Under the pieces are notes generated by a model, which was not told the origin of the DNA, made no database searches, and was given only the letters and a program-made list of their open reading frames with translations. A stretch of DNA of 64,000 nt from Octopus vulgaris (taxonomy: Eukaryota), in NCBI GenBank assembly GCA_951406725.2, contig OX597825.1, positions 75,454,001-75,518,000 of the forward strand, read 5' to 3'. Below are positions 1 to 64,000 of this stretch, in pieces (within the stretch, counting starts at the first letter, position 1; the number at the start of each line of letters is the position of its first letter). Position numbers and translations under genes: made by a program.

Positions 1-872
1 AACCTCGCCTGCGTAAGGAAAACTGGAATAAAAATCCCTTTGCAAAAGCTGCTTTCTGTTGGTGTTTGGGGAACGTAGAACACCCATATCTCAGTTTTTA
101 TTTAGACCATGTTTTGACTCCGGTACTTTTGTTTGTTGATGACTTTGTGAGTGAACATAAACTGACTGGTATAAAATACTTGAATTACATCATTGATAAT
201 GTAAGCAAAGAAGAACTACGATGGTACAACAGAGATGCTGTCATCTTTGATGCTTTAAAGCATCAGTTATTCACCCAGGAAGAAAGTGTGTTGGAAACTA
301 CATTGTCTTCTCTGCTCTCTATTCTTTCCATTCTAGAAAAACCACCTTCCAAACTAGAAAATATAAGCTATAACCGTTATGATGAAATATTTACCTCAGT
401 CCTGTACAACGCACAAATAGAAAACCAGCTATCATTTCGGCGTGTGTATACTAGTTATATTCCTAAATTCATTCACCTTATGGGAATGACAGTTGTTCGA
501 CACACGAAACAATTTCTACAACTTGTAGAATCTTATTTAGAAATTTATGATGGGCCACACGAAGTTGCTCGGTTAAATGTACTTGCTAGTCTCAAAAGCT
601 TCATTAAAGTTTCATGGCCAAGAATACAACACCATAATGATAAATTGGTAAAAATACTACTCAGGCTTGTCTATGATGTAGCTGTTGAGGACGTCTATGT
701 AATTCCTAATGATGTGAAACAGAAAGTAATCAGTGAAGTTGTAGAGATTTTAGGTATTTTAAGAATGCTGAATAAAGAACGGGTGGAGAATCTTTTGCAT
801 GCTGTCAGCGGAAAATTGAATATTCCTGCATTTCAAGAGGCTGTGGAATCTGTCTTGAATATTTGTATTTAA
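1..872 (+). CDS. TTI2: TELO2-interacting protein 2 (TTT complex), C-terminal part; 5'-partial, runs off the window start
   Basis: Frame open from position 3 to TAA at 870-872: PRLRKENWNKNPFAKAAFCWCLGNVEHPYL...LLFVDDF...YNRDAVIFDAL...YLEIYDGPHEVARLNVL...SWPRI. This matches, from memory, vertebrate TTI2 motifs (W..NP..K..F.W.L; YNRA.V; YLEVYDGPEEEARL; TWPRV). The TTG start at 66 in the ORF track is not the real start. Confidence 0.93.
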   Translation, partial: PRLRKENWNKNPFAKAAFCWCLGNVEHPYLSFYLDHVLTPVLLFVDDFVSEHKLTGIKYLNYIIDNVSKEELRWYNRDAVIFDALKHQLFTQEESVLETTLSSLLSILSILEKPPSKLENISYNRYDEIFTSVLYNAQIENQLSFRRVYTSYIPKFIHLMGMTVVRHTKQFLQLVESYLEIYDGPHEVARLNVLASLKSFIKVSWPRIQHHNDKLVKILLRLVYDVAVEDVYVIPNDVKQKVISEVVEILGILRMLNKERVENLLHAVSGKLNIPAFQEAVESVLNICI

Positions 873-3039
873 TCAAACATTATAACTTCTTTTTGTTTTT
901 GCATTTATAAATGTTGTTTATAAATGTTTATAAAACTTATGGAAGGAGCATCACCCACCATGTGTGTGTAGAATTATATATATGCATACACATATGTGTT
1001 TGTGAGATGTGAAGGTTGCAGTCTACAAGCAGTGTTGTCTCTTCTGCCTACAATTCATCTATTTGCTTTGTGCCTTTGTTAACATCTGCAATAAGAAATT
1101 CCTTACTTGAAAAAACATGTGAGGGTCATCAAAAGAAAAGGATATCCAGCTGTGAAACAATAATATATGCAAGCATGAAAAAGAAACAGACATAAAACAA
1201 ATAAATGTATACAGATAAAGAGGGAAACGGGAAGAATTGAATCTAAAAAAAAAAAGATTAATGGTGGCCCATGTCAAAATCTCAAACAACAACAGGTCCC
1301 AAAAATAAAATGAGAGCAGAAATGTAAAGAAACACTTTGAGGTTTATGAAAACTTACTAATAACTAATTTTCCTCAGATCCTATGGATTTGTGTTAGTGA
1401 CCAAATCATAGAAGTTAGAGAGGGAAATTTCAGTATCTCAGGTACTTAATGAAAAATGATTATAACGGGTTTTGTGTATTCATGTATATACGCATATATA
1501 TATATATGTGTGTGTGTGTGTGAGTATGTGTATTCATAAAAGATTTGTTCAGTACTTTTTCTCTTTGTACATTCTGACACATGGCCATTCTTCTTCCCCA
1601 AAACCTTAATCACACAGGTTAGGTGTTAGACTGCAGGTCTCAACACTCATGTTAATCTTGTAATTTTTCATTTACTTTTTATAAAAATGTATTCAAAAGC
1701 AGCAAATGTGTTATCTCATTATCACCAACGTCTCTTTTGAGCAACCCTCAAATAATGCTTTTCTTGTTGAGATAAAGGACCACTGGTTTTCTATCTTCAT
1801 TTAATGCTACAATCCCTTTCGCTATAATATCTCAGGAAAGGAAAAATCTGACTGCTTGTCTTTGCCAAAGAAGGTGGTAGAAGCAAGATTCATGATGGAA
1901 TTGGTTGACAGTAGGGTTTATTCACAGGCATAATCTTGTACTGAGATGATATGGAGGTTTGGAAAGAATTCTTAGAAGATATTTAGGTGCTTTTCTTGCA
2001 TCTCATACATTTATATATGATTACTCTTTCAAACGTATAACACTTTACAAACTGATATAGGCAATTTAAGGCCAAAAATTTTGATTCTTAATCACTGGAC
2101 TTTGATTTGAGATTCTTCAGAGAAAGAAAGGATAAACAGTGCCATTTTAGCATGAGAAATGACCTGATCTGGGTTAGGATTTAGGTTTAGGGTTCAGGGT
2201 TAGGTTTAATTTTCATGTTAAAATGTAAATGTAGACTGCACACTAAAGTAGCACTGGCTAAAAAGCGCTTCTTTGTTAATTGATTCTAGCAATGAGTATT
2301 TACTTGTTCTGTGAACTGAACAGTTTACACATTGAATAATGAGTTAGTGTATGTAAGTGGCTGAGTATTCCACAGAGATGTATAACATAATGTAATCCTC
2401 AGGAAAGAATCAGTGTGACAAAGTGTATGATAACGCTTAAGTTTTAAAATAAACTCTCAATCCACCATACCGGATCCCACACGGTTTTCATCAACCCAAT
2501 TTCACTCACATGGCTTGGGTCGATATGACACCATCATAAAAAAAAGAAAAATGCTAAAGATGTCAGGCAGTGGGATCGAACCTGGCTGATCATGATTACG
2601 TAGTGGACTTCTTAACACTTCAACCATACTATTGATGAAAATATAAATTCCCGTACATACACTTAGTAAAGGGAGTTAACTCTAAAATTTCAATTTGCCC
2701 ACTTCTCTTCTACAGTGTTTTGCAACATTTTACTATCGAAATCCATTTTAACAAATTATTAATTCTCTTTCATCCCACCTTAAAAAAATATATTCAAATG
2801 AAAATTAAAATTTCTGAAAATTTAATAAAATTAATATCTGATACTTTTCGTGGACAAAACTTCCTCTGTTCTGTCTGCTGTAAATGTATGTTGCCAATAG
2901 TTTACTGTGTAACGTGTGTGTATGTGTGGTCGTGCCGATGTTTACATTCCAAGTATCTTTGCATGACACTGTTTTAAGAGACAATGTCATGTTTACATCC
3001 CATATCAACAATATCTGCAATATATTAACAGTTTCAACA

Positions 3040-4310
3040 CGAGAAGGCCAGCAAGCTTTAAGAGAAGGGGCAAGTAGATTACATTAACTCCAGTACTTGA
3101 CTAGTAATTTATTTTATCGACCCCAAAAAAGGTGAGTGACAAACTTAATCCTGGCAGAATTTGAACTTGGAAGGTAAAGAATCAGAAGAAATGCCACTAA
3201 ATGATTTGTCCAATCCACTAATGGATCTGCCAACATGCTGCTCTAATGATAATGATGATGATGATAATAATAATAGTAATAATTGTTTTTGGTTTAGGCT
3301 CAAGAGCAGCAGTTTCAAGGGGTAGAGGTTGGTCATATGAGTCAACACAAGATCTATTTATTTTTTCAGCCCCAGCAGGATGGAAGGCAAAAATATTCTT
3401 ACCATGATTTGAAACCAGAGTGTAAAGAGCTGGCAGAAATACTGCAGGGCTTTTTTTTACTAGGCACTAAAAATTCTGCTGTCTCCCCACCTGTGGAATA
3501 ATAAAGATAATAATAATCCTTTCTACTATAGACACAAGGCTTGAAATTTTCAGAGAGGGGGTGGTCCGTTGATTAAACCAAGCCCAGTACTCAAATTTCA
3601 AAGAATGAAAAGCAAAGTTGACCTCAGTGGAATTTGAACTCAGAACGTAGTGACGGGCGAAATACCGCTAAGCAGTCTGTCCAGCATGTTAACGATTCTG
3701 CCCACTCACCACCTTAGTAGTAATAATAATAATAAAAATAATAATCTTTTCTACTCTAGGCAGAAGGCCCGAAAATTTGCAGGAGGGAGTCAGTCAATTA
3801 GATTAACCCCAGTACAAATTGTTATTTTAGTGGGCAGGAGATAGTTGATTACATCAACTCCTGTTCTCAACTGGTTCTTAATTTAGCAACCCCCGAAAGG
3901 ATGAAAGGCAAAGCCAGCTTCAGTGAAATTTGAACTCAGAATGTAGTGACAGGTGAAATACCACTGAGCACTAACATTTCTGCCAGCTTGCTGCCTTTAA
4001 TAATAATATTAATAATAATGATAATTTTTATTATTAGGTCAACTACCTTTCATCCTTTCAGGGTTGATAAAATAAGTACCAGTTAAACACTGGGGTTGAT
4101 GTAATCAACTCATCCCCTCCCCAAAATTGCTACCCTTGCAGAAAAATTTGAAACCATTATTATTGTTGTTTCAGAAATTTTAGTGGGAGGTTGATAGTTG
4201 ATTATATCATTACATCAACTCCTGTCCTCAACTGGTACTTACTTCATCAACTCTGAAAGAATGCTAGGCAAAGTCAACCACAGCAGAATTTGAACTGAGA
4301 ACAATAATTA
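3040..4310. mobile_element. Cluster of degraded tRNA-derived SINE fragments (family with the GCCTTTCATCCTTTCGGGGTCGATAAAATAAGTACCAG core)
   Basis: Repeated GGAATTTGAACTCAGAA (B-box, reverse orientation) and GGATGAAAGGCAAAGT segments separated by (TAA)n tracts; a forward-orientation core at ~4045-4100; same family as 14371-14720. Confidence 0.7.
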
Positions 4311-5600
4311 TACTAATTATGTGTTTATTGTATCCAGTACTCAGGTTCATTGAAACTTGTCAGAAAAGGGCAAAAGAGGGAACAGACAGAAGCAATAAGT
4401 CGAGGAAAAAAAGACAGCAAAGATATCCAAAGGTGCCAGCAGAATACACAGATAAAACACAAGACAGAAAAGTGAACAGTTAAAGAGCCATACACTGGAA
4501 AGGGTGCATCTGTACATCAGAGTTAATGCTGGTGAATTTTGTGAAGGATGGAATTTTTGGAGGATGCAGTGTCCTGACAATTAATAACTGACACAAGCTG
4601 TTTATTTCATGCCTTGACAATTCTGAGCATAAAAAAAAAAAGTGCTCAACCGATGCTAGCATGGAAAATATGGATGTGTAACAAAAAGTAATAGAAATAT
4701 GAATATTTTATTTTGGATTAATTATTTCCAGATTAAAAAAATGTTATCTTTGTAACTTTGACGATTATACTTCCAACCATTGTTTGATAACCACAGCCCC
4801 GCAGAGTTCAGTGAGGTGAAATTTAGAATTATGAAATGGTAAAAATGAAATACTTCACAAAGAAATATCATACATGCAAATCCAAATTTTATTCTGAATT
4901 AGATTTATATTTCTGATTTACAAATCATAAATAAATATAACACTCAAATATGATTCATTGAATTCATTAAGACAAACCCAAGAGGTACTATGTGAATTTA
5001 TGAACTTGCTAGAAATCACAGCATTCGTACACTTTTATATTACCATTCTAGTCACTCTTCAATCCACAAAGAAGCAAATGGATTTTTTCTTGCATATTAT
5101 TATTTTTCAAAAATATAAAAAATGGAAAATAATACATCCTGTTATAGGTACAGGAATTCCTTTTGGGTTTGAAAATTTGCTTACTATATGAAAGTGAGTG
5201 TACATGTTCGAATGTGGGCATGTGAGGTTATGTTTTTGGTGTATGAGTCTGTATGTTCACACGTTTCTCTCCATCTGTGTATCTATAGATGTAAGTGTTT
5301 CTCTCTAGAACACTCCTTACGCAATATCCTAATTTTCATTTCCATTTTAAGTTTCATCACTTTTGTATTGAACATAATTAGTCACCAATTTATAAGTAGC
5401 TGATTGTTGAATTAAATATTGCATCACCTTAACTGAAAAAAATTTAACATTTATTTGAAAACATTGATAATTACATACAGCTGCCCGTCTCTTTCTCTCC
5501 GTCTCTTTGCTTCAAAATTAGTTTATCTTTAAGGACCATTCTTATCAATTTGTCTTAATTTCAACAAGTATCTATTTATTGGTTGACCTGTCTGTCTGCT

Positions 5601-5655
<55 letters not shown>

Positions 5656-5858
5656 CTATTTATCTCTCTCTATCTCACGGTCTGTATGTCCATTCATCTG
5701 CCCATCCATCCGTTGATCTATCTATCTGTCCATTTGTCTAGCTACATTTCTATGCATGTACGTATGGTGGAATAAATATATCTCTCATACATGCTTGTTT
5801 TTATGATCTATACATATCTATTTATCTATCTGTCTATAGATGTTTATGTATACATGTA

Positions 5859-5902
<44 letters not shown>

Positions 5903-5904
5903 AA

Positions 5905-7475
5905 ACCTGTTGAGGGCCACTGACCAGATTTGTGGATGGTACAAAGTCCCCTCTCAACTCAAGGTAACGTGGTGGTAGAACAATGTAGTTGACAGGGCCA
6001 TTAGGGAAAAGAAACAGGCATGGAAGGGCTAGAAAAACGGTGGTAGCAGAGAATTGTATCAGATTGCCACAAGGGAAGCTAAGAGACAGGTTTATTTAGC
6101 CAGAGGGTAAAAAAAAAGATGAGAAAAAAATTTGCCAATGCTCTGTGTTGTGAGGACCAAAGACTTGAGGTGTTTTGTGTTGCGAGACAGTGTGTGAGAA
6201 AGAATCGTGATGTCATAGGATATAATTGTCTACATAGATGACTTGCATTTAATGAGGCTGCAAAGAGAGAGAGAGACTTGGAGACACCACTATGAAAGGT
6301 TGCTAAATGAAGAGAATGAATGGGAGAAAGAGAGTCTGCCAAATGTTGACCCAACAGAGCGACAAGCTTTCTGAATTGACAGCACCTTGGTAGATAAAGC
6401 AATTAAGGTATGAAGACAGAGAAAGCCCCTGCCCCATCAGGAATCACCGCAGAGATGCTTAAAATATCTAGTGGTGTAGGCTATAGTCAACCTGGTGATA
6501 GATGAAGGAGTCATACCCAATGACATGTGTAGCTGCACCATAATCTGCTACAAAGGTAAAGGTGATGCATTGGAAACAAATAATTACAGAGGTATTGCTG
6601 GATCAGGTAATGAAAGTCATGGAGAGGGTCAGTCTAGCTGGGATGCAGTTTGGGTTTGTACCAGGGAAAAGCACCACTGATGCTATATTTCTGGTGAGAC
6701 AGCTGCAGGAGAAATACCTGGCCAAAGATAAACCTCTGTACCTGGCTTTTGTTGACATGGAGAAAGCCTTTGACAGGGTCCCTCCGATCCCTTATCTGGT
6801 GGTCAATGAGGAAACTAGGGATAGATGAATGGTTAGTGAGAGCTGTGCAAGCCATGTACAGGGATGCTGTCACTAAGATGAGGGTTGGCAACAAGTACAG
6901 TAAAGAATTCCGGGTAGAGGTAGGCGTCCAGCAAGGTTCACCAAGGCAATGACAAGTGACCAAGTCCTTTGGAGATATGTTGTGCTTGAGAAGACCAAGT
7001 GAGACCATAACAGTGGCCTGTGTGGCAATGCTGTATAACCAGCCCATTTAAGAGTACCCTTCAATCATTAGATAATAAACTTTGCTTACGAAGACCTGTT
7101 GAGGTAAGTGAAATTGTTGTCATGGCTGATTACAGTGCCACCTGATTGGCACCTGTGCCAGTGGAGTGTTAAAAGCATCATTCAAGCATGATCGTTGCCA
7201 GTGCCGCCAGACTGTCTCCTGTGCAGGTGGCAGGTCAAAAGCATCATTTGAGCATGGCCGATGTCAGTACTGCCTGACTGGCCCTCATGCCGGTGGCACG
7301 TAAAAGCACCCACTACACTTTTGGAGTGGTTGGCATTAGGAAGGGCATCCAGCTGTAGAAACTTTGCCAGATCAGATTGGAGCCTGATGCAGCCATCTGG
7401 CTTGCCAGCCCTCAATCAAACCATCCAACTCATGCCAGTATGGAAAGCAAACGTTAAATGACGATGATAATGATG
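5905..7475 (+). mobile_element. Degenerate RTE-clade LINE fragment (RT region) plus 3' UTR and (TGA)n tail
   Basis: ORF pieces YKGKGDALETNNYRGI and MQFGFVPGKSTTDAIFLVRQLQEKYLAKDKPLYLAFVDMEKAFDRV, with frameshifts and stops; 3' tail motif GGCATTAGGAAGGGCATCCAGCTGTAGAAAC and TGA repeats at ~7458-7475. Confidence 0.88.
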
Positions 7476-7705
7476 ACAAACAAACACACAGAGCTTTTCA
7501 ATGTATATACACACACATACATACATACACATATATATATATATGCATACAAACATAAATATATACACACACATGCATGTGCATATATATATATATATAT
7601 ATGCACACATATACATATATATACACACATTGCATACATGTACATATGAATAGGTTAGTACAGTTATGTAGGTGTATATGGTCACATGGTATGTGTGTGT
7701 GTGTG

Positions 7706-7749
<44 letters not shown>

Positions 7750-7867
7750 CATACCATATGTGTGTGTTTATAAGTGCATGTATATGTATGTTTGAGTAGG
7801 TATGTGTATGCAGGTGCATGTGGTATTTATGTATATGTAGGTATGTGTGTGTATATGTTGTGCTAGG

Positions 7868-9540
7868 TAGATGCTATATTTCTGGTAAGGCAACTGCAGG
7901 AGAAATACCTACCCAAAGATAAACCTCTGTACTTGGCTTTTCTTGACTTGGAGAGAGATTTTAACAGAGCCCTCCAATCCCTTATTTGGTGGTCAATGTG
8001 GAAATTAGGGATAGATGAGTGGTTGGTGAGAGCCATACAAGCTTTGTACAGGAATGCTACCCTTAAGGTGAAGTGGTGGTGGTGGGGTGATGAGTACAGT
8101 GAAGAATTCAGGGTACAAGTAGGGCTTCACCTCTTGTTAATCTTATTGCCCACCAGGCAATAACAGAGGAATTCAAGACAGGATGTCCCTGGGAGCTCCT
8201 CTATGCTGATGACTTTGCTCTTATAAGCTGAATCACTACCTGAGCTAGAGAAGAAGTTCTACGTATGGAAACATGGTCTAGAATCAAAGGGCCTTAGAGT
8301 GAACCTAGCAAAAATCAAAGTTATAGTAAGTAGGGAGGCAGACAAATCACAAATCCATTCAGGTAGGTGGCCCTGCTCAGTCTGTAAAACAGTATAGGTA
8401 GAAACTCCATAAGATGCACCCAGTATAAGCTTTGGACACACAAAAGGTGCAGCAACATCAAAGGAAGGTTAATGAAGAAACTAACTTTTATATGTGGAAG
8501 GTGCACAGGCACAATAAATGCTGAACATGTGCAGAATATGGACTCCATCAACTGCCAGGTGGGGACAAGCTAGAAGTAGTAGATAGCTTCCGGTATCTAG
8601 GTGACCAAGTTAGTAGTGGAGGTGGATGTTCCGAGATTGTAGCTGTGAGAATATGATTAGGCTGGGTAAAGTTCAGAGATCTCCTATCCTTGCTGGTAAG
8701 AAATGGCCTCTCTCTCAGAGTGAAATACAGATTGTTTGATGCCTGTGTGCAAACAGTTATGTTGCATGGCAGTGAAACATGGGCTATGACAGCTGAGAAC
8801 ATACATAGGCTCTGAGAAATGAAACCAGTATGCATATTTGAGAGTGTGTAAGCATCTTGAGAGAAAAGTTAGGCATAAGAGGACTCAGATGTGGTGTGCA
8901 AGAGAGATGACTACACTGGGTATGGTCATGTGATGCATATGGATGAGGACAGCTGTGTAAAGAAGTGCTGATCTCTAATTGTAGTTGAGGTAGCCCCAGG
9001 AAGACATGGGATGAGGTGGTGAAGCATGATCTTCAAACTTTGAGCCTCACAGAGGCAATGATTAGTGACTGAAATCTTTGGCAATGCACTCTACTTAAGA
9101 AGACCCATTAAGCCAAATGCACCCATGCTGGTGCCACGTAAAAAATCAGTCTTTGAATGTTGGGCCACATGGAGGCAAAGTGGCTGAGTTCCTTTCAAGC
9201 ATTGGGCCTCATGGAGGCAAAGTGGCCAGGTTCCTTTTGAGTGTTGAGCCTCACAGAGGCAATGACCAAGACCCTTGGCATTATGTCGTGCTTCAGAAGA
9301 AGACTCATCAAGCCAAGCAAAATCACAGTCATAGCATACCAGTGTCACACAAATTGACACATAAATGCATCCTGGTGTCATGCAAATGGCACCTTGCTTT
9401 TACGTGCCTGGCTCCTGTACCAGTGGCACGTAAAAGCACCCATTACACTCACAGAGGGGTTGGCATTAGGAGGGGCATCCAGCTGTAGGAAACCATGCCA
9501 AATCAGACCGGAATCTGGCACAGCATGCCAGCTCAGTCAA
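7868..9540 (+). mobile_element. Degenerate RTE LINE 3' half (RT with LLYADD motif, Cys-rich insert, 3' UTR)
   Basis: GAGCTCCTCTATGCTGATGAC (ELLYADD) at ~8193-8213; LEVVDSFRYLGD; 3' UTR repeats shared with other copies in the window. Confidence 0.88.
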
Positions 9541-9739
9541 ATCACAAAGCGAATTATTTATCAACTTGGTGTTTATAAGAATGGGGAGATTAAAAGTAAA
9601 CTTAAGTCATCCATACCTTCAAGTAAATTTAGTTAAATTAATGGTTACTCAAAATACATTCTCACTGCATTGTGCAAAAGTACATTTATATGCATGTAAG
9701 CATCTTGAGAGTCATTCAGAAATTCTATTATCTTCTAGT

Positions 9740-10175
9740 TAGTCCACAGAATAGACAGGGTTTGTTGTCAGCAATGGTGGTAACTCCCTGAACTTCCACC
9801 AAACTGTTCTTAATCTGGTTATTATACTTTCATTGCAACTGCTTCCTTTTTTAATTACGTCTAAGAAATATGAGTTATCAACTACTTGCATTGAGCCATC
9901 TGGACACTTAAGAGAAACGATTTCCTGTAAACAGCTACATGTTGCTTCTGTGCATCTATCACATATGAAGCTTACATTCCTTGATAGCCTGCCTACGATT
10001 CCACTACAACTCTTGTCTGTCCATAGCTTACACTGAGTGTAGCAAATGGAATTTATGTTTACTCCTTTTCTGTATATTGAGCAGTGCAATTTCCCTGAGG
10101 GTATCAGGATCTTGTCTTGTTTCCTACTTGCTAAAACCTTCGTCTTTGCTCGGTTTACTATAAGCTCCTTTAATT
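9740..10175 (-). mobile_element. RTE LINE RT fragment with Cys-rich finger
   Basis: ORF 9739..10245: VNRAKTKVL...CSIYRKGVNINSICYTQCKLWTDKSC...FICDRC...WWKFRELPPLL. Confidence 0.8.
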
Positions 10176-10686
10176 CTAGATTTATCTTACAGAAATAAAC
10201 AAACAGAAGGATGTTAATGAAGAGGAGAATATCAATTTTGAACACTGAAACAATACAACATTGTTTTGTGTTTCGTCATGGTGAAGTACCTTAATATAAG
10301 TATCATGCAGTAGGATACCAATGAAGTAAGACATAAGTGTCCGGAGTCAGCATCTAAACAGGATCTTTGATATCCTTAATTTAGTATAATTGAAATTGAG
10401 ATAATTTGAATGCATGAATCATGTAGAGACAGGCGGAAAGAGAGGGAAACAAGGATAGTGAAGTGTTTTGTTCAAGGATATTCTTGCTATAGGATATAAA
10501 GCACAAATATTGAGATTTATATCTATGGAAGTCAAACATCAATTATTCCATTGTGAATATAGTTTTTCTATTTTAATGTAGCTTCCCAACTGTGTGATTT
10601 TGGGTTCAATTCCATTGTGTGGCACTTTGAGTAATCTGAAAGAAGCTTTTCACGTATGTGCATCTGTATGTGTATGTGTGTGTGTG

Positions 10687-10883
10687 TATTAAAAATGGGG
10701 AAGGCCAGTTTATGGGATTATCTTAGGTTTTCCGTCCATAAGGGGTTTAGCTTTATGGTGAATCATCATATCCCAAAATCCTGTTGGCCCATGATTTCTC
10801 CTGATAATTCATCATAAAGCTAAACCCTTTATGGATGGGAGACCTAAGGTAATCCCATAAAACGGCCTTCCCCATTTTTAATA
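10687..10883. repeat. Fold-back (MITE-like) palindrome with ~80-bp arms
   Basis: TATTAAAAATGGGGAAGGCC...TTTATGGGATTA...GGGTTTAGCTTTATG is mirrored by CATAAAGCTAAACCC...TAATCCCATAAA...GGCCTTCCCCATTTTTAATA. Confidence 0.85.
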
Positions 10884-11064
10884 TATACTACTCTACATCT
10901 TAAAGTGTGCTTCTTCTTTCGGATTTATGTTTTTTACAAACGATATATATAAATAATATATATATGTATGCATCTATATATGCATGTATGTATGTGTGTG
11001 TGTGTGTGTGTGCGTGTGTAGATGTATGTATGTATGTATGTATGTATATATGTATGTATATACA

Positions 11065-11252
11065 CTTTTACTGTTTCAGTCATTTGACTGTGGCCATGCT
11101 GGAGCACCGCCTTTAGTCAAGCAAATCGACCCCAGGTCTTATTCTTTGTAAGCCTAGTACTTATTCTATTGGTCTCTTTTGCCAAACTGCTAAGTTACAG
11201 GGACGTAAACACCAGCATCGGTAGGCAAGTGATGTTGGAGGGACAAACACAT

Positions 11253-11297
<45 letters not shown>

Positions 11298-11465
11298 TAT
11301 ATACGGCGGGCTTCTTTCAGTTTCCGTCTACCAAATCCACTCACAAGGCTTTGGTCGGCCTGAGGCTATAGTAGAAGACACTTGCCCAAGGTGCCACGCA
11401 GTGGGAATGATCCCGGAACCATGTGGTTGGTAAGCAAGCTACTTACCACACAGCCACTCCCATGC
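11065..11465 (-). mobile_element. tRNA-derived SINE with internal (TA/CA)n tract (family A)
   Basis: Reverse complement of the copy at 59560-59968; head GGAGTGGCTGTGTGGTAAGTAGCTTGC...; tail GCGGTGCTCCAGCATGGCCACAGTCAAATGACTGAAAC. Confidence 0.88.
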
Positions 11466-11480
11466 CTATTTATATATATA

Positions 11481-11635
11481 TGGTTGTGTGGTAAGAAACT
11501 TGCTTCCTAACCACATGGTCTCAGGTTCAGTCCCATTGCATTGCTCCTTGAGCAAGTGTCTATAACTAGAGCCTTGGGCCAACCAATGCCTTGTGACTGG
11601 ATTTGGTAGACAGAAACTGAAAAAAGCCTGTTGAG

Positions 11636-11672
<37 letters not shown>

Positions 11673-11675
11673 ATA

Positions 11676-11706
<31 letters not shown>

Positions 11707-11962
11707 CTGTGTGTGTGTGTGTGTTTATTTATGTGTGTGCATATCTTTGTGTCTGTGTTTGTCCCCCACCAGTGCTTGACAACCAGTATTGGTGTGTTTA
11801 AGTACCTGTAACTTAGAAGTACAGCAAAAGAGACCAATACAATAAGTACCAGACTTTAAAAAAATAAGTATTAGAGTTGATTCGTTTGACTAAAAACAAT
11901 AATTCAAAGTGCTACCATAGCATGGCCACAACCAACTGACTGAAACAAATAAAGGATAAAAA
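11481..11962 (+). mobile_element. tRNA-derived SINE family A, older copy
   Basis: TGGTTGTGTGGTAAGAAACTTGCTTCCTAACCACATGG...GGTTCAGTCCC...GGATTTGGTAGACAGAAACTGAA...CATGGCCACAACC...ACTGAAAC. Confidence 0.85.
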
Positions 11963-12288
11963 TTGTATGTATGGATGGATGGATGATTTGGATAGATAGA
12001 TAGATGGATGGATGGACATATGTGCGTGTATGTGTGTGTGTGTGTGTGTGTGTGCGTTGATTGTACGTCCTTATCTTGATGCCACAGGATAGTTATAATG
12101 GGTGTGACCACCATACAAAGTCCCTCATTTCCAGTTTTCCGTGGAAACATTTCTGGCTATGGGGAAATATTACCTTGCTTGGAAACAGGTGAATGTTGGC
12201 AACAGGAAAGGCTTCTGGTTGTAGAAAATCTGCCTCAGTAAATTCTGTCCGATCCATACAAGCATGGAAATGTAGACGTTAAAGAGAG

Positions 12289-12526
12289 GATGGTGGTGGT
12301 GGTGGTGGTGGTGGTGTTGTTGTTGGTGGTGGTGATGGTGATGTTGGTGGTGGTGGTCGTGATGATGATGATGATGATGATGATGGTGATATTGGTGGTG
12401 GTCGTGGTGGTGGTGGTGATGATGATGGTGATGATGGTGATATTGGTAGTGGTGGTGGTGATGATGATGATGATGATGATGGTGATATTGGTAGTGGTGG
12501 TGGTGATGATGATGACGATGATGATG
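12289..12526. repeat. Compound (GGT)n/(GAT)n trinucleotide microsatellite
   Basis: Read directly; source of the poly-His/Val/Pro ORFs in the track. Confidence 0.95.
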
Positions 12527-12875
12527 GCAATGTTGACAAAGATACAATCAAGTGTACAGGGGCATTTAATACTGAAGTGATGTATGTGTCAAGTGTATGA
12601 AGGTAGAAAAGTTGAATCATATACATAGGAGTGCACACTCACAGCTATAGACACAAAGGAACTTGTGTATTTTGCGGCAATATATGTATCTGTGTATCAA
12701 TATATGTGTGGCAGTGTGTGAGTGTGTGTGTGTGCATGTCTGTTTGTGTATAATTCTCCCCCCCACACACACACACACAATAACTTTCTCTCAGCCTACA
12801 TCCTACACACATGTACTTTCCTCCTGTCCTACTCTCACCATGCCCTACACAAATACTTCCCAGCAAAACATTAAC

Positions 12876-12907
<32 letters not shown>

Positions 12908-13202
12908 TTGTCTCTGTGTGTCTGTATGTGTGTAAATACACGTACACACACACATATTCCTTTATAGAACAGAGGTGACAGTTGAAACAGTCAATCACTA
13001 CAGATAATAAGTCAGTAAATATTGAGTGAAAAATATTTTGGGATAGAAAACGTTGAAACCTGCTCATATTTTTGTGTATATGTATCAATGTATCCAGCTA
13101 TTAATAATTCTACCATAACTGCCTGATATATTGCAATAGCTGAGATGCATTAATATTGGACAAACATTTTCAAAAAATCCTTGCATCTCCTTTGATATTT
13201 CA

Positions 13203-13385
13203 ATTTTGTGTCTTTTCCTCCATAAACACATAATAATTTAAAGTACCAAGAATTGTAAAAGACTATTTTGTGTCTTTTCCTCCATAAACACATAATTTAA
13301 AGTACCAAGAACTGTAAAGGACTATTTTGTGACTTTTCCTCCGTAAACACATAATAATTTGAAATACGAAGATTGACAAAGGAAT
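13203..13385. repeat. ~60-bp tandem repeat, 3 copies
   Basis: Unit ATTTTGTGTCTTTTCCTCCATAAACACATAAT(AAT)TTAAAGTACCAAGAA..GTAAA.GACT, present three times. Confidence 0.9.
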
Positions 13386-13565
13386 ATATATTTTTCCTTT
13401 ACAGTTTGTAAATACAGTTCAATAGATAAAAGTAAGGAAACAGATAATACTCATCTCTAATATTTGATATAGAAATTCTAATCAACTTTGTTTAGAAAAG
13501 ATCTGAGAAAAATAAAAGTAAAACCAGTATTTGTTAAGAATATCCACTTCATTCTCTCCACAACC

Positions 13566-13620
13566 ATGTCACTTTTTTACAGCTGGAGTATTTTAATTTT
13601 CACCTGTCTTCATTTCTCAA
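13566..13620 (+). CDS. Novel type I membrane receptor, coding exon 1 (signal peptide MSLFYSWSILIFTCLHFS)
   Basis: ATG in good context (CAACCATGT); hydrophobic stretch; donor GTAAGT at 13621 in phase 1, joining exon 2 to give ...HFSNIQA-TKW (AxA-like cleavage site IQA). Confidence 0.75.
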
Positions 13621-14370
13621 GTAAGTTCTCAATTTTATTTTTATTATTTATTCGTGAAATCACTGAATATGGCTGTGTATGATCAAGAAACTTGTTTTCA
13701 GGTCAGTTTCTTTTGTATGACAACTTGGATTATTATCTTGTTTGATAGTCTTAGGTTGACCAAAGACTATGAAGTGGAACTTGATAGGTGGGGATTCTAT
13801 GGAAGCATCTTGTAGAGACTGTTTCTGTCCTTGATCTTGGGCGGTTAACTTTATCTATTACTTCATTTAATCTTTTCCATATTAAAATACCTTGTTGTAT
13901 TACACAAACTTTCTGTTTTAAACTGATCCAAATGAAAACCATACATCAAACTTTCATATTAATTTATGTTCCAAATAACAGCTTGATAATGATGAGGTTA
14001 TTTTACTAAATTCCTCATTTTCAAAATTAACAGGTAAAGGCAATATGGTAGTAAACGGTAAAATGTTATCTGGCTCTTGGGAAATTTCTGCAGAATTCAC
14101 TGTGCTGTAGTCATTTGAACTTTATATCTTTGTACATAGACAATTTGTTTGCATCACTTTTTTTTCATGACACTGAGTGATTACAGAACTTTCTCCACCA
14201 GAAATATAAAGAAAAAATATAGTTTTCTTTAAAAAATTACAAATCTTTCTCCAAATCACAATTACCTTTAAAAAACTTCCTTTTAAATTTATTGAACTAA
14301 AATCAGTTAAATTTTATAATAACAAATCAATATTATATTATATTTCTTTATTATTATTTCTTCCTTGTAA

Positions 14371-14720
14371 GGCAGTGAGCTGGCAGAAACGTTAGCACGC
14401 TGGGCAAAATGCTTATCAGTATTTTGTCTGTCTTTACATTCTGAGTTCAAATTCCGCCGAGGTCAACTTTGCCTTTCATCCTTTCAGGGTCGATAAATTA
14501 AGTACCAGTTATGCTCTGAGGTCGATGTAATCGACTTAATCCCTTTGTCTGTCCTTGTTTGTCCCCTCTATGTTTAGCCCCTTGTGGGCAATAAAGAAAT
14601 AAGAACTGCTAGCATGCCGGGCGAAATGCTTAGCAGTATTTTGTCTGTCTTTACATTCTGAGATCAAATTCCGCCGAGGTCAACTTTGCCTTTCATCCTT
14701 GTGCCTAGAGTAGAAAAGAT
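14371..14720 (+). mobile_element. tRNA-derived SINE family B with a partial internal duplication
   Basis: GGCAGTGAGCTGGCAGAAACGTTAGCACG (A-box-like), GAGTTCAAATTCC (B-box), GCCTTTCATCCTTTCAGGGTCGATAAATTAAGTACCAG; head repeated at ~14605-14700. Confidence 0.82.
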
Positions 14721-16928
14721 TATTTCTTCATTGTGAAGTCACATTACCTAATGGCCAGGATGATAGGTTCACAACCATAAGTTTGTAATTTCAGTTCCTG
14801 GACTGGGCAATACATAGTATCCTTGAGCAAGGTGCTTCATTTCATGTCACTCCATACTGTTCAGCTGAGAATATGTACCAATCTATAACTGGCACTTTTT
14901 CTCCAGCTGAGTTCACTGGAGCCAAGCGTTGGTGCAGCCTTCTTTTCCTCCAGCTGTCACATTCATGATGTTACACTGTATTAAGGGCAGGAGATCTCAG
15001 AGGGTGTCTATGTTTACCTGTGCATACATAAAGATCTGAAACAAATGACAAAAGTATGTTACATGTTACCAGGTCATATTCACTTGCCAATGACAGCTCT
15101 GCTTTATTTCTATGTCATAATGAAATACTGTAAACTAATTATAAACTCTGATAATGAATTAAGGACTTGATTACACATATAAGGATTATAAAGATTTGAG
15201 TTTATTTAAAGTGTTTAGTCTGAAGGCAAGTATGGGCTATGTGATCAAGAAGCTTGTTTTGTAAGTACATGGTTTTGAGTTCAATCCCATTTTGCAGCAC
15301 CTTGAGTAAATATTTTCTATCATAGCCATAAGTGGACCAGTATATCCTGGACAAAATTTGGAAGAGAGACATCAAGTAGAAGCCCATCAGAGGGAGCATT
15401 TCTGTTACTGAGTGGAAAACTTAATCTTCTCTTAATTTCAGGGCTGGATTTAGACTTGATGAGGCCCTAAACTATTTGAGATAATGAGGCTCTTTATATG
15501 TCCAGACGTCCTATGTTAGCAACAAATTGTCGGTGTTTCTTGTGTTTAATATACTATGCGATCTTTAGGACCTATAGATATCAGAAGCCATTTGCACTTG
15601 ATAAAATATGCATTTTATCAAAATAATTGTTAAATTGAAATACAATTAAGAGGTATATTAATAGTGAAATAGTTATTAATCTCTGACTCAAAATTATTTT
15701 TTATTCATAACAAACTTAATGCAAACACTTGGTAAAAAAATAAAAGTTCTTTTAAAAGCACAATTTACAAAGGCTTATAATCTAATCTCTAGAAACTTGC
15801 TGTAAGGAATTAATGCATCTATGCAATACCCATTATATTGTATAATTTCAAGATTTACTGTACACTGTGTATACAAACACAACACAACATGATCTAAATT
15901 AAAATATTTTCTTTTTTGCCTTTGCCAGAGTAAAATCATTGATGATTTCATCAAATGATAAACTGCATAGTTTGTCGCTTTCTATGCACATGAGAGTGAG
16001 GGAACATAATTATCTTTTGAGTCAATGTTGTTCTAAATTCATTTTTTATCCTCTTCAGCTGAGAAAAAGATCTTTCTAATTTAGAGCAATTTGCAATCAT
16101 CAAACTATGATACATTCTCAAAATTGCTTCTACATTAGGGAATGCCCATTGGACATGATCGTTAAATATTACTCGATACAGATCCTGATGTGTCAGACAA
16201 TTATGTTCCTGTGAACCATGGCTTTGACTATATTTAACATATTGATGAAAATGCTGAAGTTCTCCAACAAGGTTCATGTCAACATTCTACAGAGTTTTCA
16301 TGACTTTGAATTAAATAGGTATTGTGCCAATCACAAAATCCATCTGATGATAATGCTGTAGAAGAATCTGAAAAGAGTTTGCACACAAACAGTATACACA
16401 ACCAGTTTCTGGTGAATATACTAACCATTCTCTGCAGTATTTTTCACCATTAGCTTGTTTGGGTCAGTACAAGCTTTTTGAGCAATATCTGTCTTGGTTT
16501 TCAAAAGACTTCTTTGACTTTTCAAATGAACCATTTGAGTGCTGACACCCTGACAGGCCTTTTTCTACCCAGTATACAATGTCATCTTTGCTTAAATTGG
16601 CCCATAGCCCAACATCATTCTGTTTTTTTGTTTTTTATGTTGAATCTTCTGTGCTTGTACTACTCTCTGGTTTGTAAATCTTAATATTTCTTGTTTCATT
16701 CATTGAAGCTGATTCTATAGAACTAGACATATGAGGTTCTGTATCAGTCATGGAATGGATAACTCATGACTTACTCACTGTGGTAGAGGCTTTGGGTTTA
16801 TCAGGACCCTTATCTATCTTTGTTAAGAAACTTTCTAAATTTGGTAACTTGCTAAGCTCTTCTTCAGTTTTCTGCTTCTTTCTCTTTTGAACTCCAATTT
16901 TATAAACTTCTGGCTGACACTTTGTAAA

Positions 16929-17630
16929 CTCATCATCATCATCATCGTTTAACGTCCGTTTTCCATGCTAGCATGGGTTGGACGGTTCGACCGGGGTCTG
17001 GAAAGCCAGGAGGTAGCACCAGGTCTCAGTCTGATCTGCCAGTGTTTCTACAGCTGGATGCCCTTCCTAACGCCAACCACTCCGTGAGTGTAGTGGGTGC
17101 TTTTTACGTGCCACCAGCACAGGGGCCAGGGGAGGCTGGCAATGACCACGATTGGTTGGTGCTTTTTACGTGTCACTGGCACAGATGCCAGTCAAGGTGG
17201 TGCTGGCAACGGCCACATTCGGATGGTGGTTTTTAAGTACCACCGGCACGGGTATTACAACTACAATTTCCATTTGATTTTTATTTTGATGTTGATGTAC
17301 TTGACTCAATAGGTTTCCTCAAGCACAGCAGGTCACCTTACGATCCAAGGTTAGCACGGCAGGCCGTCCCATGAACACACTTAACTTGTCGGGTCTTTGC
17401 AGTCACAGCATATCTCATAGGTCTCGGTCTTTCGTCATTGCCTCTGTGAGGTCCAGCATGCCACCAGTACAGGTATCACAACAACAATATCCATTTGATT
17501 TTTTATTTTGATGTTGATGTACTTGACTCAATAAGTCTCCTCAAGCACAGCAGGTTGCTCTACGATCCAAGGTAAGCACAGCAGGCCATCCTGCAAGCCA
17601 TGAACTCACTTCATTTGTCGGATCTTCGCT
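16929..17630 (-). mobile_element. RTE LINE 3' end (3' UTR plus tail) nested in the hAT element
   Basis: (CAT)n then TTTAACGTCCGTTTTCCATGCTAGCATGGGTTGGACGG...GGATGCCCTTCCTAACGCC; reverse complement of the tail family. Confidence 0.82.
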
Positions 17631-18712
17631 GTGGGCAAAAAATTTTGAATAACTATAAACATATATTTATAATATATAACTTTTTTTTTCTTTTTTCCTA
17701 TAGTTTCAGCTCAGAGCTGTGGCCATGCTGGAGCACCGCCATTACATATTTAATATTTATAAATTATTAATAGTAAAATGCATGAGAAATATGGAATGAT
17801 GATCATTGATCAACTACAATAATTATAAATACAATGCAGGAAAAAATGTTTCCCCATTCTTTGCTCCTACCTGTAACCATATTAGCAAATAATAATACAG
17901 GCCTACAAAGTATACAGATGAATATTTTTTAAAGTAATATTTAATTGGACCAAAATAAATTATGTGTCATATGAAATAAATTAGTAGGCCTAAAACTGTA
18001 ATTACAGTGTTAAACAGTGAATGAATACTGATTAAAGCTTGTTCATTCAAATGTTCGTTTATAATACTTTTATTATCTGAAAGAGTAAACATCATACATT
18101 CACATTGTAGACTATGTTGTGAATGTATGATGTATAGCCATTGCTACATCTAAGGTAGCCTCTAAGGTAGCCTCTAAGGTAGCACAGGTATCACAACAAC
18201 AATATCCATTTGATTTTTTATTTTGATGTTGATGTACTTGACACAATAGGTCTCCTTAAGCATGGCAGGTCACCTTGCGATCCAAGGTTAGCACAGCAGG
18301 CCATCCTGTGAGCCATAAACTCACTTCATTTGTCGGGTCTTCGCTGTTAGGTTCCCCAAACTCACCTAAAATAACCTAAACTAACCCAACGTAAAAAAAA
18401 TTCATAAATTCGAAAGTAAGTTACCACACACTAAAAAATCCACTATAATACTTAGTCTTACATTTTAGAAGCACTGGTCTTAAATTATTTTAAATATGGT
18501 AAAATTTTACACTTAGTACAAGCAAATTGACAAACAAAAGTCGACTCTCCGATTACATGAGGATCATCTTCATCTGATTTTCTTCCCATTCCTGTCAAGT
18601 TTCGCTGCCAACTGTACGACGTTTCTTTAACATAATTTCTATAACAAATGCTTAATTATATTATTATTTCTATAAAGTAATTAATTAATTTATCTAATAT
18701 TGTACTAAAGAT

Positions 18713-19759
18713 GGTACTTTTTGGTGATCTCACCCTCATTAAAAAGTTGGGTTATCTCCTACTGTTTTATGAAAAATATCGGTACTTTTGGTTATTTCCC
18801 CCACCTAAAGAAATTGTTTAACCCTCAATAAAACAAAACAAAACAAAAATGAAAAACATCAATAAATCTGAAAACTGAAAGAATTATTCCTGTTATTAAA
18901 TCTCATAACCTTTTTATAACAAATCATACCCTGCCTACTGAGGAGGCCAAACATGAACAATATGTTGAAGTCATCATCATCATCATCATTTAATGTCCGC
19001 TTTCCATGCTAGCATGGGTTGGACGATTTTGACTGAGGACTGGCAAACCAGATGGCTGCACCAGGCTCCAATCTTGATCTTTCTACAGCTGGATGCCCTT
19101 CCTAATGCCAACCACTCTGAGAGTATAGTGGGTGCTTTTACATACCGCCAGCACCAGAGCCAGTCAAGCAGTACTGGCAACGGCCACGCCCAAATGGTGT
19201 TTTTTTTTATGTGCCACCACGGCACAAGTGCCAGTAAGGCAATGCTGGTAACGATCACGCTCCTTTGGTGCTTTTTAGGTGCCACTGGCATGAACACCAG
19301 TTAGCCGCTCTGGCAACAATCCCACTTGGATGGTGCTCTTACTGGTCACCTAGGTAATGGAAGCTATCAACTACTTCTAGTTTTTTTCCCTGGAATGTGA
19401 TGGAAGTTGTTCTCTGCACATTTTCAATGTTTATCGCTCCTGAACATCTGCCACATGCAAAAACTATCTTCCCAGTTAGCCTTCCTTTGATATTGCTGCA
19501 CCACTTATGTGTCCATAGCTTACTCTAGGTACATCTTATGGAGTTTCTACCCACGCCTTTTTTACAGACCAAGCCGGGCCATCTACCCAAAGGGATTTGT
19601 GGTTTACCTGCTTTCCTACTTATTAGGAAGTATTGAATCAAAAGGATCTAACACTTTTAATCCAATCTCTTGTCACCACAAATTCATTTTTTTAGTGGGG
19701 AGGTAACCCAATTTTTAATGGTAATTTTTTTAATGGGGGTGAGATAACCAAAAAGTACC
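18713..19759. mobile_element. Non-autonomous DNA transposon, Merlin-like, itself carrying an RTE fragment
   Basis: TIR GGTACTTTTTGGTGATCTCACCCTCATTAAAAA / TTTTTAATGGGGGTGAGATAACCAAAAAGTACC; perfect 8-bp TSD CTAAAGAT (18705-12 and 19760-67). GG-started TIR with 8-bp TSD fits Merlin; superfamily assignment is inference. Confidence 0.8.
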
Positions 19760-20069
19760 CTAAAGATATATAATTTTTTTTCAAAATATCAAATAATTAA
19801 ATAGGAGATATAAAGTGTACCACAATAATTTTACACAGCACAATTACTTTGAGCAGTAGGTAACCACTAGTCAACTTGTTATCAGTATTTTAAAACTATT
19901 TGTTAACACATTATAGTTATTGAAAATTCATCTTTATTTATTTCATTTACTTGTTCATCATTTCTATTCTGTAGTTCATGTCACCATTTTTATCATACTC
20001 ACAAAAAAAAAAAAAAAGAACTTGTAATTGTAGCTGCCAGTCTCCTACAAGCCTTGTGTTGGCTTCTAT

Positions 20070-20480
20070 ACTCTTTACTCTTTTACTTGTTTCAGTCATT
20101 TGACTGCGGCCATGCTGGAGCACCACCTTTAGTTGAGCAAATCGACCCCGGGACTTATTCTTTGTAAGCTCAGTACTTATTCTATCGGTCTCTTTTACCG
20201 AACCGCTAAGTGACGGGGACATAAACACACCAGCATCGGTTGTCAAGCAAGGCTAGGGGGACAAACACAGACACACAAACATATACACACACACTTATAT
20301 ATATATACATATATACGACAGGCTTCTTTCAGTTTCCGTCTACCAAATCCACTCACAAGGCATTGGTCGGCCCGGGGCTATAGCAGAAGACACTTGCCCA
20401 AGATGCCACGCAGTGGGACTGAACCCGGAACCATGTGGTTGGTTAGCAAGCTACTTATCACACAGTCACTCCTGCGCCTA
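20070..20480 (-). mobile_element. tRNA-derived SINE family A, CpG-retaining young copy
   Basis: Near-complete reverse complement of 59560-59968, including the (CTTTTACT) tail. Confidence 0.9.
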
Positions 20481-21570
20481 TGTACGAAAATGCAACTGAA
20501 ACTATCACGGTGGATGACAATTAATATGGAAGTATTATTGTATTTGTTTAGTCAAAGTATTGTAACAATAATTGAATATGTAAATATCCAGAGTTGAAGA
20601 CGTATATGGAAATGGCACAGTGCTACGTGTAGTTGCCGTTGTATCATGCAGATGGGTACGCAATCGATGTTAGTATAATGCTGACACATCAACAATGTAA
20701 ATAATGTATGATCTCTTTTCTGCTCTAGGCACAGAGTTCCAAATTTGTTTTTTGGTGGGGTGGCTAGTTGATTAGATCAATCCCAGTATGCAACTAGTAC
20801 TTTATTTATCGACCCTGAAAGGATGAAAGGCAAAATCGACCGTGACAGAATTTGAACAATGTGCCATCTCTGACAGTCCATGGATGATGAACAAGTATGT
20901 TGAAACCACTGACATGATGTAGTTCATAAAATCGTCAACAGATGGTGCTGACAGGAAGTATAAGCAAAATACATCATCTGTAAAACTATGGTAGTTCAAA
21001 ACTATGACATTTAGTTCTTCTTTATCTTATATTTTGAAAATGTATACTGTGTACAGTACACACCGTTTTTTTACCCATTTTTTCAAGGCCTCAAGAAAGT
21101 AGAGGCTCTAAATTATAGCTTGTTTAGCTTATATATAAATCTAGCCCTGCTTAAGTTTAATGCCACCATCTGGTTCCTGGGTACCTTTAGCAAAGTTCCC
21201 TCTGTTGCCAGCAAACATCACCACCTGGTCCTTGGGTGTATTTAATACAGTCTACTTTGTTGCAAATGAATACCACTTTGAGTATCTTTACCAGAGTCCT
21301 CTCTTCTGCGAGGAATTTGGTCTAGGTGTTCAGTCAGAGAATAAATATTTTTCCCTCGCTTCCACTAGTCTTAGTGGCTTTGAAAGACCAAAAAGATATG
21401 AAGTATATTTCAATTTCCATTTCTTACTTCCTTTTTCTTTTAAATTATTTTAAAAAACGAAAGATATTTTGTTATGACACGTCTCAAGAGAGATGTCCAA
21501 CTTAGTAGCTTCTTTTACTCCTTTACATTCATTGAAAGCTTTTTCAGTGTATATAAACAACATCATGGTG

Positions 21571-21602
<32 letters not shown>

Positions 21603-21749
21603 TGTATGTAGGTAGGTAGGTAGGTAGGTAGGTAGGTAGGTAGGTAGGTATGTATATTTGTATGGCTATGTATGTGTTGTGTTTGTCTATATATCTGTAT
21701 CTGTTGGTCGGTCTTTCTCTTTCCTTTCTCTTTTTAATTTAGAGTGTAT

Positions 21750-22630
21750 GTTGACCAACCACCAACTTAGTAGCAAGGTTGTGAAGGAAAGTATCTTGTT
21801 TTAATCATAATTCTTTAAATGTTAAGAAGGTCTTGCAAATTTTTATAGTCCTAGATATTGCAATCACTTGTAGCATATGAATTTGTATTCTTTCCTCAAG
21901 ATCTCAAGTTCAGTCATGCTTTGCTCCAGACTGGTCGGTATGTATCCTGATGTTCCAATAATAATGGTGTGTATTTTGGGTACTGGATTTGCAAACTCCT
22001 TATCAATGGTCCATAGATTTCCTCTTTCTCTCATATTTTTCTATCACATCTGTGTCCAGAGGGAAGCTGATTTTCACACCAGAACATATAATTTCTTTGT
22101 GGTTCCATTTGCAAACTCCTTATCAGTGGTCCATAGATTTCCTCTTTTTCTCATATTTTTCTATCACATCTGTGTCCAGAGGGAAGCTGATTTTCACACC
22201 AGAACATATCATTTCTTTGTGGTTCCATGCAACGATATCTGGATGGTTGTGTTTTAACATTGTGGCTGTGTTAATTTTCAAGTTCCACCTGTATATTTTG
22301 ACTTGGTCTCAATTTGACCAACTTTATTTGCAGGTATTCGCTTTTCCGTTATCCTGTTCCAGACTGTTCTAACCACCATATCATGCCTCATGGGAAGATA
22401 ATATTTCGAAGAAATTCTCTCACAGTTGGCAATAATGTGGTCGATGTCTTTGGCCTTGGTCTTGCAAAGCCTACGTTTGTTGTCTGTCAATGTTTTCTGT
22501 CTTTTATGTTGCAGGCACTTAGTGGGCATCTTTTGGCCTTGGGTTGCATAGATGTAACCTTCAAAGCAGGCTATCATAAACTTGCCAGTGAAATATGAGT
22601 GGTAAAACAAAGTTAGACATTGATTCAATC
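21750..22630 (-). mobile_element. Restriction-like-endonuclease non-LTR retrotransposon relic (R4/Dong- or NeSL-like), 3' part
   Basis: ORF 22278..22628: EGYIYATQGQ...RRLCKTKAKDIDHIIANC...YYLPMRHD, a degenerate CCHC knuckle plus RHD motif; followed by a KHNHPDI (PD-motif) segment. Confidence 0.72.
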
Positions 22631-22850
22631 AAATTTATGCCCAATTCATGAAGAAAACATGTAAAAAACATTTTCATCAGACAAAATGTGGGAAGAATTC
22701 AAATTTACGTGATTATTCCGATTTTCATGTTATTTACAAAACCAATTCCAGTGTTTTATGAGTTTACTTAATGTAACCATTATAAAAATTCAGGGTTGTT
22801 TTAAAAATAAAATGTTAACTTTTTTTTTCTTTTCTCAATCTATTTGCCAG

Positions 22851-23041
22851 ATATCCAGGCTACAAAATGGAAAGTAACCATTTGCTTGTCTCAAGTACAT
22901 AACAGGGAAGTTGACATTTCTTTGAACAATATGCACAAAAGATCAAGATTTGAAAATAAAAATGAAATCAACATTCAATTTGAATTAGAGAGTACAGTAA
23001 AGCCAAATACTCTTCATGTTGATGTGACACAAAGCTATAGG
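22851..23041 (+). CDS. Novel receptor exon 2 (repeat 1, first part: IQATKWKVTICLSQ...HVDVTQSYR)
   Basis: Polypyrimidine tract plus CAG acceptor; 191 nt open; GTAAGT donor; phase 1 to 0. Confidence 0.85.
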
Positions 23042-24555
23042 GTAAGTAAATTAAAACAAATATTCACTCACATACATACACATACAAACATACACATCTA
23101 CTTGTACACCTGCATTATCAAAAGTTATGCTATTTTCAAAGAAATAAGTTGAAACTGGTATTCAGGAACTGCATTGACATGACATATGTTCTTTATATCT
23201 AAATATAGTTTTGGATTCAAAGAGCTTCAAAATTTTCATTCCAAACTGGATTTGAACTCTTGACCCCTTTTTATTAGTTCTGTCACTGAACTATGTGATT
23301 AAGAACTTCTGTAAACAATAATATTAAATTAATTAGTTAGAAAGCTAGAAAAGAATTATATATTTAAGTTTGTGGGGGGGGGGTAACCACAGGCATATTT
23401 GTATGGTAAAAAGTTTGCTTCCCAACCACCTGGCTTCAGGTTCAATCCCATTGCAAGTGCCTAATAAGCATAGCACCAGGCCAAAAATAGCCTTGTGAGT
23501 GGATTTGGTAGAAGGAAACTCGAAGAAGACCATCACCACCATCATCATCATCATCATCATCATATGATGGTTGTCATCATCATCATTTTCTGACAAATAA
23601 TATCTGTGAAAGCAATTCAACATTAAACTGAAAGATCGCTCCATACTTTTTAGTAGAGTAAATGTATACATACATACATGATAATGATGGCCATCCACTC
23701 ATGACTGAGAAAAACCCTTACTGACTTTCAGGAATATTTTGTGTTCAAGACTACCTTATACTTTACATTTGCAGCTCCTCTGTTGGTGACTAACAAGCCC
23801 TGCTCTTGACAAACATACATGACTGCAAACATTGCAGACCAAGCTTCCCCACTCATTAAACTAGCAGTGCGTTTTGAGCTTAAATTCTTCATAAAGAACA
23901 TGTGCTCTTTAAAAGGAATGGACTCCTTCCTTTACCTGTCTCCCTTATCCATGGCAATGGTAAGCATTGCTATCCAAGTCAGCCTCCTGCATTTCACAGG
24001 CCTTTAATGAGGACTTTACACAGTACTTAAATCGCAGTTTTGGCTTCTGCTGGGGTCACTTTCAACCAACAAGTTTCCCACATAGCATCTGTTTAGGGAT
24101 CTTTCTATCATTCATTCTAACAAGGTGTCCAGTCCAACATAACCAGTGTTTGTGCACTGTTGCCTCAATACTTGGGATATTGGCTTTCCTCAGGACCTGT
24201 GTATCTGGAATTTTTAAGGTCCAGCCAACATTCAGAATATGTTTCAGGCATCTCTGATGGAAGCATTCAAGGACCCTTTACATGACGTTTGTAAAGGGTT
24301 CATGTCTCACATGAGTGTGTATTTAGTCAATTCAATGAAGAAACAACTAAAATAAACAAACAAATAAAACATTTAAAAAGAAAAGAGAATAAAACGAATG
24401 TGAGAACATGGACAAGAATTATATTAGTTTGATGTTTGGTCAAAGAAGAGAATTTTTAAGGTTTCAAGTATGGTTCTTTGTCAGAAAAGAGAAATGGAAA
24501 AGTCCAAAGAAGGAGAAAGAAAATCACTAGGGCTAATGTGTAATTACACCCTGAA

Positions 24556-24598
<43 letters not shown>

Positions 24599-24611
24599 TA
24601 CGTACATACAA

Positions 24612-24651
<40 letters not shown>

Positions 24652-25662
24652 TCATCATTGTTTAACACCTGCCTTCTAATCTAGCATGGGTGGGAGGGCT
24701 TCACAACAACTGGCCAGGCTGAAGCCTGCCCCAAACTTCTGTGACTGTTTTGGCAGGATTTTTACAACCGGATGCCCTTCCTAACACCAACCACTCAGCA
24801 GAGTGGACTTAGTGCTTTTTACATGGCACAGGCACAGGTGAGGCAAGTAGTGCATTTTATGTGGCATAAGCACAAGCAAGGTGAGTTTTGGCAAGGTTTT
24901 TACTGCTGAATGTATTTCCAAACACCAACCACTTTACAGTGCAGACTGGGTGCTTTTAAGTGGCACTTGCACTGACAGGGTCACCAAGTACTTGTAAAAC
25001 ATAAAAAAAAACTTTCAAGCGGGGAAGAGGCATTGGAAGAGGTGATGAGGGAAAGGTTATAGTGAGACAGATACAGGTGTCTTGCAGTAGAGGAAGTACA
25101 AGGTTACCCAGCTGGAGAGAGAAAGAAGACAGAAACTGCTGTGCTACCACAAAGAAAATACACGGTTGTCCAACCTGAGAGAAGTGCAGGAGGAGAGAGT
25201 GGGAGACATTAGGACAGAGACAGTGGCAAAATGCTCACAATGGAACAGGGATCAGAATATAAATGGGATGGTTGAGTAAAGGAAAAGAGAGATATAGATG
25301 GTGGCAAGTATCAGGGAATACCCTTGAGGTTAAAATGTTATAATATAAGTGGCAGGATACTGAAGGGAGTATGATTAAAGAGTGCGATGCCCTGATACAG
25401 GACGCATTAGTAGCAGGTATTTTGACTCAGCATCCATCCAAATCAACGTACTGCTTCTATGCTCGCGATGCATTATAAAAATATTATCCAATCAAGAACA
25501 AATTAGATTATTATAAACATAAGTCATACAGTCGTATAATCACAAATCCAAATACTGATATATTAAATACATTTACTGTGTATATTTCAAATGGTTGTAT
25601 GATAAACTTTCACACAGATACCATTGCCTTCAGCCATTTACCAGCAACATGCACTCATGTGT

Positions 25663-25720
<58 letters not shown>

Positions 25721-25895
25721 ATGCATGTGTGTGTAGGCTATTCCAAACTGATTTTAAATATGAAACGGAGTACTAGCTGTATGCTGCCATTATTGTCATC
25801 GATAGCATGATGATGGTGGTGATCACCACCATCACCGTCATCATTAACAGACTACTTTGCACTGTTGTGAACTTTGTTGAATTTTTTTATTCTAG

Positions 25896-25980
25896 GCAAC
25901 TGTTCAAATTGAAGGCCATCATGAAAAATACATTGTCGAGTGCCAGTCAGCTTGTTCTAGAGAATTAAAATTAGAAAAAT
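25896..25980 (+). CDS. Novel receptor exon 3 (ATVQIEGHHEKYIVECQSACSRELKLEK)
   Basis: TTTTTTTATTCTAG acceptor; 85 nt; GTAAGA donor; phase 0 to 1. Confidence 0.8.
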
Positions 25981-26107
25981 GTAAGATTTTTGCTTTAGAA
26001 CTGTTTGTGACTGATTTCTTTTTAACTTTTCTTTCTTTTATAAATTCCTTAAGAAACACTTTTCTCTCATTCTCTCCCTCTCTCTCTCACATATGCATGT
26101 GCATGCA

Positions 26108-26159
<52 letters not shown>

Positions 26160-26921
26160 AAAATGGATATATAAGTAATATTATTTTTAAATGGCTGAAG
26201 TAGTTATGATGCTAAGCGTTAAAGAATTTTGGACAAATAATTTTAGGGTTGATGTACTGAATGATGTAGATAAAAAAGTTCTTTATTTGAAATTTTGTGT
26301 TTAGATGGAGAAACTAAAGGAAATTCTAGTTGTATTTGTTAGTGACTCTCAAGGGAAAGGGGTGATAAATTTAATAAGTTTTAATGAATAAAGTCATGTG
26401 AAATGGTTGAACAGACATGTAAATAAGTTTAAAAGGAAAATAATCTTCAATGAAGTTTTTTGTGAAAAATTGCACAAATCTGTCCTGATCAAGAGGTCTA
26501 TCTGTCGGGGAAGGCATGGTCTGACATGGAATAAATAAAAAACTATATGAGACATTCTGTTGTAAAAATTGCCTGACAATGATGGGCTATTCAGCAAGTG
26601 TATATTTATATACATATATATATATGGAGATGACACTCCATTAGTTATGACGACGAGGGTCCCAGATGGTCTGCTCAATGGAACAGCCTGCTTGTGAAAT
26701 TAACTGCATGTAGCTGAGCACTCCACAGACACGTTTACCCTTATAACATGGTTCTCAGGAAGATTCAGCATGACATAGAGTGTGGCAAGGCTGGCCCTTT
26801 GACATACGGGTACAATTCATTGAGACTATATTTTTTTTGTGCCTGTAAAATGCAGCCATCAATAAACTAACAACACAGACATCTTGTGTATGTATTCGAC
26901 TTTGTTTATATACATATATTC

Positions 26922-26954
<33 letters not shown>

Positions 26955-26955
<1 letters not shown>

Positions 26956-27512
26956 GTGGTGGGTGGTCCCTCGTTATCGAGTATGGCCATTGCATGAAGC
27001 TTAATCAATGTTGTTATCATGCAATGCCTGTGCAAGAAGATTTTTTTTAAAGTGAAGAAAGGCTGTGCACTGAGTCAATCCCACTCACTAAGCAACAGCA
27101 GCCATAATCCGAAAAGAAGAACAAGTCAACATTCATCGATAACCACTGAGCCGCAGGTTTTATGTCGGAGTTATCCCAGTTACCTGAGTTACCTTCTCCT
27201 AGAAAGGATGCCCTAACAAAGGCTGGGAGTCCTTCACTCCCAATGGTTTAACCGCGCGATCGGGTATTCAGTCCGATTATTTCTATGTCGCCGCGCATGA
27301 TACAGCCTTAAGACATTTATTGGATGGCCGTTGACTCTCAAGAGTTCCTCTGCCCTTTCACGGGTTTTGTTTTTCATCCCGCAGGGTGTCCAATAAACAC
27401 CCTCCTCACCAAGCAAGCTTGGTGGGGTTGCCGGTTTAGTCGCCGACGACCTGACCATGCAACAGGTTGTACTGGGTTACATGTTACCAATAGCACTCGA
27501 AGTGACCTGACA
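26955..27512 (-). mobile_element. CpG-rich non-coding repeat, probably a non-autonomous RTE-derived element
   Basis: Minus strand has GGGCATCCTTTCTAGGAGAAGGTAACTC (resembles RTE 5' region) and ends ...ATACTCGATAACGAGGGACCACC (resembles RTE 3' ends); GC and CpG content well above background. Confidence 0.5.
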
Positions 27513-27550
27513 TAATACACATACATCATACATATATAGGAGGAGGAGGA

Positions 27551-27885
27551 GGAGACCCCCTTTGGTCATGAATGACCATGGGATTGCACCTAGAAAGTTA
27601 CATTCCGAGGCACAAGTCTGGGCAAGGTTTTTTTTAATGGAAGGCCAGCAGTCGCCCATGCATACCAGCCTCCCCTCTCCACGTCACTGATGTTATCCAA
27701 GGGAAAGGCAAAGGGTCCGATACAGCTTGGCACCAGTGATGTCGCAACTCATTTCTACAGCTGAGTGAACTGGAGCTACGTGAAATAAAGTGTCTTGCTC
27801 AAGAACACAACACGCAGCCCAGTCCTAGAATCGCACTCACAACCTCTCGATTGCAAACTCTACGCTCTAACCACTGAGTCATGTA
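27551..27885 (-). mobile_element. tRNA-derived SINE (family C)
   Basis: Minus-strand head CATGACTCAGTGGTTAGAGCG...GTGAGTGCGATTCTAGGACTGGG, then CTTGAGCAAGACACTTTATTTCAC...CTCCAGTTCACTCAGCTGTAGAAATGAG. Confidence 0.7.
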
Positions 27886-27989
27886 ATGGCCTTGTAATGT
27901 TTGAAGCATGACAACTACTTCAGCCACTATTTTCTCTCGCAGTAAACAGAATTTCAAGGAATATATACATATATATATATATATATATG

Positions 27990-28104
27990 GAAAAATGAAT
28001 AGAAATGCCTATTCAGACAATTTTCCACTTTGATAATTAACTGTCTAAACATCTAATTATTAAAGTGGAAAAATGATCAGAAAAGGCATTTCTATTCAAT
28101 TTTT
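27990..28104. repeat. Imperfect fold-back hairpin (~50-bp arms)
   Basis: AAAAATGAATAGAAATGCCT...TTTTCCACTTTGATAATTA is mirrored by TAATTATTAAAGTGGAAAA...AGGCATTTCTATTCAATTTTT. Confidence 0.8.
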
Positions 28105-28148
28105 TGAATATAAAATACCAAGGACTTTCTATTTCTTATTCTACTATA

Positions 28149-29411
28149 TTGGGTCATCCCATAAATAATGTGGTTTTTTCAGTTCCATGAACTGAAAGTC
28201 GGAGGTGGGGAGACAGGATAAACTACCTGCGCCAACTTGCTATAAAAGTAAGTAGTAATTTTACTTTGTCCTTATTCTTAGTGCAAGTTTTGAAGAGTGC
28301 AATTTGATTTTAACAGATATTTTTACAGAGCTATAATTGAAGTGACAAAGGAGCATATTTGGTATATTTTACTTTATGAGTTCAATAAAGGCAAATATGG
28401 AGTAGAAACTGCAAGGAATATTAATGCAGTATATGGGGACTGTACAGCAAGCATAAGCCAGTGTCAATGGTAACTCCGGAAACTAAAACCTAGAAGATGA
28501 GCCTCATCCTGAAAGATCTGTAGAGCTCAATGAGGATGTTCTGCAAACCCCAGTGGAAAAAAATCCCAGTGTAGCTGTTGAGGAACTAGCAGAGTAGCTT
28601 ATTTTTGGTCATTCAACCATTCATCAACACCTGCTGCTATCAGAAAAGTCAGTAAATTGGGCCAACAGGTTCCCCACAAACTTTCCAAGTTTAATCCCAT
28701 GCAGAGAGTGAATGTGTGCTTTTCTTTGCTGTCAAGTCTCAAGAATGAACTGCTTTTGGACCGAATAGTGACTAGGGATGAGAAATGGTTTCTCTATAAA
28801 AACGTTGAGTGCCAATGACAGTGGGTAGGGAAAGGAGAAACACCGGCACCATAAGCAAAAGAAGGTCTTCATACATGTAAGGTGTTGTTATCTGTTTGAT
28901 GGGATATAAAAGGTTTAGTCCACTTTGAACTTTTAAACCCAAACCAAATGATGACAAAGGAGATCTAATGTGAGCAGCTTGAGTGGCTTAAATCAGCACT
29001 AGACGTAAATCAACCATCTTTGGTTTCAAAATGAAAGGTGTCCTTCTATCAGGATAATGTTCAGTTACATACTGTGAGGATAACATTCCAGTTTGAATGG
29101 AAAACGATGCCCCACCCACCATATTTGCTGGATATTGCCCAATTTAATTATCATTTATTCTGCAGTCATTAAAATCATTTGAACAGAAAAAAATGAATTC
29201 TGTAGATGAGGTCAGAACAGTACTTGAGGAGTATTTTTCATCACAGACAAGTGAATTTTGGAAGAGGTGCCTTGCAAGTCTACCAGATACACGAAAGTGC
29301 ATTGTAGAAAATGAAGGAGAGTATATGTTGGACTAAAAAAGAACTTTGTTTATTTTAATTTTGAAAAATGAAAGAAGTATAAAAGAAAGCACATTATTTA
29401 TGGGATGACCC

Positions 29412-29413
<2 letters not shown>
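28149..29413 (+). mobile_element. Near full-length degenerate mariner transposon
   Basis: TIRs TTGGGTCATCCCATAAATAATGTG / CACATTATTTATGGGATGACCCAA; TA on the left; transposase relic motifs EHIWYILLYEFNKG, RIVTRDEKWFLY (first catalytic D), HPPYLLDIAQFNYHLF (YSPDLAP-like); many stops. Confidence 0.92.
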
Positions 29414-29458
<45 letters not shown>

Positions 29459-29765
29459 ATTCTTGTTGCCACTTTAGCATGGCTGTTCCATACAGAGCTA
29501 TATTACTACATTTTAACTCCAGGAAAATATCTTTTCCAGCTGGTTTACAACACACAACCTGTGTCTGATATATCATGTGTAAGGGAACGAACCACTCTCC
29601 TCCAGCATGGAAAGACCTGTAGACCAGAACTGGTTTCAGAGTCTTACCCTTCCTCAGTCCTGTCAGATGACAGTCATTCATCCCTGTTTACAATATATAA
29701 ACAAATAAGTGACAATCTGCCATTGATCTTCCAACAAGCAAATTTGCTAGTTCTAAAATATCTAT

Positions 29766-29805
<40 letters not shown>

Positions 29806-30010
29806 ATCCAAACATGAAAACACAAAGAGAAAACACAACAATGCGAGGACGTGGAACAAATATAGTATTATTGGATGCTCAAGAAGAAAGGGAAGAAGGA
29901 GGGTTTAACGTTTCGAGCGGAGCTCTTCGTCGGAAACATAGGAGAAAGAAAGATCCAGAGAAGAGAAGACAGAGGAAAAAAAATCGTCAACAGCACACAT
30001 GCGGTCACAT

Positions 30011-30042
<32 letters not shown>

Positions 30043-30350
30043 CACGCACATATTCTTTCAGTTTCTGTTTATCAAATCCACTCAGAAGTCTCTGGTCAGG
30101 GCAGAGCTATAGTAGAAGACACTTGTCTAAGATGCTCTTCAGTGGCATTGAACCAGCAACCACATGGCTGCAATGTGAGTTTTCTGAGTACACAGTCGTG
30201 CCTGTGTATTTCTAATGTATATGCATTAAAAGTGGAGTGGAGTACATTGAAAAACTATTGGGAACAGAAATGGAGTGCTATTTAGAATAATTTGAAAAAC
30301 ACTGCTCTAGTGCATTTGGTGCCAAACTACCAGAGATACTTTGCATACAA

Positions 30351-31240
30351 TATGAGGGGTACCCAAAAGTAACTGGAAATGTTCTCTGCAGGACAAGCCC
30401 ATTGTATTTCAGGTTTTCACTGCTAGAAGCCACGTGATGCAAACCCTCAGGCTTCAGTCTGCCAACTAGCATTGTCTGCTAAGGTCATACTGCAATGTGG
30501 TGCTTCTTCGTTTTGCAGTTCTTCTCCCCTGTCTGTCACTTTCTCTGATGCCTGAAATGAAGGACCAGCCTGATTCCTTGAAATTCTGCTTACTGCTGGA
30601 GAAAATAGTGGCTGAAGTAGTTGTCATGCTTCAAGCAGCTTACAAGGCCACTGCCACGAACAAAACACAAGTTTATGAGTGGCTTTCATGCTTTAGGGAT
30701 GATCACTTGTCCCTTGAGGAACAATCTCATCCAAGACGACCATCAACGTCCCAAATGAATGAAAACATCAAGAAAATTCATGAACTGATCTTGGAGAACC
30801 ATCAATGAAATATTGACAAACTTGTTGATATTATTTGTGTATCCTGGAGCTGAAGCTAACAAATTTTGAGTGGGGAGTTACGAATGAAAAGAGTTGCAGC
30901 AAAATTTGTGGATCAAAAGCATTCCCGACTGAATGTGTGTCGTGAACTGAAAGAAGAGTTAGAAGCTGATTTTGATCTTTTTGCAAAGATCATCACAGGT
31001 AACAAAAGCTGGTCCAACAGAATTTGCAGATGTGGAAGAAGTGAAGAAAAATGATGGTGGCATTAAAACGCATCTCTTTGCATCAGTTCCAGCACTGCTT
31101 CAAACAGTGGAAAATGCATCTGGACTGATGTATTGCTTCAGATGGAGAATACTTTGAAGGAAATAAAAGTGTAAACATGTAAAACTAAGTGAATAAAATA
31201 ATATTGTAAAATTCTGGCTTCTTTTGGGTACCTCCTTGTA
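30351..31240 (+). mobile_element. Internally deleted mariner element (second subfamily)
   Basis: TIRs TATGAGGGGTACCCAAAAG / CTTTTGGGTACCTCCTTGTA; ORF 30497..30808 carries a mariner HTH (KTQVYEWLSCFRD...LEEQSHPRRPSTS...NIKKIHELI); IITGNKSW is a relic of the first catalytic motif. Confidence 0.85.
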
Positions 31241-31459
31241 TATATGTGTGATTATTCAAAGTTTTAATGACTCTCCTTCCATGGTTTGGTATATAAATAA
31301 ATAAATAACTTTGAAATGAAAAGAACTGTAATAAATCTATGGTGGAAAAGCCAAGAAAAAAATGGTTTTCACTCATTATAAAACAATTATCCTTTTAAAT
31401 TTATTAATTTTGAAATTTTGTTGCCATTAACATCAAGTTTTTTTTCTATTACTTTCTAG

Positions 31460-31662
31460 GGACACAATGGAACCTTGAAGTTATACGTAGTGAGACAAAT
31501 GACAAACGCAGGTTTCCTTTTGAAATAAAGCCTCATGGTGAAAAATATATTACTATTAGAAAGAATTCTAAAACATCAAATAAATCATTCTTCCTTCCAA
31601 GGGAAATGAATAGAAAGTCAAAAATAGAGTTGACTACAGGAAAATTTTGGTCAAATACAGTT
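31460..31662 (+). CDS. Novel receptor exon 4 (repeat 2, first part: WTQWNLEVIRSE...ELTTGKFWSNTV)
   Basis: TTTTTCTATTACTTTCTAG acceptor; 203 nt open (absent from the ORF track for lack of a start codon); GTAAGT donor; phase 1 to 0. Confidence 0.85.
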
Positions 31663-32304
31663 GTAAGTAAACCCTTTATTTTCTCTCATTTAGAAACACG
31701 TATAACTGGTTCACTTGACTTCAAAGTATTACTTGTTTTCAGGGTTTCTGGATTTGAGTAAATGAAATACATTATATACATGTATGCACATACATAATTC
31801 AGAAAAACATACAGATGCATATTGATAATTTCTTTTTATAAAGCAGGTGGTTTGAATGAATGACTCACTCTTCTGTGTTCACTTCATGCCAGGTTTAAAT
31901 TTAACATTTATCCTTTTTGTTGTTTAGCAAAATGAATAATAGCAAAATGCTTTTTCAAGTCTGTATTCTCAATCCTAAAATCTGTTTCTTTTTTCTTGAT
32001 CAAAAGAAGCATCATTAATTATGCCTTTTCGTGCTATGTTAACATGTTGAAATATTGGTTTCACATAGTGGCACAAGGCCAGCAATTTCAGGGGAGGTGG
32101 TAAGTCGATTAAATCAACTCTATTGCTCTTACTTATTTCATCAAACCTGAAAGGAAGAAAGGCAAAGTTGACATCAGTGGAATTTGAACTCAGAGCATAA
32201 GATGGATGAAATGTAGGTACCGGTTTCCATCACTACCTCTGTGATGACAAGACCAGGCTCACTCCTTGCTGCCATCATCTGTGGATTAATATAGTTCCTT
32301 TATC

Positions 32305-34600
32305 ACCATCATCATTTAGCATATGTTGTCCATGCTGGCATGGGTTGGATGGTTTGATCAGGGCTGGTAAGCTGGAAGGCTGCACCAGACACCAATATGA
32401 TTTGGCATGATTTCTACAGTTGGATGCCCTTCCTAATGCCAACCACTCTGAGAGTGTAATGGGTGCTTTTACATGCCACGGGCATGGGTGCCATTTGCAT
32501 GACACCAGTATCTGCCATGATATAATGTCAAAGTTCTTGGTCATTGCCTCTGTGAAGCCCAACACTCGAAATGAACTCAGCCACTTTGCTTCTGTGTGGC
32601 TTAATGCTTGAATGAAACTCAGCCACTTTGCCCCTGTCAGGCCCAATGCCTAAAAGGTGTTCTGTACTTTCCACCAGCACAGGTTCCAGTTACATGACAC
32701 CAGTATCAGCTAAGACTACAATTTCACTTGTCTTGACAGGTCTTCAAACACAGCATATCACCAAAGGTCTCGGTCACAAATCATTGCCTCTGTGAGGCCC
32801 AAAGTTCAAAGGTCGTGCTTCACCACTTCGTCTCATGTTTTCCTTGGTCTACCTCTACCACAGGTTCCCTCCATAGTCAGAGATCAGCACTTCTTTATGC
32901 AGCTGTTCTCATCCATATGCATCACATGACCATACCAGTGCAGCCATCCCTCTTGCACACCACATCTGATGCTTCTTATGCCTAACTTTTCTCTCAAGTT
33001 GCTTACACTCTGTCAAACATGCACACTAACATTGCACATCCAGTGAAGCATACTGGCTTCATTTCTTTCAAGCCTATGCAGTCCTATTTACAATATGGGT
33101 GACTAGATCATGACCAACACCACTAGATATTTTAAGCATCTCAGCAGCCAATTCCTGGTGGTCTGGAGGCTTTCCATGCCTTCATATCCCTAATTGATTT
33201 ATCCACCAAGTAACTGTCAAATCAGGTAGCTGGTACCTGAATTGGATTAACATTTGGCGGACTCTCCTCCCATTCACTCTCCACATTCAGCAGTCTTTCA
33301 TAATGACATTTCCAAGCCTCTTTCTTAGCAGAATCATTAAATGCAAGTGCACCATCATCCATGTGGACACATTTCTCTCCTGTGACATCATGATTTTCTC
33401 TTACACACTGTCTTGCAATCCGAAACACTTTAGTTCTTTGGTCCTCACATCACTGAACATAGGCAAATTTCTTTTCTGCTTCTCCCCTGACTTGATATAT
33501 CTGTCCTCTAGTTTCCCTTCTGGTAGTCTGATACAGTTACCTGCTAACCCCACTCTTCCAGGTTTTCCAGGCCTGTTTCTTTGCTCTGATGACCTTGTCT
33601 ACTGCATTCTTCCACCATGACGTTACCCTAGGCCTGGATGGGACTTTGCACCAGCCACAAATTTGGTCTGTTGCACTCTGCAAGCTGCCCCACAGGAATT
33701 CCCAGTAGCCCGCTATGTCACAAGTCTGTAGCTCCTCCTCCCTCTCATCAAATTTCTTAATTAAGATGTCCCTAAATCTCTGACCATGTGAGGGATTCAA
33801 AAACTTCCAAATCCTTCTTTTCCAGATTGTTCTGCTTCTTGGCATCCTTCTGGCCTGGAGTCTAAAATCACTAATGACTAGTCTGTGCCTGTGGGTACAT
33901 TCTTCCCCAGGGAGGGTCTTTGTGTTTAAGAGCAACCATGCATCCCACTGTCTGGTGAGAATGTAATCAATCTGGCAAGCACAGTCCCCTGATTGGTAGG
34001 TTACCAGGTGGCTAGCTGGCTTCCTGAAGTTGGTGTTGCATATCAATAGGTCATTTGCATCCCAGAACTCCAGTAGCCTTGTTCCTTCTTCATTTTGGGG
34101 ACTAATTCCATGGCCTCATGGACACCATGGAAGATACCAGTCTGCTGTCCAGCATGCCAATTGAAATCCCCAGCCACAAAGCTGAGATCATTGTCACTCA
34201 TCTTTGAGGTCGCCTACAGAATAGTTTCATAAAAGTGGTACTTCTGTTCATTTGGTAGGCCTGCTTGTGGGGCATAGGTAGAGATAATTGTCGCTGTACT
34301 ATTATGCAAGACTAGCTTTAGCTTAAGCACTCTATCATACACTCTGACTACCTCTATGACATTATCCACCCATTTCTCAGCAAGAAGTATGCCCACACTA
34401 CCTACCCCATCACTGTTACCTTCCCAGAAGATTTCACACCTATGTGTCTTACCTGTGAGGAATCTGGCTGAAGCTCCTCTCCATCTTACCTCTTGGATGC
34501 AGCATACATCAACATGCTGCCATTCAAGCATCTCAACAATCTCACTAGACCTCTTCAATGTGTTTTCACTGACAGTGCCAACTCTGAAAACTGGGAATGG
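32305..34600 (-). mobile_element. Internally deleted RTE LINE: AP-endonuclease domain, linker, 3' end and tail
   Basis: ORF 34214..34558 (VDVCCIQEVRWRG...GVGSVGIL...IISTYAPQAG) and ORF 33537..34046 (NTNFRKPASHLVTY...QIDYIL) are APE motifs; most of the RT is missing after a junction near 33085-33100; 3' UTR and tail at 32305-32800. Confidence 0.9.
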
Positions 34601-35011
34601 AATGTGAGAGAGAACATGGGAAGGAGTGATGGTGTTGTTTAATTTTCTTAATAAGTAAAGAATCTGAACAGCTCAGCTCCTGTAAACATGGTCTTGTTTG
34701 ATTATTTATAAGGCCATCAATATATGAAAGAATATTTCAGTTGAAGTAGAGATAGAATTGCTGAGTTGATGGCTAAGTTAAGTATTTCTCACCTTTGTAA
34801 TTGCTGGATCAAGAACAAATTGTCACCTATCTAAACCCATGTAATTCCCAGATAGGACTTAGGTCTGGATGGAACTTTGCATCAGCCACAGATTTAGTTT
34901 GTGGCACTCTGCAGGCTGTCCTGCAGGATCTCCCAGTAGCCCTCTATGTCACAAGTCTGTTGCTCCTCTCTCTCATTAATTTTGTTGTTTTTCCTTTTAC
35001 TTTTGCTTTAG

Positions 35012-35105
35012 GTCAACCTGAAGAATATGGAAACTTCCAGCATATACTCCTGCATGTATACTCTTAATCAAAGTACTTATTATCATGAATGTTCATTGAC
35101 AAATA
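35012..35105 (+). CDS. Novel receptor exon 5 (VNLKNMETSSIYSCMYTLNQSTYYHECSLTN)
   Basis: Long pyrimidine tract plus TAG acceptor; 94 nt; GTAAGT donor; phase 0 to 1. Confidence 0.85.
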
Positions 35106-36503
35106 GTAAGTTGATAAAAGATATTTCTTATTTCACTTTGTTAGAAATTATGAAATAGTTCTGCTTTGCTGCCTCTGTGGCTTTTACCAGATGTTGTTGT
35201 TAAGAAGGAGAGAGAGCAAAATGAATATTAAATGACCCATGCTATTGTACTGATATTACTATCAAGAGTTAAATCTTCCCATCACCAATACCAGATTTCA
35301 AACCAGATATAGAAAATTAGTCTCTTTACATCAGATTTAAAATGAAAAACACCACTTGTATGATGGTGGTGCTTATTTACAACTATTGTTCAGACAAGGA
35401 GACACAAGCACCCTTTCCACATACACATGACAGGTTTCTTTCAAAATCTGTCCACCAAATCCACTGTCAAGTTTTGCTCAGCCAGAAGATACATACCCAA
35501 GGTGCCACACAGATAGCCTTTCTCAAATCTGAACCTGGAAAGATTAAGTTTAAAAGTAAAAATCCACAGATGAAAAATAATACTATACTTGGTAATACTG
35601 ACCTGAGTCATTTTACTCTATTGCAACACATACTGACATTTTTCCAGCCAGTCGTTTGACATCAGTTTATGAGAGAAAGAGACAGACACAAAGAAAATCT
35701 TAATTTTTGCACCTAAAGGCATCATGGATTATTCTAAAATGCTTTGGTGGGTTCATAAAAATCTTGGAACTTAGTTCTCTACATAGACCTTTCTTGTTAC
35801 ACTAGAAGCCTTGTGTCTTTAGATATTCCCTCAACTTTCGCTTTAAGAAATTATTCTAATTGTAACTAACAACTATGCTCTGATTTATACGAGATATTCT
35901 TGCTATCATCTTTTAACATATTCATTATTCATTATACATTATTCATTATTTCTCATATAACATGAAATGTACAATGTACAAACAACAAATTGTACATTAT
36001 ATATATTACAAATGTTTAATGTTATTAATAAATACTGTTGATGATAATTCTTTCTTTTATTAATTAACCAACTCATTAAACATAATTTAACTATAAATGC
36101 TAGAACTACCATTTCTTTATTTCTTAATTCATTTGATAGAAACCTGCCTGAAACTAATCCAAGTTCTATGAAACAAATTCTTTTTTTTTTTTAAGTGATC
36201 TAAATTAATTCCTTTAATCAAAATTCCATGTCGACTTATATTCCAAACATCAGCTTAAAAGTAACATAAATTCTTCATTAATCTCTAAATTAATTGAAAC
36301 CAAGACATTATTTTCCAACAGAAATATTGTAACAAAAAGGTTAATGTTAAGAAAATCAATCATCTTCTGTTGTGGAATTACTCAGATCTCAAAATGTCAA
36401 CTAATTCACCTTTTTTTTTACAGCACATTTCTTTTGTTAATGTACCACAACTACTATACCGTCTTTTCTATTACTTTTTAAAATTTTCTTCTTTCTTCTC
36501 TAG

Positions 36504-36727
36504 ATTCAACGTGGAGAATAGAACTAACTTCTAATTCCGAGCAAATTAATAGTATGGAAATGACATTAAATTTTCACGTGCCTGAGAGAGAAGGTTATCG
36601 ACATCTAACATTCAAAAGGCTTGTTTATCTCCCCAAATTCTTTGCTGTTACCAGTTACGAAAATATCAGCACTGGTGTGGTTAAAGTATCCTTTGGAGAT
36701 AATATCAAATCTATGGACATATCCAAA
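36504..36727 (+). CDS. Novel receptor exon 6 (repeat 3, first part: NSTWRIELTSNS...GDNIKSMDISK)
   Basis: TTTTCTTCTTTCTTCTCTAG acceptor; 224 nt open (overlaps ORF 36554..36775); GTGAGA donor; phase 1 to 0. Confidence 0.85.
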
Positions 36728-37779
36728 GTGAGAATTTTTACTTTCTTGAATTCTGTGATTGTATTTTTATTTTAATTATTTGTTTACTTATTTATTGTAA
36801 TTGTTGCTACTGTTATTGTTGTTGTTAAAGTTCTGGTCAGCCTTGATTGAGAAAACTTTGGGTTAGAGACATTCCAGGAATGGCCATCATGTTTTCCCAA
36901 ATGCATTCATCCAAGACTTTCATTCACTTAGTCCTTCTTTCTAAGACAGTAGGGTGTTATTCAAAGAAGATTTGGCATCTATTTCTTGCAAGTCAACTTA
37001 TTACAAAGATGCTTCCCCTCATTAACTGGAGTTATTTTGTATGTGTATCAGTGAGTGTTTGTGCATGTGTGTATGTGTTTCTCTCTATGTGTGTGTGTGT
37101 GTGTGTGTGTGCGCGCACGCGCGTGTGTGTGTGTGTGCATGTGTATATGTTTATAAATGTGTCTACATTTGTAGGGACCTTGCTTGGCTCTGTCTGTGAT
37201 TCAAAAGTGAATCCACTCACTCGTTGCTTGTCAAACAAACCTGAAATCCCTTTGTGTTTGCATCTCTTACTCTGGATGATTAATGGGAAACACTCAAACT
37301 TGCTGGTCACTAAAGGGTCAGTCCTTTGTTTAGGATTTGACCTACACATGTTTATATATGTATGTATGTATGTATGTTCATATATCCATATACATACGTA
37401 TGTACGTACATACACATGTACATACATACATATGCACAGACATACGCATACATACATATAGTGGACTCTCCTGTCATAGAAAACAAATGAGTGATCTGCA
37501 ATTCATTTCTTGCTGAACAATTTGCACAGATGATCTGTTTATAGTTATCAAATGTTTGTGCAGTACATGAGCACACTCCCTCCATAAACCCGATGTTGCC
37601 TTTACAGGTGCACATTGTGCTACACATAAGACATCAAAGTAATCATAGTGCTATGTGATTTGCTCAAGAACATAAGCATCACCTGATCCAGGAATTGAAA
37701 CCTCGATTTCATGATAGTGAGTGCAGCATCCTATCCACTTGGCCACACAGTTTCATGTATACAACCTGTATAAGAGTGT

Positions 37780-40330
37780 TGGGGAAATTGTGAACCAGTA
37801 GCCTCTGCTTGACACCTCAAATTTGTTCAGGAGTAGGGCAATGTTTGTTGATCCCTTCCATCTTCTTTATGCTGATGGTCAAGCTGAAGGCTTTATATTC
37901 AGTAGAAAACTGGTTTATAAGTTCCTGAGCTTCTTCTAAGGAAGTTGCTACTAGTGCAGTATTGTCTGTGAAAAGTAGATTATGAATGATAATGGTATGT
38001 AGCAGTGTTTTGGCTTTTAAAAGCCAGTGATTTAATAACCAACCACTTGTTTGAAACTGGAATTTAACACCATTTTCTATGACACTAAGAGCATACTTCA
38101 GCATCACTGAAAAGAAGAGTGCAAGGAAAACAGGGAACATGACACAACCTTGCTTTGCACTATTTGTAACATCAAAAGAAATTGAAGATTCCCTGCTGAA
38201 CACAACAATAGCTTTCATTCCCTCATGAAAGAAAATAACATTCAAAATCTTGTCAGGTGTACTATGTTATTTCAAAACTTTCCAAATTGCTTGCTAGTTA
38301 AAAATCTCGAAGGCCTTAGTAAGGTCAATGAACACAATGAACAGTTCCTGATTTTTCTCACATACTGTTATATCTTTATGGATAAACAAATACACTGCAA
38401 CAGCATAATAACAATATAATCGAAACAAACGGTAGTAACCACACACAACATAACAACAATCTTTTATGAACCAATAGTCCAACTCGCTAACTCAAACTGT
38501 AAACTTTGAACTCCAACTTTGACTATTAACCCACGACTGTGGAGCTAGCACAAACTACCCTCCAACACAAATTGCCTCACTTGCTCAGACTGCCATTATT
38601 TTTATGTAGTGGTCCAGTCCATTCTTGTCAGGGAGCATCATACTCTTGCACAGCATGTACCTTCTCAGTAACCTGAAGGAAGGAAAAGAGTCATCAGTAC
38701 CACAGCCAGAGTGAAATCTGCACTGTGATTCTGGATAGATGTCATTTATGATATGTTAGATGATCCTGTCAAGAATGAATCTATTGAGAGTCTTACCAGC
38801 AATTTACAGAAGAGATATCCCACAATGATTATCACAAACACTTTTGTTCTTATAGAGGTATTGAACTGAGGCATCCTTAAAGTCTGTGGTGTATGACCTA
38901 CTCTTAAAATATTTATGAAAAGGTTGTGTAAATTTTTGAGAAACTTCTGTCCACCATGCTTTAGAGTTCAGGCAGGACAGCATGCTTGCCAGGTGCTTTA
39001 CAGAAGAGAGTTGTTCAACGGAATTCACAACTTCCAGGAAGGTTGACTCCAGAGACAATTCCAGTATTTCAGCATAATGTGGAATAGACATTATGACATC
39101 ATCATCAGTGACTGAGGTAGAGTTCAAAGTGGTTGTTTTATCATTTCAGGATGTCAGATTTGTCAGTTAACAGTGTCTCTCCATTGGATGAAAAAAATTG
39201 CAGTAACACCATGCTCTTGATGACTGTACACTTTCTTGAGGCCATTATAGAAAGCTTTAGGGTCCTATCTGTCTGCCGCATCTTGGAGTTCAGTAGCCTC
39301 GGATAACAACCTGGCTTTCTTCATCTGTCTAAGAGTACACTGGACCTAGCCTTTGAATTTCTTATATGCATTCTTTTACTGGATGAGCTCTTATCATTGA
39401 TCCATCTTTTATGAGAGCTGTGCCTTTTATCTATCAATTGTGGAACATCTGTACTGTTATCATTGAACTAATATTGATGTTTATAAGCAGGAAGTCTGAG
39501 AAACTCTAGGGAGGCAGAGTGTGATGTATCATGCAGAGCCTTCCAAGATTATTGAATGTTAACACTGATATCAACAGTTTTCAGTGCAGTGCCCAGCTTG
39601 TTAGAGAGTTCAGCTTGCTTTTCAGTAGTTTTCAAAGGCAGAACACTAATATGTTTAGGCCACTGATAACTTTTGTAGTCTCGTGTGTTTTTTGATGGAG
39701 CATAGCCTTACTATGAAGAAGGGAATGGTCAGAGAGATAGTAGGTGCTATGAAAGGAATGTGTAATGTAAAAGTCCCTTATGTCTTGCTTCTTAGTGAAA
39801 ACATGGTCTATGAGATGTCAATCCTTAGATCTAGGATGCATCCAGGATGTCTTGCAACAATTTTGCTGTTGAAAGAAGGTATTTGTGAAGCTTAGATAAA
39901 ATTCCTTGTAGATGGAGAGCATGTGCTGACTGTTAGAGTTCATTCAACCTACACCATGACAACCAAGTACATGTCTGATAATCAGTACCAGCGTGAGCAC
40001 TACAGTCAGCATAAAAATAAGTTTATCCCTATGTTAACAACTGGAGATGACATTATGAAGCTGGTTGTAAAAGTCATGATTTATCTGTTTAGAGATGGCC
40101 GTGATTGGAGCATAGCAACTGACAAAAGTGTTGCAATCAATTTGTAATGTTAGTGTCGTGATGTGATCAGAAATACCTTTGGATAGAAAGGGAAAGGATC
40201 AAATTATTCCTACCTTGATAGAGAGACCAACACCAGAGTGGCATAGCTCATTCTCATTTATTCCAGACCAGAAAAAGGCATATCCACCTTTCCTTTCTTC
40301 AATGACGATCCTACAAAACAATTTTCATTG
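37780..40330 (-). mobile_element. Old RTE/BovB-like LINE relic (second LINE family)
   Basis: ORF pieces FDVTNSAKQGCVMFPVFLALFF...NLLFTDNTALVA, DNHCGISLL and FIVFIDLTKAF; heavily disrupted. Confidence 0.8.
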
Positions 40331-40400
40331 AGTGCAGCTATGTTAATTTAAATATATAATAAAACTAATCTGCTTAAAATTTTCTTTTAAAATTTTTCAG

Positions 40401-40497
40401 ATTGCCATGACAAGAATACTTACTGGTGAAGAATATGGTTGTTTTAACATAAACAGGACAAAATCACATCTTCAGTATTCCTGCAAAGTGCTGAAAC
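40401..40497 (+). CDS. Novel receptor exon 7 (IAMTRILTGEEYGCFNINRTKSHLQYSCKVLK)
   Basis: TTTTTCAG acceptor; 97 nt; GTAAGT donor; phase 0 to 1. Confidence 0.85.
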
Positions 40498-40619
40498 GTA
40501 AGTTTTCATTGAACAACTAAATCAAACACACATAGCTTTGTTAAGCAATACATTAAAAATAATCAGGACCAAGAGTATGTTGGTGTGTTGTTTACTTTGC
40601 TTCAATCAGTTAAGCATTG

Positions 40620-41825
40620 TGAGGGTGAGTACAATCGGTCACCAAAATCCCCAGACTCCTTTACTGCCTCACAGGAAGTCCTTTCTTTGTGAACTAGCCT
40701 ACTAGCTAGGCTGCAGTGAAGTTCCTGTTTACAGTTCATCTGTTATCAGTCCATGGGCAGTGCCCTATATATAGCTTCCCCTCAGAACTGTTGACTGTCA
40801 TTGGAACCAGGAAGGTATTTTAACCATCCTGTCAGTGTCTATGGCTATTGGCTCTTTTGGTGACAGTTCATTGTCAGGGGCTTGTGTGACTTGCTTAAGA
40901 AAGCCTTTATTTGGTGGTTGAACTACTTGTTTGGGGCTGTCAATCTATTAATGGAAACAGTGTCTTGTCATCTGCCAATCAGGAGTTGAAATGATTTGTC
41001 TCCCGGATGTAACACTTCATATAGGCCACCATAGGGTAACTGAAGGGATTTTTATTGTGTGTCACAACAAACAATCACAAACTTTGCCCTGTGGAGATCA
41101 TTTGATATGGATGACCTAGGTATCATGTGTTGACATGGGAATAGGGTGTAACTGACTCACATTGTCTCTCAGTTGCACGAGATATCTTTCGATATCTGGG
41201 TCTGACGTTGTGTCAAAAGAACTCTCCCAGTACAGTAAGTGGGGCACCTTACTCTATTTCTGAGAAAGAAGCGTTGAGGTTTTCCTTTGGGGCAATGTGG
41301 ATTCCCAGCATTTCCCATGGATGTTAATCAAACTAGTTGGACCTGTTAAGTCTAGTTGTGAGGGATTCCTTCAAGTGGCAGTGAAATTTCTCCACTAAGC
41401 TGTTGGCATGGAGGTGGTAGGGTGTTGTACGTTTCATTGTGATACCAAAAAGCCCACACATGTCATTCCACAGGTTTGAGGTGAATGGGTCCACAATTGG
41501 ATGAGATGCTGTCTGGGACACTGAAATGGGTGATCCAGTTTGTGATGAAGGCTTGGCTGATTTCTTTTGTTTCCATGCCACAGAGAGTTATTATGTCAAG
41601 CCATTGAGTGAAGTGGTCCACCAAGGTTAGTGAATACGAGCAACCTTGTGAAGGTGGTAGGGAGCCTATGTGGTCAATGTTGACATGGTTGAAATGAACC
41701 TGTAGGGGTTTATAGCTGCTAAGAATTGTGCTTTGGTGTGCTGATGGATTTTGGATTGTTGACAGATGATACAGATTTTGGTCCACTCCCCAATTTGCTC
41801 CTGATCTGGTGGGCACTGTGGAAGG
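40620..41825 (-). mobile_element. Ty3/Gypsy LTR retrotransposon integrase relic
   Basis: HVNIDHIGSLPPSQGCSYSLTLVDHFTQW and RTTPYHLHANSLVEKFH (integrase core); LQLPYGGLY (GPY/F-like) near 41020-41045. Confidence 0.82.
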
Positions 41826-41829
41826 TAGA

Positions 41830-42737
41830 GATAAATGAGTGATTGTTGAGAACTTTACAAGATGTCACAAGGAATGCTGTCAGTGAGGTGAAAGTCCTCA
41901 GTGAGTATAGCAAGGAATTTGGTGTACAGGTAGGAGATCATCAGTGATCGATTCTCAGCACCCTCTTGTTTATCATAGTCCTCCAGGCCATAACCAGAAT
42001 TTAAGACAAGTTATCCTTAGGAGCTCCTCATGCTCCTTGTTCTTCTTGCTGAATCACTAACAGAGCTAGTGTGAAAGTTTCAGTCGTGGAAGCAAGAGCC
42101 AAAGTCTTAGGAAATAGGAAAATAGACAAATCACAAGTCCCTTCAGGTAGATGGCCCTGCTCAATATGTAAGAAGGACATTGGTAAAAACTCTATAAGGT
42201 ATACCCAGTGCAAGCTTTGGACATGTAAGAGGTATTACAAGAAGGTTAACAAGGAAAATAGACTTTGTGTGTGGAAAATGTGCAGGTAAAGGATTTATGA
42301 AGGCTTGAAAGCTATGAAGCCAGCATATACTGTTGGATGGATAATGTCAGTGTGCACATACAACAGGGTGTAAATGATTTAAGAGGAAAACTGGGTATAA
42401 GAAGTTTGAAATATGTGCAAGAGAGAAGACTGTGATGGTATGGTGATGCATATGGATGTGGACAGCTGCATAGAGAAGTGCCAAGCTCTAATTGTGGAGG
42501 GTACCTGTGAAAGACGTGGGATGAAGGAGTGAGAAAGGATCTTCAGACACAGGGCCTCACTGAGTACCCAGTGCTTTCTGTAAAGTGGTTGGTGTTAGGA
42601 AGGGTATCCAGCCTTAGAGACCATGCCAAAACTGAGAATTTGGACAGCTCTCTGACTGACCAGCTCCTATCAAATCATCCAACACATGCCAGCTGGGAAA
42701 TGTACATTAAACATTGATAATAATGATGATGATGATA
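41830..42737 (+). mobile_element. RTE LINE 3' fragment plus tail
   Basis: QVPSGRWPCSICKKDIGKNSIRYTQCKLW; TTAGGAAGGGTATCCAGC tail motif and (TGA)n. Confidence 0.8.
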
Positions 42738-43543
42738 CAAATATATATGTAGGCACACTTCTATAGGCTACCTTTGATGTTATATGCTCTAACGTTTTTT
42801 TGAAACAAACTTAATAGTGTTCAGTTAATCACTATACATATCCATCATTTTCTGTTAAAATGTCTTATTGACGAGTTTCATTTCTTCATTTCCCTGAAGA
42901 GAAGATTACACTGTTTTACACCATTTTATTCCTTTGGAATAATACCAGTGATATCTTCAAAACATGTGTCGGAAGTAAAAGAATTTGAATAACACTTGCG
43001 TTTAACTCCATTTATATATATATATATATATGAAATACAAAATGGGACAAGAACGCAAAACATCCGGACAACTAGGTGATACAAAAAGGGACAACAAAAC
43101 ATCCAGATAGATGATACAAAATACAAGGACGGGTCATTCGAAGCTTTCTATCCTCAGTCAAGAACCAGATCATCCTCGCAACTTTGGCTGATTAATCTTG
43201 AGATTGCTCCAATCTGGCCCTCCCTAAGGAAAAAAACTAAGCTAAGAGCATTAGATTCCTTGGAAGAAAGCATCAAATGTATACAAAAATAAGGATGGAA
43301 AAACAGACAATGTTACACAAATATAAATACAATAAAAATAATAATAACAGAACATAACAAGAGATGTCTTTCGACTGGGGATGAATTGAATTAAGCTGGG
43401 GTGTGTGGAAATGAAGCCTTATGGCTGAGATACAAAAATTTCACAAACACAGGGAAGAATATCGATGTTGTACAGACGGTGGTCAGACCCCAAAAGAGTG
43501 AGAAGTCCGGCCTATCGGTCACGTGAGAAGAGGAGAGAGAAAA

Positions 43544-43690
43544 ATAGAAGCAGAGGAACAAAAGAATTAAGGAGGGAAAAGAGAAGACAGAGAGAGTTGT
43601 AGAAGCAGATGGACAGAAGAATTAAGGAGGGAAAAGAGAAGAGAGAGAGAGAGTTGTAGAAGCAGATGGACAGAAGAATTAAGGAGGGGC
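43544..43690. repeat. Purine-rich ~57-59-bp tandem repeat (about 2.5 copies)
   Basis: GTAGAAGCAGATGGACAGAAGAATTAAGGAGGGAAAAGAGAAG repeated. Confidence 0.8.
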
Positions 43691-43984
43691 GAGGAAAAAT
43701 GACAGGGACATAGTGAAGTGAAAAGTGGAGGGAAAGTGAGTAAGAAGACAAGGTAAAGAAATGTGAGAGAGAGGGAACGAAAGAACGAAGAGTGGAATGA
43801 ACGAATAAGCATGAAAGTCAAATCGTCCAACCCATGCCAGCATGGACAACAGACAATAAATGATGATGATGTATGTGTGTGTGTGTATATATATAGATAA
43901 ATATATAAATAAAAAATAAGATTAATAGTAAGAACAGAGATAAGATTTAAGCCTGTCAAGAATATCTTGATTTCATTTACTTTC

Positions 43985-44158
43985 TTTTTCTTATTCTTCT
44001 TCTGCTTCTTCTTCTTCTTTTTCTTCTTCTTCTTCTTCTTCTTCTTCTGCTTCTTCTTCTTCTTCTTCTTCTTCTTCTTCTTCTTCTTCTTCTTCTTCTT
44101 CTTCTTCTTCTTCTTCTTCTTCTTCTTCTTCTTCTTCTTCTTCTTCTTCTTCTTCTTC
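43985..44158. repeat. (TTC)n microsatellite, ~170 bp
   Basis: Read directly; source of the poly-K/F/E ORFs. Confidence 0.97.
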
Positions 44159-44511
44159 ACACACACATATATTTACATGTACCAACATACAAATACATAC
44201 ATACATAAGATAACTATACACACATTTACATATACACCCACATGTATCCGCTTGTATGCTCATATATGTATTATTAAATTATTGTGTTCCTTAAAGTAAG
44301 ATGGGGGAGTTTGTTAAAGATTAAAATTTAAAATGGAGATAAGTAGGGTTGTTGGAGAATACCTACAGGGTGTTATGGATATATGTATATATGTGTTGTG
44401 GATATATGTATATATGCATTTATGTATGTACGTATACACACATGCACACACACACACACAAAAAGAAACACACACACACTGAATAACATATTTTTAAAAT
44501 TTATATTTCAG

Positions 44512-44738
44512 GCAAAAATTGGCTGTTGAAAGTTATTTCCTCTGAAAAACATAAGCAAAAATTTGTCATAGAAATATTTCAAGGCAACTTATCATCTGTC
44601 TCCAGAAACTTAACATGGAATCATTTTAGTGAATATGGACTCAATTATATTAAGCATTTTAGTCTGAAGACATACGAAGTTGATGAAATCACAAGTCTAA
44701 AACTCAGTTTCTTTTATAAATCTCTGAAAATCAATGAA
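44512..44738 (+). CDS. Novel receptor exon 8 (repeat 4, first part: RKNWLLKVISSE...YKSLKINE)
   Basis: TTTATATTTCAG acceptor; 227 nt open (overlaps ORF 44526..44756); GTAAAT donor; phase 1 to 0. Confidence 0.85.
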
Positions 44739-44898
44739 GTAAATATATTTTCTTAATCTATTTTAAAATATCTAAAGATGATTAGGAGGCAGACTGCATG
44801 TTTTAAGGGAGTAAATTTGATACTTCAAAATGGCTGGATCCAGATTCTTAGTCAAACTAACTTCCTTTCTAGTTCTTTTCTAAAATATTCTTATAATA

Positions 44899-45345
44899 GG
44901 CACAGGTATGGCTGTGTTGTATGAAGCTTGCTTCCCAACCACATGGTTCTGGGTTCAGTCCCACTGTGTGGCACCTTGGGCTAGTGTCTTCTACTCCATC
45001 CCTTGGCTGACCAAAGTCGTGTGAGTGGATATGATAAACAGAAACTGGATTTTATATGTATATATGTGTGTGTATGTGTGCATGTGTGCATGTGTGCGTG
45101 TGTGTATGCGTGTGTGTATGCCTTTGTGTCTGTGTTTGTTGCCCCATCACCTCTTGACAACCTGTAGTTGGGGTGTTTACATCCCTGTAACTAAGCAGTT
45201 CAGCAAAAGAAACAAATAAAATAAGTACTAGGCTTAAAAAATGTCCTGAGTTCAATTTGTTTGACTAAAATCCTTCAAGGAATTACTCCAGCATGGCCAC
45301 AGTCAAATGACTGAAACGAGTAAAAGAATAAAAAAATAAAGAATA
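44899..45345 (+). mobile_element. tRNA-derived SINE family A
   Basis: GGCACAGGTATGGCTGTGTTG...GGGTTCAGTCCCACTG...CCAGCATGGCCACAGTCAAATGACTGAAAC. Confidence 0.85.
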
Positions 45346-45509
45346 ATGATGGACAGCCCTAGACCTGTCCCTCACTACACACACACAACCCACCCTATCC
45401 CCTTTCAATTCTGACTCTCCTTTTTTCTCAACCTTATCACTGACCCTTTCCTTCAACCCTGTTCACTGCCTTATTCCTGCCCCCCATCCTCCCCTCCTAT
45501 TTATCATCC

Positions 45510-45926
45510 ACATTCAAATGGAAATTGTAGTTGTGGTACCTGTGCCGGTGGCACGTAAAAAGCACCATCCGAACGTGGCTGATGCCAGCGCCGCATTGAC
45601 TGGCTTCCATGCCAGTGGCACGTAAAAAGCACCATCCAAACGTGGCTGATGCCAGCGCCTCATTGACTGGCTTCCGTGCCAGTGGCACGTAAAAAGCACC
45701 AACTGATCGTGGCTATTGTCAGCCTCCCCTGGCACCTGTGCTGCTGGCACATAAAAAGCACCCACTACACTCACGGAGTGGTTGGCGTTAGGAAGGGCAT
45801 CCAGCTGTAGAAACACTGCCAGATCAGACTGGAGCCTGGTGCAGCCTCCTGGCTTCCCAGACCCCGGTCGAACCGTCCAATCCATGCTAGCATTGAAAAT
45901 GGACGTTAAATGATGATGATGATGAT
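45510..45926 (+). mobile_element. RTE 3' UTR/tail copy with internal ~66-bp repeats
   Basis: Four GTGGCACGTAAAAAGCACC-type units, then GGCGTTAGGAAGGGCATCCAGCTGTAGAAAC...GGACGTTAAA(TGA)n. Confidence 0.85.
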
Positions 45927-46904
45927 TCCTCTGCCTAGAATCATCTCCCATTGTCTTTTCTGTTTCCCTCTGTTATCGGAGCCAGTTTAAGGCCTTAACT
46001 TTGCAAGATACAAGGTAATCATCATCAGGATTGGTGCCATGGCATAAGCACTCAATCCATTCTGTAATGTAGTTGGCATTAGGAAGGGCATCCAAACCAT
46101 AGAAACCATGCCAAAGTAGGCACTGGTGCATGATGAAGCCTTCCAATTTGTTAGATCCTCTCAAACCATTTGACCTATGCCAGCTTGGAAAACGAATGCT
46201 AAATATGATAGTGATGGAAGTGGTGATGAAAGCAGTGGTGGAGTGATACTGTTGTTGCTGCTGGAGGTGGTGGAAGGAGTGGTGATAGTTGTAGTAGTGG
46301 CAGCATTAGTGGTGGTGGTGGTGGTGGTGGTGATGATGATGTTGATGACGACGATATTGGCAGCGGAAACGACGCTTGTGTCAATGTGATCAGCAAAACC
46401 CCCTCTCTCACAAAGTGCCACCCTACCACCTGAACAACTGAAAATACATCTCCAATATTGTTTAATTCTTACTGGTCTTTTCTGCTTCACTGCATATAGG
46501 TACCCCAAATGGTACATCTTATGGCTGAAAGCAGTGGGAGTAGTGTAAATTGTTGACTGTTCTAATGATCCTCAGAACTAAATCCATATCCACTCTTTTA
46601 ATTAAAATCAAAAATTCTAATAACGCATTGATGGATATGTCTAGTTAGGAGAAAAGTCAAGCAGTAGAATCTATTTATCAAACTTTGGTGACATAAATAT
46701 TATTGGTTGCTCAACTGATTGGGTGGTTGACTTGGAGGGAGGTGGGATGGAAAGTATTTAAAGTGTCTCCCCCATGAAACGTTGACACAAATAGAGAGTG
46801 CAAGGACAAACAACATCAACACCTTGACAAGAAACTGAAGCAAATCATAATCAGTGTTCAATCAGGTGAGTTATATTAATGATATTTCAAATCTATCATT
46901 TCAG

Positions 46905-47004
46905 ATAAGTTTGATCAACAATTTCACAGAGATTAAGTTCAGAACAAATGGAGGAAACAAACTTCAGGATGACTCGGTGATTGAATTTATCCGAATAACA
47001 AAAG
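46905..47004 (+). CDS. Novel receptor exon 9 (ISLINNFTEIKFRTNGGNKLQDDSVIEFIRITK)
   Basis: CTATCATTTCAG acceptor; 100 nt; AAG|GTATAT donor; phase 0 to 1. Confidence 0.8.
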
Positions 47005-48674
47005 GTATATGGTGTATCTGAAATTGTCTTTATTAAATGTTGTTTTTTTTTTAATGTCAGACACCAATATCATACACAGACACACTCATACACACCCATT
47101 CAGAGACACACACAGACTCATACATATGCCCATACTTTCATCACACATTCACAAACATAAACTGGTTGGGTGGATAATGTAGTGAACAGTCAACTGAGGA
47201 GTGTTTTCCAGAGGAAATCCAATCAGGAAGTGATTTTGTTAATGTCCAGGAATCAAGAATAAAATCATTTGAACTTTTCAGTGTAGAGCAATGTGGAAAG
47301 ATAAACATTATGGTTTGAGGTGATAGAGTATCTAAAAGTCATAGTAGTGAAAAGTGGAGAGATGTCATTATTGGAAAGGAAGAGTTCTAGAACAAACTAT
47401 CATGTTTAATTAAATCAAATGGAGAGATTAGTAAAAAAGTCAAACTCGCTATCTCCAATTTGGTTTTCATGCCTCTTCTCGTCTATGGTCATGAATGTTA
47501 GGTAATGACCAAAAGAGTATGACTGCAAATACAAGTGGCCAAAACGAAGTTCCTCCAAAGGATCTCTGGAGAAACTTGACAGGGTGTGTAGATCAGAGAT
47601 CAGGGACTCTCTCCAGGTCAAGCCTTTACTTTTTGCATTGAGAGGTCATGGCCCTGGTACTAAAGATATTCAATTAGAGTGTCATAGGAAAGATTCTTCA
47701 AGCCAGCGTTGGTTTGTTCACAACCTTGTTACAACCTGTGTTGAATTGTTTACATCAATGTAACTTAAAGGTTCAGTAAGATAGGCTAAAAAACTAATAC
47801 CAGACTTTAAAAAAGACAGTGCTAGGGTTGTATTGTTCAATTAAACTCTTCAAGTATTGCTCCAGTATGGTTTCAGTCTAATGACTGATGCAAATACAAA
47901 AATTGTGCCACAAAAGAAAGAAGCATTGAAACTTAGTTTTATATTCTTGGTGAGGCAAAATGTTTTATGAATATTTAGGCAGAGCTGATCTTTGTCAATT
48001 TGGAAACCACTGCTCTAGAGAAAAACAAGGGAAAATTCCTTAAAACAACTGAAAGTTCTTTATACCATTCATTGATCTCTTGGTGTTCTGTATTTCTTTA
48101 AGACATAACTGAATATTTGTTCTTGTCATTTCATTTCAATATCTATTTAGTCTGATGAAAGAGGGTAAGGAATTGAAGAGCCATTATGGCTTGGTAACAT
48201 GTACTATGTTTTCTTTAATTGATCATTTTACAAGCTTATGTAGTCATGAGCAAACATAGTCATCTTCTTGACTCTCCCAGTCTTTGGCCTTTTAATACAT
48301 TCAGGATGTGATACTTTGAGGGAGAGAAATCCACACCAATGCTCAGCTGGTACTCATTTTCAGCTGAGTAAACTGAAAGAAAGTGAAGTGCTTTGTTCAA
48401 AGATATAGCATTCTGTCCTGTTCAGAAATTGAACTCATTTCATTATAATCATTTGCCAAAAATCCTAGTCACTAAACCATAGACCTTCACATTCTCATCT
48501 GCTTATGAAAAAATCCTTAACTTCAATTCTTTCAAGTTAAAAGTCATGATCACAAAGAACAATAATTGATCCCTAAACAAGATACATAATAAAGGGAAAA
48601 TATAGGAACAGGAGAAACTGACTGAATTTTCCTTGATGAATGACAGGGATCTACCACCAACCACAATCATACAT

Positions 48675-49570
48675 ATAGCTGAGTCACCACCAGAACTAGA
48701 GGGGAAGTTTCAGGTGTGAAAGCAAGGTCTAGAATCGAAGGGACTTAGAGTCAACCTAGCAAAAACCAAAGTCTTAGTAAGTAAGAATGTAGACAAATCA
48801 CAAATCCCTTCAGGCAGATGGCCCTCCTTGATCTGTAGAAAAGGCGTAGGTAGAAACTCCATAAAATGCACCTGGTGTAAGCTATGGACTCATAAGAGGT
48901 GCAACAATATCAAAGGAAGATTAACAGGAAAGATAGTTTTTGTGCATGGCAGATGCACAGGTGCAATAAACACTGAAGATGTACAGAAAACAGATTCCAT
49001 CACATGCAAGGGGGAAAAATCTAGAAGTAATAGATAGCTTCCATTACCTAGGTGACCAAATCAGGGTAGATGCTCTGAGAGCATAGCTGCTAGAATAAGA
49101 TTGGCCTGGTCAAAGTTCAGAGAGATATTCCCTTGCTAGTAACAAAGGGCTTCTTGCTCAGGGGGAAAGATACACTGTATGATGCCTGTGTGCTAACAGC
49201 CATGCTACATGGCAGTGAAAGATGGGCTGTGACTGCTGAGAACATGCATAGGCTTAAAGAAATAAAGCTTGTATCTTCCACTGGATATGTAATGCCAGTG
49301 CACATACATGACAGAGTGTTAGCTCCCTGAGAGAAGAGTTGGACATAAAAAGCATCAGTCATGGTGTACAAGAGAGGTGACTGTATGAACATGTGTTGCA
49401 TGTGAATGAGGACAGCTGTGTGAAGAAGTGTCACACCCTAACATTGAAGGGAACCTGCAGTAGGGGTAGATCCAGGAAGACATGGGATGAGGTAGTGAAA
49501 TATGATATTTGAATGCTGGGCCTCACAGAGGCAATGACAAGTGACCGAGACCTTTGGAGATATGCTATGC
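48675..49570 (+). mobile_element. RTE LINE 3' RT fragment with Cys-rich finger
   Basis: ICRKGVGRNSIKCTWCKLWTHKRCNNIKGRL...GRC and LYDACVLTAMLHGSERW. Confidence 0.85.
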
Positions 49571-49572
49571 AT

Positions 49573-49740
49573 AAAAGAGTGAAAAAAACTACAAAAGGCT
49601 AATGTTATATGGTTAAAGAATATATTTAAATCGTTATGTTAGACAAATGTTATAAAATTTTAACATTTGTCTAACATAACGATTTAAATATATTCTTTAA
49701 CCATAAAATACAAGCCTTCTGTAGTTTTTTCACTTTTTTT
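49573..49740. repeat. Fold-back hairpin with a ~45-bp perfect central stem
   Basis: TATGGTTAAAGAATATATTTAAATCGTTATGTTAGACAAATGTTA, 8-nt loop, then its exact reverse complement; imperfect outer arms. Confidence 0.92.
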
Positions 49741-50004
49741 TGTCTTTTATACATCCAACCACGTGCTTTCACATACCAACTCTCTCACCTATATTTATAT
49801 ATATATTTCGTTTTTGTATTTGGTTTGCAAGATTTTTTTATGTGATTTCGTGTGTTGAAACATAATTTATTGTGTCTTGGGAGAATCATTCCCTTTTAGT
49901 GCCTTATTAATTTAACACTCATTTATTTATTTACTTATACTAAAATTTTCATTGCAGCTTGCAACCTTTTCAACAGTCATTGACTATATGCATACACACA
50001 CACA

Positions 50005-50058
<54 letters not shown>

Positions 50059-50098
50059 TAACGTCATTCAATGCTTGCATGTGTTGGACAATACATAC

Positions 50099-50153
<55 letters not shown>

Positions 50154-50253
50154 TTCAGCAAAAATTTAGATTCAAATGAATATCGTACTTAATTTAGATG
50201 CACAAGAATTCTGTATGGTGTTATCCATAAAAATCCGTGGGATGATTATAATC

Positions 50254-50402
50254 AATATAAGCAACAAGAATGACTCCGGTAATTTGGTACGATCATTTCG
50301 TACTACATTTTAAAACTGTTGTGATACTTACAACATTTAATAAAATGATGTAGTACGAAACGATCGTACCAAATTACTGCAGTCATTCTTGTTGCTTATT
50401 TT
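50254..50402. repeat. Fold-back hairpin inside a (TA)n-flanked element
   Basis: ATAAGCAACAAGAATGACT...GTAATTTGGTACGATC.TTTCGTACTACAT is mirrored by ATGTAGTACGAAA.GATCGTACCAAATTAC...AGTCATTCTTGTTGCTTAT. Confidence 0.88.
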
Positions 50403-50682
50403 GAGTATATATATATATATATATATTGACAGGGAGGGATCCAGTCATAGAAAATCTGCCTCAGCATATTCTGTTTGCCTCATGCGAGTATTGAAAAATG
50501 GATATCAAAATGATGAGATCTTTGAAATTGTCATCAGCTACTTCTTATGTCCAAGAGTTTCTTCCAATCTGAATGGCTCCTCATATGAAACAGGATTGGA
50601 CTTCTCAGATCACTGATAATGTTTGTGTGTTCCAAAAATACTTTTGTGAATTTTCAACTAAAATTTACTCTTTACTTTTCAG

Positions 50683-50727
50683 GGAAAGAAGAGAAACCAT
50701 CTCATATGAGCCGCAACATGACAATAG
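50683..50727 (+). CDS. Novel receptor exon 10 (juxtamembrane stalk GKEEKPSHMSRNMTI)
   Basis: TTTACTCTTTACTTTTCAG acceptor; 45 nt; AG|GTAATT donor; symmetric phase 1-1, so it could be skipped in frame. Confidence 0.7.
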
Positions 50728-50799
50728 GTAATTATTTTGTTTGCATGCATGTGTATATCCAGCTAGTGTTTCTGACATACATTCATATACACAGATGTA

Positions 50800-50854
<55 letters not shown>

Positions 50855-51060
50855 GAATTTGGTGGAAAAAAAAAAAAAAAAATGACCACCCCAAAATGCT
50901 TACCATTATTTCATTTGTTTTTATGTTCTGAGTTCAAATTCCACTGAGGCTGACTTTGCCTCTCATCCTTTTGGAGTCGATAAAATAAGTACCAGTTGCA
51001 TACTAATCAACCGTCCCCCTCCCTGCAAAATTTCGGGCCTTGTGCCTTGAGTATAAAAGA

Positions 51061-51139
<79 letters not shown>

Positions 51140-51371
51140 TATGTGTATGTATGTATGTGTATATATATGTGACCTCGTGTGTACCGTTGGCGATTTTGTT
51201 TTCCTCTGTCTTCCCTTCTCTGGATCTTTCCTTCTCCTATGTTTCCAACGAAGAGCTCTGCTCGAAACGTTAAACCCTCCTTTTTTCCTTCTTTCCTGAG
51301 TGTCCAATAATACTATATTTGTCCCACATTCTCGCGTTGTTGTGTTTTTTTGTGCTTTCTTGTTTGGATTA

Positions 51372-51438
<67 letters not shown>

Positions 51439-52133
51439 ATAGATATATACAGACATAGATATATATACATATACATACTCACACACACACATACATGTTT
51501 CTACATAAAACTAAGTCACAATGCTGTGGCATTTTTCTTGAGAAAGGATCACATGTAGACGTATAGTGTTAAATGTCACAGAAGTATCAGTAACAAACAT
51601 CGAGCTTCCTGCAGATGATTAGACAAATTTTGTGCCAGCATCTATATACTAAAACAGTAATTAACAGATGATTGCCACCACAAACAGCTAGCAAGCTAGG
51701 TAAACGTTCATTATCAAGAAAGGAGAGAAAATATAGTCATTCAAATCATGTCTTCTCAGGAAAATGGTTAATTATCTATTTCTTCATATATCATCAAACA
51801 TATTTTCTTTATAAATCTTTTCATTCTGCAACTGCATGTTTTCAAGTTCAGTGCCTCTACCCAGTACCTTGGATAAATGTTGTCATCACTATCCTGGGGC
51901 TGAAGATCAAGTGCCTCTGAGTGAATTTAGAAGTTAGAAATTCTGTATTTATTATCTGAGTGTCACTTAAATGATACCCACTTAATGTCATGTATTGAAA
52001 ATAGGGGTCATGTTCTGTCATGGTTTGTTAGTTATGGATGCCAGTTAATTCTCCTCAAACACGATTTTATAATTGTGAGTGGATCTTTTCTCAAAACTCA
52101 GCTCTAAATTTGATTGGCAATTTAATGACTGTA

Positions 52134-53428
52134 GAGGAGACCGGATCTAGTAGTTGTTACATGGGTAAGTTGTTACAAGCCCATTATTTCCAGCTGTGAG
52201 AAATAGGTGGCACTTGGGTCTCTACCTCATGAAGGCCAACTCCATAGCATGATGACTGCACATGTGTATTGCACTGGTGGGATGTCACCAGGAAAGGTAT
52301 GGCTCAAAAAACGATTTTTTACTCCAAAGGTGAAATTTTGCCACAAAGTTATTTCCTAAAGCACAAGTGGTATTACTGAAGTAGTTTGTGGCTCATTAGA
52401 AAGTGTTGGAAGTTGCTTTCGATACATGAAGGTGTGTCCTGGATGCCATGCATTGCTAGTGCTGTGTATGTGGTAATCCCCAGAAATCCATGGTCGGGGC
52501 TAATTGTTACAGTGTATCAACTTACCCCAGGCATGTAACAACTTACCCCAGGCATGTAACAACTTACCCCTTCTATTTCAGTTTAACACACCATGCTTAG
52601 AAATTACAAAAGGAAGACTACAAGGTGTGGATACCCCTCCTGATGTCATGGAAAGTGCTGCCAGAAAAGTTGTGGTTGAAAAAAACTTATTACGGGATGT
52701 TGGCGTAAAAAAGCGCATAGGGGATGAAATAAACGAACTGAAATTCAAACCTAAGAAAGCAACTGGTACAGAAAAGGCAACAAAGGGGAAAGGAAAGTCA
52801 ACTGAAATGGGCAAAGGCAAAAAGGAAGCAGCCTCACAGCAAGCAAGTCGCTGATTGCAAATGCCTTGTCTGCTCAGATTGGTATTCCAACTCCCTTCTA
52901 GGTGCAGTGCATGATCTGTAAAGACTGGGCACACACTGACAGTACCGATAGACGACAGGACTTTCTGTGTGATCTGTGTGGTGGGAAGTCAATGGAAGAT
53001 GATTCTGATTAGATGGCACATGTAACAATGGGGAAACTGGATGATGAGGACTCTCAGTATCACATTAGGATATGAGGTGGTTCAAAGCACACTTAATAAA
53101 TTAAAATAATACTTCCTAGCTGCAAGAAGGAGACGTATTCATTTTAAACTTGTTTGTTAACATAATTCTGAGTTATCAACAGTTGTAACAAAGCACCCGA
53201 GTAAGTCTCACAACATACCCTGCACTCGGGGAAATTGTTACAGCTGACACCACCTCATTAATTAGAACCTGTCTAATTAATGTTATGCAATTTCTGTTTT
53301 TGGCTGGTGATAACAATTAATAAAGATGTTTTACTAATTAAATCTGAAAAGAAGCTTCAGCTGTGTTCATTTATGTGGTTGCCATAGCAAAAAAATGAAA
53401 AGATGTAACAACTAGATCCGGTCTTCCC
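52134..53428 (+). mobile_element. Non-autonomous pogo-like (Tc1/mariner superfamily) element
   Basis: TA-flanked TIRs GAGGAGACCGGATCTAGT..TTGTTACA / TGTAACAACTAGATCCGGTCTTCCC; internal TGTAACAACTTACCCC repeats at 52515-52570; Lys-rich ORF 52504..52854 followed by a decayed Cys-rich tail (CLVCSDWYSNS), as in pogo-like transposase C-termini. Confidence 0.78.
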
Positions 53429-54237
53429 TACCAAGAATGTTTGAATGAGTTCATCTATTTTTGGTATATTTGTCATTATTAAGCTGGTATTTGGCTGTTT
53501 GAAAACTACAGCTACAATGTCTGAATGAAAGACAGGGAGTTAAGTGAAGTTTACAAATTTAATACATTAACTTCCCCATCCCCAATATTTGATTAATTAA
53601 CTCTTAAAATCATATGGAAAATTTTCCAAGTCAAAAGCCTAGTCTTATAATTATTCTGTGACAAAACAAACCTGAATGATAGAAGAAAGGATAAGGGTTT
53701 ACATTAGACAGTTCACTACTGCCCTCCAAAGGAATGTAAACAAGGTTTGTACATTTCCTTATGGTAGTGGGTCATAGTACAAGAAGTTAAGAGTTAAAAT
53801 TACACTCATGATGAAAAGAAAAATCATTAGTATTAATGATAATCCTTGTTAAAAACAGGAGTGACAACTTCAACATTTAAACAATTAGAATTATGCAGTA
53901 GGGAAAGTGTGAGGTTTGATAAGAATGAATACCAGTATATTTTACGAAGAGGTTTAATAAGACTAAAATGTATCTAGAGTTACCTCCCATCCTTACCAAT
54001 GACCAGACACACTTCTACAGCATGTCTCAATTCAATTTTTTATTATTTTCCTCTAGGAATTATCTCACTTGATTTTGACAGCAGTTATCACTACAGCTAA
54101 TGAACCTTCTTTCAATTACTTTTGTAATTTTGAATGATGTTAAATACGTTTTTTATTACTACATTAAATTTATTAGAAGCCACTTATGTATACATAAGAT
54201 ATTGTTTGATTGACTATCTTGTTGTTTTCTTCTTCAG

Positions 54238-54301
54238 TTATTGTCCTCCTTGCTGTCATCGTGTTCTTCTTGATCATCATCAGCATCGCATTCGTTGCCA
54301 G
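54238..54301 (+). CDS. Novel receptor exon 11 (transmembrane helix VIVLLAVIVFFLIIISIAFVA)
   Basis: TTGTTTTCTTCTTCAG acceptor; 64 nt encoding 21 uncharged, almost entirely hydrophobic residues; CAG|GTAAAA donor; phase 1 to 2. Confidence 0.85.
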
Positions 54302-55391
54302 GTAAAACTCCTTTATTACTAATCTCTACTCTCATTTTATTTCCTTCTTGCGTTTGTATGGGTGTTTGTGGCTATATGTGTGTGTCTGCTTGTGAGCATA
54401 TCTGTGTGTATATTTGTGTTTGCATTTGTCGTTATAACTGTGTATGTTTTCTTAATAAATAACAAACAGGACATTACCAAAGTACTTGTGTATGCATGTG
54501 TATGTGTGCATGCATATATGTGTTTGTGTATATCTGTGTGTTTGTGTGTATGTAAAAATAACAGGAAAACAACATCAATGACATTTCACTATTTCCTTAT
54601 GTTCCTTTCAGTAATGCATACACACCATTTCACTCTTATGTAATGCATGTGTCACTTATTCAGTGTCCTAACAGAAATATGAAGCTTATCGTAATTTTAC
54701 TCATTGTCACAGTCACCTCTGTCCTGCCCCAAATGTCCCACAATAACATGTGTTGACACATTTCCAGCTCTCTCACTACTGCTCTCTTTATTTTACCTTC
54801 TAACTTTACCTTCTGACTCACACAGTCTCTTTAAATTACTCTCTAACTCACTCTCCTTTCTTTTCCAACTGAAGTATGGATGTATCTACTCTACAGCAAA
54901 GCAGCTGTCCCTGTCTTTTACACCTTTAATCTCTCATTAATTGGTACAAAGCCATCTGCTTCCCTTAATGCTACTCTCCAGCTGAGGAGTTTTCGCCTTG
55001 CAAGGTACTTGGTGACCCTGTTGATGCTGGCGTCACGTGAAAAGCACCTAGTACACTCTGGTATTAGAAGGGCATCCAGCAGTAGAAACCATGCCAAAAC
55101 AATGTGGCCTGGTATGGCTCCTGCCCTACTTGCTTCTGTCAAACTGTACAACCAATACAAGAAAGGCAAGTGGACTTTGAAGTTTTTACCTCCCATACCT
55201 TTTACAGTCACTGAACTGTGATCATGCAGGGACACTGCCTTTAGGGGTTTAGTCAAACGAATTGAGCCCAGTATTTATTATATTTTTTAAAGTCTGGTGT
55301 TCATTGTTATAGGGATGTAAACAAGCCAACACAGATTGGTGGTGGACAAACTCAAGCACGAACTCACACACAGATATATACATAAATGTTT

Positions 55392-56135
55392 TGAGGGAAC
55401 CTGTGGAAGAGGTAGACCCAGGAAGACCTGGGATGAAGTGGTGAAACACGATCTTCGAACATTAGGCCTCACCGAGGCAATGACTAGTGACCAAAACTTT
55501 TAGAAATATGCTGTGCTTGAGAAGACCCGGCAAGCCAAGTGAGAACATAACCTCATGGCCCATGCCAGGGGTGTAACCAGCCCACTTATGCGTACCCTTC
55601 TTTCATTGGACACTAAACTCTGCTTGCGAAGACCTGTTGAGGCAAGTGAAATTGCAATCAAATTTGATGACTGGCACCCGTGCTAAGGGAGCGCTATGAG
55701 CACCATCTAAGCATTCGTTGCCAGAGCAGCTAACTGGCTTCCATGCTGGTGGCATGTAAAAAGCACCATTTGAGCTTGATCGTTACCAGCATTGCCTTAC
55801 TGGCACTTGTGCCGGTGGCACATGAAAAAGCATTTGAGCGAGGTCGTTGCCAGTGCAACTAGACTGGCTCCTGTGCAGGTGACACATAAAAACACCATTT
55901 GAGCGTGGCCATTGCCAGTACCGCCCGACTGGCCCTTGTGCCAGTGGCACGTAAAAGCACCCACTACACCCTCAGAGTGGTTGGCATTAGGAAGGGCATC
56001 CAGCTGTAGAAACTCTGCCAGATCAAGATTGGAACCTGGTGCAGCCATCTGGTTTGCCAGTCCTCAGTCAAATCGTCCAACCCATGCTAGCATGGAAAAG
56101 AGACGTTAAACAATGATGATAATGATAAGGATGAT
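55392..56135 (+). mobile_element. RTE LINE 3' end (ORF2 terminus, 3' UTR repeats, (TGA)n tail)
   Basis: EGTCGRGRPRKTWDEVVKHDL; GTGGCACGTAAAAGCACC repeats; conserved tail motif. Confidence 0.88.
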
Positions 56136-57244
56136 GTGTATATGATAGGCTTCTTTCAGTTACTCTCTACCAAATCCATTCACAATGTTTTGAACCTAGA
56201 AGATTTTATACTGATGCTCTTTGCCTGTGAGGAACCTAGCAGAACCTCCTCTCCACCTTACTTGGATGCAACACACATCTGCACACCTCTGTCCAAGCAT
56301 GTCAACAATCTCACTAGACCTACCTTTCAGTATGCCCATATTGAATTTGCCCATTCTAAGGGTATGGAAGGTGTAGGCTAGGGAGACATAGGGATGGGGA
56401 ACAGCATTTTGCATCTGAAAATAAAGCTTGCATGCATGTTTGACAGATGTATCATATAAGTACAAATAGGTTTCAACCAGCATCTTCTTCACTGTCATTT
56501 TATTCACTTCAGATTCACCATGTTTACCAGGAGATAACCACTAGATAGGGATGGAAGTGAGGGGGAGAGCATGCCATATAGGTTTCAGATAGAGGTTCTA
56601 GGAGAAAGACTTCTACTAATAAGGTTTGAGGAAAAATACTTCTATTAGGGGCTTGAGGAGAAATACCACCTGTACAGGTGGTGGGGGTGAGGTGGGTTGA
56701 GTAGGCACACCATGAATAGATAAAGGCCATGTAAAATATCAAAACAGAGTGAAAGCCACTATTTAAACATATGGCATGAAAAACAAGGATTTAGACATAA
56801 TATGAGCAAGATAAAATAAAGTGAGTAACAAAATGAATGAAGCGATGAAATTTTTGAAAATTAGCCCTATGGGAGGAAAAAAAACAAATTGAACATTAGG
56901 ATTTTTTATGCCAAAAGTAGAATTATAAATATAAATTATGAAATATAAAAAAATGAATTATTTCCAATTGATTATAATAATGTGAATTTAGTACATGAAA
57001 TTCATTACATAATTCAATAAATAAATAATATTTTGATGTTAAACAGGTGCAGTTTTACCTCCCATACCTCTCAACTTCATATTTAACACTATATGTCTTA
57101 AAAGGGATCTTTCCGGATGAAAAACTGCAGTTACCAGCATTTAAACGATTCGCGTACGTTAAATATATATTAACAATGTTTACATTAAATAATCTGAATA
57201 TGTGTGTGGGAGTGTGTGTATGTGTGTGTGTGTGTGTATAGGTA

Positions 57245-58140
57245 CATGAGTTAGCATACAACAGTTTTATGTTGTGACGGCACACTGTAAAACTTGTATG
57301 CTAACTCATTGAATATGGAACACCACATTCATAAAATTAACAACCGCAAACTAAGGCAGTGCGCAGGCAGCATCGAAAATAGGCCCTCAAAATTTGATGG
57401 AGACACACATAACAACCTTAGAGACAGTGCAAATACCAACTGCATAACGCATCACAGTAACAATGACTCAAGCAATAACACTAACCAATAGAGAAAAAAC
57501 AACTGCAACAACATTACTAATCAACCAACACATAGTAGCCTCAATAACTCAAACAACAACACAAACACACCCAGAAATAATAAAAATAATAATAGGGTAG
57601 CCACAAGCCCAAATATAAATAGAACCAACTGGACAGATATCAGCTGTGCACACTCAAACAAAAACTGACATTCTATGCTCATGACATACTATGGCATTCT
57701 ATGCTCATGCAGGGACAATTCAAAATGTCCTCTGGGTAACCAATGCAAGACCCAAAATGTCATGTACAAATGCACCATAAATACTAGAGGAGGTCCCTGC
57801 ATATATATTGGCTGATATTTTCAAAAAAATTCTTAAACTGCTATCAACATCATTGGCCAATTCCATCTGGTGACTCAAGGAAGAGAAGGTAAAATACAAA
57901 CTGACCTGGTTAATAGTTATATATGTGAATCCCTACAACACACTATCCCAGAAATGCTGGCTATGTTCTGAGGTATTACTGTCAATATTGTTGACAAAAG
58001 AGTGAGATATTAATAGATTGCTGAGCGACTGCCCAGATGTATGCATACAGCCAAACACCTGTTCATGTAGTACAATGCTAATACATCTAACCAATACAAA
58101 CCATAACCCTGACAACTCAGATTAATTGAGAACCTGATGA
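57245..58140 (+). mobile_element. Penelope-like element relic (linker plus GIY-YIG endonuclease)
   Basis: Translations KCPLGNQCKTQNVMYKCTINTRGGPCIYIG (~57723-57812) and PYNTLSQKCWLCSE (~57931-57972) match the CPLxxxC...VxY...YIG and PY...C.LC..E pattern of PLE GIY-YIG domains; Asn-rich linker upstream; stops present. Confidence 0.72.
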
Positions 58141-58239
58141 ACTGCATCTATGGAGCCTATACTAAGGAAGGACAAGATAAGAATGTTATATGTATTTAGG
58201 TACGTTTGCATAGGACACTTACAGAATGCCACAGTAAGT

Positions 58240-58627
58240 GGATGTAAGCACTCTGTCGGTTACGACGACGAGGGTTCCGGTTGATCCGATCAACGGAACA
58301 GCCTGCTCGTGAAATTAACGTGTAAGTGGCTGAGCACTCCACAGACACGTGTACCCTTAACGTAGTTCTCGGGGATATTCAGCATGACACAGAGAGTGAC
58401 AAAGCCAGCCCTTTGAAATACAGGTACAACAGAAACAGGAAGTAAGAGTGAGAGAAAGATGTGGTGAAAGAGTACAGCAGGGACCACCACCCCCTGCCGG
58501 AGCCTCATGTAGCTTTAGGTGTTTTCGCTCAATAAACACTCACAACGCCCGGTCTGGGAATCGAAACCGCGATCCTACGACCGCGAGTCCGCTGCCCTAA
58601 CCACTGGGCCATTGCGCCTCCACATCA
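58240..58627 (-). mobile_element. Young tRNA-derived SINE (family D) with a 9-bp TSD
   Basis: Minus-strand head GGAGGCGCAATGGCCCAGTGGTTAGGGC (A box) and GGTTTCGATTCCC (B box); CpGs intact; flanking ACAGTAAGT at 58231-39 and 58628-36. Fragments of the same family at ~2350-2435 and ~26630-26815. Confidence 0.88.
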
Positions 58628-58815
58628 ACAGTAAGTAACTAGCATACAGCTTAATAGACTGATTAACTAAATAGACAAAAATTTGCTTTATTGTGTTAAG
58701 TATGGTCAGATTCAGTTATATTTATATATGTTACCTTTGAAATGATACCTTTGGAATGCAACCATGACTCATTAAAGTATGCGAACTAAAAAGTACTAGA
58801 GCATAGCCTCTAAAC

Positions 58816-59016
58816 CAGTGGTTTTCAACCAGGGTTCCGCCAGTACAGTCCAGGCATTCCGCAAGAAGTTACAAAACTGCTAAAATCAGCAGTAATTTTT
58901 AATTCTCCTGTGCAGATATGTGTGCATAAGACTATTAAATTATTGCACAGGGGTTCCTTGAGCCAGTGGAATGTTTCCTTGGGGTTCTGCTCCAGCAAAA
59001 AGTTTGAAAAGCACTG
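58816..59016. mobile_element. hAT (Charlie-like) MITE
   Basis: TIR CAGTGGTTTTCAACC / TTTGAAAAGCACTG; perfect 8-bp TSD CTCTAAAC (58808-15 and 59017-24). Confidence 0.92.
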
Positions 59017-59162
59017 CTCTAAACCATTGTAACAGATGAACTATTTAGAGAGGCAAAAATATGCCTTTCTATATCTTTACGCTTGTGTACAGATATTAAT
59101 GTGTTCATATAAGTTCAGATATGTAATCTTACAATGCAGCTGTATATTAACAGCAACAACAA

Positions 59163-59200
<38 letters not shown>

Positions 59201-59559
59201 ATAATAATAATAATGATAATAATAATGATAATATATTGATATATGCCAACAATTAGTTACAGTTTGAAAGACTAACGAGATGCAGGAATGTGTATGTGTG
59301 CAAATATATGTGTGCGTGTAGGTGTGTATAGATATATATATATATATATATACATATGTGAGTGTGTGTGTGAGGAGGGTGGAGCAGGGGTATGTGCGGG
59401 TGTTTGCATACGTGCATGTATATGGGCCACACATGCATGCGTTTGTGTGTGTGTGTGAGTGTGAGTGCATATGTATGTATATAAAAATATATGTATGTAG
59501 GTGGGTATGTGTATGAATATGTATGTATAAACATATACATATGTATAAACATATACATA

Positions 59560-59968
59560 GGCGCAGGAGTGGCTGTGTGGTATGTAGCTTGTTTACCAAC
59601 CACATGGTTCCGGGTTCAGTCCCACTGCGTGGCATCTTGGGCAAGTGTCTTCTGCTATAGCCCCGGGCCGACTAAAGCCTTGTGAGTGGATTTGGTAGAC
59701 GGAAACTGAAAGAAGCCTGTCGTATATATGTATATATATATGTGTGTATGTGTGTGTGTTTGTCCTCCTAGCATTGCTTGACAACCGATGCTGGTGTGTT
59801 TACGTCCCCGTCACTTAGTGGTTCGGCAAAAGAGATCGATAGAATAAGTACTGGGCTTACAAAGAACAAGTCCCGGTGTCGATTTGCTCGACTAAAAGGC
59901 GGTGCTCCAGCATGGCTGCAGTCAAATGACTGAAACAAGTAAAAGAGTAAAAGAGAGAGTAAAGAGTA
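59560..59968 (+). mobile_element. tRNA-derived SINE family A, full-length
   Basis: GGCGCAGGAGTGGCTGTGTGG (A box), GGGTTCAGTCCC (B box), internal microsatellite, (AGTAAAAG)n tail. Confidence 0.9.
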
Positions 59969-60957
59969 TATGGACATGTGTATATAAATGTGTAAATGTA
60001 AGTGTGAGTGTATGTATGCATGTAGGTACGTATATATAGGTGTAGGGGTGTGTGATTCACCCTTGGTGATATAGATGTGGAGCGAGTCAGACTGCCTGTG
60101 AACTGCTCTGGTCTTGAGGTGATTGTGATGACAGGCTAATGGTGAGTTTGTTTTCCAACCATAAATTATAAGAACTACGGCTGAAATTGACCTTATAGGT
60201 GAGTGGGCCAACATCCCTTGTGTGTGAGTATATATGAGAGTGTGAGTGTGAATGTATGTATATGCATCACGACTTAAGCTAGCTTGCTAAATAATCTTTT
60301 GCCCTCAAGACATTCTTGCCTGCATATACCGTTCCCTCCCTTTTCTTGTACCATTCATTTGTCTTAAAATCGATGTAACTCAATCTATCCCTGTCCATCC
60401 ATTCACTTAACATACAATTTTTTTTTATCAACAGTTATTTGTCTATATTTACAAATGTTTGTACAATTTTCAATTATTATTATCTTTCTATAAAAATTTC
60501 AATGTTTCATTCCCTAACCAAACGGACAAATAACAGCAAGACAGCCAAGATCTTTAGTGAGGCCCAACATTAAGTATGGGTGCACCTGATGAGACACAAT
60601 ATGGTGTACCTGATGAGATCCATGTTGCAAAATGGATGCAACTCATGTTGAACGGAGTTCCCTCATAAGGGACAGTAACAGGATGGGTTGAAATGATCAT
60701 TGTACAAAATAAAGATAAATACCAAATCCGTCTTCTAGTTACTTAAGAAATTATCTTATCCGTATGCATATATATATATAGTCCAAACATAAAAACACAA
60801 AGAGAAAACACAACATATATATATATATACAAAATTAAGAGGAATGACCACTGAAGTGGACACATAATATGCTAAACATAGACGTCAAATCTTCGGATTT
60901 TTTAAATATGCTAAGCTACTGATTTTAATTGATGAATATCAATTTCTACCCTTATTA

Positions 60958-60988
<31 letters not shown>

Positions 60989-61053
60989 GTAATGACATCA
61001 GATGTACCACAGGGATCTGTACATGGACCCTTTTGTTTGCTATATATATATTA

Positions 61054-61120
<67 letters not shown>

Positions 61121-61509
61121 GGGCTTCTTTCTGTTTCCATCTACCATATCCACTTGCTAGGCTCCGGTTGGCCTGAGACTATAAGTAGCACATCACAAAA
61201 CAAGCTTATTGTGTTTGTGTATGTGTATATGTTTGTATACTTCATTTTGTTTTTTGCTTATATTTTAAGAGTTGAAGCATGTAAATAGAAGGGAAGGATT
61301 AAATAAAAATGAATTTTAAAAAAAATCTTTGAACTTTGTTAAGGGATAACTTAAATGTTTTGCACCACATACAGACATATTTCTGAATTATTATTATTAT
61401 TATTTCATAACTATAGTTCTAAGGCTAACTCTGAATGTTTCTATTAAAAGTATATACATAGATATATGTATGTATATATATATATATATATATATATTGG
61501 TTATTGCAG

Positions 61510-61720
61510 ATGCAAAATGACAAAAAATAAGAACAAACAGAAAGGTAACACATCAACTCTAAAAGTCAGTGGTGAAGATAATGGCTGTTGGAACCTGCCA
61601 TATGCAAGTCAAGAATCAGGCTGTGTCCTGCGAAACTCTGAAGAAATTTATGCAAACATGAATCCAAGCTTAAAAATGCCACCGAGACTCCATGATAGTG
61701 AAGGATATTGGGGACTATAA
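61510..61720 (+). CDS. Novel receptor exon 12 (cytoplasmic tail RCKMTKNKNKQK...YASQ...EEIYANM...EGYWGL*)
   Basis: TTATTGCAG acceptor in phase 2, matching the TM exon; basic stop-transfer residues; TAA at 61718-20 overlapped by AATAAA at 61720-25. Confidence 0.8.
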
Positions 61721-62144
61721 ATAAAAACCCTTCCTTAGCCTGTTTATAATCCTGATGTTGAATAACTTTACACACAATCTATCATATATACATGCTGACA
61801 ATAATTTCAGTGTTGAGCAATTTGGTCTTTTTCTTCTATATTTGGGAAATTTTCCTTTTTTAAGTCAGCCATGTTATTAACATGAAAATTTGAAAAATAT
61901 ACTACATTACCTTTTTTCACTTTTTTCAGTCTTAGACTGCGTCCATGCTGGGGCACCGTCTTGACGATAAATATTTTCTAAAAGATGTATTTTTAACTTA
62001 AAAAGAAATCTAAAGATTAAAAAAATGTTTCAAAAATGATTCTTTTTGTTTTAATTTATTTTTTAATTAATTCATCATCATCGTCATTATCATCACCACC
62101 ACACCACCACCAACAACAACAACACCACCATCATTATTATTATT

Positions 62145-62670
62145 AAGGCATTGAGTTGGCAAGATCGTTAGCACACTGGCTGAAAAGCTTGGCAGTATTT
62201 CACCTGTTTTCATGTTCTGAGTACAAGTTCCACCGATGTTGACTTCACCTTTCATCCTTTCAGGGTTGATATATTCAGTACCAGTTGAGTACTGGGGGTC
62301 AATATAACTGACTAGCCCCCTCCCCCAAATTTCAAACCTTGTACCTATAACAGAAAGGATCATTGTCATCATCATGATCGTTGTTGTTGTTGCTATTATT
62401 ATTATTATTAAATTGAGAGTGGAGAGAACTACTAGCATTCCAGAAAAAATGCTTAGTGGTACTTCATCTGTCTTCAGGTTTGTAGTTCAAATTCCCCTGA
62501 AGTTAGCTTTGCCTTTATTCTTTTGGGGTTCAATGACCACTGAGCTCTGGGTTTGATGTAACCAACTCCCTCCCCCAAATTTCAGGCCTTGTGCTTACAG
62601 TAGAATACATTATTACTATTTGGTTTCCAATTTTGGCACAAAGCCAGCAATTTAGGAGAGAGGCTAGTCG
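62145..62670. mobile_element. SINE family B fragments
   Basis: GAGTTGGCAAGATCGTTAGCAC...CCTTTCATCCTTTCAGGGTTGAT...AGTACCAG; a second degenerate copy from ~62415. Confidence 0.72.
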
Positions 62671-62671
62671 A

Positions 62672-63650
62672 AGCCTTCAATTGACTTTGCTAAAGCCTTC
62701 AATTCTGTGCCACACAAACTACTCAGGACCAAACTCTCTGCAATGGGTATAAAAGATGATCTCTATTACTGGTTAAAGTCCTTAATTCTTGGATGGAAAG
62801 AAGTAGTCACTGTTGTAGGACATCATTCTTCACCTTATGAAATGACATCAGATGACTGGCTTCTGTGCTGGTGGCATGTAAAAAGCACCAACCGATCGTG
62901 GCTGTTGCCAGCCTCCCCTGGCCCCTGTGCCAGTGGAATGTAAAAAGCACCCACTACACTCACAGAGTGGTTGACATCAGGAAGGGCATCAAGCTGTAGA
63001 AACACTGCCAGATCAGAATGGAGCCTGGTGCAGCCTCCTGGCTTCCCAGACCCCAGTCAAACCGTCCAACCCATGCTAGCATGGAAAACGGACGTTAAAT
63101 GATGATGATGATGATGATGAGATCCTATAAACTATAGATCCTTCTTGTAATTAGACTTGGATGCAATGCAATGATGGATTACCAACAAGCAACAAGTTCA
63201 CTGAGGGCGAGTGTTTCACCATGCATTCTGGGGAAAAAACTCAGCTTTTACATACTCCCTCAACAAGACCAATCTTAAGAAGTCTGTTAATGAATGCGAC
63301 CCAGGTATTACCATCAACAGCAATTTGTGTCGGACAAACCACATCTCTGAGATTGTCAAGAAACCTGAAAGTGTCTTAGCATTATTCAGTAAGATCTTTG
63401 TCAGCTGCTCTCTAGCAATCTATCTAAAGATGTACATGACTCTGGTATGACCACATTTAGAGTTTGCATCACCAACCTGGAACCCCTAACTTTCTTGTCA
63501 TATCAATCTCCTGGAAAATGTTCAGAAATGTGCAAACAGATAAATTCCTACCACCAGGATTCTATCACTCTCTGAACGTCTTGCTTCCCGAGGCATGGAC
63601 ACTTTAAAGCTCCAACTGACCTGGTAGACATCCATAAGATCATTCTAATG
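62672..63650 (+). mobile_element. CR1/L2-type LINE RT relic interrupted by an RTE tail (62850-63122)
   Basis: IDFAKAFNSVPHKLLRTKLSAMGI...W; later LV*PHLEFASPTWNP...LENVQK; the inserted segment ends in (TGA)n at 63100-63122. Confidence 0.8.
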
Positions 63651-63888
63651 CAGGAGCCAGTCCTGATTTGATTAGACTTGATGCTCCAAAATACTAGCAG
63701 GTACAAATGGTCTTAATAGCCACTAAACCTTTTTCTATTTTCTCTCCCTGTTTATTTCTGTGTTCCTTTCTGTCGAAGAGCATAGGCTGGAAATGTAAAA
63801 GACTGTCTCACTTCCCGAGCATTAAACCAATACATCTGTTTGTTGTTTACACACCAGTCTTCATCATTTGTTTTTTTGTAAATTCTCT

Positions 63889-63932
<44 letters not shown>

Positions 63933-64000
63933 AAATGGATAAATGAATTATCTTGTTAAGGATTATTCAAAATTTAACTGATCCCGGGTAGCAAAAATCA

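Follow-up and report, generated by a model that had tools for sequence, protein, structure and literature searches.

A clustered octopod gene family with predicted PLAT/LH2-like ectodomains and tyrosine-bearing cytoplasmic tails

To our knowledge, the immune and self/non-self recognition receptors of cephalopods are poorly known. The variable receptors described in invertebrates use Ig, LRR, lectin, EGF or fibrinogen domains. Proteins with PLAT domains in tandem, such as LOXHD1, are cytosolic, as is the PLAT domain of polycystin-1. Among non-catalytic signaling receptors, CD28 has a single IgV ectodomain, and DAP10 combines a minimal ectodomain with a transmembrane (TM) Asp.

Like the octopus family described here, the Alr proteins of Hydractinia are single-pass receptors of an invertebrate whose genes lie in a cluster and whose tails carry various tyrosine motifs and come in alternative forms; they use Ig/Fn3 domains together with ITAM/ITIM (PMC9546547), whereas the octopus gene has neither motif. 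PTC1/GRC and PTC2 of Biomphalaria are likewise molluscan clusters of divergent single-pass TM genes. They are genetically tied to parasite resistance (PMC7494358, PMC13712769); homology to the PTC proteins was seen neither in the HMMER search described below nor among 18 related proteins. By analogy, the octopus family probably works like Alr or PTC, yet it belongs to neither of them, nor to the CD28/DAP10 family. What CD28 and DAP10 have in common with the octopus gene is a non-catalytic tail with a single Y-x-N-M string (PMC5852076); the octopus gene differs from both in its four-domain ectodomain, the lack of a TM Asp and a Met that was gained in one lineage. The Y-x-N-M likeness is thus one of convergence or chance, not of membership.

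Gene model and ectodomain fold

The window, i.e. the whole stretch of 64,000 nucleotides of Octopus vulgaris DNA that was analysed, contains on its + strand a gene model (13566-61720) with 12 exons, an open frame of 531 amino acids and AG/GT at 11 of 11 introns; 512 of the 531 residues are identical to O. sinensis XP_029643656. Exon 1 (13566..13620) encodes the signal peptide, which appears as a helix (residues 2-18) in the predicted structure. In the ectodomain of about 420 residues, a two-exon module (phases 1-0-1) is present four times: domain 1 (22851..25980; exons 22851-23041 and 25896-25980), domain 2 (31460..35105; exons 31460-31662 and 35012-35105), domain 3 (36504..40497; exons 36504-36727 and 40401-40497) and domain 4 (44512..47004; exons 44512-44738 and 46905-47004). 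A stalk exon (50683..50727) and a TM exon without charged residues (54238..54301) follow. All 10 N-glycosylation sequons lie on the extracellular side, and six of the 15 residues following the TM segment are Lys or Arg, forming a basic juxtamembrane stretch. Judged from its sequence, the protein is presumably a type I single-pass protein with the tail inside.

The coding part of the terminal exon (61510..61720) contributes a cytoplasmic tail of 69 residues after a split Arg codon: the TM exon ends at 54301 in phase 2 (donor GCCAG|gt), and splicing to 61510 (acceptor ttgcag, cag|A TGC) builds the Arg of the sequence RCK. Contigs from three of four runs labelled 'RNA?', each from another study, meet the window at 61507 and carry foreign letters upstream (209 in X1 and X2, about 210 in X4), and the contig of the fourth run begins inside the terminal exon. 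The join lies at 61507 instead of 61510 because CAG is common to the acceptor and the end of the TM exon; the pattern is as would be expected of a spliced transcript. These 'RNA?'-run contigs use the terminal exon of the model, not a different one, and the exon is nearly invariant across the four runs. In O. bimaculoides, one isoform model ends in a 16-residue tail without Tyr.

An AlphaFold model built on an alignment of 18 sequences consists of four all-beta domains and a disordered tail (mean pLDDT 72.5). When the model was compared with 48,161 chains, each of the nine best structural matches covered domain 4 (D4) and was a PLAT/LH2 domain (Z 7.3-10.7), the next row scoring 6.0; lipoprotein lipase 6u7m ranked first (Z 10.7, rmsd 3.1, 106 aligned residues), and 15-lipoxygenase reached Z 10.1. 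For D1, a separate model of domains 1-2 of paralogue P0030 was searched: the top eight matches were all PLAT (Z 6.2-8.9; best match rmsd 2.5, 91 aligned residues), whereas Ig chains reached at most Z 4.9 as against 8.9. D1 and D4 are therefore predicted, from these models, to have the PLAT/LH2 fold; the beta-sandwiches D2 and D3 may be considered PLAT-like from the exon module that they have in common with D1 and D4. Profile-profile comparison of D1-D4 with hhalign gave weak scores (E 0.016-0.31). The Pfam PLAT family matched none of three proteins at E <= 1 and none of 18 at E <= 0.1, Pfam scans yielding noise from TM segments only, and a sequence search of the PDB returned a single match at E 0.99. 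ESM Atlas leads to CUB and CDCP1 (0.77; nothing for D4) were weak and not adopted; Foldseek searches with multi-domain models indicated no clear family, horse lipase and PLRP2 appearing at probability 0.99-1.0. The predicted fold of D4 and of the paralogue D1 is like that of known PLAT/LH2 proteins (6u7m, PLRP2 2oxe, the lipoxygenases 1lox and 3o8y, Rab6IP1 3cwz), but the octopus protein differs from these in its four presumed tandem extracellular units on a type I receptor without an enzyme domain, at an identity of 6-21% and without a Pfam match.

A divergent family in octopods

Single-protein genome searches, whose locus counts are lower bounds, yielded 16 domain-2 exons at 15 or more loci, ten of them on contig 12, two on contig 10 and three on contig 26. 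The contig 12 loci fall into three groups and represent clustered, divergent single-pass genes. HMMER returned 29 matches among 1.84 billion representatives, and all relatives whose taxonomy was looked up (18 proteins and 10 HMMER matches) are named Octopus or Argonauta (Argonauta hians). The database records examined are labelled 'uncharacterized' or 'hypothetical', except for one apparent fusion model. Several records have no TM helix; a TM exon nevertheless exists in the genome at two loci of the P0013/P0036 type, and the tail exon is read in a different frame by P0013 and by P0014. Some annotated isoforms thus seem to skip the TM exon and would be secreted. The open-access literature yielded nothing on LOC106873229, six other LOC ids or an octopus PLAT receptor family; subscription papers or supplements may mention them.

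Domain number varies among the paralogues by module gain and loss. Paralogue L057/L059 (G000:C12:84046972, 84049774) has a duplicated domain 2 exon and hence five domains, as in P0009 and P0010; P0017 and P0019 are without domain 4. The next paralogue (L007-L012, L039-L046; G000:C12:75537-75716 kb) lies ~20 kb downstream of the window's gene on the same strand, spans ~175 kb and contains two copies of a domain 3b exon; the record CAI9731339, which clusters with its tail, is named 'ribosomal L4, mitochondrial-like' and is likely a fused gene model. About 4.7 kb beyond the stop of the window's gene, a stretch of ~0.9 kb (L002:1499-1717, equivalent to L005:2390-2608, G000:C12) duplicates the terminal exon at 66% DNA identity; its acceptor is intact, a TM exon of its own is absent, and a 25-nt difference shifts the frame to give a 38-residue tail without sites A and B (see below). 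The copy would be a pseudo-exon or else serve as an alternative terminal exon. Stalk and tail exons are duplicated in tandem a second time on contig 26 (L019:3906-5380 and L020:1639-3135), with no clear TM exon match among the matches listed. Upstream of the cluster, the open frame of TTI2 (window 3-872; Pfam Tti2, E 2e-6) may serve as a synteny anchor for squids.

Divergence is concentrated in the distal ectodomain. Median pairwise dN/dS values (Nei-Gojobori over paralogue pairs, excluding pairs with dS <= 0.02 or saturation) are 1.07 for D1a (11 exons), 0.95 for D2a (16 exons) and 0.41 for D4a (10 exons). Three disjoint close D1a pairs, picked after inspecting the data, have an excess of replacements (Fisher p=0.004); one close D4a pair has dN > dS as well. 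Of the 19 substitutions that separate O. vulgaris from O. sinensis, 15 affect D1-D2 and none affects the TM segment or the tail (p=1e-6), and identity to O. bimaculoides rises from 40% in D1a to 77% in D4a. The distal domain is hence fast-evolving, although relaxed constraint would likewise account for a dN/dS near 1. The domain 1 exon of the window's gene (22851-23041) is the most divergent among 11 paralogous exons; the second Cys of a pair that the other ten retain is gone, and the O. sinensis orthologue has lost both.

Tyrosines of the cytoplasmic tail

The tail contains three tyrosine motifs in a single frame, at the positions given in a preliminary description of this DNA: YASQ (61601-61612), EEIYANM (site A, 61640-61660) and GYWGL (site B, 61703..61720 including the TAA at 61718-61720; GYWGL itself 61703-61717). 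It is identical to that of the O. vulgaris-named record CAI9731337 and of O. sinensis XP_029643656, and 64% identical to that of O. bimaculoides XP_014775987, which has an 11-residue deletion and retains EETYSNM and GYWGL*. Fifteen tail exons were recovered from the genomic stretches examined, of which 14 were aligned as DNA, the insertion-broken L022 being excluded.

The Tyr of site B is the family's most conserved: it is encoded by TAT in all nine coding exons and lost in four of the five non-coding ones (stop or frameshift), the sole non-coding copy that keeps it adjoining the window's gene. Its column is one of two invariant among 59, with an estimated neutral retention of 0.001-0.002, the paralogues being non-independent samples in these tail statistics. 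The residues downstream are derived, YAEL, YEEL, YAMP, YVMQ, YAEP and YLKP occurring in paralogues as against YWGL here, and in seven of the nine coding exons the site lies no more than 5 residues from the C-terminus. The C-terminus itself is a truncation because the sequence VE*LYTQSIIY in the 3' UTR is a decayed copy of EQLYTQP, which is repeated in Argonauta. This relic of the ancestral distal tail (61721..61801) is in frame, contains two further stops and is homologous to DIEQLYTQPIKY.

The Tyr of site A is present in 9 of 13 coding exons, while at site C, which is not coding, the Tyr codon has survived in 7 of 13; by this comparison, site A retention alone appears close to drift level and not clearly above it. 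Relatives of site A are found in Argonauta (DIYQNL) and in a paralogue (DVYENI), so the Tyr with its Asn, in an acidic-Y-x-N context, is ancestral and goes back to Argonauta. The Met at +3 is derived: it occurs in none of the 13 other tail exons, and its ATG codon stands where three have ATA (Ile). Within the alignment, this Met, YASQ and the WGL end are restricted to the lineage of the window's gene, and the residues at +1 to +3, on which SH2 specificity depends, are not conserved at either site A or site B. Other Argonauta motifs are DGLYEEF and the repeated EQLYTQP; the 196-residue tail of P0027 (GAB1606038) carries DIEQLYTQP-type repeats in tandem, which resemble the YxxP arrays of Cas-family substrates.

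How readily such motifs arise by chance was estimated by shuffling the tail 100,000 times. In 1.4% of the shuffles each of the three Tyr fell within the motif list of the preliminary description, in 3.5% within a broader list, and YxNM occurred in 1.5%; of 270 ectodomain Tyr, 51 and 96 fit the two lists (19-36%). The motif evidence is modest to weak, because the list was compiled after viewing the sequence and ectodomain Tyr fit it often. The context of the tail Tyr is acidic: 52 of them (13 tails, first 8 residues skipped) have on average 0.96 acidic residues at -1 to -4, compared to 0.56 in shuffles (0 of 5000 reached 0.96) and 0.49 for ectodomain Tyr. The genome contains 36 SH2 matches. ITAM and ITIM patterns (YxxL/I-x6-9-YxxL/I or [ILVS]xYxx[ILV], as defined in PMC9546547) match neither the tail of the window's gene nor that of its orthologue; one Argonauta tail fits both patterns and one paralogue an ITIM pattern.

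The preliminary description had read all three tyrosines as docking or trafficking motifs of a receptor with CD28-type output. Its non-catalytic, tyrosine-phosphorylated receptor is upheld with respect to the single-pass topology, the spliced tail exon and the ancestral origin of two of the three Tyr, phosphorylation being presumed. The expectation of a conserved tail next to a diverging ectodomain holds for the Tyr of sites A and B and the fast distal domain; it fails for YASQ, the Met and WGL, and the tail as a whole is no better kept than D4 (73-77% identity to O. bimaculoides). The CD28/DAP10-type YxNM is kept in O. bimaculoides as YSNM, but is confined in the family by its Met. STAT3 docking by YASQ is not supported: O. 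bimaculoides has lost the motif by deletion, and none of the 13 other tail exons has its Tyr codon. The same applies to WGL-COOH as a PDZ ligand, an end unique to this lineage where a stop shortens a longer ancestral tail, and to the ITIM-like reading. The juxtamembrane Cys is confirmed in RCK by the phase-2 splice, but only 3 of 14 exons have it, 8 having Tyr at that position. A co-stimulatory output of the CD28 type is accordingly not a property of the family, the likeness to CD28 is mostly coincidence, and the CD28/DAP10/STAT3/PDZ reading exceeds the evidence; the main news is the PLAT-repeat receptor family.

Possible functions of the family

The most plausible reading, to which we assign a probability of roughly 0.55, is an octopod family with four PLAT/LH2-like domains that probably acts as a non-catalytic recognition receptor with a variable tip and an SH2-docking tail. 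The protein could operate in the following manner: the fast-evolving PLAT-like domain at the tip would recognize a variable ligand, either foreign or on a cell surface; once the receptors cluster, a cytoplasmic tyrosine kinase would be able to phosphorylate both sites, A and B; and SH2 adaptors docking at the phosphorylated sites would relay the signal. Phosphorylated Y-x-N is bound by Grb2-type adaptors and YxxM by p85; a Grb2-type adaptor at site A would be the best guess, and p85 may bind in the window's gene only. The outputs of the paralogues may differ via stops, frameshifts and point changes in one tail exon, and annotated isoforms without the TM exon would be secreted.

The same tyrosine docking could serve adhesion or self-recognition by gametes, neurons or skin, with an endogenous ligand, which we consider unlikely, if well worth keeping in mind. 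Gamete-recognition proteins also have fast-evolving distal domains and tyrosine tails, and the YxxP repeats in Argonauta and one paralogue suggest cytoskeletal output, such repeats leading to outputs of the Crk/Nck type. The Hydractinia allorecognition proteins also combine fast-evolving distal domains with tyrosine tails (PMC9546547). TM-less isoforms and birth-and-death turnover, however, are presumably commoner in immune families. Rather improbable is an endocytic lipid or lipoprotein receptor, in which PLAT domains would bind membranes or lipid particles and the terminal Tyr would be a sorting signal, not an SH2 site. The top structural matches, PLAT domains of lipases and lipoxygenases, are what such a receptor would lead one to expect; GYWGL*, present also in O. 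bimaculoides, fits GYxxPhi-COOH, and the position of site B near the C-terminus in most coding exons agrees with a sorting signal. In LAMPs and CD63, however, GYxxPhi-COOH is a lysosomal signal within about 10 residues of the TM segment, whereas the octopus motif lies about 65 residues away and is absent in paralogues; moreover, the +3 residue of site B is Pro or Gln, which AP-2 disfavours, in five of nine exons (YAMP, YAEP, YLKP and twice YVMQ), and the acidic context and fast distal evolution better fit kinase sites and variable ligands.

Drift in disordered tails of an adhesion or structural membrane protein, with motifs that are there by chance, would explain the frequent truncations and frameshifts and the scarcity of invariant columns (2 of 59), and one in every three or four random Tyr fits some motif; it is already disfavoured and has little probability left, given that the site B Tyr is retained where coding and lost where not, and that Tyr motifs are shared with Argonauta. 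Least probable, and only marginally to be reckoned with, is CD28/DAP10-like co-stimulation with p85 and Grb2 at YANM, STAT at YASQ and a PDZ anchor. YxNM is indeed found in the orthologues of three Octopus species, and DAP10 YINM binds p85 and Grb2, the CD28 motif being YMNM (PMC5852076); but the loss of YASQ in O. bimaculoides, the Met that no other tail exon shares and a protein with neither a TM acidic residue nor a single Ig ectodomain argue against it.

A recognition receptor with variable tip and docking tail hence remains our preferred reading. More tentatively, and at somewhat below even odds, the family may represent an octopod recognition system derived from the PLAT module of lipases and lipoxygenases, with ~15 clustered genes, four PLAT repeats outside the cell, a positively selected tip, secreted forms that skip the TM exon and one tail exon in which stops and frameshifts retune the phosphotyrosine output. 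The 15 genes, the two tyrosines and the hypervariable domain form a defined set that is directly testable. If this proposal is true, a scaffold of tandem extracellular PLAT domains, subject to diversifying selection, would be a new receptor building block, and the family would be a PLAT-based counterpart of the Ig-based KIR, LILR and Alr receptors, making it a candidate system by which cephalopods recognize non-self.
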